From: Octopus sinensis
Taxonomy: Eukaryota
Length of the DNA: 64,000 bases
Direction: 5' to 3'
NCBI RefSeq assembly: GCF_006345805.1
Contig: NC_043000.1
Coordinates: 67,518,001-67,582,000 of the forward strand
Below the pieces are notes generated by a model. The model was not told where the DNA came from. It saw only the letters and a program-made list of their open reading frames with translations, and did no database searches. Position numbers and translations under genes: made by a program. Positions 1 to 64,000 of this stretch are shown piece by piece (the stretch's first letter is position 1; the number at the start of each line of letters is the position of its first letter).

Positions 1-197
1 ATTGTTTTGAAGTTAATTTTAGAAAGAGATCAATGTTAATAGCCCTTGTAAAGGTCATGCACTTAATATTCAGCTCTAAGTTTCACGGGTGGATATTTGG
101 ATGGGGAATTTTTGCTGTGAGTTTGAAGTTCTGTGGAGGAAAGATCGAGAAAAGCATTTCAGAAATGTCTAAAGATGAGGAGAACAAAGGAGAGAGA

Positions 198-235
<38 letters not shown>

Positions 236-900
236 CCATTAGGTTTTTGGGTGAGTTGGTGCATGTTTTATAAGTTCAAAAGAGTAGAAACCATTGTGGC
301 AGTTGAAAAAGATATAGAGGAAAGACTTGGGCTTGGGGTTGCGCCGTATTGATTAATTGTTTACCTCACAGTTGAATGAATCTTTCCTTTAATGCAGTCT
401 AGAATAATTATATATGTTGTAGATTAACTATTGAACAATTCAGTGAACACTACTCTAATATAGGATATATTCCAGCCCCACAGAGAGTCAGCAACTCTTC
501 GATGCTGAAGTAATTTCTGCATCTTAAAAAAGAAACTAAACATCTAGGATACCTTCCTGGTTATATTATAGATGTTTAGTCGGGCCAATCATCTGCAAAG
601 AGATTATCGGGCCAAACATCTGCAAAATTTTCAAAGGGTTTAGATGTGTATTTTTCATAAGTTGGAATAAATAGAGCTGCATGTTTTCTCGATGTGTATA
701 GTAACTATATTATGATTCTCTTCAGTTTATCTAGGTTGTCCTATTTGCAATATACTTTGTAATCTCTGTTACAGGCAGTGTGCGAAACGAAGGTGTAGCC
801 AAAGTTACAGTCACCGGTCTTGTTAAAATTCAATGGAACAATTTTACTTCCGTACAAGTTACAAAAGAATGAAACTAATGGTATGATGCGAGGAAACTTG
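1..900 (-). pseudogene. Highly decayed Penelope-like reverse transcriptase relic, interrupted by a (GA)n tract
   Basis: Minus-strand pieces read GPIISLQMIGPTKHL (cf. RPIVS..G.PT..L), ISYIRVVF (cf. SYI.D..F) and LFE..CTNSP (cf. SFD..SLYTNIP) in the expected order, with many stops and frameshifts. Confidence 0.35.
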
Positions 901-2449
901 TTTAGGAATTTTATATTAAGTTGCAATTGATCTAGTTCAACCGTAATCTAGAGAGAGGGACTCAAAATGTTAAAGGAGAAATAGCTTATCTTCGGAAATC
1001 TAGATGCATGCCGGACTAGATAGCATTAGAGAGACACAGGTTGACGTAATTGGTGGTGATGCATATCAGCTCAGAAACACTCTGCTAAGGGAGAAAAGCA
1101 CGAATAACATCTACACAGGTCACCTTTTGGGTTATTGAATCGATATTGGTATTGCAGTATTCACTTCTACAATATCACTATTTTTCCTGCTTTTGATATA
1201 GCTGTTGTTTAAAACTATTCACAAGCCTGATGAGAAAATCCTATTTTCTGATTCTTTAATTTGAAATAACATTCAGACCCACCTTATAATCTGAAAAACT
1301 CTTTGACATAATTAATAATTTCTGCCATCAGAAATACTTAACCATATGTGTTATACCTTCCATTGTTTTTCTCTAACAGTACTAAAATTTATCTCAACTA
1401 TTTAACCTCATTAAACTTCTCGTTTGGAGGACATTTTCTTCTTAAGCTTTAACCTGGCTTCTATTCCTCCGAATCCTATGATTCTGAAATATTTTTTCTC
1501 TCCAGCTAATAATTGGTAATAGAATTAAGTGAGAACCCTACTAGTGTCGTCCAATAACCATTCTCGTAGTTAACAGAAAAGAAGACTATGCACTTCTTTT
1601 ACCCAAGTGAATAGTTTAAAGCATTTGCAATTGGCTGATTACATACTGTCACAGAGGACTTCACTGTCACTGATTACTTATTGAGAAAAATTACTCTTTA
1701 AAATGTGACATTTTAATATAAGCCCTATGCATTTGATGATTGAATTTTTTTCTAAATAAAAGTAGTTTTGATGGTGATTGTTGAAAACATACGGTAGCAT
1801 ATTCATATTTTTGTAAAACTCTTCATTAAAAATATCAAGACATTGAGAATGATTTGTGATGTAGTTAAAGAATCACCACTACATTCTACATTATGGTTCA
1901 TCCCTGCTAGAGTTACGACTTATGTCTCTAGTTATCGGTAACAAACGAGTTTTTGTAATATCGAAAAGCATTTGAAAATATAGGCTTCGCACGACGGTAG
2001 GTTGAAGGGATGTAAAATCAAATAAAGTACAGTCAATTCAATTTCGAATATGAGAGGAATAGCATTTGAAAGAAGAGATTGTACAGTTTTTACTGAGCTC
2101 ACATTACAATCTAGAATAGGGCTACTGTGATGCACCAAGATGTGTCATGTTTTATTGATCGGTTCGTGGTTACAATGCTTTCGGTAAAGTTAACGTTTAT
2201 CATGATGCATATTTTCGAAAACAAAATTAGCCACGCACATTCTCCAAGTCAAAATATTCCAAATTACTGTTAGAATATTCCACAAAACCTTTTCTTTGTT
2301 GTATTTTCTATCTGTTTATCTTAATTACCACGCCAGTTACGTGAATGATACAAAACTCTCGTTATTTTTCCCCATTCAGATATCAATCGAAATTCGCCCG
2401 TAGAGTGGAACTTGTCCAGTACTGCACATTTCTTGCAACTAATACATCT

Positions 2450-3250
2450 GACACAATACTGCCGGTAGCTATAAAGAGAACAAAAATGACATTCAGAAAT
2501 TGTAAATCATTATTCTAGAGTAAATATTGCTCGCAACATTGATCAACCAACACCTGTGTCCTTATTCCTTATTTTCCTGTTCGAAGAGTTAAAGGTATCT
2601 TTATTAGCAAATTAGCAGCTATAAAGTAACCTAACCACTGTATGCTTCTATCTCTTTACAGGAATAAAAAGAACATATAACACAATTGCTAGGTCCTCGA
2701 GGGCAAACTTTTCCAAAAATATATCCTGAATTTGAGAGATATAGCTAATCAAGCTCCTTTGATTGGAATCCCTCAAAAGATTTGGATAACTTTCCTCTAA
2801 AAATCTATAATTATTTAACAGCCAAACAAGAAGTATCTGGAACATAATGAGCTTTGAAAATGACGCTACAGTTTGTAACCATAAAAATTTAATAAATCTG
2901 TAAGATGATCTCTACAATTTGAAAGCAATATTCCAATAACTGAAGCTCATTGAAGTCTTTCAAATCAGTGTAAGGGTATTCAGTAAAAAGGCCGGAAACT
3001 TCTTATGATCATTGAATTTTGAAAACACCAGTACAATTATCTTCAAAAATTATCTTACAAAGTTAAACATTAAAGACGAAAGTTTAATAGTATTATAGGC
3101 GCATTAGCTGAGAAGAGAAAATTGTGCATTTGTATCAGTAGAAATATTAAATTCTTGTTTGAGACTGCATTAGCTACTTGTGCTTTTAATCCTATTTTTA
3201 TTAGTCTAAGATACGGTATTATCTTTTCAGATTCCTGTGGATTGAGAAAC
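2450..3250 (+). mobile_element. Possible decayed hAT transposase fragment
   Basis: Only a weak VRWLSRG-like segment (~2685-2710) and a CNLKAIFQ.LKL segment are recognisable. Confidence 0.2.
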
Positions 3251-6200
3251 TTGAATAACTAAAAATCTTCACCTGTTTAAACCATTCGCTTGTTTTGTGT
3301 ATGTGTGTGTGTGTGTGTGTGTAATTAGATGCGCTGCATCTTTATTCGTTCTATAATTAGATCCTGTGAAAAAGTAAAAATAAACATACTAAATCATCAA
3401 AAATATTACTTTAAACGGCTTGAATTTGAAGGTTCTCGAAGTGGACTGTGAGAACAAATAGAGCGCGTTCAACACTCCTTGTAAAGAATGTTCTAGATGT
3501 CAGCATAGTTAACAGCAGAAACAGAACGTTCGGATACAAGTATATATTCAGTTGAATGGTTTACTTTAAAGGGAGTTAAAATGCTTTTGTTGCTAAGTTA
3601 AAGAACAAACTTTTCTTGAACGAAATTATAAACAAAACACGAAACATTTTAGTTAAATATTTGCACTTCAGAACAGCCTACCCGTCATAATTTGAGTATG
3701 AAAGGGGCTAAAATTAACGAAATCATAAAATGGTAAATATATGTTAGCTGTCTAATGTAAAATATGTCATAGCGTTTAACATTTCCTTTATGATCAATTA
3801 AACCTTATCTAATGTGTTTCATTAATATCTATTACATGCTATTACTGGATCTTTACCAAAAATCCTTCAATTACTACTTTAATTCAATATCAAAATCAAA
3901 ATGTTATCATCAGAGTTATTTTCTATTTAAAATAGAAACAGCAAGCTTTTACAAAAATGATTAAGTGTAAAATATTTAGTAACAATATAAAACAAGGTGA
4001 TGGTATCTCGAAAATAAACAAATAGTCTTGTAATTACATTCCGTACTTGTATAAGTAGTTATTTTTTAAAATAACTTATTTTACAATGCAAGTTATAATG
4101 CAAAATAATAAATTGAAATTTAATGTTATGGAAATTGTCACATTTTGGAAATTCATCTATTTGTCTTTTTTTAAGCATTGAAGAATTTACCAATGAAGAA
4201 GGTGACTATTTATATCAGTCCAGGAATATTCTGATTCACTTCCAGTGAAGTGTTTAAGGCACTAATTTTATGATCACTCGATTTCCAGGTGAGTGATAAA
4301 ATTAAAGACCAGATATTTTTCAATTATTGGCAGAGGTTTCATAAAACACAATCAACCACAATGGTTTTTATATAATTAAGTCATAAATATTTTATATGCA
4401 AATGTATCAGACAGAAAAAAATAGAATTTAGTAGTTTAGTATATCTAAACTCAGCATATTATTTACAAAATAAACTATTACGTTAAACAGTGCAGAAAAT
4501 TTGCAACTTAAATTTATATTTACAGCTTAAACTATTACACTTACAATAGCAAGGTCGCGGGTGCACGGCAAAAACAATAAAAATATGTTTTAAATGAGAA
4601 AAAAAACAAATAAAATTTAAAGAAAGTTTTAATAAAACAAAAAAAAACTGTAAACTGTAAAAGATGAACTCGGGCTATGTTTATTCTAAATACGTCTGAA
4701 CATAAAATAACGTTACTAAAAAAACATCCAGTTCAGGTTTCTCTTTGATAATTTTTCTTCTTTTATTGAATACAGATGTAATTACTTAATAATTTTCTGT
4801 AGTTCAAATTATTTATATTTATAGACTAGAATATATAAAAATCATTTTTATCATTTTTAAAACAAATTTATGCACAAAGCGTAGCAAAATATTTAACACG
4901 CTTTACAGTTTGCTGAGAAAAAAAAAATAACTAACACTCATGAAATGAAATGCCACTCATCATTTAAGACAAGATGTGACTTACGGGAGACTTGATTTAT
5001 ATTTCTAGCAGTGCTCCCTCTCTGACGAATTATTGTAATAATGTTTTAATCGGTAAAGGAAAACATTTGTAATAACACTAATGGTAGTCGAGAGCTTAGT
5101 ATTTATCCTGCTTGCATATTCCTGCTGTTTATAGATTTTGATGCATATGTTAAAAGGTAGGGCAAAAAATATTTAGAATAATTTCTTTTGTAGCGAAATC
5201 GATCTCTCTTCTATCGATCAAAATTTCGGTCTTTATGTTTACATTTATAAAATTTGTTGATTATAACCTATGGTTTATGACATTTGTTAAAAGTGTACTT
5301 AATGTTAGAAAGTGCCAAGATACTATTTAATAGTCCAAAACATAATGTCCTTAGTTTTAACTGAATGGGAACTCCGATAAATTATATGGAAATAATATAT
5401 ACACCATATGAACTCAAGATATATTTTCTCTCAATCATTAAGCATTATTGTATTCTATCTTTCGAAAACGAAACCAAAATATATCTTTAAATTCGTGTAA
5501 AGTATTTATTATATACTAATGAGTATAACCTTTAATGTAAACAATATAATAGAAAGTGCAAAAAGAAAAGGCTTTGGTGAACCGAGGGAATGACTTAGGT
5601 TCGATCCCTAAAATAAGCATTTCTCTGACACCATTAATATCTTTGAGAAGATATGAACAAATGACTTCAATACAATCAGGAATATCACTCAGAGTACTAT
5701 CAGATATATGATGAAACAAGATTCAGATATATATTTTTAAAATAAGCCTCATTTAATAAGCTAATGTACGAGAAAACAGGTTCCGTTCCCTTTTTTTCTA
5801 CTGAGAAGACTAATACAAAGCATATTGATTATACCCTTCTTACCAATTTTTCAGAATTAGAATAAGAAACCAGATGTTCTTATATAGTGTGTATGCGATT
5901 GATACGCGATGAAAAGGTGTTCTGTAGATGTGAAAATGGTTGAGCAACTTCTAGTTGTTACAATGTGAGAAAAATAAAAGCAGAAAGTCGATGATGGTTT
6001 AAATTCTCCACAGCAATTTGCCAATCAAGATTATTGCTTTCTTAGGTACGTTCTACAAGTATTTTGTTCCAAGAAGGATGCTCTCCAAGATATGGAAACT
6101 ATACACAAGAATTAACAGAAACTCCATTTCAACTATATCAATGTTTTTCTCCTTCAGTCCAATTTAAGGTTTTTCTACGATTTTTGCTTCTAGTAAATAG

Positions 6201-6790
6201 AGGTGTTAAATGTGTTCTACACTAGAGAAATTTAACGTTGTGAAAAGTTTTCTTTTGAATATCGTGTATGTTTGTTGGGTTTTTTTCTTTTTAATTAAGC
6301 TACTATTCTTTCAGATAATCATACATAGGATAAATGAATTCTCTTGACGCAGCTACAAGGATGACGAGGAGAGATAACTACGTTATTGAAAAGCTTGAAA
6401 ATATGAAGTTATTTGAGCGAATGTCTCTTCTCTTTAACAATATCTCTGCTGTAAAACGAACGTACTAATTACTTGAATTTTTATTATCATGTGTATCAAT
6501 CAACGGATAATAAGCCTTATTTACCAACATATTAGACTAGTAGTTGTTGAACTTATCATTATAGTCATCGAAAAAGTTGTAAATTATTCTCATACTTCTT
6601 CTGCTAACAACGACGAATTGTAACATTTTGTATACATCACAGGGTTTCTGCCACCTGCATTTATAATACATGGTATATATATTGCAGCGGTCTTTCAGTT
6701 TTTCTAAGCACTGTAAAAGAATTCGGAAGGTTGGACCTCCAATCAGGTCTTCGCCTTGCGTTTAAAGCCAGAAACTTTTCAGCACCTCCG

Positions 6791-6842
<52 letters not shown>

Positions 6843-7084
6843 CCTATGTAAATACGCCCGTGTATATGCACCTGCATATATATATACTTTGTATATACCA
6901 TCATCTATATTATACATACATGTATACGTTTAGAAGGTTTGGTGTGTTGGACTTACGGTCATAAGGTTGTAAGTTCGATTTCTAGAACGAGTAGCCTATT
7001 GTTTTCTTGGGAAACACTCTTCGTTCCAGTCTCTTCTACAATCACTCCAATCCTCTCTCTTCCGCTGGATCAAGGATGTGAAAT

Positions 7085-7285
7085 GGAAGAGGTGTCAATG
7101 TCTGCTCGCCATAGGTGGGCTAATCGATTATATCAAAACCGAGTGATCAACTGGTACTTATTTCACCGACCTCGAAGGGATGAAAGGCAAAGGCGACCTC
7201 GGTGGCATTTGAACTCAAAACGTAAAGTCGGACGAAATATACTAAGCACTTTGTCTGGCTTCCTAACGTTTCTTCCAACTCACCG
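7085..7285 (-). mobile_element. tRNA-headed SINE family C, diverged copy
   Basis: Reverse complement matches the copies at 13836 and 14760 (central GCCTTTCATCCTTTCG..GTCGATAAA..AGTACCAG block). Confidence 0.8.
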
Positions 7286-7937
7286 TTTTAATCATATCTT
7301 TCAAATTATGAACACTTCTTTCCCTTTCACAAGTAATATATTTTGCTGTTTCTTAAGGTTTAGAAGTGTCTACACACATGTTTAAAGGAGAACGATAGTG
7401 CTGTTTCTTAAGATTATTTTCCAGTATCTTCTAATATGCTTTCCCAGAATATCTTTACGAAAATGAAACCGATTAGAAATTTAGTAGAACAGCATAATAA
7501 ATAATTAATCCTGTCTCGAAATACTAAAATCAATAAAGACTGATTTGCATACTGTTAAATGGATAAGAGACAACTCTTCCCCCTGTACAGAACATTAGTC
7601 TGCTGCAGGTAAGTTACCAAGAATCGTCTGCTACGTCTTCATTGCATCTAGTTGAATTAAAGCAATGTTGGGAAAAGTGTCTTTCTAGTCAACGTTATAC
7701 TACATCACAGAAGAGTAAAATAATTAGAATATTGCTCCTAATTATCTTGTTGTATCGAGGAGAATGAGTAGAGAATAATCACAAAAGCTAATTACATTTC
7801 ATTAACTTTTTTAATGAAATCTGATTGACCATTTTAATTTGTCATTTTTTTTTTTTTTCGTTTTCATCTTTTTTTTTGGATTGCCTTTCATTCTTCTAGG
7901 ATCAGCAAACAAAGAACCGGTCTAAGGTAGTGAACTG

Positions 7938-8213
7938 ATGAAACCATTAGAACATCACAAGAGGTGTCTTGCGGTATTGTTTCTGGCTCTGTGCATTCTA
8001 AGTTCAAATACTGCTGTAGCCTATTTGATCGTAGACTTAATCTGCGACCCGGTTTATCACAACCACTTGGTTCTGGGTGGCCTTAAGAGAATTCACTGCT
8101 TTGCAGGCATTGAAACAGTTCACTGTTTTGAGGAAACATTCCTCATCAAGTATATTCTTACCGTCCGTTTCGGAGGCCTTGAAAAGGGTTATCAGTACAG
8201 CTCTTCTTCATGA
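7938..8213 (+). CDS. Candidate 91-aa secreted-peptide ORF in a spliced exon
   Basis: Strong acceptor (long poly-T tract, ttcttctag ending 7899) just upstream of the ATG. N-terminus MKPLEHHKR-CLAVLFLALCIL-SSNTAVA has n/h/c signal-peptide architecture. No family recognised. Confidence 0.3.
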   Translation: MKPLEHHKRCLAVLFLALCILSSNTAVAYLIVDLICDPVYHNHLVLGGLKRIHCFAGIETVHCFEETFLIKYILTVRFGGLEKGYQYSSSS

Positions 8214-9107
8214 CTTGGTTATAAAAAAAGACATCCACCAAAGAACTTCACATAAAAATGACTTATTTGAGTACTGTATGGTCAGATATAGGTAGGATTT
8301 AAAATGCGAACAAATTAAAAGCTATTATAGGAAGTTACCTAAAGACCTTCCACAAATGTGTGGGAGTTATTTGACAATAAATTAATGTTCTTGAATCACT
8401 TAAAGCGTTCACTTAAATATTAGAAATAATATCTTTTGTATGTAACTTTCTTTATTTACAATTATATTACAGGAGAATTATTTTAGTTACTTAACACAAA
8501 AAACTGTTACATCCACTTATCATTTATTTCTTAAGTGTCGTGTACTATGAAGTCACAAAAGCTTCCTTACCCCTTCTGTGAGTTTTTATTCCGCAACAAT
8601 GGCCCTTATAATGGACAATGACTATAAGGAATAAAAGATAATTGAATGTAATAAATTGCGTGTGTGCTCTTAAATGGCTAAAATGTCTACATTTTCATGA
8701 ATAACTCCAGAAATATATTTAATTCTACTAAAAAGTAGTTTCTGTAAAAGCCTTGAATCCCCAACAAGCACAAGATCTGTCACATACTACAGCTAACCTC
8801 TAAATACCCAGACACTTCTATAGCATCCCAAAACATCACTTTTACATCGTTTTGTAAACACCATACACATATTCAACCAGTAGCGCCAGTAATCCGGTTA
8901 GCGAACACTGTACTGGGATACACACTACTAACTGTCGTGGTCTGACCATAATTTGAATGTAGTATAATTTCTCGCATAATTTTCATTCAAAAACTGCCTT
9001 ATCTTAATCCAGGTATCCTAAAGCCGTACCATGCTTCATTTGCATTAAACCAATCAAACCGTTTACACGAGAGGAATTAATTAATTAACATTATAATTGG
9101 AATAACA

Positions 9108-9935
9108 GCAGAACGATATTGAACAAAATAATGGAAACATTATTAAATGAAAGATTTATTATTTAATACGGAGTTGATCTACCTTTCGCATTGATCACAG
9201 CAGTGCTACATCGAGAAATTGACTCGTACAGGTTCTGAACGGTTGGGAATTTTGAGCCATTCTGAGTCAAATTCATTCAGCGACGATGGTAGAGAGAAGA
9301 GGACCCTCAGTTACTGCTCCAAAATGCACCTTAACGTTGAATTATATTGAAAACCGATACTTGTGGAGCCAGTTCAAGTGAGTGGTCTCCTTCACTTTTG
9401 AGCTCTTCATACCAGTTTGGAATTACATAAATTTTGGATATCGGCGCAGTATCGTCCTTGAAGATAGCGTAACAATCGGACAATAACGATGGACACGATC
9501 AGCCAAAATATTAAGATTGTCTTTGGAGTTAAATCTGGCCATGTAGAATAGCTAAAGGACCAAGACATTTTCATGATATGGTTACCTAAATCATCACAGA
9601 GCTACTTTCATGTTTCTCAATAGGAAAAGAGCAGTCAGATTTGAAGGTGTGTTTGGAATGTCTTCAGACACAAAGCCACCCTGATGACATTATTCCATTG
9701 AATCATTCACCATTTCTAACATTCTTGACACCATCTTTTCCGCTTATCATTGTTGAGCTGGAGAGGTCTAGCTATTGCAGCTTTCCCATGGTATTCAGCT
9801 TTATGGAGTACACAGTAAACGGTTTTGGTAACACAGGGTTGGTAAGGTAGTGATTTAGCTCTGCAGTCACTTTTGCTGCTATTTGCGATGATTGTTTTTT
9901 TAGACACAATATATTTCACTATTCTGCAGTTCTAA
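9108..9935 (-). mobile_element. Decayed Tc1-family transposon (3' part of transposase plus right end)
   Basis: Minus strand reads VTKTVYCVLHKAEYHGKAAIARPL (HTH-linker), KHESSSVMI..LGPL, IFKDDTAPI (second catalytic D) and VQNLYESISRC..AVINAKGRSTPY* (stop at 9163-9165). TIR-like AACAAAATAATGGAAACA near 9122. Confidence 0.85.
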
Positions 9936-10919
9936 GAGAAGAAAGCCTCGCCACACAGTCGATGGAACGGGTAGGCGTGAACCAGAGATCATTTTTTTTT
10001 TTTTGCAGATATGCTACGCCTTTTCTGACAATTGTACACTAGAATATCACAATGGTTTGTACGGAGTACAGCATTATTTGAACATGTATCTTTTCCACTT
10101 TCTGTTCTATTTTTGTATTACTGTAATTCTAGTAGTGAGCAAAGCAGATTCTGTTGGAGCACGCCAGTTGCTATTCCTCTGCACTTATAAACAATTGTAT
10201 GCACAACAGTGTGACGTTTAGGGCTAATGAAGCTATAAATACTTACAGCTAGTTCTGTGTGCATGTGTTTTTTATGTTTGTCTGATGTGCATTAGAGCGA
10301 GAGGAGGAGAGGGAGGAAGAGAGGCAACAGAGAATGACGGAAAGAGATGTAGAGAGAAGAGAAAAGTGAGGAGTGAGAAAAAAGTGAAAACAGAGAGAGA
10401 AAGAGAGAATAAGTTCTTTTAAGAGTGATTTGCGGGTGGTAGGGGGAAACATGAATAACTGAGTTTGCTGCGACAATGAACTCTATCTCTTGCAGATCCA
10501 GAGGTTTTTTTACCAAGTTCGTTTCGTTATGTACGTTTTTTTTTATATTGGTGGACCAAAATGATGTAAAGTGTGCAGCATTTTGTTTTTTGTTGTTGCT
10601 GTTGTTGTTTTAGCTCCAAGTTAATCTCGATCGAGTAGACCTACGATCAAAATAGTCCAGCCCCGTCTTTTTAGTCTGTATAAAGCACTATGTTAACTAA
10701 AGTATCCTTTGCGTATTTACGGCTGTTCAGTATTTGGCAGCTATGTAAAAGAGGATTTGGAAGCTGTGTAAAAATATACTTTTGGAAATTAAGGGGGGAT
10801 GCTAGTATAAATCCTTAGGCAAATACAAATATGTAGAATAGCATATAGCATAAATTGTTGATTTATTAAAATTATCTCCACTTCTGGAGGATGTACCATA
10901 ATTACCAAATGGTAATTAA

Positions 10920-11270
10920 AACCAGCTCCACTTGAGAAGAGGAGATAATTTCAAGAATCAAAGATTTTCTAAAACTGACGTGCCATGTAAGAAAAGGACA
11001 TAATTATTGTCTGGAGATAAGAGGAGAGGCGTCGATTGGTGTTTCTGGCTCAACAGCCGTTAACAGCACAACAGTTGTCCGATTTAATTTCCATTAACCA
11101 AATGGCTTAGACTTATATGAAAAATAGTAAAAAATATTTATGGCTTGAGTAATTTGCATAATTTAGATAAAAACAAGCTAAGCCTGTCTTTCTCTGTAAT
11201 GGCAAGTCAGTTTTGGAGAAAGTTTGGTTCTCTAGATTATCCCCCCTTCTTAAGTAGAGTTGGTCTTAAT
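10920..11270. repeat. MITE-like inverted repeat pair; related motif copies at ~12040-12090 and ~18425-18480
   Basis: CAGCTCCACTTGAGAAGAGGAGATAAT (~10923) and ATTATCCCCCCTTCTTAAGTAGAGTTG (~11236) are imperfect reverse complements. Confidence 0.45.
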
Positions 11271-11609
11271 TGTTATTTATCATATCATCAAGAAGCAGAT
11301 AATGTTAATGAATCAAAAATTTATGTTGTATGTTATTTGACATACTTGTATTTGTCTATGTTATTCAAATATACATACCACAAGCCACATTGAGTTATTT
11401 CACTTAATTTAATTTTGTTTAAATTATACAAATTACATAAGCCATAAACGTTTTCTGTTCTTTTTTTATATAAGTCTAAGTCCTTTGGTTACCGGAAAGA
11501 AGGTCGGATTGTTGTCGTAGTGATGACACATGTTGGGGTAGGAACACGTGCCCTGACTATCCTCTTATTTCTTGACAATAAAGATCTCCTTCGGCCTTGA
11601 ATGATATGG

Positions 11610-11985
11610 GATTGCACCTAGACAGTTATCCTCTGAGGCACAAGTCTGGCCAAGGTTATTTTCGGAAAACCAGCATTTGTCCATGCATACCAGCCTTCCC
11701 TCTCCATGCCATCGATGTTATCCAAGGAAAAGGCAAAAGCCGATACAGCTTGGTACCAGTGAGGTTGCAACTGATTTCTGCGGCTGAGTAAACTGGAACA
11801 ACGTGAAATAAAGTGTCTTGCTCAAGAACAGAATACACAGCCCGCTCTAACTACTGAACCATGCGCCTTCCCTGAAATAAAGTGTCTTGTTCAAGAACAC
11901 AACACGCAGCCAAGTTCGGGAATCAAAACTTACCACTTCATGATTGTGAGCCCTACGCTCTATCCACTGACCCACATACCTACAC
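11610..11985 (-). mobile_element. CORE-type tRNA-derived SINE family B, with partial internal duplication
   Basis: Minus strand has a tRNA-like head with B-box-like motif and the TGTTCTTGA(G/A)CAAGACACTTTATTTCA core twice, as in the 31931 and 58815 copies. Confidence 0.75.
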
Positions 11986-12404
11986 TTCCTGACAATAAAT
12001 CTGTCTTTTTTCTTTAATGACATTAATTCTGGAGAATTATTGATTCTTGAGATTATCGCCCCTTCTTAAGTGCAGCTTGTCTTAGTTGTCATTTGGTGAT
12101 ATATCATCAAGAAGCGCAGATAATTTTAATAAATCGAGAATCTATGTTATATGGCATTTTACATATCTGTATTCGTCCATGTTATACAAATACATGCCAC
12201 TGCCAACTTTCAGTTATTTCTGTTAGCTATTTTTTGTTGTATTTTATGGTTGCATAAGGGAATATGTTGTCCCTACAAATCATTAATATGTACGTACCAG
12301 TTGCCAGGAATGTGTTTAATATGCAAAATATAGTATATCCAATTACACCACTATATTTAGTGGCTGTTTAAGCAATGAGTTCGCGAATGTTAAATGGGTT
12401 CGAT

Positions 12405-12455
12405 GTGGTGCTGATGAAGGAACAAGAACTCCAGAAATATGGCATATACACTCAC
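12405..12455 (+). ncRNA. Minimal type-I hammerhead ribozyme-like motif
   Basis: GTG-CTGATGA-A-GGA..TCC-A-GAAA-TATG-G-CATA-TA-CAC: core boxes present, near-palindromic stem III, but stem I is short and there is an A-A mismatch at the base of stem II. Confidence 0.5.
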
Positions 12456-13013
12456 TACCCACTTTTCATCTTCGATCTCATTGTTGTTTACATTAGGCGT
12501 ACTCGGATGCGAAACGTCGTAACAAATCAGTGCTGGCTATAATTTCTATAGAAAATCTAAAGAGATAATCTTAGCAAATAGATTAGTATAAGTCCTGTTG
12601 GTTGTAATATAATGTTTATACACAGCTATATGTTACACTCTGTTGGCGTAACATATAGCTGTGAGTACCCTAAGTGATACAAGTTTCGAGCTGGTTGATG
12701 TACGATTGCGGTGGTTGTACAGTTTTGGTGTGAGTGCGAATAGGATATCATCTATGTGAGTTTGTGTCTATGTGTGAAGAGGTGTAGTAATTTTTTGTTG
12801 GTGCAATTTAACATAGTTGATAAGCCTACCTATCTCTATGACACTCCCGTGAAGAAAATACAACTACTAGATGTATATGTGCAAGGCAGGAGATTAGTGA
12901 GATAAGATCTAGTTTAATTAACATTTTGTATTTTAAGATGTATCATAATATATATATAATAATAATAGGGAATATTATATATTATATTGCTATATATATA
13001 TATATATGTGTGT

Positions 13014-13074
<61 letters not shown>

Positions 13075-13271
13075 CGTGTATTTTCCCTTGTTAACAATTA
13101 ACACGGAAAAAATAGATAAATAGTTACCAGGGTAGCAAAACATCACAGAAGTAAAAAGGTTGTAACTCCTTATTTTTAAAGGTAGAAACTTCGGGTTTAC
13201 GTGACATTTTTTGTATAATATATATAAATAAAGAAATGGAGTTAAACGTAGGTGTTATTCAAATTCTTTTA

Positions 13272-13358
13272 CTTCCGACACATGTTTCGAAGATAACGCT
13301 AATATTATTCCGAAGGAATAAAATGGTGTAAAACAATGTAATCTTCTCTTCAGGGAAG
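13272..13358 (-). ncRNA. Type-I hammerhead ribozyme with extended stem II
   Basis: Minus strand: CTTCC-CTGAAGA-GAAGAT..(TTATTCC-TTC-GGAATAA)..ATCTTC-GAAA-CATGTG-TC-GGAAG. All core nucleotides are intact, with a GUC cleavage triplet. Confidence 0.85.
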
Positions 13359-13399
13359 TGAAGAAATGATACTCGCCAATAAGACATTTTAACAGAAAA

Positions 13400-13790
13400 T
13401 GATGGATATGTATAGTGATTAACTGAACGCTATTAATAACGTCAGAGGTAGCCTATAGAAAGAGGAGGGATAAAGTATTTTAGGTACTTTGTGCATAAGT
13501 GGATAGCAGAAAATGAAGTCGATAATTTTGTTTATATCATTGTGGAAGTTAATAGTATGTGTTTCGGGTAGCTTTGTCGGTAAAGGCTTCATGCATTTTC
13601 ATTTTTTACTTTCTCTTTATCACAGGTTTTGTTGACACTCCTGGAACTTTCTGTGCGTAGCGGGTTTACTACCTGCAGCCTACGGTTCCATGCTATTCGT
13701 TCTTTTCAGCTGTCTAATACTTTCCTGTTTATTATGGCCGTGCAAAGGGGGCAATCCTTTTGCAGCAGTTCTTCTGGGTGCTCTATTCCA
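13400..13790 (-). mobile_element. Decayed Penelope-like GIY-YIG region upstream of the hammerhead
   Basis: Minus strand has CPL.G and F....KH..NFHND.NK.ST remnants, followed by a hammerhead as in Penelope pseudo-LTRs. Confidence 0.45.
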
Positions 13791-13835
13791 ATTATTATTA
13801 TTGTTGTTGTTGTTGTTGTTGTTACTTTGGCATTA

Positions 13836-14048
13836 AAGGCGGCGAGATGGCAGAATCGTTATCACGCTGGGCGAAATGCTTAGCGGTATTTCGTGTCTTT
13901 ACGTTCTGAGTTCAAATTCCACCGAAGTCCACTTTGCCTTTCATCCTTTCAGAATCGATAAAATTAGTACTACTTACGCACTGGGGTCGATGTAATCGAT
14001 TTAATCCCTTGCCTCAAATTTGAGGCCTTGTGCTTCCAGTAGAAAGGA
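13836..14048 (+). mobile_element. tRNA-headed SINE family C, ending in a (TTA)n array
   Basis: GGCGGCGAGATGGCAGAATCG head, GTTCAAATTCC B-box and GCCTTTCATCCTTTC central block. Confidence 0.85.
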
Positions 14049-14058
14049 TTATTATTAC

Positions 14059-14118
<60 letters not shown>

Positions 14119-14540
14119 ATGTTTGACTTTTGCTTTACATTTGCACAAGCTGGCTCCAAGTCTCACCCAGCGACCTCAAGAGACAACAAGTTGGATATTA
14201 TTATTATTATTATTGAGTGAGAGAGCAGTGCATGCCATCAAAATGACACTGGGGTAAAATATACCCATCATGACTACCCGTCTGATAAGGGTACACCAGG
14301 CACATGCATCGCAACCATATGTGCGCGACATGGTGATCTCATATCAAAATAAACAGCACATGACCTTGCAGGTGGGGCCCAGTTAGAATTTTCTTCAGGT
14401 TGAGTAGCCCATCCCGCTAAAAAGGTCCCTGAATAAGGGTTGTTTAAGGATGTTGAAAGAACCACCCATGTTTCCAGAGGTGAATTATTCAAACCCCAAA
14501 GAATCCCTCTCAACACATGGCTATGATGCTCCCCCACTAC

Positions 14541-14591
<51 letters not shown>

Positions 14592-14633
14592 GTATTATCC
14601 TTATCATTATTATCATCATCATCATCATCATCC

Positions 14634-14679
<46 letters not shown>

Positions 14680-14696
14680 TATTATTATTATTATTA

Positions 14697-14744
<48 letters not shown>

Positions 14745-14750
14745 TATTAC
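14048..14750. repeat. (TTA)n/(TCA)n microsatellite complex with two embedded insertions (14118-14197, 14215-14540)
   Basis: Directly visible trinucleotide runs flanking two non-simple blocks. Confidence 0.9.
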
Positions 14751-14761
14751 GTCGGCATTAA

Positions 14762-15140
14762 AAGCGGTGAGCTGGCAGAATCCTTTGCACGCCGGACGAA
14801 ATGCTTAGCGCTATTTCGTCTGCCGCTACGTTCTGAGTTCAAATTCCACCGAGGTCCACTTTGCCTTTCATCCTTTCGGGATCGATAAATTAAGTACCAG
14901 TTACGCGCTGGGACCGATATAATCGACTTAATCCGTTTCTCTGTCCTTGTTTGTCCTCTCTGTATTTAGCCCCTTGTGGGTAGTAAAGAAATAGGTATTT
15001 CGTCTGCCGTTACGTTCTGAGATCAAATTTCGCAGAGGTCGACTTTACCTTTCATCCTTTCATCCATTGGGGTCGATGTAATCGATTTATTCCCTCCCTC
15101 CAAATTGCTGTCCTTGTGACAAAATATGAAACCATTATTA
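14762..15140 (+). mobile_element. SINE family C, full copy plus adjacent partial copy
   Basis: Same head, B-box and central block as 13836; a second partial unit starts at ~14995. Confidence 0.85.
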
Positions 15141-15249
15141 TTTTGGCATGCGGTACGTTTGACTATCATAGCAGTTAAGTGAGTGACTCTGAATTCCTCT
15201 GATTTGCAAAGGAGATAAGTAGGTTAGTGATATGATGTATGTGTTTTTC

Positions 15250-16620
15250 TAAATTGTTTGTGTGCACAGTAGAGTGATAGTAATCGTGATTTTACAGCAT
15301 GAATGTTTTATGCAACTGTAATTTAGAAAATTTTGACCACTTCTTAGGTAGTGGTTGGTACAAGTAGCTGCAGATGTTGAGGTTGCAGTTATTCCTTCAA
15401 ATCTTGTGTTTAGGAATATACTGGCGATTTTGTCATGCCTCGAGGCCATGGCACAAGTGGGAAGTGTGCATTATTCGTTTGTGCGTCTGTCTTTGTCTTG
15501 TGTTATTTGGAGGTTGGGTTTCGAGGAACAATTTATAAAGGCTAGATATTGGTTTGTAGACATGGTATTTATGGCCCATTTTGTTACGTACGGTGAAGTG
15601 TGGCAGCTGTAGTGTTTGTTGTTACTGTACATCCTTAGGTCAGTCCCGGTCAGGTAGGTTTTTGACAAAAGGTGTTCATAACGTGATCATTGCGCCTTGT
15701 TTTTATATATACTATAAATACCCAGTATTTACAAGCTATTATTTATAGCTTTGTATGTTCTTCGAGATACAATTCTAAAAAAGGAATTAATCTAAGGTTA
15801 TATTATTCATTGTATCATTTCTTCGATAAGACGGTAAGGTGTAGTTTTGAAGAAGATTCAGCTGATACTGCCTACAGTCCCAACGACCACGTAGAGGTTC
15901 TCTCGTTGTGAATAATTCCAATTATTCTATGTAATGTTTTGCTGCTTGTTTTGTGACTTATGCAGAGATAAATGGTTGCCAGGTTTCTGTTTATCAATAG
16001 ATTTTCTTTGTCGAGTTGTCTGATGCCGAATGTTATCTATTATATTTGTGGACATCTCTTTTATTTATCATGTTGGCTGTTTCCATTGTATAATCGGGGT
16101 CTTTTATTATGTTGTGTGGGATGTATTTTTTTTTATACGTCCATAATTATTTGGTTGAAACTTTGTACTGCAGTGTATAAGTCAATGACTGAATTGTTCC
16201 TGAATTTTGTGAACTATAATACTGTTTATTAGTGGAAATGGTTCCACTGGGCTTTACAAACTGAGCTTGTAAAAATATTTTTGTTTCATTCATTGATATA
16301 CGAGTATGCTGTGAAACTGATCGGTAGATGGTTAGGAGGGAATGTGTGTTTGTTATGTGGCTATGGAGGTAGTAAAGAACACGATCCTCAACTATCATAC
16401 AATTATTGGAGATAGTTGTATGAAATAAACGATGATTTGTGAGAAAATATTGCTGTAGTTAGTTTAGTGAGGTATGCTGCGTCAGTGACGGATGTTCAGG
16501 ATGTAAAGTTTACTTACTGTTCTATTGTGCCAATTTTCATGTTATTTATACTGTTGGTGTCTGATAGTATGTTAAAGTGATGCAATTGGGATCTGTAACC
16601 TGGCATAGGAGATGGCGGGG
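15250..16620 (-). mobile_element. Old retroelement-like relic (possibly Penelope N-terminal region); related segment at ~34040-34140
   Basis: TTAGTGGAAATGGTTCCACTG occurs at both ~16229 and ~34041 with flanking similarity; no intact ORF. Confidence 0.3.
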
Positions 16621-16777
16621 TCGGTGTTGCAATCTATATGTTTTGTGCGTCAATGTGTCTCTTTATATTGGTTCTCATATTAAAAGCCTGTCTTTCTAGT
16701 GCGTCGTTCTGCTCTATTAATGACCGATTGTTGTGTGTAATATCAATGTTATATGTGTCATGTGCATTATATATATA

Positions 16778-16817
<40 letters not shown>

Positions 16818-16901
16818 CATACATACATACATGCATGCATATATATATATATATGCATACACACACACACACACATATATATACATATTATATATACATA
16901 C

Positions 16902-16933
<32 letters not shown>

Positions 16934-17193
16934 TCTATACTCGTCTCGAGTTTCTTTGTCACATACCATACTATCGTGGCTGCAATTAAGGGTTTCAGAA
17001 ATCCTGTGTTGGGCATGTAATTTCGTTTCTTGTGAATATCATGGGATGATAACACATTTTTGTTGCCATGAAGGTGTTTGTAGGTTGCTAATATTGCAGT
17101 ATGTATATATTTGTTTTTAAGTTAAATTTATGTTGGTATATTGTTAATCAATTTGGTGCAAAGCATACCGTTGACAGTTCTACTTTGTAAAAC

Positions 17194-17360
<167 letters not shown>

Positions 17361-17570
17361 GGTTATTGCTATGGTATCTGTTTTGAAATATAATTATGTG
17401 TAGCTGCCGTAAATGGTGTTATTTGATAGTATTTATGAGAAAATTGAAACTAGAAAACTAAATTTTACAGGTGTTGAAGTTTATTTCATGCTGATTCATC
17501 ACTACGTGTAGTGTTCGGTTTACCATCACCACTCCCCCTTTTATTTGGTGTATTTTTCAAACACTTACAG

Positions 17571-17606
17571 TGGAGAATGCAGTACCCTTGACGTTTGGAG
17601 AAGAAA
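17571..17606 (+). other. Candidate 36-nt symmetric micro-exon
   Basis: cttacag|TGGAGAAT...GAAGAAA|gtaagt; open in phase 1 (ENAVPLTFGEE) and phase 2 (GECSTLDVWRR). Confidence 0.3.
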
Positions 17607-18999
17607 GTAAGTTGCTGCAGTAAGAAGTAACATGTCGAATTATCATCATCTCAGACTTTGTTACCAGTGCGTGTAATCTTTACAAAAGACACGGTATATG
17701 GTCAAGTGTTCATGTTAAAGACAGGGTAGGGTAAAATTTGAAGATCATTTGGCTGCTAATTCTAGCAGGTCGAGTGACCGATAAAAGTCTTCATTATCTC
17801 ATTTACCTTCATTATTATATGAAGTAGTAGGAAGAGTTAGTTATTCTTTTTTTATATCAGTTTCAACTGAAGAAAAGGGCTGTGAAGTGGTCAGCGCAGT
17901 CCCTCCTAAATCAATGAGAGTAATGCCGTTAACTTTTTGTTTAAACTGTTGCAAATCAATGAATGCAGGAAAGAGACGTGCAGACAGGGAATCCAGAGAG
18001 TCGACGAATCCAGAGAGTGGTGGTTAATGCAAAATCTGGGTCTTAGACAGAATGTGAATAACGAGAGGAAAAGAAACGAGTGAGTCGAGAGTGCTAACCA
18101 GATCCGAGGCTCAAAGATCATTGTAGTAATGAAAAGACGAGAGAGGATATCAGAAAGTCTGTGGATCACAACTTAAAATATGTTTCTGAGCGATTTTATG
18201 CCAGTTTGTTGAGTGGCTTTTCTCTGGATACGATGTTTGTGTAGGTAGCAACAATACACTCCAAGATATGGGAGCACTCATTGCTGTATTGTGAGTCTCA
18301 CCTGAACTTTCTAGAGGTTAGTAATTGAAGAGAGCTTGAAGATCTGCCGCTGAAAATTTTGTGATGTAGTTGTTGCTATATTGAATATGTGCATTTACCA
18401 GGAAAAGAATATTCAGTGGTAGTGGCAACTAAGATAAGCTGCACTTAAGAAGGGGAGATAATCTCAAGAATCAATAATTCTCCAGAATTAATGTCATTAA
18501 GTAAAAAGGACAGATTTATTGTCAGGAAGTGAAGGTGCATGGCTCAGCGGATAGAGCGTTGGGCTCACAATCATGAAGTGGTAAGTTTCGATTCCCAAAC
18601 CGGGCTGCAAGAACTCTAGTTCGCAAGAATTCTAGTTGAATGTTACTCTTATTTGAGGAGTATAAGGTGCAATAATTTTTTTTGTATATATGCAGAGACG
18701 GTGAGTCTTGTTTTGTTTTTTGTTTTGTTTTTTTTTTGCTGTTGAAAAAACTAAGAATGTTTTCAATGTGTCAGTCTATGTACTCTATTTTGGCGTGAAG
18801 GTATGAAGGTGTACAGGGTATGTGTGAATAGTATCATGTGCGTAGAAGTTGTTGAAGGTGGCAGCGAGTAGCCATTAATGTACAGAAGGAAGAGTGTGAA
18901 GAACCGTGGGAAATAACAGAGTTGATAGAGCGTGGGTTACTCGGAGTTTCATCAACACTCGCCATGATAGTGCAATCTAACAACTAACCATCGATCAAA

Positions 19000-20160
19000 G
19001 AGGTAGGGAAAAGCTAGAAGTCATAGTTCAACCTGAAGGTTGATTATGCTGACTGTCATTGATTCGAAGCTTGTTGGAGGTACTTTTGCTTTTGGTATAC
19101 ATAAATCCATGGAGGTAAGCCTGGTGGAATGGAGAGGGATAATAATGGAATATATTTCTCTGGTTGTAGTGCAAAGTTAGACGCTCAACGAGCTAATCGA
19201 GTAGTAAGTATGAATGTATTCTCTTAGAGCCGTCATAGTTGATATGTGACAGAAAGGAATATATAGAAAAATGGGGACAGACGTTATTTTAGAAAGGGAG
19301 TTGAAAGGCCTATTGTAGTTTGGGAGAGCTTGGAGTGTGGATGGTGCACGAAGGCATACTTCACGATTCTCATACGGATCTAGCAGGAATTGCTGGGCAA
19401 GTACTATCCAGTTTATAGAAGCGTTTTGTGGGATCGTTCCAGCATAGCCCTGAGTGAACTACTTGGGCAACTTAGGATATTGAATTTTGGTTCAACGGAT
19501 AGTGTCAGCAGCTCGCTTGGTAGTTTCTGATGGGTCAGTGAAGTACATGTGTTAACATGAATAGTTAGCACAGGACTGATGGAGCTCCGAGCAGTCTTAT
19601 GACTGGTGAAGAGAATGGGGAGTATGTGTGTGGTGGATAGTCGTGATAAGAAAGTGTTCAGATGATCCGATATGTGCTCATGTGGTAGTGTTTTCAATGC
19701 GAGAAATATATCAAGGATACTTGGGATGAATATAATATGGAAAAAATTGTTGTACAGAATTGAGGATTGTGAAAGAAAGATAACGTTTCTGCATCAGAAA
19801 CATCAATATGAACAGTATGAGAACCAAGCAGAGTTATAAGCATTGAAGGACGCTGATTTGATCGGAGGATGAAGTGAGATAGATGACATTGATGCATGAT
19901 GAGATATGGTTTAATCTGGCTTGAAGATATATGGAAAATACGTTGATGGTTGGAGCACTTTGGAGAATGGTAGAGAAAGCAGATCTGTTTGGAGGTGTGG
20001 AGCGAAACTACAAATGAGATTTTACTGTGAAAAAGATGATTGGTGGAGAAAATGAAATCTACGTAAATACAAGCATTACATTGCGGTGTGAAATTTAGGC
20101 TGAACAATAGGGATGTACTACAGATATTGGCTAAGAGACTCTCAAAAAGGAATCAGATGT
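19000..20160 (-). mobile_element. Decayed Penelope-like RT thumb / GIY-YIG relic
   Basis: ETLSFF (cf. E...LPFLD) followed downstream by SCP...GYAG (cf. C....YIG); otherwise heavily degraded. Confidence 0.3.
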
Positions 20161-20194
20161 GTAGCTTGTGTATTAGTAGGTCTAGTCTGGATAG

Positions 20195-20259
<65 letters not shown>

Positions 20260-21138
20260 AAGAGAATGGACAATTGACCTGGAGGTTTAATTTTAGCTTT
20301 TGGCCTCTAGGTAAGAGTAAAGTGTATCCGAAAGCTAACAACAGAGTGAACTCCGGATAAGGCACCTTTAGACCAGGTAACAGCATTAAACTGGGCTACG
20401 CGATATGCCTACCACACCGTAAATACGATCTAAATTGTTTACATTAAGATTATAGAAGATAAATGGTATCTCAAATTTAAGCATGTAAACATATATGTAA
20501 ATGTAAGTGTATGTGTATGTGTGTAACTAAACCGGCAATCTACCAAACTTGTTTGGTATGGAGGTGGTTTTCGTTGGACACCTTACAAGAAGGAAAATCA
20601 AAACATTATCAATAGACGGATGAACGGCCATCCAACAGGTGAGAGTGAAAGACCCCTAATCTTTGCTTATACGTTTCTCTAGGAGGAGGAAATTCCGAAA
20701 TAATATCCACCACATTGCGAAACCGGAGATCTTGCCCTTGCTTCCTTCTGGACTATTTGACTTTCTAGGTGAGAGTCTTAGCGGTGTTGAGCAATCTGTT
20801 ATTGACTTCAAAACTTTCAGCACGGGCATTGCTGAATAAGCTATGGGAATAAGATAGCTTGTGAGTAATAGTCCAACTGGGCTACGAGACGACAGCCACC
20901 ATGTATGAATGTATGCATGTATGTATGTATGTATGTATGTAGGTAGGTAGGTAGGTAGTAGGTAGGTAGGTAGGTAGGTAGGTGGGTAGGTAGGTAAGTA
21001 CGTGCGTACGTTGGAAGGTTGGCTAGTAGATAGGTATATACTTCAGCTATCAATAAATGGAACCGTTGTTTCACAATTATATTAGACTGGAAATAGATAT
21101 ATACTAACCGTACACAGATACACACAAATATATGTGCA

Positions 21139-21140
<2 letters not shown>

Positions 21141-21201
<61 letters not shown>

Positions 21202-21203
21202 TA

Positions 21204-21234
<31 letters not shown>

Positions 21235-21304
21235 AAGTTAATATATGTATATATATATATATAAAGTTAATATATGTATATATATATATATATATATAAA
21301 GTTA

Positions 21305-21349
<45 letters not shown>

Positions 21350-21398
21350 ATAAAGTTAATATATATATATATTATATATATATATATATATAAAGTTA

Positions 21399-21447
<49 letters not shown>

Positions 21448-21480
21448 ATATAAAGTTAATATATATATATATATATATAT
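21141..21480. repeat. (TA)n-based minisatellite with recurring AAAGTTAA anchor
   Basis: TAAAGTTAATATAT recurs about 7 times, separated by variable TA/TATG runs. Confidence 0.9.
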
Positions 21481-21616
21481 TCACACACATACATGTATGT
21501 ATGTATGTATGAGTACATACAGATGTATGCATGTGTATAGATATATATACATATACATACATAAATATATATATATATATATATATTTGTGTGTCTGTAT
21601 GTGTGTGTGTGTGTGT

Positions 21617-21661
<45 letters not shown>

Positions 21662-24099
21662 GTGCGTGTGTGACGCAACAATGCCCTGTGAATAATAGCC
21701 ATAATGATACGTGTCGGAATCAGTAAAGCAACGGACAATATATTGTGAGGTAATTTGTGACATCCTTTTATCTTCTGAATTTAAATCTCGACGAGGTCAG
21801 CTTTTCCTTTCATCTCACCGAGGTCGATAATAAGTATCAGTATAATTCTGCTAGTGTTATGCTAACAGATTTCTCACTTTCTCACTTGAGCCAAAGTTAG
21901 AAATCATTGCTAATGTTGGATATTATCAAAAACACGTGTTCTGGCGTGTTCTGAAACTGCTCATGTTTGGACACATAATAATATTTGTTTTATCCAACAT
22001 AAGGCACATTGTGTTTACTATTAATATATCAACGAAAAGGATGAGTCCTACATTGTCGTCTACCTTCACCGTTTCCAGAAGAATTGTTATTTGTAATTTC
22101 TCAAGTTAGTCGCGAATCGAGGAATACACTTTCAGTAAGGCTATGCTGGTGATAGTGGCAGAGATTGTTGTTGTTGTTGTTGTTGTTGCTGCTGCTGCTG
22201 CTGTTGTTGCTGTTGTTGCTTAGCCGTAATTCAACTCTGATCAAACAGAACAATGATCAAAGACATTCTCAGTCAACCTATCCCTTTTTCCTTCAGTTTT
22301 TCAGATATATACTATCATACATTATCCAATCTGTCTTACCATCTTTTAAGATGGGGGTATGGTTTGAGGAAGATTCAGTTATTATTTCTAGCAACTTTTC
22401 CAATAATAGTAGTAGTTGCCTTTTCACTTTCTCAGGGGAAGGAAGGAGATAACCACAGTAAATGTTAACAGCAACTACACTAACACCACAAAAGTATGAA
22501 ATATAATATAATACTAACAGCAACGTCCACAAGTTAACACTGTCAACAAAGGTAATACTGACAAGAACAAAATTAAATACGAAAAAAGCAAAGGAGAATA
22601 ATAAAAGCAAAAGTGAAGAGAAGTACACATTTAGACCAGCTACTGAGAACATACATCAGTATAATGTTAAGATGAGGTAGAAATATTGGTAAAATGTGAA
22701 TAGTGAGAAGGGGAATACACAGAGGAATGTGTTATAAAGCTATCGTCGCTTTCCTCGGGAACTAAAAATACTGAATACGACAGATTTTGAGGAAAGAATT
22801 AAAGCTATAAGGCCATAGATAAACAGGTGAGAAAGGACTTCATTTTTAATTAGTTAAATGATTGTGTCTTAGGAAGCATAGAGCTAAGGAGTGTGGACAA
22901 AATGCTATCCAAATATTGTGTTGCTACCTTAATAGAGTAGGGAAAGATTTGTGAGATTCGGAGGTATGAGCTGTGAACTTCATGAAAAAGAGGATTTGAC
23001 TGAAATTACCATCAACAAATGCAAGGTGTCTAGATAGACAATATAATTTTTTCTAATTCAGGTGATATAACGTGATATAATTCAGGTGATATAATTCAAA
23101 ACCATCTTAGATATTATTTCTCTCAAAGTCTTCTGAGTGAAAGAAACTATGAGGCTGGAGAAGTAGGGTAAATATTCAAGGTCTTTAGTTACCTACCCCT
23201 GTGTTTTGCTGTGATTTACAGTAGAAAAAGTGTAGCGGTGCGAAAGATTTATAGCATCTTCAAATACAGAAGGTTGTAAGCAGCCACATATAGAACACAG
23301 CTTCTGTATTGGATTGTCTACTCTTCAGACTCTGTTGGTATTTACCTAACTATATATTTGGTTGACTTGTACCGCAATAAGCAATAGACTTGGAGTGTTC
23401 CCACCTTCGTAAACTGAAAATTGACCCGCTACTTACGCGTAGGAGGTACAGAGGGGACGATTTAAAACTTATTGTGCTATTAAATTGTTCTTTAATCTTT
23501 TGTTTAAAGGAGTAACATGTATTCCATAATTTCGTCGGCATTTCAACCGCAGCTCTTCCATTTTCTAGCGGAACCCTTTCCTTACTTGAGCTAGCAGAGA
23601 AATTTCCAGTGGATGAATTTAGTGTAACCTTCATCATGTGTGATATATTATATAGATGCTAGCTAGTAAATACAACTATTTCATAGTTCTCATCAATTTA
23701 GATAAAATTGAAAACGCTTGACAGAGATAACCATCGCTATTTGGAGCTGTTGTAGACACAACTGTTTCTGCTCCATCTTCTGCGGTTGCATCGCAGCATG
23801 AAATAATGGTATCTTCTTAATAGTCGGAGTAAATGGTTACTTGTCGAAATCATTTCGTGTTACACACGCTTTACGTTAAGCATTCCCATCTTGGAGCATT
23901 TTGTGAAAATCACCAAGAGCTAGACCACAAATTTTATATTTGTAAGTGAACGATGCCGTTGTTTAGACCCTGATCATCCGTGATTGAAATGACCTATGAT
24001 CAAAAGGCATTCCAGTCGCAGCTGTTCCATTTTCTATCGGTACCCTTTCCTTACTTGGGCTACCAGAGAATGATTTAAAGGTGCCTTAGCTGATAGTTT

Positions 24100-25250
24100 T
24101 AACAGATCAAATGACAAATAGCAACTCATTCATTGAGCTAGAGCAGAACAAGGTGAAGAGAACTCAATCTGTCCCTGAAGTTTGATGTCTGGCAGTTACC
24201 CCACTAACACTTTGTTGGGCGCTGAAACGTATCCTATTTGCTACATCAAGAACACAATCCCAGATACCTTTGACACTTAGCGGTACCTGGTCCTCCTCCA
24301 AGCTTGAGATAGGAAAATCGTGGGCGCATGGAGAAGTAAGTACATAGTGTTTGTAGCTGATCTAAAGGTTAAGTTAATATTCGTGGATTTGGTTCACTCG
24401 CTTCAGACCTTCAACTTAATGGAAATTGGAATAAATTGACGACCAAAAATGAATTGAAAGGAAGTATATTTGAAAGGTCATGCAAAGATGATGAATGCTT
24501 CAATTTTGTGTTACTGCTTAATCACTATGCCTTTCTCCGTGGCATATCGGTTCTCAGACATGCATTTCAACTTTCTGTCTCATTCTGAACAGCGACCCCG
24601 GATCTGTGTTCAATGAGTATTTGTGTTTGCTATCTGGAGTGTTGCAGTTGGTATTTACGCTTGATATCTGGTCAGTGTGGTCGTTAGATTAACCGTAGCA
24701 TTCTATAGAATGTTAATGGAAGATGTAAGCGAAGATGACATTGGAGAAATTTCGAGCGAACGTTGATGATATACTAAACATACATTCTCAGAAGGCTTTC
24801 AGATTAGGATCATGAATTTTATTATTAGTCTTTGACCTGGTAGTGTTCGAAAGAAATAACTATCATTGACATACTCTTAACATGTCAGCAAATCTCTAAT
24901 CTATGGAATTATGTCGAACAGCAGCTACACCTGTAGAACAGATCTTGCTTTAAAGCTCACTCCATTGACATGATCGCTCTACGTTTCTAGAGCAAGAATA
25001 AAAGAACGAGATTGAGAGGCGAACGAAACTGAGAGGACTAACGACTGAATTCTTCCAATACGAGGAAGTCATAAGAAAAATCTGAATGTGTTTGATGTGG
25101 CTGAATTTGTAAACAAAAAATGGGTTTAGGTTGTACGTTAAACTTTTGAACGATTACTGAGTGAGAAATTCGATATAAAAGAGTCATTCTTCAGAGTCAC
25201 CAAGGAGATGGGTCAGAGATGTTTGGAAATAGAGAGTATCAGACTAATGT
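24100..25250 (-). mobile_element. Decayed non-LTR retrotransposon RT relic
   Basis: Minus strand gives FISNFSLSNRS, SVVSPLSF (cf. GSVLSPLLF) and EYVND (cf. YADD) in order. Confidence 0.4.
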
Positions 25251-25554
25251 CGCGGGTAGCATCTGTTCTGTGTAGTCTGCTCCTTCATTGAGTGGCAGGA
25301 TTATAAGTATAAGCTGTGTGTGTACGTGTCTCTCTTTCTCTCACGGTTCTCTCTCTGTCTCTCTCTCCTTGTCTCTCTCTCTTTGTCTGTCTTTCTCTCT
25401 CTCTCTCTCTCTCTCCGTGCGTATGTATCTTTTTCCATATTTCCTTTTAGTCCTTTATGTTTGCTTCGCAAAATTATTTTACCTAAATGTGATATGCTAA
25501 TATTTTGAAATTTTTACAATCTCACATAACTTTGTACATATATTTATATGTTTA

Positions 25555-25788
25555 TTATTTCTTTATTGCCCACAAGGGGATAAACACAGAGGGGACAAAC
25601 AAGAACAGACAAAGGGATTAAGTTGATTATATCGACCCCAGTGCGTAACTGGTACTTAATTTATCGACCCCGAAACGATGAAAGGCAACGTCGACCTCGG
25701 CGGAATTTGAACTCAGAATGTAACGGCAGACGAAGTACCGCTAAGCACTTCACCCGGCGTGCTAACGTTTCTGCCAGCTCGCCGCCTT
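25555..25788 (-). mobile_element. SINE family C, well-preserved copy
   Basis: Reverse complement of the 14762 copy from head to 3' tail. Confidence 0.9.
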
Positions 25789-25843
25789 ATATATTTATAT
25801 GTTTATATATGTATATATGTATGTGCAATGAAATATAAATATG

Positions 25844-25864
<21 letters not shown>

Positions 25865-25879
<15 letters not shown>

Positions 25880-26538
25880 ATATATGCATACATTCTATAT
25901 ACATGCATACACATAATACATACATACATACATATATAATATATGAATGAGCGTGTTCGTCCTTGCGTCTTTGTGCACGTGAATGTGTGTGATAATGTCC
26001 GTTAAAGTATGTCTGTTTACATTTATTGATGTAATCCGGTATGTCAAATTGGTTCATTCTATGTTAAAAATCAAACTTGGTGAATCGGTAAATACAGATC
26101 GATTTGTTAAAACTTTCCTGTTCTCTCTAAGCGAATACATAGGCTCAGACATACAAAGACACGCGCGCGTGCATACACACAGACACCCACTCACTCACTC
26201 ACTCACTACGCACACACACACATGCAGAGTGTATGTGAATTTTGTTTTTATAAATGCGCATCGCTATGTTTTCTTTTTTTATTTGTTAATGCACATGAGC
26301 GTTGAGTTTTTATTTTGTCCTTGTGGCAAAATAAAGACTTTATTCGTGTATTTACTTCAATTAATTCTTTGAATTCGGCACGTAAAGTTATGACTTGGGT
26401 GTTCAGGTTTACACATGCAGGAACATTGTCAGCAAGGAACAAAGATGCAGACAAAGAATAGTTGGAAAAATTAAACTTTGTATCCTTTTATACATACATA
26501 CGTGATATACATATATATGCATACATACATACATATAT

Positions 26539-26571
<33 letters not shown>

Positions 26572-26591
26572 CTATATATATATATATATAT

Positions 26592-26626
<35 letters not shown>

Positions 26627-27437
26627 AATATACATACACACATATGTATATGCACATATATATATAAGTATATGTATGTATATATATGTATATATATATA
26701 TGTGTGTGTGTGTATATGTATGTATAAATATATATATATATATTATATATATATTATATATATATATATATATATATGCATACATTCTATATACATGCAT
26801 ACACATAATACATACATACATACATATATAATATATGAATGAGCGTGTTCGTCCTTGCGTCTTTGTGCACGTGAATGTGTGTGATAATGTCCGTTAAAGT
26901 ATGTCTGTTTACATTTATTGATGTAATCCGGTATGTCAAATTGGTTCATTCTATGTTAAAAATCAAACTTGGTGAATCGGTAAATACAGATCGATTTGTT
27001 AAAACTTTCCTGTTCTCTCTAAGCGAATACATAGGCTCAGACATACAAAGACACGCGCGCGTGCATACACACAGACACCCACTCACTCACTCACTCACTA
27101 CGCACACACACACATGCAGAGTGTATGTGAATTTTGTTTTTATAAATGCGCATCGCTATGTTTTCTTTTTTTATTTGTTAATGCACATGAGCGTTGAGTT
27201 TTTATTTTGTCCTTGTGGCAAAATAAAGACTTTATTCGTGTATTTACTTCAATTAATTCTTTGAATTCGGCACGTAAAGTTATGACTTGGGTGTTCAGGT
27301 TTACACATGCAGGAACATTGTCAGCAAGGAACAAAGATGCAGACAAAGAATAGTTGGAAAAATTAAACTTTGTATCCTTTTATACATACATACGTGATAT
27401 ACATATATATGCATACATACATACATACATATATATA

Positions 27438-27521
<84 letters not shown>

Positions 27522-27617
27522 AATATACATACACACATATGTATATGCACATATATATATAAGTATATGTATGTATATATATATGTATATATATATGTGT
27601 GTGTGTGTATATGTATG

Positions 27618-27640
<23 letters not shown>
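25865..27640. repeat. Near-identical tandem duplication, period 892 bp
   Basis: ORFs 25983-26372 and 26875-27264 are identical, as are 26248-26454 and 27140-27346; visible differences are confined to the TA tracts. Confidence 0.95.
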
Positions 27641-27659
<19 letters not shown>

Positions 27660-27665
27660 TGTATG

Positions 27666-27710
<45 letters not shown>

Positions 27711-27754
27711 ATGTGTATATATGTATATATATATATGTATATAAAAGGAGTATT

Positions 27755-28670
27755 GTGTTTGCCGACCGGTTTTGCTTTCGCTAATCATGGCATTGAAGTT
27801 ATCATAATTTCGTATTTTCTGAAGAAGATTTTAGTCCAAGTTGTGAAATGAATCACCAGGTAGAAAAATATTAGGGGAGTTAATCGGTGAACGTTATTAT
27901 TCGGGACAGGAGAGGCAATTGCTTGTTTTGGGGGAGGGGATGAATAACTGTCCAAAAATTCAAAAGCAAGCTAAAGTAGTGAAATGAAATATTTACTGTG
28001 ATGGGTATGTGAACGTGAATTGTGTACTGAGACCAAAATTGGTTATGCGTTCATATTGAAGAGTGTTCTGTATTTTTCGATGAATGAATTTTCTTTATTT
28101 AAACTTTCTTGTACAAAAATTCTTCATGGTGCTGGTAGATGGAGAAAACTGTGATGTCTGGTTGAACATCTCTGTATGTGTCCTGCAAAGGAATCTGTAT
28201 GTACTGTGGGAAATGGATATGTTCCTTATGTAGTATGGTTCTCCTTCTAAGTGCCCTACTTGTCTGTACTATATAGTTATGTCTACAACCTGAACAAGTT
28301 ATAAGTGAAGTTGGTTTTAATTGTGAACATGTCTCCTTGTTTGAATAGGAATTCTGAGCCTTCCAACAGGTTGGAGCATGTTCAACAGTTTGGGCGTCCA
28401 CATTTTTTAACCATTAGTTTCGTGGCTGCTTTGTAAAGCTTTGCATTTGTCAGAAGTCTTTTCAGCGATTTGGGTTGCTTTTTGCATTTAAAAAATTTGT
28501 TTATTTTCGGATCCCTAGTGAGCATAGGTAGATATTGTATAATAGTAATGTATACCTCACTGTTTCTAGGGCTGTGAGTTGATATGTACATTAATTTGAG
28601 AAGTGGTGTGGTGTTACATTTTGTTTCTCTTGGTGATTTAATGTATAATTTCTTCGCACGTTTAATTCCA
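27755..28670 (-). mobile_element. Penelope-like element 3' part (Cys linker, GIY-YIG endonuclease, tail), frameshifted
   Basis: KKCGRPNC..C linker, then ITCSGCRHNYIVQTS.ALRRRTILHKEHI. Confidence 0.85.
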
Positions 28671-28817
28671 TCGACTATAAGTGCGGTGCTTCGGAGAATC
28701 TCGTAGCGTACACTTGAGTGAAATTCCTCTCCTCTCTATTATATATGCAAGCATACGAACGTAGTAGATAACAGCTAGCCTTCGGCCGCATTTTAAACCC
28801 TGTTGTGTCCACTACTC

Positions 28818-28960
28818 TGATTGGTTGGTATTGGCGCAATTTGTCTCTTGCTCTAACGTGCGCCAATATGCAACCCAACCAATCGCAGCCTTCAAATAAG
28901 GTCACGTGTGACAACCTGTTTTCTACCCAACTTTGAGCATACAACTCCTTATAAAAACTC
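28818..28960 (+). promoter_or_regulatory. Pol II promoter-like cluster between divergent Penelope copies
   Basis: Inverted repeat carrying ATTGG/CCAAT boxes (28818-28885), CACGTG at 28903 and TATAAAA at 28950. Confidence 0.3.
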
Positions 28961-29547
28961 CAGCTTCTCATCGTCTTGAGGTCTTTGGTTTCAGACGTTT
29001 TGAGGTCTAGCCACTGACCACACAAGACACAGTCAGTTACAGCGACAACACAACCAGCGAGAACTCCTGTACCAAATGACCCAGGCAGCAGCATCACAAC
29101 CACAATTTCACGTACGACATATACTTCAACCGGTTCTGCATCATCACCGCAACCTCTTGATACAGTATTTCAACTATCGTTTACAATTGACTACAAACTG
29201 GTATTCTCATTCTTGCGTCTATGATCATTCTTCTAACTTCTCATTATAGACTCTTTCAATGTTTTCTTCATTACTATTCTTATCTGTACTTAACGCACAG
29301 GCATACATCCATGCCTATACACACATATACACTTTGTTCTCATGGCGGCCTGTCTATTATTCTGTATACATTACGCACACAGAGTCCCACATGTGAACAT
29401 ATCAATAAATCTTCTCTTAAACATTCTACCCGGTTGTGACTCTCTTTTCCCTCTGGCACATATATGCATTATTCCTTTTATATTTATTGTATCGACCGTG
29501 TGATGCACTAAGGAGCCATTATCGTGACCTCGCTTCGCACGGTCGTT

Positions 29548-30080
29548 ACAATGTAATTTATGTCATAACTTGTTCAGGTTGTGGACATATTTATATAGGT
29601 CAGACAAGTAATGGCACTTAGACAGAGAACCACACTACATAAGGAACAAATCTATTTCCCACAGTACATACAGATTCCTTTGCGGTAACACATAGAGAGA
29701 TGTGCATATAATATCCAACCAAACTTCACAGTTTTCCCCATCTACCAGTGCCATGAAAAATGTTCTGAACAAGAAAGTTTAAATAAAGAAAATACATTCA
29801 TCGAAAAATACAGAACACGCCTCAATATGAACGCATAACCAATTTTGGCCTCAGTATATATTTTAATTCATCACTGTAAATATTTCATTTCACTACTTTA
29901 GCTTTTGAGTGTTTGGATATTTATTCATCCCCTCCTCCAAAAAATGGCACTTACCTTTCTTGTCCCAATTAATAACGTTCACCAATTACCTCCTCAGAGA
30001 TTTTTTCTACCTGGTGATTCATTTCATTCACAAACTCCCATACACAAAGTGGATTTAAATCTTCTCAAGAAAATACTTGA
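29548..30080 (+). mobile_element. Penelope-like GIY-YIG endonuclease fragment plus tail, inverted relative to 27755-28670
   Basis: NVIYVITCSGCGHIYIGQTSMALRQRTTLHKEQI..ESLNKENTFIEKYRTRLN; the DNA is a diverged reverse complement of ~27810-28300. Confidence 0.9.
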
Positions 30081-30229
30081 CACTGGCAGACCTGGGTTTC
30101 TGAATGTCATCCGTCCTCAGAGTGAGACAACCGCTAGCTAGTGATACATACATACATACATACACACACACACACGCGCGCACACAACACACATATGTAT
30201 GTATGTATGTATGTATGTATATACATATA

Positions 30230-30281
<52 letters not shown>

Positions 30282-30310
30282 ATGCGAATATACTTATATG
30301 TATTACGTGT

Positions 30311-30352
<42 letters not shown>

Positions 30353-30764
30353 ATCAACGTGCTTTTAGTGTAATAATCAGGAATAATTCAGCTGGTGTGT
30401 AGTGGGTAGATTTTGTAATTAACGTACGTGGAAATTTATGTAAACGGTCTGAGCAGAAGCAAACCTGCTTCTGACTTATCAAATGTTCATGAGCATCATG
30501 TATGTTTGAATAGGAATCCTTTGGTTATTGAACACGTACATTCTCTCGAAGGGTTATCCCCCCAGCGTTATTTCACAGCAACATTTTAATTATTCTGTTC
30601 TAAAGAATTCTAAAGAATTCTAAAGAATTCTGATAATGATCGTGCATTATGAGCCAAATTGACACTGCGAGGTAATTTATTTTTCCATGTTGACTGTTAT
30701 ATAAAGTTTGACTGACTCTGTTAGTATCGTTTATCTTTTAATTCTTATTTCTTTTTGTTATTCA

Positions 30765-31095
30765 GCTACGGTCATAATGGGGCACAGCTTACACTCACAC
30801 ACACACAAACATACACACACAAACATACACACACTACACATAAACACATATGTTTCTCTCTAGCAAATCCATTCACAAGGCTTTGGTCGGTCCTAGGTTA
30901 AAGTAGGAGACACTTGCCCAAGGTGCCACGCAATGGGACTGAACCCAGAATCGTGTAGTAGGGAAGTAAACTTCTTACTATACAGTCACGGAGTTCCACT
31001 CACTTTCCATCAAGAAATTCCCTCTCACGACACTACAGTGGGTCTGAACTCGGTACCATGTGGTTGAGAAGCAAAGTTCCTACTACACAATAATG
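30765..31095 (-). mobile_element. CORE-type SINE family A fragments
   Basis: GACACTTGCCCAAGGTGCCACGCAATGGGACTGAACCC matches the 58140-58552 copy. Confidence 0.75.
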
Positions 31096-31444
31096 TCTGC
31101 GCTTATGTGGACATTTTGATCCATCAGTTGTTTGTTCCATGTATTCTCTCGAGGGGATATAAATAATCTCAAATTTATTTTAGACCAAAGCTAGAAATAA
31201 TTTCTTGTATATTATTATTTCATTTGCTATATTATGAGTTGTTTAACCATTGATCAGTCTTCATGTAACCACCGAACTGCTTTCTACATTGATTAAAATA
31301 TTCCATGGAGAGATTTTTAAAAATAATTTGTTTATGTGAGTCTATGTGTGCTTGCTAAATGTGTATTGACCGAAGATTCAGTATTTCACTTGTATTGAGT
31401 TTATGGACTTTGAAAAGATGAAAATGTGAGTGTGTTAGTGTGTG

Positions 31445-31491
<47 letters not shown>

Positions 31492-31781
31492 TAACTACGT
31501 GAGCATCTGTCTGGATTCTGCAAAGAATGTAATCATAGCATTTCAAGGTTTGACACCAGCTCTGTAGTCCTAAATTCAAACCTATATATTAATACAATAA
31601 CATGTTTCTAGCTACCAATATTTTGTCATGCTACTAGAGGAAGAGACTCTGACAGAGTAGAGGGAAAACTGTCGGTAGTTATGTAAAAGGTGGTGGTGAA
31701 GGCGCTGGTGTTGATAATAATAAATTTAGAAGGACAGAGAGGACTGTTATATAAAGTTTGACTGACTCAGAGAGGCAAAGG

Positions 31782-31828
<47 letters not shown>

Positions 31829-31930
31829 GAGCGCGAAAGTGATACGGAAATGGAGAGGGAAAGAAGCAGATGAAACATAGCAAAGTTTGCAGCGTCACTC
31901 TGTTCTTAGTCACCTTACACCCTCAGCAGT

Positions 31931-32250
31931 GAAGGCGCGTGGCTTAGTGGTTAGGATTTTCGGCTCGCAATCGTAAGGTCGTGAGTTCAATTCCTGGTGA
32001 CATGTTGTGTCCTTGAGCAAGACGCTTTATTTCACGTTGCTCCAGTCCACTCAGCTGGCAAAAATTAGTAGTACCTGTATTTCAAAGGGCCAGCTTTGTC
32101 ACTCTCTGTGTCGCGATGAATATCCTTGAGAACTACGTTAAGAGTACACGTGTCCGTGGAGTGCTCAGTCACATGCACGTTAATTTCACAAGCAGCATGT
32201 TCCATTGATCGGATTAACTGGAACCCACATCGTCGTAACTGATGGAGAGT
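31931..32250 (+). mobile_element. CORE-type tRNA-derived SINE family B, full length
   Basis: A-box TGGCTTAGTGG, B-box GAGTTCAATTCC and core TGTGTCCTTGAGCAAGACGCTTTA; colinear with 58815-59133. Confidence 0.9.
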
Positions 32251-33049
32251 GCCATATCCTCATCCTGTTATTCTCTCACTCTCTCAGTTTGTACGTTTAA
32301 AAAAATTGAAGTGTATCTTCAGTTAGTTTGACGTATTGGCTTGCTGCGTGAATACTAAGATCTTTTGTATCTATGCATACATGTATATATTTACGAAATT
32401 CATTACATGTGTGTCAGTATACATACATACATACATACATACATGTGTGTGCGTGTGGATAGGTGTGTACGTATATGTGTGTATGTGTGTAATCCGAAGA
32501 AATTCTTGAGAGTTTGATTCAATAACCACAATAATAAATTCTAAGAGTGGAAAAGTCTAACATTCCAGACAGAGATCTTTCGACGAGGTGGGCAATTAAT
32601 GCTGTGATAAACTATATATATATATGATACTGGTTGCCATCTGGTTGATGGCTTTGTCTTGTATCAGTTTGAATACTTATCTCTAAGTTCTTTAATTTTG
32701 TCACTCTATCCACTCTAGCCCCATCTGCACACGCTTTTTCTCACTTCTCTCAATCATATTTCTATTTTCCTTGAAACTGTATTTTATGCATAGCTAAATG
32801 TTATACCTTTTTCTTATCACCTATCACATTAACATTCTCCCTCCCTAACTTATACCATTTTCCGCCTCTTGTCAGCTTCGCACATCAACCACTTTTCTCT
32901 TGACTTTACATCGTCTCACCTGACACACTTCATCCTGCATAGCCCATTCATAGCGCCACCCTCCTCTTCTTCATCCTGTTCCTGCCTTTTCACCACTTCA
33001 CTTCTTTTTTTACTCTTCCGGCCATTACTTGGTACTCCATAAATGAAAT

Positions 33050-33420
33050 ATCAGACTTTTCTCAGGAGAACGTTGTATCTTAAAGAATATGTTGTATATT
33101 GTATAAATGGGTAGTGAGAGCTGAAGTCGATGGCAATTGTATGTAGGTAGTGTGTAGCGGTCTGAATCTGTGTGGTGATTTGGACAAGGAAAACATATAG
33201 GTTAGTGATGTGAAAGAAGAGTCTTTCTAAAATGTTGGAAAGTGTGCATAAGGAGGTGATGGGTTTGTGTGACGCTACTTCGCTTGAGCTGTTAATGGGC
33301 TGTAAATTTGAGAGAATTCTTACCAGTTTCCTGGTTCTGGCAATTTGACAGAATTGTTAGAAGCAACTCTAGATGTTAGTGATTGCAGTGATTCTTTCAC
33401 ACCATAAGTATTTTGATCGT
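33050..33420 (-). mobile_element. LINE RT fragment
   Basis: KPITSLCTLSNILERL matches the RPISLL..LSKILERL motif. Confidence 0.55.
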
Positions 33421-34484
33421 ATTTTGTAATTTTGTCAAGCTTTGCGGCTTCCTTTTTTTTCTTTTCTTTTTATTTTCTGAAATTTCCCCCAACGCTTTAC
33501 AGGTGTTTCATGAACGGAAATGTTCGAAATCATTATTTTTGATTTGATATTTCTGTCTATTTATGAGTTCGTTCTCGGTGATTTACAAGGAACATCTGAT
33601 AAGGGTATTACCTTGACGTTGGTTATGTTATCTTCTTTGATGTTATTATTCTGGCGTGGAGGGTGGTGCGGTTGTTGTTGTTGATTCTGCTATTTATTTT
33701 ATATAGTGTTTTTTTTTTATATTTCTTGTTTAGTGGTTTGTGTCATTTACAAATATTTGCCAGTTTTCTGCTTTTCTTCAATTTATTTTCTTTGTTATTT
33801 CCCCGATTTAGTTAGTTAATGAATAGTCTGTGGTGTTAAGTTTCGGTTTTGCTATATATACTTTGTTTGAGGTTGTTTCTAGTTGTTTTTTAGCAGGTTT
33901 GTTATTTCTGATGCATTTATATGCTAACCTGTTAAATGTGTTTAGAGGATGAGTCTACAATGATTTTTTTAAGCATGTATTGCACTCTCTATACTGGTGA
34001 ATATAATATTGTTAAAGTCAGCGAACGTTGACACTCTTTCTTAGTGGAAATGGTTCCACTGAGCAATTCTGAAGTTTGTGAACTATGTTCACGTCATTTA
34101 TTGATGTGTGAGGTGGAGGTTAAAGGATAGTTAGGGATTTCTTTGCAATGTGGTTTCAATAGAGTGTGAAAATCTGAGTAAAGGCTGAAGTTAAAGTAAA
34201 CATGCAAGAGAAAAGTAGAAAACAGAATAGTGTGGTGTGTGGAGCGGGAAGGAATGTCTAGAAAAGAGCTATGTTTGAGATGGTGGAGAATGTGAATAAG
34301 TAGGTGAGTTATTTAGGACATGAAAGGAGTCTGGTCTGGCACCATTGTGCTATTTCGTGTGTAATTTGTATTGTTTGTATCAGGTTACTTTGTGTGAGCT
34401 GACGATTTCCCCAATTATGGTATTTATTACAGTGTTTTAATTGTAGCTGGATTTGCGTAACATGGCGGGGAACGATTACTCTTT

Positions 34485-34830
34485 TAGTTGTTTCAGTCAT
34501 TTGACTATGGCCATGCTGGATCACCGCCTTTAGTCGAGCAAATCGGCCCGAGGACTAATTCTTTGTAAGCCTAGTACTTATTCTATCGGTCTCTTTTGCC
34601 GAACCGCTAAGTTACGGGGACGTAAACACAAGCGATGTTGGTGGAACAAACACAGACACACAAACACACACATACATATATATATACATATATACGACGG
34701 GCTTCTTTCAGTTTCCGTCGACCAAATCCACTCACTTTGGTCGACTCGAGGTTATAGTAAAAGACACTTGTCCAAGGTGCCACGCAGTGGGACTGAACCC
34801 GGAAGCTACTTACCATACATCCACTCCTAC
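34485..34830 (-). mobile_element. CORE-type SINE family A
   Basis: Colinear with 58140-58552, including the internal microsatellite and 3' tail. Confidence 0.9.
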
Positions 34831-35443
34831 GCCTAGATTGCATATATGTATTTTAATATATATATATATACACACACACACATCTGTGTTTGTGTGCGAG
34901 TGTGTGTGTGTTTATATTAATGTAATTCATATAACTAGTTTTCATTTACAACACCTACAATTGGAAGCATTTGTAACATGTTGCCTTACACTGTTAGTTT
35001 TTTAGTCACTTTTTTGTGCGTCTCTGCACTAGATTCATAGCTATTAACTTACTACTTCACTACAACCACCTAGCAATTGTTACAAAGCAACAAAAGCTAA
35101 TTACTACAAGCCAGCCACCTGAGCATAACCTCGGTATGGCATCTGCTAGATACATTTCTAAATCTTTCCAGTCTCCTGAGAATCAAAATACTTCTATTGC
35201 TCCATTTTTTGTGTAAACAATATGAAGTTACTATTTCTTCCACAATCTTTTTATACATAATACGAAACTTGCGCCAGAGTTTGTCTCCTGAGGTCATATT
35301 TGAACGAAATTATGTATTTGAGGAATTCTATGCTAGATTGCAAATATACAAAATATTGTGGGTGGTGATAAATATTTTTAGTTCTTTAAATTATATTTTT
35401 ACACTATTTGAGTTGCATTGTAGTATTTATAATTTCATGTGTT

Positions 35444-35524
35444 ATGTTTATAAGATTTGCTTTTGCGCGTACGTACTTGATTTTTTTATGCATTCTTTGC
35501 GAAGCTGAAGAGTTCCAGAAGGAG
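35444..35524 (+). CDS. Candidate signal-peptide exon
   Basis: MFIRFAFARTYLIFLCILCEA-EEFQKE then |gtaata. It ends in phase 0, so it cannot join the phase-1 lectin exon directly. Confidence 0.25.
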
Positions 35525-35859
35525 GTAATAACAGCACTTTCAGTTTTAATGAGTATTTCGCTATTATTGTTACAGTTAGTAAAATATAGAGCATTCATGT
35601 TAATTTTTACTATACGGTGTTATTTGCAAGTGTTATTTTGGAAAAAAAAACTATTTCAGAAAGAACAAGGTTTTCTCCTGAGTCGTCGTTTTTAGCTTTC
35701 GCCCACGTGTAGTGGTGAACCGCAGGATATTTTTTTTTATTTATCTATTTATGTATATATTTTCATACTGTTACTGTACATGAAATTCTTTCCATCTCGT
35801 GTCCTGAGAAAATCCAAACAAAACATTAGCAGAAAATACCATCAAACATTACATTCATT

Positions 35860-36050
35860 ATATTCGGTTTTCATTGTGCCTTGTGACATTTCAGGTGACA
35901 GCAAAATCATTCCACCTTATAACACTGAAAGCGTCCTTGATAGCTTGTTCCATTGTTAACCCTCTGCTTTTAAGATCTTCTGTTATTGTTCCCCGCCACT
36001 TTTCCTCTGCCAATTCGCCCCTACCTGGTAACACATAATAGACTGCCATC
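35860..36050 (-). mobile_element. RTE-type LINE C-terminal fragment
   Basis: KWRGTITEDLKSRGLTMEQA, followed by a W and RH, resembles the RTE ORF end. Confidence 0.55.
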
Positions 36051-36439
36051 AGTTCCAGTGCCAAAAATGTCTATGGTGTATTAATTATTGACACGGCAAT
36101 ATTAAATAAATAAAACGAGCAGGAAGAGTAGAAGAGCTAAAGAATGACGTTAACCAAGCTACTGAATTAGATATATTTATGGCAGTTAAGGAATGGGTCT
36201 GTCATGCCATTTGTAAGTGGTACAAGGAAAATGATACACAACTGCATATAGACATACGTACATTCCAGAAAATATCATTTCTGATCTATAAATATTGTTA
36301 AGGCACATAAACCATTTTTGACATTGAACAGTTTTAACATTGAACAGTTTTAATCTTGAACAGTTTCATCCATGTTTTCCAACATCTACCTAATTTGTTT
36401 CCTTAATTAAGGAAAACCCTTAATGTATTTCTCAATCTA

Positions 36440-36662
36440 TAAATTTTTATCTTTCTGATGCAGGCACAAGGTCTGAAATTTTGGGGAAGGGAGACATTCG
36501 ATTTCATCGACCCCAGGGTTCAACTGGTACTTTATTTTATCGACCCCATAAAGATGAAAGGCAAAGCCTACTTCGGTGTAATTTAAGCACAAAACGTATA
36601 GAACCAAAAGAAATACCGCTATGTATTGTATTGCTAACAATTCTATCGGCTCGCTGCCTTTC
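36440..36662 (-). mobile_element. SINE family C, diverged
   Basis: Reverse-complement match to the 13836 copy. Confidence 0.8.
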
Positions 36663-39600
36663 ACTCTATGAACATTTAAGAAAATATTGATGAAATATTT
36701 TTCCTACATGTTATTTTAATAAAATCTAATAATAAATGTTTATATTTCTTCAAAAGTACATATAACTTTAAAATCAGTATCTTTATATCATTCTTTTTTC
36801 CATATATATTAACCAAAACTTTTGCTAAAAATTTCGTTCGGGTAAACTTTCAGCAAACTTTGAGTTCATTTTCTAAGATTTGTCTGTTTCAAAACTCAAT
36901 ATGTTCAGTTAGTTTTGTTTTTGTGACTATATATGTAGAGATTTAAAATACCGGTAAATATCTTACATTGCACAGAACGTTATCACCATCCCGTTAACAT
37001 CACCACCATTTTCTTTTTGTTAATCATGTCCACAAACACAATTTTTCTGTAAATATTTAATATTTATATACCGTTCAACATCTGCGTCCTCGTTGCATTT
37101 AAATTCAATTTCAGCGTTTTTACTGTATCGCCATGTCTTAAATTGTTTTTTAAAACACAAAAATAACCATTTATCTATTGCATCTGCTAAATTTTGGTGA
37201 CTGCCATAACTTATTGGCATTTGGATTATTATAAAAAATATTGTTTCTACGTAGAATGTTTTACACTTTACATAGAATATTTAGGACAGATCACTTTAGC
37301 GGGAACCATCCCGCATCGTACACTCATCCAATTTTACCGTCTGACCACTGCGTATAGTGATGAATTTGACGCATGCACGCACGCACACATACACACATAC
37401 ATAGTTGTGTGTGTGTATGTGTGTATGTAAATGCCTGTATATATTTTATAGTACTTACATACAACTAGAATCATCGAGGGAACCTTTACGTAGTCGTTGA
37501 AACTAATAGATATAGCAGAAAACAAGTCTCTTTCAAAAATTATCTAGATGACACTGAAAAGACGAGATGGGTATGAATCAAAGTTGATTGGTACTAAATA
37601 ACAACAGCAACAACCTGCTAAATCAGCGCTAACATGCTCCATCGAATTTTAATTATGTCGTGAGAAAGAAACAGTAAATTATTGCTTAAATTTGATCAAG
37701 GTCAAATCGACAATTCAAAAACTTCAGTTAATTAAAATTAGAATTACACACGTGGTGGGGATGGGCAGAATCTTCACCACACAGATTAATATTAATCTAA
37801 TCTGATCTTCGGTACACATGGAGACAATTCCAGACATGTTTTAGCAAAGTATGAGCTTTTTGCGTTCTTGCTATTATTGTATATGCATTGAGTGATTTAC
37901 TTACATCAAGACATGATATAAGGAAGTCACTGTATGCATCTACAATAATGCACACGAGTTGGCATGTCGACATAAAATGACTAAGGAAATTATCCGGGAA
38001 CACATCTGCATCGAACACAAATAGACTTGTCAATATTAACATATTCAATAAACGGCTAGCACCCAATCCCGAACATTCATAGTCATCACTATCTGCTTCG
38101 TATTACTACTATATAAATACATACAGGTTTTATTGATGTTGATTTATATTTTTGGTATAATTTCTCCAATGTAATTCAGCAACTAGACTAATGTTATAAT
38201 TCTGAATTCAATTCATTTTGCAGGAAAAATTGTTCGTGAGATAGATTATTTATATTAGATTAGAGATTTGAAACTTCGAACGATCCAAGTTTCACTGCAG
38301 TGCTATGCCACACTCTGCAAATAGACACAATGAAGTTGAAATATAACTGTGATTGTTATCGTTTTGTCCCAGGTTATCCTGGATCAGGACACTTACTCGC
38401 TCCGCTCGGCCACCCCAGCCAGATGCACTATCACTGATATATCAGCTACGACCATCTGAATTTAATTTTCTTACATAGTCTATTTAGGACTTCATTGTTC
38501 AATATAGCCGTTTTGTTAAAACATCAGAGATGATTCGAAGGATATTTAGTTGTTTGTTGTAGCAGGTCGAGAGACTACATAGTGGCTCCTGTTTTTCTCG
38601 CAATAGGTGTATTAGCATTGATTGGTTTTTGTTTGGTTTTTTTTTTCGCATGTAGATTATGAACTCAAATTGCCCCGAGTACTTGAAGTATGCAATAGAA
38701 AGCTATACCAGACCATTGTTCTCAGAAGCATTATGGATCGACAAAAGTCAGCGTCGTCTCAATGTCAACTGCCAAGTTAGATTAAATTTAAATAAATGAA
38801 TAGCAACTGAATAATCTTTAGTAATTTCCGAAAGATCGTACACATCTCATAATGCTACTTTGCTGATACAGTTACTTCAGAATAATTCGTTTCACAGGGA
38901 TTTAATTTCCGTATTCTTTTCATATTTGTAAATAAACTCGGTTATATTCTGTAATATTATTTAAGATATATATGTTGCTCTTCATATCTAAATACCTCAT
39001 ATTAAAGATGTCTTTGGAAGTGCCGGTGATTTGGGTCTGATATCTTAATATTATATATGAGTGAATGTAAAATGTATTTAGAGTTGATAAAAGAAGTGCA
39101 TTAATTGTAATTATTGTATTGAACATTTCATAACAGAATACTCAGACACAATTCAGTTTTAAAATATTTAACTTTCACACAATGCATTAAGGTTTTAACA
39201 AAGCAAATTTCTATGTTACTCTCCACATTTTAATAAAATTTTCACCAATTCTCAAATGCTGGAAACTTTTTGTGAAGAGAAGTCTAAAGCTACATTTTTA
39301 AAAATTATAATTCGAAAATAAACGAAGCAGTTTTCATTTTAAAATTACATTACAAAACTTATGAATTTAAAGTAACAGAGGTTTTGTTTTTAGTTAAGAT
39401 TTAAATACTTTTACCAGAAAGAAACATTTTACTTCGTTTAATATTTCTTTTAATCGGAGTGAGCTGTAAATTATTATCGATAACAGTTATATATTTTCAC
39501 AAAGTGAATATAATACAATGTCTAATCCATGACATTCTTAATATTCTCAAGAACAGGAACCGCTTCACTTTGGCGTGATTTTCCATCAAGAATGTTTCAA

Positions 39601-39867
39601 AGTAAACATTCAACCTGCTAAAAACCGCTTACAATTATCTTTCAACAAATTCATAATATTTTTAAATTCGTGGATTATATATTCGAATGATAACTTAATA
39701 TAACCTGTCCAACGACAGAGTGGCTACAGTTACATACGTCGATAAAGAGATTCTTCTGTCGTCAGCTCAATCAGAAAGCAAATAAGACAAATATTAAAGT
39801 ATTTCATGAAATTTAAACGGTGATGAATTGCAAGGTTCTTAATCCATATAAATTCATTTCATTTTAG

Positions 39868-40128
39868 GAAACCTATGCGTAAGCAACATCTGCAGTACTG
39901 GTACCTTCGGCCTGTCATGTTCGGAGAAATCAAGTATACGTGTGACCGAGGTACGACTCGAGCCTACGTCTACGTCAATAGAAATAGTCCGAGGAAATCT
40001 TCAGACCCTGTGCAATGGTCGAAAGTACTGTGCAGCCGATGGCTTGCGTACGTTGATTCCACATTGTCAACTAGTATTAACAGGTGGAATAATACCCGTT
40101 GTAGCAGTTTACTACTCGTGTCAAACAG
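39868..40128 (+). CDS. Internal coding exon (261 nt, phase 1-1) encoding a divergent SUEL/Gal_Lectin-like domain
   Basis: ttcattttag acceptor, CAG|gtgagt donor and raised GC. Translation NLCVSNICSTGTFGLSCSEKSSIRVTEVRLEPTSTSIEIVRGNLQTLCNGRKYCAADGLRTLIPHCQLVLTGGIIPVVAVYYSCQT shows the SUEL pattern C..L.C...I.V / C.GR..C / C..V.Y.C. Confidence 0.8.
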
Positions 40129-41192
40129 GTGAGTTATAGTTTTATTTCTTCTTTTTATTGAATAAGTCAGAGACACGTTTACGTTCAACGTAGATCTAAA
40201 CTAAAACAACAGAACAATAAAATAAATATGATAAAGTAATTTAGCTATTTGTTAAATTCTAATGTAGATCAGGTTCGTTTTTTCTATTTCCATTTGAATT
40301 GAAAATATTTCGATCAAAAATAGAGAAAAAACAAATATAAAAAGCATTTAGAATCATCGCCGTAAAATGTAATATTCTGGCAAGTGTAGTCATGTACTAT
40401 TTCTTTCCTTTCTTTTATTTTATATTTCTTTGTTTTTCTTATGACTTGGAGGAAGAACAACACATAAAAGGAAACTATTCTCAGACTGGAAACCTAACTT
40501 ATATGCATGCAAAAGAGTGGACTTCAGTAAGGCACACAATCACTTCCTTTATAATATTAATTCTCTTTGAACAAAACACTATGAAAGTTATAATTCGTCT
40601 TACCACATCAAAAATATGGTGCTTTTGTACTTCATAGAATATGAATTAGTAATAATTGGTGAGTGAGAGCCTTAGCTAAGAAAAAAGCCTTCATCCTACT
40701 GAAACTAGAATGTGATTTCTGACTCCAGTCGAGCCATTATCCTTACGTCCTTAACAATGTCGAGAACTGTATGAAGATCATACGATACTTTTTCTAAATG
40801 AAAATAATTCGTTCATAAGAAAAATAATCTTGGGAACAAAATGTTTTTATGCATTGTAGAACCTGCAAAACCTCAACAATTCCAAACTACAGGCAGTATT
40901 CTTGTCTCTTGGCAAAATAACTCCTTGTAGCTTCACCGTCTAGTTTGCTGGCAACTTCTCACTTCATACACATATAAAATCTCCTTAATATCTCGTTTTA
41001 CGTACATTGTTTCCTATCCCATGATCTGATTACAGTCATTAATCTTGATGGTTGTCTTGGTACTCCAGCACTTGAAAGCATATATTAAATTTCTTTTTAC
41101 ACATATAAATCTATTCTACACGCACTCAAACAAATTGACATGTGTGTGTGTGTGTGGTGTGTGTGTGTGTGTGTATGTGTGTGTATGTGTGT

Positions 41193-41242
<50 letters not shown>

Positions 41243-42236
41243 GTGTGTGTGTGTGTGCATGTATGTACTTATTCAAACATATTTAAATGCCTATATACAG
41301 AAAATGTTATCTAATAGATGTTGTAGGATAACTGTTTTCATTTAGTGAGGTTGCTGTATTACTACCGTTTCAGCTATCGCTTAAATTTGTACTGCCCTTG
41401 TTTTTGTCTGCAATGCATTTGAAATGAAATGGCAAGATGTTATAACGTACCTTACAATGGTTTTAGTGGTAAGAAAAAAAGTAAGTTGGCTGGGCTGTTA
41501 AGTGATATCAACGTTTGCGAATGTATTTGAAAAGTGTGTATTTGTATGTTTTGTTCTTTTATCCTTTGGTAATTTTTCTTCTTTGATGTTCTTTTTACTT
41601 TAGTCCTTCAATTTGACTTTTTAACTGTAGAGTATATTTGTTAGCAACGTTGATGTATTACTGAATGCTTTGTTAAGCTTCTAAAGCAGTTATTTTCCTT
41701 GGACAATATTTAGAGGGGTTTTGGGTTGTTGTTTATTTTTAATATAGGTGATTTTTACATAAAAATATATATTAACAAAAATATAAAATACTTGAAACAC
41801 TGAGCATTTCTTGCTACCATTAATGAAATAATCACCCCAGAATAAATTCACACCTATTTAAAATCGTGTTTTAATTTAAAATACCTGGAAAAAAAAGAAC
41901 TACCAGAAAAAATATATTTACTCGTGGTTTTCTACATCTTTAAATTTCGTATCTAATAGTATGAAGATTATTTCGTTTCTTCTTTTTTCCTTTGTTGAAT
42001 TCCAAATCTGGTTTATAAGCACTTCTCACTTCTTATTACAAATCCCTTAGACGAGATACAAAGCTGTCGCATAGGGTATCACTGAAACAAAGTAACTCGT
42101 AGAGTGACATTTTTGGTACAACATATACTTAATATTACAAAAATAATTAATTTTTGAACGTATATTTAAATATTCTTCGTTTCCACAATAATTATATAAG
42201 AGGAGCAATATATATTTGCAGAAGTGATACTAAAGC

Positions 42237-42308
<72 letters not shown>

Positions 42309-42423
42309 TGATGATGATGATGATATATGTATATATGTATATATATATATAGGTGTGCGTGTGTATATGTGTATATATATACATATAAATATGTATGTGT
42401 GTGTACATACATACATACATACA

Positions 42424-42456
<33 letters not shown>

Positions 42457-43853
42457 GTGTGTGTGTGTATATATGTGTGTGGAGAGAAAGAGAGACAAAT
42501 GTATACACACATAATAGCATATATATGATGATTATATTTTAACTGTAGAAACAACTGGAGAACTTAATCATATAATCTTCAAATATCATTGAGATCTTTG
42601 CTTTTTATGCTCTGAACATTCTTTTGAGCCAATTTATTTCTATGAAAACTAATTCCTACTATGGATATTGCAGTGCAGTAATAATATATTGAAGTTTAAC
42701 ATGTTAAACAATTGAGCTCTTAAATTCTATGGATATATTTTTAAAGTGCTTATACACTAATTCAATATGTAACACACACACGCACATTCACACACAAGCA
42801 CAAGCATATATGTATGTGTGTATGTGTTTGTATGCGTCTGCATGAATGTGCGTACGTATTACCTTGCATGTATGTATGTATGTATGTATGCATGTATGTA
42901 TGTATGTATGTATGTATGTATGCGTATATGCATACATACAGGCATGCATATATGCACACATATTCATGTATATAAGTATCCTTATCACAATAACCAGTAG
43001 AAAAACGTGATGTTAAGTATGAATAATTATAAATTTCTGAAACTACCTTGGTTCTGGGGTAGGAATATTTAGAAAAAGTTTCTGTATTCGCAAATTATCA
43101 AGAAATGCTTGAATAAGATGATTTCATTTTTGAAGCAATAATTGCGATCGAAAGTTGGCTACAGATAGAAATTTGATAACGCAGCAAAGAAATAATTACT
43201 ATGGAGGTGTAGTATCATTTGAAGACAATATTACTATATTTATTAGTGTTGTAAAAATGTTTAAAATTAAAAGGTATCTCATTGAGAATGGGTAATCATA
43301 TTCTCAGTATTAATTTGCAGCAAGTTATTATTTAGTATATTTTCAATTACATTTACATAAGTAATATTTCAGTGGCAGTAATAATATATTTGGTTCAGGA
43401 AAGAATCACAAGAAAAATTCTTCAAGCCGAGCCAACCAGCAGGTGATTTAAAGATAGAAGAATGACGAAATTGTTGGATAATATCCAGTCTGAGTTTATC
43501 ATACTTGAGAATCCTGCCGGTAAATGTAATGATCGGTGCTTCTGATAGGACCCTTTGGAAGAGGTATCTGAGGATCTATTAAATGGGTTGTGGTCAGAAC
43601 TGGAGCGGAGCCGGCTCCGCCGGGTTTAAATCCTTCACCCAAGCTGCATATTACGGCAGCACGCTTACAACTCTATCAAAGGTTAAGGACTCAATACAAA
43701 GCAAATAACTATAACATTAACAAGTAGACATAGTTTAAAATATAAGATATCTCACCAATAAAATAGATTTTGAATTGAAAGAATTTTCCCTACTTAGGGC
43801 GAGAAAATTTCTCCATTTATGCTTACCGGATTATTTTCAATAATTACCGTGGT

Positions 43854-43938
43854 GAAGAAGAAGAAGAAGAAGAAGAAGAAGAAGAAGAAGAAGAAGAAGA
43901 AGAAGAGAAGAAGAAGAAGAAGAAGTAGTAGTAGTAGT

Positions 43939-43979
<41 letters not shown>

Positions 43980-44040
43980 ACAGCAGCAGCAGCAACAGCA
44001 GCAGCAACAGCAGCAGCAGTAGCAGCAGCAGCAGCAACAG
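43854..44040. repeat. (GAA)n-(GTA)n-(GCA)n compound microsatellite
   Basis: Directly visible. Confidence 0.95.
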
Positions 44041-44699
44041 AAGGCAATTTTTCTTTAAAATAATTTTTTCCCTATAAATGTATATATGATAATTACTTCT
44101 TCAAAATCTATTTCATAATTATAGTTAATGACCTTTTTGTCAAAAAGTTTCTATACCCTTGATAATAACCACATGACGAAGTACTGGTCAACGAAGGTGA
44201 TTCTACGTGGACTTTCAAATCTTCCCCAAATTACAAGTTATCATCTTGAAAATGAAAGATCACATTGGATAGTGTAGTCTCAGATACACTATCTTGAACA
44301 GACAACGTGGTCACGGCTGGAAAGCTTTTTATCATAGACACACTTAATAATGACTGATCTTGAATCAAGGAATGACAAAAACTGGCTTGAGTAGAAAGGC
44401 ACTATCTTTTGTCATAACAAATTCGAGGAATAACAGAAATTGCCTGCGGTGTATATTGAATGGAAATATTGGGTTGGATGATTGTAAATTAATTTGGGAC
44501 ATAAAAATATGCTCTCCTTTATTACCTCCCATAATTGTTTCAGTATCAATGAAATTCTTATGCAGTCCTTTCGCTAATGGTCAAAATCCATTCAACAAAT
44601 GTTTTTGTGGGTCATGTTTCGTAGCGGTAATTTTGAGTTTCAGTGAGTGATGGAGCGTCCTTGATAGAGATTAATTATTCAGACTCTACACGAAAATTA

Positions 44700-45880
44700 A
44701 TCATGTGAAATGACCTAATCGACACTCCAATTTTCCTCTTCATTGATGATGCGCATTATCTCATCTTTTCGATATAATCATAACCTTCTTAGATGCATCA
44801 GAAATTTCCTTGTTCGCGCCTGGTGAAATTAATTTCTAAATTAGTATTTCAATAACACTGACTTTCTCCACCATATCCCATCTCATGGTTGACTTGACCT
44901 GTATCGAGTTCAGTGTGAGGTGTAAGATCAGTGTTATCAAAGTACCGAACTCATTCATTTCAATCCATTGAGAACTGATCCACCACCACTTAGAAAATCA
45001 ACTGCAATTCTTGTGCTAACAAATACTTGTATTATTTTTCATTGGCTTCTCAGATAAGTCATCAGAATATCGTATATGTAGGTGTTGCCTGAATCTCATG
45101 CAGTATCAGTGAACTAGAAATGGCTTCCAACTGCAACAGCAGGAATAATTTTAAATAGCTGACGCTTGAGTATAGCGTAGGAGCCAAATGTTGGATTTTT
45201 GTGATTTCCTTTGCAGCTTTATAAATTGTTTCATTGCTCATTATTTTCTTTTTTGCTGAAAATCTAATTAGTAATATTTGTGTAGTTAAAGGGTTTTCAG
45301 CACTCCAGGCAAGTGTCTTTTACCAAAGTGTTCTTCGGTCCTAGGCTTAATCTGACACTCCGTCAAATGCCACTACGTATCCCTTGGATATGTTTACAGG
45401 TTTTTCCCTTTGTTGAAAGCATTCAGACCAGATTTTCTGTTTGAGGATAACTTCCTCCCTTTCCTCTTTCAGAATTTTTAAAAGATCATGGGTCTTTCTT
45501 TTATCCTCTGATTAAATCGTGTAAAAGAAAGTGCGCACTTCTTATAACACACGCTAAAATGTGTGCAGTTGTTTCACAGTATTATCCCTATAGAAACAAC
45601 GAGATTGTTCGATTCTTTTGCTGAATCAAATAACACACAGATTAATGAGAACGTTTATCGAAATTGTTTGCCATACTGGATACTGAAGCTTTTAAAGATC
45701 GAATCCCTTCATTCCTCTTTCTTTCGATTAACCGCAGATTTTCAACAACGATTTGTATTCAAATTTATCAACTATCTTCATTTCATCAAAATTTTTAGCT
45801 TTCCTAGCAAATTATGTTATTTTCAAACAAAATCTCTCCTTATCCTTTAAGCTGCTGACAAACTTCGTGGTACAGTCTGT
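44700..45880 (-). mobile_element. Decayed zinc-finger plus tyrosine-recombinase-like (Crypton-type) element relic
   Basis: Minus-strand remnants in order RFC..FAR, CTHFSVCYKKCAL, IYKAAKEI and NFTRREQG (cf. FNRRRxGE); the family match is from recollection. Confidence 0.35.
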
Positions 45881-46569
45881 TCTATTCGTTTCTGACATTT
45901 TTGAGATGTATTTTATATATTTTTAGGTATAATGACGTGAGATTTTGGTCGCTAGTATACATTGTTGGCGTTTTTATTAATTTGAAATAGCCAGACTACG
46001 CGTGTTTTGGAGCTGCCTCAATAAACTAAATATGTTTGTTCTTGAAAATCTACCAACTGTTCAACAGGAAAATGAATTAACAGACGATAAACTGTGTATA
46101 TATGACATGCAATACATTCTCTAAAATCTGCTTTATTGAGACGTCAACTGTCTAAATATTTCCAAATTTTATTAAGCACTTGCACATTTTTATACATGTT
46201 TGAAATTGTAATTCACAGCTGTCACTAATTAGAAGGGTTCATCATTTTATAAGAGATTCATATTTTTTTCTAGTCATAGGTGAGACATGAACATAAATCT
46301 CTTGTTAAAAAACTTAAGAATGTCTCTAAATATGTGACAAAAGTGTCAAAGCTTTTAAGATTTAGCCAAGGAGGGAATTCAAGTGGCCATGACCATTTAC
46401 TTTTTACTGTCATCGAAACATGAAGGAAACTAATCATTATGAAAACAGACAAAAGATCTTGAAAACTCACAACAACGTAAACTCCGCTAAAAGTACCCGA
46501 AGATCAGATGGTGGTGGTGGTGTTAAACTGGGTGATACTACCTCAAAACTCAGAGAATTGAGAACCAGA

Positions 46570-47078
46570 ATAAATAATAAGTACCGATTTGCTCAATTAT
46601 ATCAACCCCAGTACTCAGCTTGTAGTTATTTTACAGACTCCGAAAAGATGAAAGTCAAAGTCGACCACGGCAGCATTTGAACACAGAACGTCAAGTCGGA
46701 CGAAATGTTGCTAAACATTTTTTCCGGCGTGGTAACTATTCTGAGCAGCTTGCTGCCTTGAGCTGGAATAAATATTGGCTTCAAGTTTTGTTACAAGACC
46801 AGCAATTTCAGAGGAGGGGGATAAGATGAATATATCAACCCCAATGCTCAACTGATACTTATTTTATCGATCCTGACAGGATGAAATGTCAAGTCAACCT
46901 CGATGGAATTTGAAGTTCGAACGTAAAGACGGACGAAATGCTGTCAAGCATTTTGTCCAGCATGTTAGCGATTCAACCAGCTGGCCACCTTAATTTGAAC
47001 TCATATCATAAAGACAGATGAAATGCCACTAAGCATTTTGTTCGGCCTGCTAATGATTCTGCCAGCTCGCCGCCTTAG
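46570..47078 (-). mobile_element. Cluster of about three diverged SINE family C copies
   Basis: Repeated GATGAAA..CAA.GTC.ACC..G..ATTTGAA and CTAAGCATTTT..CCAGCTCGCCGCCTT blocks. Confidence 0.8.
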
Positions 47079-47199
47079 CTGAAATATATATTGAAATGTA
47101 ATGGTCCTCCGCTTTAATCATTCTGCTGGTTCACCACCTAGTAATGGTCATTGTCTAGTTATACTATGATGCTCATTGACAAGTTATGATATGATACTC

Positions 47200-47950
47200 A
47201 TTTTCACCTCATTGTGAAGATTGTACAATTACATCCCAGCCACCTTCAAACGTTTTTGATTCCACATTCAGAATATGCATCATTCCTTTGTATTGATCAC
47301 CTCTTAGTCGATTTGTTTTCTTCTTACCAGATATAGATTATAGACATCAATTTATAAATATAAGTCTACTGTCCACTGTTGTAGAATGCGGTTGAATCAA
47401 TCTAATCTGACAGTTATCCAATCAACTTTCCATTGCAACAAGAATATGTGACCTTTGACGTTGAGATTGGTCTTCTGGGATGATTATCATGTTTGGTTGC
47501 CATCCATATTCTCTATAACGATCAGATTCTGGAGATCGTAAGAATAAATGCAAAAGTCACATTGAAAAGTGGCTCTACCTTCTGAAAATTGTTGCCAATC
47601 CGTCTAGTGCTAGAAAATATGCAAAATATTAAGTTGGCAATTGCATCAGTCCAAGGATTTTGAACAATCTATATGCTCTAGTACATGTTTTAGTACAATA
47701 GTTGATAAGCTTCGGCGTAAACATAATTGACTATGGTAATGTAATCCATCTGTTTTATAGTGCCAACATTTAATGCCTCATTTAGTGGATTGCCGATAAC
47801 TTTAGTTGTCTGATAATGTCTGAGTTGATAAGGAAAAGTTGTATATATTGTCTTTTATCATTATTTGAATGCATATAGCATTGTAACAATAAGTTAGATC
47901 ATAAACACTTAGGATATAAGCAACTTCCAAGAAAGCAAAATCTAATGCCA
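47200..47950 (-). mobile_element. Decayed Helitron PIF1-helicase relic
   Basis: GLATIF.EGRATF (cf. GIAATLL.GGRTAH), VDSRL and SGKK...LRGDQ (cf. FGGK..L.GDF.Q) in order. Confidence 0.4.
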
Positions 47951-48321
47951 GTTACAGGAAGGAATATTTTCATCGAAGTAATTGTAATAAGGAGAGTTAG
48001 AACTGTTGAGTAATTTTCGTAAAACTGTTAAATCCTAACATTTGAAACTCATTTCCCTAGCAAAACCATCACTTTATGACGGCAGAACTTACAGTTATTG
48101 TCAGTCGATTTCTTTCAGACAAAGCTCAAAGAATAATAAAAATATCATTCTTTATTCATGGGATTGTAGGGTTAAGTGTCGATAATGTTGTTATCATGCA
48201 TGTTGTTGTTGGTATCAGTTATTCTGTGTGACTGTTGCCTTTGTTTCTCTCTACATACACAATCGCTTGCCTTCGTATCCATCTTACTTACTATTATTAT
48301 CTTAAATAGTGAAAGTTAGCG

Positions 48322-48452
<131 letters not shown>

Positions 48453-49421
48453 TTCTCTTAATAAAACAGATCGTTTCTGGAACCTGGCCTGCTACAATAA
48501 TTTTAAATTACTCAATATACTTCTTTCTGTTTGCATACAACTTGTTTAAAAGTTTTATTTTCTGTAAAGTATGGACAACCCGTCTGATAATATAAAATAT
48601 TGTAACTAAATGAAAGATAAAACAATTTCAGTTATGCGTAAAACATTTATATGATCTAGTTTGCTTATTGTTGTTGTTAATTTGTTGAATTCTTCCAATG
48701 AAGAAGGTGTTGGTATCTAATTAAGAAACTAAACTCCATCGTTAGAATTTAGAAAGTAGGAAAGAGTTCCATACTGAAATTTATAAAAGTCTTCATATTG
48801 TACCTTGTCCACTTACCTATTAAGTTTTCAGAATCCTAATGATTACAGATACGCATGTAAATTTATAACAAGGTAGAGAAGTATGTTTCAACGGTGTCGT
48901 TCATAGATTCTTGTCGCCAGTTTTGAATGAATATACATATATATACGATGGGTTACTTTCATTTTCTATCTCCCAAATCCACTCACGAGGTTTCGGTGGG
49001 CCTGAGACTATAATAGAGAACGCCAACCCATGGTGTCACGCAGTGGGACTGGACCAAGAATTATGTGGTTGGGAAGCAAGCTTCTTTATTTCATCAAATT
49101 TGCCATAAGGGCATTACATAGATAGAAGCAAATGCGGGGTGGACAACAACACAAATGATGAGCAAAATAATGCTATTGATGAGGGAAGCAGACGACGCCC
49201 GCCGATCGATACTTCCCGAAAGCATTGTTCTTTTTTTCTCTTTTATAAAACCAATTGAGGTTATAAACCTCTTACTATAGTTCATTGGGACACACGGTCC
49301 TTTCAATAGAGGCACTAAGCCTCTTACATTTTTCACAAATGGGCTCCACGTCCTTACAAAATGAGGCACTAAGCCTCTTACCTTGTTTTATAACTCGAGG
49401 CATTAAAGCCTCTTACTTCCA

Positions 49422-50322
49422 TGCGTTGGACTCAATTTACAGATGGGCTGAAGACAATAATATGCAGTTTAATGCTGAGAAATTCCAAGCTCTGCGCTAC
49501 CAGTGCCCAAAACTGAATATAAAACTTACAGGGTACACTGGCCCATCGGGAATTACAATGCCAGAGCCTAAATAAGTGCGGAAACTGTGTATCAACATGA
49601 GTGATGATACGTTTTTCCAAGTACACATTACCAGGATGGCGACAAAGTGCAGGCGACTGGCTGGCTGGATCCTAAGAACCTTCAGAATCAGAGAGAAGGA
49701 AACCGTGATGATCCTCTGAAGGACATTCGTCCTCAGCCGCCTGGACTACTTCTCCCAGCTATGGTCAACCCACAGTGCAAAATTAATAGCGGACCTTGAA
49801 GTAATCCAGCGAAGCTTCACAAAGATCGTCTCATTGCAACAGCTCAGCTACTGGGAAAGGTTGAAACAGCTAAGACGCCCTGCAACGTAGGCGGGAGAGA
49901 TATGCAGTGATATACATCTGGAAGATCCTGGAAGAGATTGTGCCAAATTTTAGCATTGAAAGCTACACAAATGCCAGAAAGGGTCGTCACTGCACAGTGC
50001 CAAAGATCTCAGCAATGCCATCGCGCTTCAAGACCAGTTACTGCAACAGCCTGGGTTTCAGGGGGCCTACAGCTTTTTAATATTCTTCCAAAGAGCCTAA
50101 GGTACCAACACAAAGTAGATGTAGGTGTTTTCAAATCAAAACTGGATCGCTTCCTGTCGAGAGTCCCAGATAAACCTACTTCGCGGCGGGAGGTGCAAAT
50201 GAGAGTAGCGACATCAAACTCACTTATTCACCAAGTGCCACATATCAGAGGAGAGTCTCAATAATAACAGTGTAGCAAAACGGCGTTGCCCTAGCATGGC
50301 CACAGCTTTCAGCTGAAACTGA
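49422..50322 (+). mobile_element. 5'-truncated CR1/L2-group LINE (RT C-terminus and 3' end), with stops and frameshifts
   Basis: ALDSIYRWAEDNNMQFNAEKFQALRY, GWILRTF, FVLSRLDYFSQLW, LSYWERLKQL, LQRRRERYAVIYIWKIL and FKSKLDRFLSRVPD. Confidence 0.9.
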
Positions 50323-50694
50323 TTCTCTAAGAATCCTCTTGTAAACACACTTATAGAGAGATCGTACAAATGTAAACACTGGCAGAAACATACATTTTAC
50401 TCATATAGGTGATTTCGCCAGTCATTATAGTTTGAACAATTAGTTTAACTTGCACTTCACTTCAATAGAGGAATCTTTTCCTAAGCCTTTGAACATTCTT
50501 TTAATCAACGTATCACTTCCCCACCCTATTTGTTCCCTACTTATTATCCCTGTAACCCTTCTCTTCTCACTATCTGCCTTTGACGTCAACTCTACTAACG
50601 GTTTTTTTAAATACTTAATAACGTTCTGTTTATCAGGTAGGCAGTCATCATAATTGTTATAATGTCTTGTTGTTGAGAGAAGCTCTCTTTCTTT

Positions 50695-50776
50695 CTTTCC
50701 TGATGAGAAGATTGCATCTTACATCGTTTATTCCTTTGGAATAAAACCATGTTGTCTTCGAAACATATGTCGAAAG
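50695..50776 (+). ncRNA. Type-I hammerhead ribozyme with extended stem II
   Basis: CTTTC-CTGATGA-GAAGA..(TTATTCC-TTT-GGAATAA)..TCTTC-GAAA-CATATG-TC-GAAAG; predicted cleavage after C50771. Confidence 0.85.
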
Positions 50777-50813
50777 TAAAGGAATTTTATTAACATCTTC
50801 GTTCAACTCCATT

Positions 50814-50885
<72 letters not shown>

Positions 50886-51002
50886 TGTGTGTGTGTGTGT
50901 ATGTATATTTGTATTTGGGGATGGGGATTTTTTCCAAAATAATACACGGGATACACAGCCAGCGGAACTTTGATTAAATCAAAGTTTAATCACGATATCC
51001 TT

Positions 51003-51086
51003 GGCCTCAAGAGTAGTCTGCAGCATGCACCTCACTTGGATAGTTAACACTTCCGAGCTTCCGCTCGCTATGAAACATATGTAGCC
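51003..51086 (+). ncRNA. Degenerate hammerhead (core CTCAAGA) with long stem II insert
   Basis: GGC-CTCAAGA-GTAG..CTAT-GAAA-CATATG-TA-GCC. Confidence 0.55.
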
Positions 51087-51344
51087 CGGATCTTATCTAC
51101 TTCATTCCGTAACACTTGTATTCTTATACGCAGACCCGGCAAACTTAGTCACCTACCGTGAAATCATAAAAGAACATTCTTATATTTACTACGAATTGCT
51201 TGAAGCTAACTTCCTTCCTAAACCTCGATCTCTGGATCTTATATATATATATATAGTTGAAATTTACAGAAACACATAAGACGAAGACAGGTGCATAAAC
51301 AACAAGCAGGTGTATTAGTTTGACGCTCGAGACTGCGAGAAAGT

Positions 51345-51380
51345 CTTTTACGTTTCGAGCCTACGCTCTTCAACAGAAAG
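51345..51380 (-). ncRNA. Minimal hammerhead-like motif with core variant CTGTTGA
   Basis: CTTT-CTGTTGA-A-GAGC-GTAG-GCTC-GAAA-CG-TA-AAAG. Confidence 0.5.
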
Positions 51381-51435
51381 GAACACAAGGGAATAAACAG
51401 AGAGAGAATAGAAAAATATAAATATGTGTATATAT

Positions 51436-51505
<70 letters not shown>

Positions 51506-51538
51506 TATATATAATATATTATATATATATATATAATA

Positions 51539-51588
<50 letters not shown>

Positions 51589-52094
51589 GTATATGTACAT
51601 GTGTATGCATGTATATGTGTATGTATGTGCGTGTGTTATCACATTTCTTTCATGCATAATTAAATGCGATAATGAAATGTCAAAGTTTTACAGAAATATT
51701 AGTATTGATGATGTACACAAAGCCTGATGGATAATACAGCGAAATCTTCTTCAAAGCACATCCCTACTGTTTTATGTATGTACATCTTTATTGACCGTAG
51801 TAGGATGTTTCTTCAACGTAGATGCTCCTGTTAGCACTAACAGGTAGATCTCCCTCAGATCACTCCCTACAACAAACATTTAATTCATCATGTATGCTAG
51901 AGCTGGTAGAAACGCCAGTCAAATTACAACATACTGTTTTCTGTCTATAAGTACATATTTATGCATGAATCAATGCAGGGAGACTTTTACATTGTAGTAT
52001 AGCTGTGAGAAGCAGCCATGCATCGTTCTGGGGACTAAACAAACACAACAGTAACACGTATGCATATGTTTCGAAAGAAATTTATATCAATACA

Positions 52095-52154
52095 TGCATG
52101 CATACATACATACATACATACATACATACATACATACATACGTACGTACGTACT

Positions 52155-52190
<36 letters not shown>

Positions 52191-52209
52191 GATATAGATA
52201 GATGTAGAT

Positions 52210-52302
<93 letters not shown>
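52095..52302. repeat. (TACA)n-(TACATA)n-(GATA)n compound microsatellite
   Basis: Directly visible. Confidence 0.95.
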
Positions 52303-52305
<3 letters not shown>

Positions 52306-52954
52306 ACTTACTTGGAAATGGATGCGTGGCGTTCAATCAAATAATAATATAAATAATATATATACATATGCATATATAGGTACAGGACGTCAACAACAGT
52401 AAACAACATGAAATACGAAAACAAATGGAAACAAATGTTAATAAGAATTATCTCCCCCCAAAAGTAGCTCTCAATGTTGGATTATACGATTGCTGGTAGC
52501 CATGTTTAATTCACGGAGGGAAAAATTACCTTACAGATAAGTTAAAATTTCTTTTTACTAACATTTCTTTTTGCTACTTTTATTTCACATTTCTGTTCAT
52601 TATTTACTAAAATAAAATTATTCCAACAACGTCTAGTTGTATAATTTTAGTTTGTCATGTCATTATATAGGATGTAAATAGCAAATTAAGTTCATATATG
52701 CTAGACCTGAGGATTGGCAATATAATCGTTTTAATATGGTATTGTATTTAGAGATATTCTATCTCATCAATATCGCGGAATATGTCGTCATGAAACACGC
52801 GTAGTAAAGTATATAATTTAAAATAAGAATTTGGAATAAGAATTGTAGGTATTAATTTTAATATTAAGTCTATATGTACCTATTGTGGATAATGTAATTC
52901 AATGATGATTGAGTTGCTTGGGGTGATTCTGTCTCTTAAACCTATCTATATATA

Positions 52955-53640
<686 letters not shown>

Positions 53641-54039
53641 GCCGGAATGCAGACATCTAATATTGCTCAAGCTTTTTGGCTTTTGTGACTACCACGTGGC
53701 AACTACATGAAATTTTGCACAACGGTAGAGAAAAATGTGAATAACAATTACACAAACTCGTCAAACCTGAAAAGTGCACATTAATGAGTTATCATACTTT
53801 TAATATTTCATAATTATGTCTGTCGCCCTCTTTAGTCCGAAACTGGAAACTAGGCCAATGGCGTGTGTTAGACCGCGTCTTTGTTGTGAAGGAGTGATTG
53901 TGATGTACAGAATGTTGAAACAAATTTGATTTCAGAACAAATAAGATCGTGAACTTAAATTTACATACCATTAGAGGGTCTTTTTCTTGATTTTTACTTG
54001 AAATATTCTCACTTACTGAAACAAGTTTGCAAACCTCAA

Positions 54040-54256
54040 ATGATGAAACAATTAATATGAGAAGTATAGAAAAATAGCTAAGTACCAGGACCTAGCTATT
54101 GAATTACAGAGACTATGGAAAGTGCAGGTAAAATGTATCCCAGCAGTTATAGGGGCATTGGGAACTATCCCTAAAGATCTGAACAGATGAATAGGGAAAT
54201 AGGCATAAAACCCATTTTAGTACAGCTGCAGAAAATAGTGTTATTAGGGACAGCGA
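54040..54256 (+). mobile_element. R4/Dong-type retrotransposon restriction-like endonuclease C-terminal fragment
   Basis: KIAKYQDLAIELQRLWKVQVKCIPAVIGALGTIPK..LQKIVLLGTA. Confidence 0.85.
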
Positions 54257-54264
54257 ATACCGTT

Positions 54265-54521
54265 CATTGACCTAGATAAATAGTGTAATATTGAGGTATA
54301 TAAGCCCTCGACAAAAAAAAGTAGGATTTGCCGTACGCCTGTGACTCAAACCCGCACCTCTATGTATTCGCGACAAGCGTGCTAACCATTTCACTAACGT
54401 ACACCCTGCTAGCACGCTTGTCGCGAGTAGAGGTGTGGGTTCGAGTCCCATGCGTACAGCAAAGCCTTTTTCCGTTGAGAGCTTATATGCCCTAATTTTA
54501 GATTATTTACCTTAATCAATG
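54265..54521. mobile_element. Foldback element made of two head-to-head tRNA-Asp-like units
   Basis: Arms of ~115 bp are diverged reverse complements. Each has GCACGCTTGTCGCGA, a B-box (GGTT(C/T)GAGTC) and an oligo-T run. Confidence 0.7.
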
Positions 54522-54560
54522 TACAGTGTTCACTTATAACCTTTAAGCTAATAAATATTA

Positions 54561-54601
<41 letters not shown>

Positions 54602-54746
54602 TATATATATAATATATATATATATATATAATTATAATAGGGCACACGCGGTACCAGCATTGTTGTGAAAATCACGGCTTTTAATTGTTGTTATTCATTT
54701 TACTAATGATAATAATTAATGATGATATTTACATAAATATTTTTTA

Positions 54747-54803
<57 letters not shown>

Positions 54804-54829
54804 TATATATCATATATATATATATATAT

Positions 54830-54907
<78 letters not shown>

Positions 54908-55673
54908 CTTGCTTCGCAAAAACATAGTCTTTCTCACACAAGGAAATGTAAATCATTTCAATAGATACTTTATCTGTCGTAGATACAAGTAGCAACCTCG
55001 AATATTCGGAAAACATTTAAATTCATAATTCTTTTTCTTTTGACATTCAGTTATTTTATTGGGTCATTTTATTGAAGTACATTCGTCCAGCTTTTCTTGG
55101 ATTACATGAGACATTTTTGGAGAGACTGAATGCTTGTTGTGTACTTCAATGCCAACTCGTTCGATGGTGCTTGAACATTTAGTTTACTTATTTGTGCTGT
55201 GCTGCGTTGTTTAGCATATGTTGCATGAGGGATTTTGCAAAATATTTTTAGACAAAACACAAATGTTGGTATTTTTTACTGTGGAAATAAAATTCAACAG
55301 GGCCACGAAATTTAGTAAAGTACATTAATATCAAAATCATTTGAATATTGTTTTCAATAATTATCCGTGGAACATGCACAACATTATATTCTTGGTGGTG
55401 GCCGATTTTATATAGCACAGCAATGGGTCCAAACATTGAAAAACTTTGATCGAAATCCGGAAATGAATCGAAGAATTACTTTTCTCCTTCCGTATGATGT
55501 AAATTCAGGTGTGAATTGTCATCGATCATGGCGGCGTAAAAATATAATTTGTTTTGTTTCAACTCTTCCGCTAGAAATAATGTTTTCTGAATGTTCCGTG
55601 CACAACTAATACGTGCGCTGCTGGTATTCAAAATCCTGATTTTGTCACTTTCCTCTCTCTCTCTCTCGCTCTC

Positions 55674-55710
<37 letters not shown>

Positions 55711-56056
55711 TTATTTCTCAATTAATCTTACAAGCGCATACACTTCATCTCAGCATACTCTGTCTTCTTTAAACACATATCAACTCATAGAAAGTGTTTA
55801 GCTTTTTACTGTGTATTGTAACAGACTCTGTGTTTACAGCAGCAGTTTCCGGCAAACATACTCTAAGTTTTGTTTGTATTCTAAGCTAAAACTGTTTTCA
55901 CGTACATTACTCAAGATTATTTTTAAACACCAATTGTTTTGCCTCATAGTCATAGCATAACTGTATTATGCTATGCATGTGAGCATTACTTCGAACGTGT
56001 GCAGAACATTTAGTTTCTTCAAAGGTAAAGTCATTTTTCGCACTAGAGAGGAAGTA

Positions 56057-56247
56057 TATGGTGTTCAAAAAGTCTCTCCGCAGTAAGTATTTTGTTGCAA
56101 AATAAATATTTATAAAATGGTATAAGACTACAAAAGAATATATTAGACTTTACAAGACATTACATAAGTTGACTCGTCTACACATATTTTGAAATACATC
56201 TTGGATGGAAAAAAATTCACTGCGAAAAGACTTTTTGAACACCCTAC
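56057..56247. mobile_element. Tc1/mariner-type MITE (~190 bp)
   Basis: TIRs GGTGTTCAAAAAGTCTCTCCGCAGT and ACTGCGAAAAGACTTTTTGAACACC in TA context. Confidence 0.75.
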
Positions 56248-56499
56248 ATATCTCTTAAAGCTGAGGAGGCGACTGAATTGGGAGCCAATGCGAATAAAAA
56301 TAATCAAACGGTGATCACAAAAGGCTGTAAAAACAAGATATTAATTTTTTAATTACATTGCAGGAATATGCACCACATTAACTACCTCCAGTTACTATCA
56401 TATAGTGTAGGAGCAAAGTAAAGTCAGATTGTAGTTCAAATTTTACTCCTATGATCAAAACTGATTACCTATGATGATTAGGCAGCACTGACCTACAAA

Positions 56500-57660
56500 T
56501 GGATTTAATACATCTTCTCTTTGAAAATTATTTTCACGTAAATAGATCATACCAAACGTTGAAACCTATCCTCTATCAAAGAACTTATAAAAAAGAGTAT
56601 ATCTTTTGTAAAAGTCAATCGGATTTCTCTTCTGTAGTAGTCTTTTCACATGTCCGTCATTGCAGATCAATAACTTTCACTTAAAGATCTGAAAGATTTT
56701 TTTTGATGCTTTCACATTTTCATTGAGATCAGAAAAACATTATAAAATACTAGAACCAGCTCTAGATTAGCAAGGATGTCTTGAGCAAATTCGAAAAAGA
56801 AACGGTGAATTTGCGTCTTGGATGTATCTTTCAAAGCAAAGAAAGTTATTGAAGTTATTAGCTGGGAGTGAAAAATTCATGTTAAAACGCTTTCGCTTTA
56901 GAATATATGAGCATATAATCTGAAAATCCCCTTGTAATCTGGGAATGGATCTGTTGAAATGTGTCATGAACACAATTAAAGATGCTTATTTCCGTAACCA
57001 CTCACCGGTTACAAGAAGCGACTGAGCATTGTTCCACTCATTAAAAAAAAAATGCCAATTTCCATCGGATGTTGATAAAATTATGAGATAACTTAACTGG
57101 TAATAATTCTCCTTACAGCGATGTGTTATGGTAAAATGCTATATTCAGCGCCTATTTCTTCAAAAAATCGATCGCAAACTAGTAATAAATGAGTGCATGT
57201 TATCCAATAAAACTCGCTGTTGCTTCTACTGGTTCTATCAAACATGACAAATCTGCAATGGGTCTGCTGATGAAAGATGCATTGAAATACTACGGACTTT
57301 CTACATTCCATATAGCCACCAGCTTTGTGGTCTTGACCAAAGAAACCTTTTCGTACACCAAACATAATGTTTCCATCACCAAACGCTTTAGACGTTTCCT
57401 AAGCAGAGGATAGTCGTACCGTCTTTTCAAAATTATCATAAATTCTCCAAATGAACAATAGAAATGCACAAATTTTCATGCACGGACATTGGTTCAATAA
57501 GAATGAAAGAAACCTGCTGGGGATGTTGTATCTTGTGTCTTCGACTCTCCTACCCACGGTTTCCGCAAAAAGATTCGCATGCTTGAATATTTTGTTTATG
57601 GACATACTTTATAAGATATTGCTATCGTTTTCTTTTCTTAGCTAATAACTATTGTCAAAC
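56500..57660 (-). mobile_element. Decayed hAT transposase (SPIN/Charlie, GTF2IRD2-like group)
   Basis: LFAETVGRRVED (cf. LS..TV.RRIED), QCIFHQQTHC (cf. HCIIHQEALC) and EIGAEYSILP.HIAVR (cf. AEY.DLPYHT.VRWLS). Confidence 0.6.
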
Positions 57661-58139
57661 TGGCTTTAGATGCAAATTCATGATTAACAGTTAGCCTTGT
57701 GATAAATTACTATTGTGATAAAATACTGATCGCAAAAAAAAGTAAAGAAAATACGCCACATGATGCAATGAAGGAAATGTTACTCATTTAAAGACGTGTA
57801 AATCGGTATATGCCATTATGATACGGCATACAGTTAAAGAGTTTAACTAAGAAGGATGGAATGGCTGTGATAGCTTCGTGGCACACATTTTCTGAGTAAT
57901 TAATTATCATTTGGGGGTTTGTTTTGTTTCAATTAGAAAATATTCCAACCTCAAATGTTATTAAAAAACGCAATATTTAGAGTCAAAATTTCGCTTTTCT
58001 CTCGTGGTATTATGAAACAGTTTTCTATATCAATTTCCCGATTAAAAGATTTTTAAAGAAGACAAAATGGTAATGCTGTACAAATTCTAATAAACGGAGC
58101 GGAATACAGGTTGAAAAAGGACTATTACTCTTTTTACTC

Positions 58140-58338
58140 TTTTACTTGTTTCAGTCATTTTGACTGCAGCCATGCTGGAGCACCGCCTTTAGTCGAGCAA
58201 ATCGACCCCAGGACTTATTCTTTGTAAGCCCAGTACTTATTCTATCGGTCTCTTTTGCCGAACCGCTAAGTGGCGGGGACGTAAACACATCAGCATCGGT
58301 TGTCAAGCAATGCTAGGGGGACAAACACAGACACACAA

Positions 58339-58375
<37 letters not shown>

Positions 58376-58551
58376 CATATATACGACAGGCTTCTTTCAG
58401 TTTCCGTCTACCAAATCTACTCACAAGGCATTGGTCGGCCCGGGGCTATAGCAGAAGACATTTGCCCAAGATGCCACGCAGTGGGACTGAACCCAGAACC
58501 ATGTGGTTGGTTAGCAAGCTACTTACCACACAGCCACTCCTGCGCCACTCC

Positions 58552-58552
<1 letters not shown>
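58140..58552 (-). mobile_element. CORE-type tRNA-derived SINE family A, full length
   Basis: Head GGAGTGGCTGTGTGGTAAG, B-box GGGTTCAGTCCC, core GTGGCATCTTGGGCAAATGTCTT, internal (TA)(TG) tract and AAAAGAGTA-repeat tail. Confidence 0.9.
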
Positions 58553-58587
<35 letters not shown>

Positions 58588-58597
58588 ATATACATAT

Positions 58598-58766
58598 ATA
58601 CGACAGGCTTCTTTCAGTTTCCGTCTACCAAATCTACTCACAAGGCATTGGTCGGCCCGGGGCTATAGCAGAAGACATTTGCCCAAGATGCCACGCAGTG
58701 GGACTGAACCCAGAACCATGTGGTTGGTTAGCAAGCTACTTACCACACAGCCACTCCTGCGCCACT

Positions 58767-58770
<4 letters not shown>
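58598..58770 (-). repeat. Identical tandem duplicate of the SINE A 5' half (period 217 bp)
   Basis: 58381-58552 recurs base for base at 58598-58769. Confidence 0.9.
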
Positions 58771-58814
<44 letters not shown>

Positions 58815-58815
<1 letters not shown>

Positions 58816-59133
58816 ACTCCGCCGGTTACGACGACGAGGGTCCCAGCTGATACGATCAACGGAACAGCTTGCTCGTGAAATTAACGTGCAAATGGCTGAG
58901 CATTCCACAGACACGTGTACCCTTAACGTAGTTCTCGGGGAAAATCAGCGTGACACAGAGAGTGACAGGCTGACCCTTTGAAAATACAAGTACAACTCAT
59001 TTTTGCCAGCTGAGTGGACTGGAGCAACGTGAAATAAAGTGTCTTGCTCAGGGACACAACGCGTCGCCGGGAATCGAACTCACAACCTTACGATCATGAG
59101 CCGAATGCCCTAACCACTAAGCCACGCGCCCTC
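58815..59133 (-). mobile_element. CORE-type SINE family B, full length
   Basis: Reverse complement colinear with 31931-32250; B-box GAGTTCGATTCC. Confidence 0.9.
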
Positions 59134-59151
59134 ACCTATATATATATACAT

Positions 59152-59182
<31 letters not shown>

Positions 59183-59216
59183 ACACACACACACACAACA
59201 CACACATATATATATA

Positions 59217-60688
59217 CAGTAACTTGCAAAAGTCTAAACCCCACCTCCAGATATTATACTGTGTTATCAGGTAGTTTGTCATTGATGTATACAATCCAAA
59301 ACAATCAAAAGTGACATGTGCGTTCTACCATAACAAACAAACTTGGCCAATCTTATTTTGGTGATTTAACTGCCTACAAAATCATTCGCCACATGGTTTT
59401 TTGCTATGTTGGTCTTTGGACTCTGACTGTAAACACAAGGTGTCAAACTCGGGAAAGAAAATGGGCAAGCCTCTCTCTCAGGAACTTAAAAACCTTATTA
59501 TTCAAAAGTACAATGAAAATAATAGCTATAAGAAGATTGCAAAAACTTTAGAAGTTCCCTTAAGCACTGTTAAAACTGTAGTTAAGAAGTGGTTAGTGCA
59601 AAAAACAACTGCTACTCGACCAAGATCTGGGGGACCGAGCAAACTTACCAGAAGAGCAAAGTCAAAACTGGTCCAAGAGGCAACCTCCAACCCTAGTGCA
59701 ACACTGGAAGACTTGAAAGCTTCAGTTTCCAGCACTGTAACAGATGTCCATGCATCTACAATTTCCAGAGTATTGCACCGGTCTGGCCTGCAAGGGAGGG
59801 TAGCTAGAAAAAAAGCCCCTTCTGAAGCCTATACACAAGCAAGCTAGGCTAAACTTTGCCAAAAGTCACATTAATGATTCCATGACCATGTGGCGAAAGA
59901 TTTTGTGGTCAGATGAGACCAAAGTCGAGTTATTTGGAAAAAATACGAAACGCTACGTTTGGCGGAAAAAAGACACTGCTCATCAACCTCGTTACACTGT
60001 AAAGCACGGCGGTGGCTCGATCATGCTTTGGGGTTGTTTTTCAGCTACAGGGCCTGGAGAGTTGGTAACCATCCAAGGTATCATGGACAGTATAAAGTAC
60101 CAAGAAATATTGGAGGCAAATCTGCTGAAGTCTGCTAGAGCTCTGCGCTTGGGTCGCAATGTCAAGTTTCAACAAGATAACGACCCCAAGTATGTGTCAA
60201 AAAGCACTAAAGCTTTGTTTGCTAGCAAGAAAATCAGTTTTAGAGTGGCCCAGCCAGTCTCCAAGCTTCAATCCTATAGAAAATCTATGGCGAGATTTAA
60301 AGCTGGCTGTGCACCGACGTTCCCCATCCAATCCGACACAGGTCGAGAAACTCTGCCATGAAGAATGGCGAAAACTGTCAGCAGACCACTGCAGCAAGCT
60401 CCTGGAGGGCTACCCGAGGCGTCTGCAGGCTGTAATTGACGCAGCAGGATCATCCACAAAGTATTAGCTGAAGACATTCCAAAGGAAGTGACTTTTGAAA
60501 AGAGATTTTTCAAAATTATCTTAAGAATCAGCTTTAAAATTTTCAAATGTATTTTGTGTATTAAATAAAAGTGTGATAGATCTGCTTATTAAAACAAATT
60601 ATTGGAGTTTAAAATATTAATTGTTCCTATCAAAATAAACAAAATACATCCAGTTTCCGAGTGGGGTGTAGACTTTTGCAAGGCACTG
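59217..60688 (+). mobile_element. Full-length Tc1 (DD34E) transposon, 1472 bp
   Basis: TA-flanked TIRs CAGTAACTTGCAAAAGTCTAAACCCCAC and (rc) CAGTGCCTTGCAAAAGTCTACACCCCAC enclose a transposase. Confidence 0.95.
59461..60467 (+). pseudogene. Tc1 transposase with two single-base frameshifts
   Basis: MGKPLSQELK HTH region, WSDETK, QQDNDPK and [15 protein letters not shown], with 34 residues between D and E after repair. Frameshifts lie at the A-run ~59810 and at ~60238. Confidence 0.95.
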
Positions 60689-60710
60689 TATGTATGTATA
60701 TGTATATATA

Positions 60711-60814
<104 letters not shown>

Positions 60815-60861
60815 TATAAAGAGAAAGCGTGGAGAAACAGGTAGGTAGGTAGGTAAGTAGG

Positions 60862-60937
<76 letters not shown>

Positions 60938-61669
60938 CAGACAAAGAAATGTAGCCGGTTTCAAACCACAACAAAAAAATAAGTAATATGTATGTTTTAT
61001 AACATATATATACTAATACACACCCGTTGTTTTATGTGAGGAATAAGTTACATTGAAATATAGGAATATATTCAAGAAAGAATTAAATGAAGATAAAACA
61101 ATATTGAAATAAAGAAGCATTTAGTAGGTCAAAATACATATTAGTTTTTATCTGTCTTTATTTCTGTATACAACGTTATATACAACAAACCACAGATAGG
61201 AAATTTTATACCTCTGTATACAATATCTTTTGTGAATTTCACATTTTCATGATTGAGGCTCGTGTGAGATCTTCGTGTTGTAGTAAGTAGACTTAAGAGA
61301 AATTTAAAGAACAGAGCTTCATCATTTTCTTGCCATTTTTTTTGTTTTTATAAACTTCTTTTAAAAGAAGAGTTATTTTCGAAAGTGGTATTTTAATGTC
61401 TGTAATGCACGTGTTGAGAAATATATGTGTGTGTCTGTGGACATACATAGATACATACATGCATGCGCATGAATGTACATACGTGCATACATACATACAT
61501 ATACACACAGCGAGCGAGATGATGTATTGGGCAAGAGATCGAGAGAAAACCAGTGGTAGAACGTTGCTGCACAGTACCTTTGAATTGTCTATATTTCTCG
61601 TTTACTGGCTGAGAGATCGAAGGAAAAACACAGACAGGCATACGGACAGACGTAGACTGACAGACACGT

Positions 61670-61717
<48 letters not shown>

Positions 61718-62429
61718 CATTTCTTATTGTGAAGAAAGTAACTTGATGAAATTTAACAGAGTAAAACATATTTACTCGTAAGTTATTTTAAGAGAAATTT
61801 AAAGAATGGCGATTCATCATTTTCTTGTCATTTAGTAATAAAACTAGTTTTTTGAAAGGAAGAATTTTTATTTGTTTGTGTGTGTATGTATGTGTGTGTG
61901 TGTCTGTGTGCGTATGCGTACGTGTGTGTGTGCGTGTGTGTGCGTATGCGTACGTGTGTGTGTGTGCGTACATACATACATACATACATACATACATACA
62001 TACATACATACATACATACATACATACATACATACATACGTACGTACGTACACATACGTCAGAGAGCAAGAGTGGAGAGTTGCAGACCAAAGTGGAAGTT
62101 ATGTTACAAACACAGATTTGACAATAATTATTACAGCGTCTTTTATGTATACAAGTTCATATGTTGTGACTGCCTGTTTGAGAAAACGTTGATATTTACA
62201 TGAGTAATCCGAGGGAAAGAGATTCGAGAATTTTGCCAGCTTTAACATGTTCTGTTATTCAACACAACTTAAATTTTAGCGAACAAATGAACGTTTCAGT
62301 CATCTAACAGCTTTCAACAATGTTTTAATAGAAATAGCACGAGATGAGAGCTTCTCCGACTGCTGGGAGAAAAGAAAGAATATTTCTTGAGTTTTCTTTA
62401 TATAACCAAAATGGTTTCCAAAATAGAAG

Positions 62430-63160
62430 TCTCTGATTGATCGCTAAAAATTAAAGACACCACTTGTTGCAACCTGTTTTAATGCTGATGTTAAGACGGA
62501 ATTCGGATTCAAAAAGAGAAGCATTGTTAGTGGAAGCCTGAAATTAACACAACGTAAATACAAAAGACATGACAATTTGACAAGAATGACCCATTGGGGG
62601 CTCTGTCTGGAAAGATCAAAGATGTGGTATGACCAATCCCAGAAGGAGTTACTGAGAATGAGGATTGGAAAATCCTGTGGCATGCAATGATTCGGTTTGA
62701 CCATCAATGATTCAGTGTGATCATCAATGTCAGGTTTCCGATGTCTACATCGGAAACCTGACATTGTTGTGAACAGAAAAAGAAGAAAAAAAACATGCCT
62801 GATAATCGTAATAGCCTGTCTTGGTGACATCAGGATCGAAGAGAAAAAAGAAAATGTGAACAACTACGATGAATTGAAGTGGGAAATACGCAGGCTGCGA
62901 GCAATGAAGAGTGGACGTGATATGCACAGAAACTGGCGCGCTTAAATTCGTCTGCACTCAACAACAAACAGGACTCGTAAAAATTGGTACAAATGTAAAG
63001 ATAGCACACCTAGAGAAATCAACTTTACTTGGAACTGCAAGAATTTTCCGCAGGGTTCTTTAAGCAAGTCAGTAAACAAGTGTCATCTTAGTCACCTGGC
63101 TATGGGTAACTGACACTTTCCATCATACCCAGCAAAATAAGCTGAGAGTTTTTCATGAGA
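62430..63160 (+). mobile_element. R4/Dong-type retrotransposon 3' portion with stop, 3' UTR and (TAA)n tail
   Basis: YKRHDN..HWGLC, ENEDWKILW, HRKPDIVV..CLII.IA..GD.RIEEK and LLGTARIFRRVL* (stop at 63061-63063). Confidence 0.85.
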
Positions 63161-63169
63161 TACTACTAC

Positions 63170-63250
<81 letters not shown>

Positions 63251-63463
63251 TAATAATAACAACAACAACAACAATAATAATATAATAATAATAATAAGAA
63301 GAAGAATAATAATAAGAATAATAATAATAATAAGAAGAAGAAGAGAGAAGAAGAAGAAGAAGAAGAAGAAGAAGAAGAAGAAGAAGAAGAAGAAGAAGAA
63401 GAAGAAGAAGAAGAAGAAGAAGAAGAAGAAGAAGAAGAAGAAGAAGAAGAAGAAGAAGAAGAA
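63161..63463. repeat. (TAA)n grading into (GAA)n microsatellite
   Basis: Directly visible. Confidence 0.95.
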
Positions 63464-64000
63464 AGGAAGCTTATAAGTTCGAAAGGGAACTAGACATTAA
63501 CCTTGAATCAGATGAAGAGCCGGAAACCACTGCTACCAAGCAAGCAAAGCGAATCAAGCAGACTGCAAAAAAGAACGGGCAGAATCAAATTGAGAGGCGG
63601 TGGAGCCAGAAGCCCCTGCATGGACAATATATTCTCCGAAGCCAAAATGCTGATGTAGACCAAGCAACAACCCATCAGTGGCTGAAGAGTTCTGGATTGA
63701 AAGCAGAGACTGAAGGCTTCATACTGGCAGCACAAGATCAAAGCTTGTTTACCAGAAATTACCAGGCTAACGTTCTCCGAAACGGTACTGACCCTGAATG
63801 CAGATTCTGCGACACATTTGACGAAACAATAGACCATCTCGTTTCGGGATGTCCTGTGCTGACACCAAACGAATACAAAAATCGCCACGATAGGGTAGGA
63901 CAGTATATACATTGGAAGATATGTAAACACTACAAATTCGGCACTCCTGCTAACTGGTATGAACACCATCCTCAGCCAGTTGTTGAAGGTAAAAATGTCA
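63464..64000 (+). mobile_element. Young 5'-truncated R4/Dong-type retrotransposon, runs off the window
   Basis: Open frame WSQKPLHGQY..WLKSSGLKAETEGFILAAQDQ..CRFCDTFDETIDHLVSGC (CCHC)..RHDRVGQYIHWKICK. Confidence 0.92.

Follow-up and report, generated by a model that had tools for sequence, protein, structure and literature searches.

Hammerhead ribozymes are already known to accompany Penelope-like elements (PLEs), and their role in these elements has been called unclear (PMC8557442). The closest described systems are found in the Hydra clade, including Hydra-1_Obim (Craig et al. 2021, PMC8557442), whose members share with the lineage described here a type I hammerhead near the 3' end, a self-complementary stem III of 3-4 bp and C, A or U at the cut site, as well as a single ORF encoding a reverse transcriptase (RT) together with a GIY-YIG endonuclease at its C-terminus, the DKT and CxxC-E-N-CxH motifs and (TA)n targets. 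The minimal hammerheads described from PLEs in metazoans (Cervera and De la Pena 2014, PMC4209133) are similar in their pLTR location, their palindromic stem III, the pairing of which underlies a proposed dimer model, the presence of opposite-strand motifs 100-700 bp apart and the existence of consensus families with compensatory changes. Poseidon from Anolis carolinensis (Frangieh et al. 2024, PMC11167929) likewise shows two RT starts downstream of the hammerhead, resulting in an optional tail, together with AT-rich targets and ends that do not fall at the cut site. However, it belongs to another clade, its tail measures 30-40 bp compared with about 160 nt here, and its hammerhead overlaps the ORF start whereas the motif described here lies 207-680 nt after the stop. 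Long loops are given for two spike-moss elements (PMC8557442 File S2), with a loop 2 of about 53 nt in all for PLE-X1_sMoe; PLE-X1 are, however, EN-less, Chlamys-related rDNA elements of unrelated sequence, and the available part of that source marks their single motifs as deviating and shows no covariation for them. Finally, non-LTR retrozymes (PMC7229834; bioRxiv 10.64898/2026.07.22.740005) also combine a type I hammerhead with a link to PLEs but, as far as described in the accessible text, are non-coding short tandem repeats, while the present lineage is coding and dispersed.

In this lineage, the predicted stem II exceeds that of published relatives two- to fivefold in length. It measures 53-59 nt, compared with 10-24 nt for stem II plus loop across 26 Hydra-clade rows and 22 nt in octopus Hydra-1_Obim (PMC8557442 File S2). 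The hammerheads in the available part of PMC4209133 have a helix II of 7-8 bp at most without a multi-helix arm, and their stem II begins with an additional 5' nucleotide that this lineage lacks. Hydra-1_Obim represents a different family, its RT being only about a third identical as judged by eye. The core flanks of the motif were not found in the accessible supplement text of PMC8557442 and no paper on a long-armed hammerhead in PLEs was found in the full-text literature, as far as it is accessible; Repbase, Dfam and the supplements of PMC4209133 and PMC13282606 may hold the family. The present analysis adds a two-armed lineage, covariation in the palindrome, a terminal branch carrying U4C and the loss of a linker from the element protein.

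The window, i.e. the entire 64,000-nt stretch of Octopus sinensis DNA that was analyzed, contains a complete type I hammerhead core on the minus strand at 13272-13358 (copy 1) and a partner starting at 50695 (copy 2), as an earlier note had claimed. The core letters of both copies were read directly, as was the TTATTCC-TTY-GGAATAA hairpin common to them (Table 1). Type I core features are present, namely CUGANGA, GAAA, A15.1-U16.1 and an NUH site, and what had been described as an insert of about 45 nt corresponds to 46 nt in copy 1 and 41 nt in copy 2 beyond the 6-bp basal helix. The statement that the flanks of the two copies diverge did not hold: an alignment of 218 columns that extends into the flanks gave 75%, and these are homologous because both copies represent ends of one element lineage. 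A generic hammerhead scan of the window returned four candidates, with a stem I of 5-6 bp plus a stem II of 6 bp in copies 1 and 2 only; a candidate from the loose scan at 63682 (+), located in an apparent LINE coding end (window 63600-63900), has weak stems and was taken as chance. A model built from the family found no third strong copy in the window (next match, 20.6 bits). Rfam, searched with the whole window at E up to 1, matched neither copy and returned microsatellite look-alikes only, and a narrow scan with Hammerhead_1 (RF00163), whose core and topology are as here, left copy 1 unmatched at E up to 10, below the gathering threshold. As a positive control, RF00163 did recognize another motif of this genome, which is short-armed but shares the flanks (34.8 bits).

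Table 1. Positions of the hammerhead copies, their parts and the element ends carrying them (window coordinates).
Feature	Position	Strand	Details
Copy 1 stem I, 5' strand, ACTTCC	13354..13359	-	CTTCC = 13358-13354
Copy 1 catalytic box CUGAAGA	13347..13353	-	DNA letters CTGAAGA
Copy 1 stem II, 58 nt	13289..13346	-	~11-bp basal helix with internal mismatch, 5' asymmetric loop, apical hairpin
Copy 1 apical hairpin TTATTCC-TTC-GGAATAA	13305..13321	-	conserved mostly by identity
Copy 1 GAAA box, near-palindromic stem III ACAUGUGU and GUC site	13277..13288	-	GAA 13288-13286, then ACATGTGT 13285-13278, then C17 at 13277; predicted cut between 13277 and 13276
Copy 1 stem I, 3' strand, GGAAGT	13271..13276	-	GGAAG = 13276-13272
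Copy 1 element, 5'-truncated 3' end, subfamily A	13073..13477	-	3' UTR, hammerhead and read-through tail; 405 bp
Optional tail of copy 1	13073..13233	-	read-through into the next unit's start; aligns to L145 5' UTR
Dinucleotide microsatellite	13007..13079		at 3' end of copy 1 insertion
Copy 2 hammerhead	50695..50776	+	CTTTC 50695-50699, CTGATGA 50700-50706, 53-nt stem II, ACATATGT, C 50771, GAAAG 50772-50776; perfect palindrome ACAUAUGU
Copy 2 element, subfamily B	50323..50824	+	C-terminal part of the endonuclease, 3' UTR and hammerhead, with a short end at (TA)/(TG)n

Copy 1 is a decaying fragment of the 3' end of a protein-coding Penelope-like retrotransposon. The element end carrying it aligns at 85% over 433 columns to one genomic locus (L021) and at 79.6% over 367 to a locus with an intact ORF (L145); it has no coding part, shows a 28-nt internal deletion upstream of the hammerhead, and its optional tail stops about 204 nt beyond the cut site. 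Four private changes weaken its stem II to -8.9 compared with -12.3 kcal/mol; the single-strand fold of the whole copy is weakly better than shuffles (z -1.6) and that of stem II alone reaches z -2.4. Copy 2 matches another locus (L033) at 92.8% over 502 and keeps the last 29 codons of the ORF (50323-50409, 76% to residues 747-775 by tblastn). In longer genomic copies an RT and GIY-YIG coding end lies upstream of the motif, which bears out the suggested assignment to a Penelope-like element. Structural selection, also invoked in the earlier note, applies to the source elements and not to copy 1 with its four weakening changes.

Several other repeats were observed in the window. A LINE RT C-terminal remnant is located immediately upstream of copy 2 (49267-50264, +), and a degenerate GIY-YIG-like frame with a C-x-x-C linker at 28099-28413 (-) apparently belongs to another Penelope-like family. 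Further, the window contains a tandem duplication of about 900 bp with 96% identity (25788-27698), a 217-bp unit repeated at 58351-58810 and broken transposase reading frames with WSDETK and DND-like motifs (59365-60467, +), which we take to be of the Tc1/mariner type.

The genome is 2.72 Gb in size and rich in microsatellites. The genomic copies whose collection the earlier note had proposed could be gathered in large number: the exact-core pattern CTGAWGAG N40-65 CGAAACATRTGTCG matched 1718 + 1694 = 3,412 times while the reversed control gave 0, so that a chance occurrence of the motif can be dismissed; the count is a lower bound because families with a GUA site fall outside the pattern. With a spacer of 6-36 instead, only 42 matches were found, about 10 of which represent a separate short-armed family and the rest mostly scattered deletions. 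This short-armed family (L188:1497-1538, L222, L223) has the same core flanks, comprises about 10 exact copies and matches RF00163; one of its loci (L222) shows a weak match to a Hydra-type endonuclease. Copy 1 as a genome query gave 3,507 candidates, of which 40 were scored, and 30 loci were read. These share a common 3' end and have variable 5' ends, with the longer ones reaching a GIY-YIG endonuclease and a YRDD RT. Among 202 distinct motif copies, 95 have an endonuclease coding end within 1.3 kb upstream and 107 have no such match.

Clustering resulted in 13 subfamilies, the members of which differ on average by between 0.016 (A0) and about 0.09; both subfamilies represented in the window, A and B, are at 0.069. 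Trees based on endonuclease DNA (31 rows) and protein (20 rows, quick method) recovered one clade with two arms, one a ladder of F, A2, A, A1 and A0 and the other containing C, D2, E and Z, with D1 and B in between. The core is intact in 24/30 (A) and 19/30 (B) BLAST-picked copies. Core differences amount to 6/390 compared with 72/2,319 in the flanks for A, and to 9/386 compared with 106/2,432 for B. Selection on single copies was rejected, the core being mutated about half as much as the flanks and decay in A being fastest at CpG sites; selection acts on the source elements. A second hammerhead-bearing repeat was also encountered, referred to as family K (L115, L189-L203): an AT-rich repeat of unrelated sequence lying between (TA)n runs, with 1,958 candidates, a type I hammerhead, a 62-nt rod-like stem II and the ACACGUGU palindrome. 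No ORF match was found for family K, and its identity with the published Naiad_Ovul end was ruled out on comparison.

The unusual length of the structured stem II claimed earlier is a property of the entire lineage, with 53-59 nt in all 13 subfamilies and 52-59 nt in 200/202 copies, in a search that admitted about 43-65 nt. In the layout common to the subfamilies, a basal helix of about 11 pairs, interrupted by an internal mismatch, is followed by an asymmetric loop and then by the apical hairpin, and the predicted pairing pattern is conserved across the lineage. Stem II alone beats shuffles in 23/24 representatives (z -0.9 to -4.9), the exception being one decayed copy (+1.6). Covariation was assessed in 22 hand-picked representatives, comprising the window copies, medoids and long-ORF loci, using a structure drawn by hand from the same, related sequences. 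Here, 90.3% of 545 cells are paired (stem I 97%, basal stem II 88%, stem III 100%), and 41 cells show double-sided change compared with 16.2 after shuffling, with 0/500 shuffles as high and slid controls at 2-12. An earlier set of 24 with more single decayed copies gave 83.1% paired and 46 compared with 23.0 double-change cells. However, the count of covarying pairs did not exceed shuffles in either set (9 vs 7.3, 103/500, for 22; 10 vs 9.9, 294/500, for 24). Because of this, and because the rows are related, the covariation in stems I and II provides support rather than proof.

Stem I pairs 1-5 are paired in 64/65 subfamily cells; when traced on the endonuclease tree, pair 2 changes from UA to CG and then reverts to UA. 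Pair 5 forms a CG/UG/UA series. The stem I change between the two window copies is indeed compensatory, being fixed between subfamilies and not copy noise. In the basal helix of stem II, 6 of the 11 pairs show changes on both sides across representatives, including pair 6 (UA/UG/CG) and pair 5 (AU/GU/GC), while both sides of pairs 7 and 8 are changed in Z. Covariation is thus located in the palindrome, in stem I and in the basal part of stem II. The apical hairpin stressed in the earlier note is instead kept mainly by identity: its inner 5 pairs show no double-sided change in the 22 representatives, and its register and loop size shift between subfamilies. No conserved pseudoknot partner was found for the asymmetric loop. 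Stems I and II, whose loops form a tertiary contact in extended hammerheads, each have an internal loop after 5-6 bp. It should be noted that unconstrained RNAalifold chose a different, non-hammerhead fold and that the hammerhead fold of single copies lies 0.7-7.7 kcal/mol above the minimum. Long arm and core are kept on both arms of the lineage, which are separated by about 0.9 substitutions per site at the protein level.

As their stem III octamer, 12 of the 22 representatives have ACAUAUGU, 8 have ACAUGUGU and 2 have ACACGUGU, so that the centre pair of the palindrome is UA (12), UG (8) or CG (2) and unpaired in 0/22. To close, stem III needs either a 2-nt loop or a second copy. Since its two central bases are unable to pair with each other inside a single strand, their UA-UG-CG series points to pairing between two copies, as in the dimer model of PMC4209133; the succession ACAUAUGU to ACAUGUGU to ACACGUGU fits two-copy pairing as predicted. 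A 2017 paper reportedly described dimeric PLE hammerheads. Modelling placed a double hammerhead 9.6-10.6 kcal/mol lower than two open monomers, though still higher than the dimer minimum. Cutting by the motif probably requires the pairing of two copies, and the source elements would probably be competent for cleavage as a dimer.

The element is almost certainly Penelope-like and closest to the Hydra clade. Two loci that are 99.8% identical (L144, L145) contain an open ORF of 775 residues and, as in loci of the Z arm, a single ORF encodes the RT followed by the C-terminal GIY-YIG endonuclease. Pfam gave a weak GIY-YIG match (E 0.003) on 1/7 pieces and none on the full ORF, and Pfam and PDB sequence searches gave the ORF no name. 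Among 7,992 scored candidates, 87 homologues with 26-40% identity were found, one being an argonaut protein. The ORF and 11 aligned homologues have in common RW, DKT, GLYRDD and CxxC-E-N-CxH, which characterize the Hydra clade (PMC8557442). DKT replaces DKG, as SDKT, in L145 and the other ORFs reaching this region, and the endonuclease cysteines (CLLC-NSEL-LVN-CKHW) fit CxxC/CxH flanking E and N. At the N-terminal RWK motif, the four ORFs that extend this far read RIRWL, RW being retained and K replaced (RWL for RWK). The CxCX5C linker, which precedes the endonuclease, is absent at its position in 11/11 lineage ORFs while present in 8/9 outside homologues. A conserved cysteine-free stretch, SE.NPNR..F.S.NS.I, takes its place (L145:3210-5534, L232-L240); the segment ahead of it varies in length, is rich in asparagine and resembles a microsatellite. 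Because the linker is absent, the lineage is referred to as Hydra-like and not as a member of the clade. In the quick protein tree it forms one clade (support 100) beside unnamed proteins with full Hydra motifs. Unit lengths are 2,863 bp (A0) and 3,646 bp (Z); Hydra-clade units are generally below 3 kb. Targeting of (TA)n persists without the CxCX5C linker.

Insertion ends were assigned by motif classification in 197 of the 202 copies, the other 5 having too little flank. Of these, 194 reach a motif 40 nt beyond the cut site, and the remaining 3 likewise extend past this site; 109 end at about +39-62, while 85/197 run to about +199-212 and thus include the optional tail. A TA/AT/CA run, mostly (TA)n or (CA)n, then follows in all but few copies, and the end split is similar among 47 pattern-picked copies. 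A single genomic match ends at the cut site before TATA, in a search covering GUC families and a TATA target. Insertions therefore terminate beyond the cut site, hardly ever at the site itself, and the template would accordingly be uncut or rejoined RNA. For the anole element, internal RT start, an optional tail and protein-assisted cleavage that is not needed for insertion in vitro have been described (PMC11167929). The Penelope-like layout is seen directly: L145 has 783-bp direct repeats (pLTR) formed by partial tandem copies (unit 2,863 bp), an inverted 5'-truncated copy and the optional tail, and inverted pairs occur elsewhere too. In one run (X1), contig depth over the motif rises to 5,600-41,000, spanning the cut site; this is absent from 6 other runs, two of which come from the same study. 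The X1 contig (L224, L225; G000:C14:59875182) joins an inverted element piece to a flank which corresponds to an empty site in the genome analyzed here, and this junction likely reflects an insertion polymorphism. Being confined to a single run of 7 and tied to the inverted junction, the X1 depth was set aside as evidence.

The lineage has two young tips that differ in their core. In the youngest subfamily sampled, A0 (L144, L145, L154-L178), all 32 motifs read carry CCGAAGA (U4C), a G-U at 10.1-11.1 and a GUA site, and the genome holds at least 172 exact copies of this core; stem I, the palindrome and the NUH site are retained. A0 is nested within canonical relatives with strong support in the endonuclease DNA tree. 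The U4C change considerably lowers activity in vitro yet supports viroid infectivity (PMC3088659). A search starting from the other arm, with 150 scored, recovered numerous open frames between 800 and 920 residues in length, and 9/9 long-ORF loci read there have canonical CUGANGA. On this arm, Z (L232-L237) has many open ORFs of about 900 aa, including 899-aa ORFs that are 98-99% identical, keeps G10.1-C11.1, a 55-nt arm and the ACACGUGU palindrome, and has a weak stem I. With the canonical core in 12/13 subfamily majorities and a second young branch retaining it, core loss is confined to one tip; the putative catalytic core is thus conserved in general and relaxed on that tip. U4C as a loss of the ribozyme throughout the active lineage was rejected, the young Z branch being canonical.

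We propose, with a probability of about 0.68, that the motif is the hammerhead of the 3' repeat of a Hydra-related PLE, in which a conserved long arm may act as a protein handle and the predicted cutting by paired motifs likely trims tandem transcripts. The element, the tandem and inverted layout, the (TA)n targets, the two 3' ends and the covariation are read from sequence, and it is from these that we infer cutting, dimer formation, rejoining and the role of the arm. Tandem copies would be transcribed through, resulting in one transcript with two motifs, whose palindromic stems III could pair into a double hammerhead, perhaps with help from the ORF protein. Cutting would release a unit of 2.9-3.6 kb, which is possibly rejoined, tandem transcripts being trimmed to unit length in this way. 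The RT-endonuclease would then nick (TA)n DNA and copy from internal sites on uncut or rejoined RNA, while premature stops or inversion would leave pieces such as copy 1 that subsequently decay. The long arm may offer a handle for the element's own protein. That it serves as such a handle or as a folding brace, rather than being tolerated filler, is a tentative suggestion to which we give slightly less than even odds. A more specific version, in which stem II would be an RT-endonuclease-binding module that switches on the dimeric hammerhead in the assembled particle and arose where the zinc-binding linker was lost, appears improbable.

The strongest rival holds that the ribozyme is active and the long arm a tolerated insertion that needs only to fold back so that the core can close, with no role of its own. 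The distal part of stem II lies outside the hammerhead core, and its position, together with the variable register and loop size of the apical hairpin, agrees with this view. The different 62-nt rod of the sequence-unrelated family K suggests that long arms arise readily, and spike-moss PLE-X motifs with long loops (PMC8557442 File S2) point the same way. However, arm length is steady, in 200/202 copies as well as in Z, and the 42 short-spacer matches are mostly scattered deletions; an amplified short-arm subfamily was not seen, although deletions occur. We consider this explanation possible but somewhat doubtful.

According to a second rival, the fold persists because the element protein uses it as a structural signal, and cleavage is vestigial or dispensable. 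This would account for the near-identity and intact ORFs of A0 despite U4C in all its motifs and the considerably lower in vitro activity of that variant (PMC3088659), for insertions that do not end at the cut site, and for the normal in vitro insertion of catalytic mutants of the anole element (PMC11167929). On the other hand, the core is canonical in nearly all subfamily majorities and in all other-arm long-ORF loci read, young Z included, U4C still supports viroid infectivity (PMC3088659), and A0 keeps stem I, the palindrome and the NUH site, which together make this reading unlikely. A non-autonomous retrozyme-like short repeat spreading as small circles, suggested earlier as an option, is highly improbable: many copies are indeed short and non-coding (the 107/202 mentioned above) and run X1, guessed to be RNA, shows a contig depth of thousands over the motif only, but the 5' ends of short copies vary and grade into full, in part intact ORFs, the endonuclease end lies directly upstream in 95/202 copies, short head-to-tail arrays were seen in none of the loci read, and the depth spike occurs in 1/7 runs at one inverted junction.

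The lineage offers intact elements that were copied recently, some having a canonical core and others lacking it. The covariation of its palindrome backs the dimer model from sequence alone, and the long arm hides thousands of motifs from Rfam-type searches. In addition, (TA)n targeting is seen here without the cysteine linker that has been proposed to mediate it. If the reading as an RNA module is true, the comparison of Z (canonical) with A0 (U4C) would represent a natural experiment on the need of PLEs for the ribozyme.
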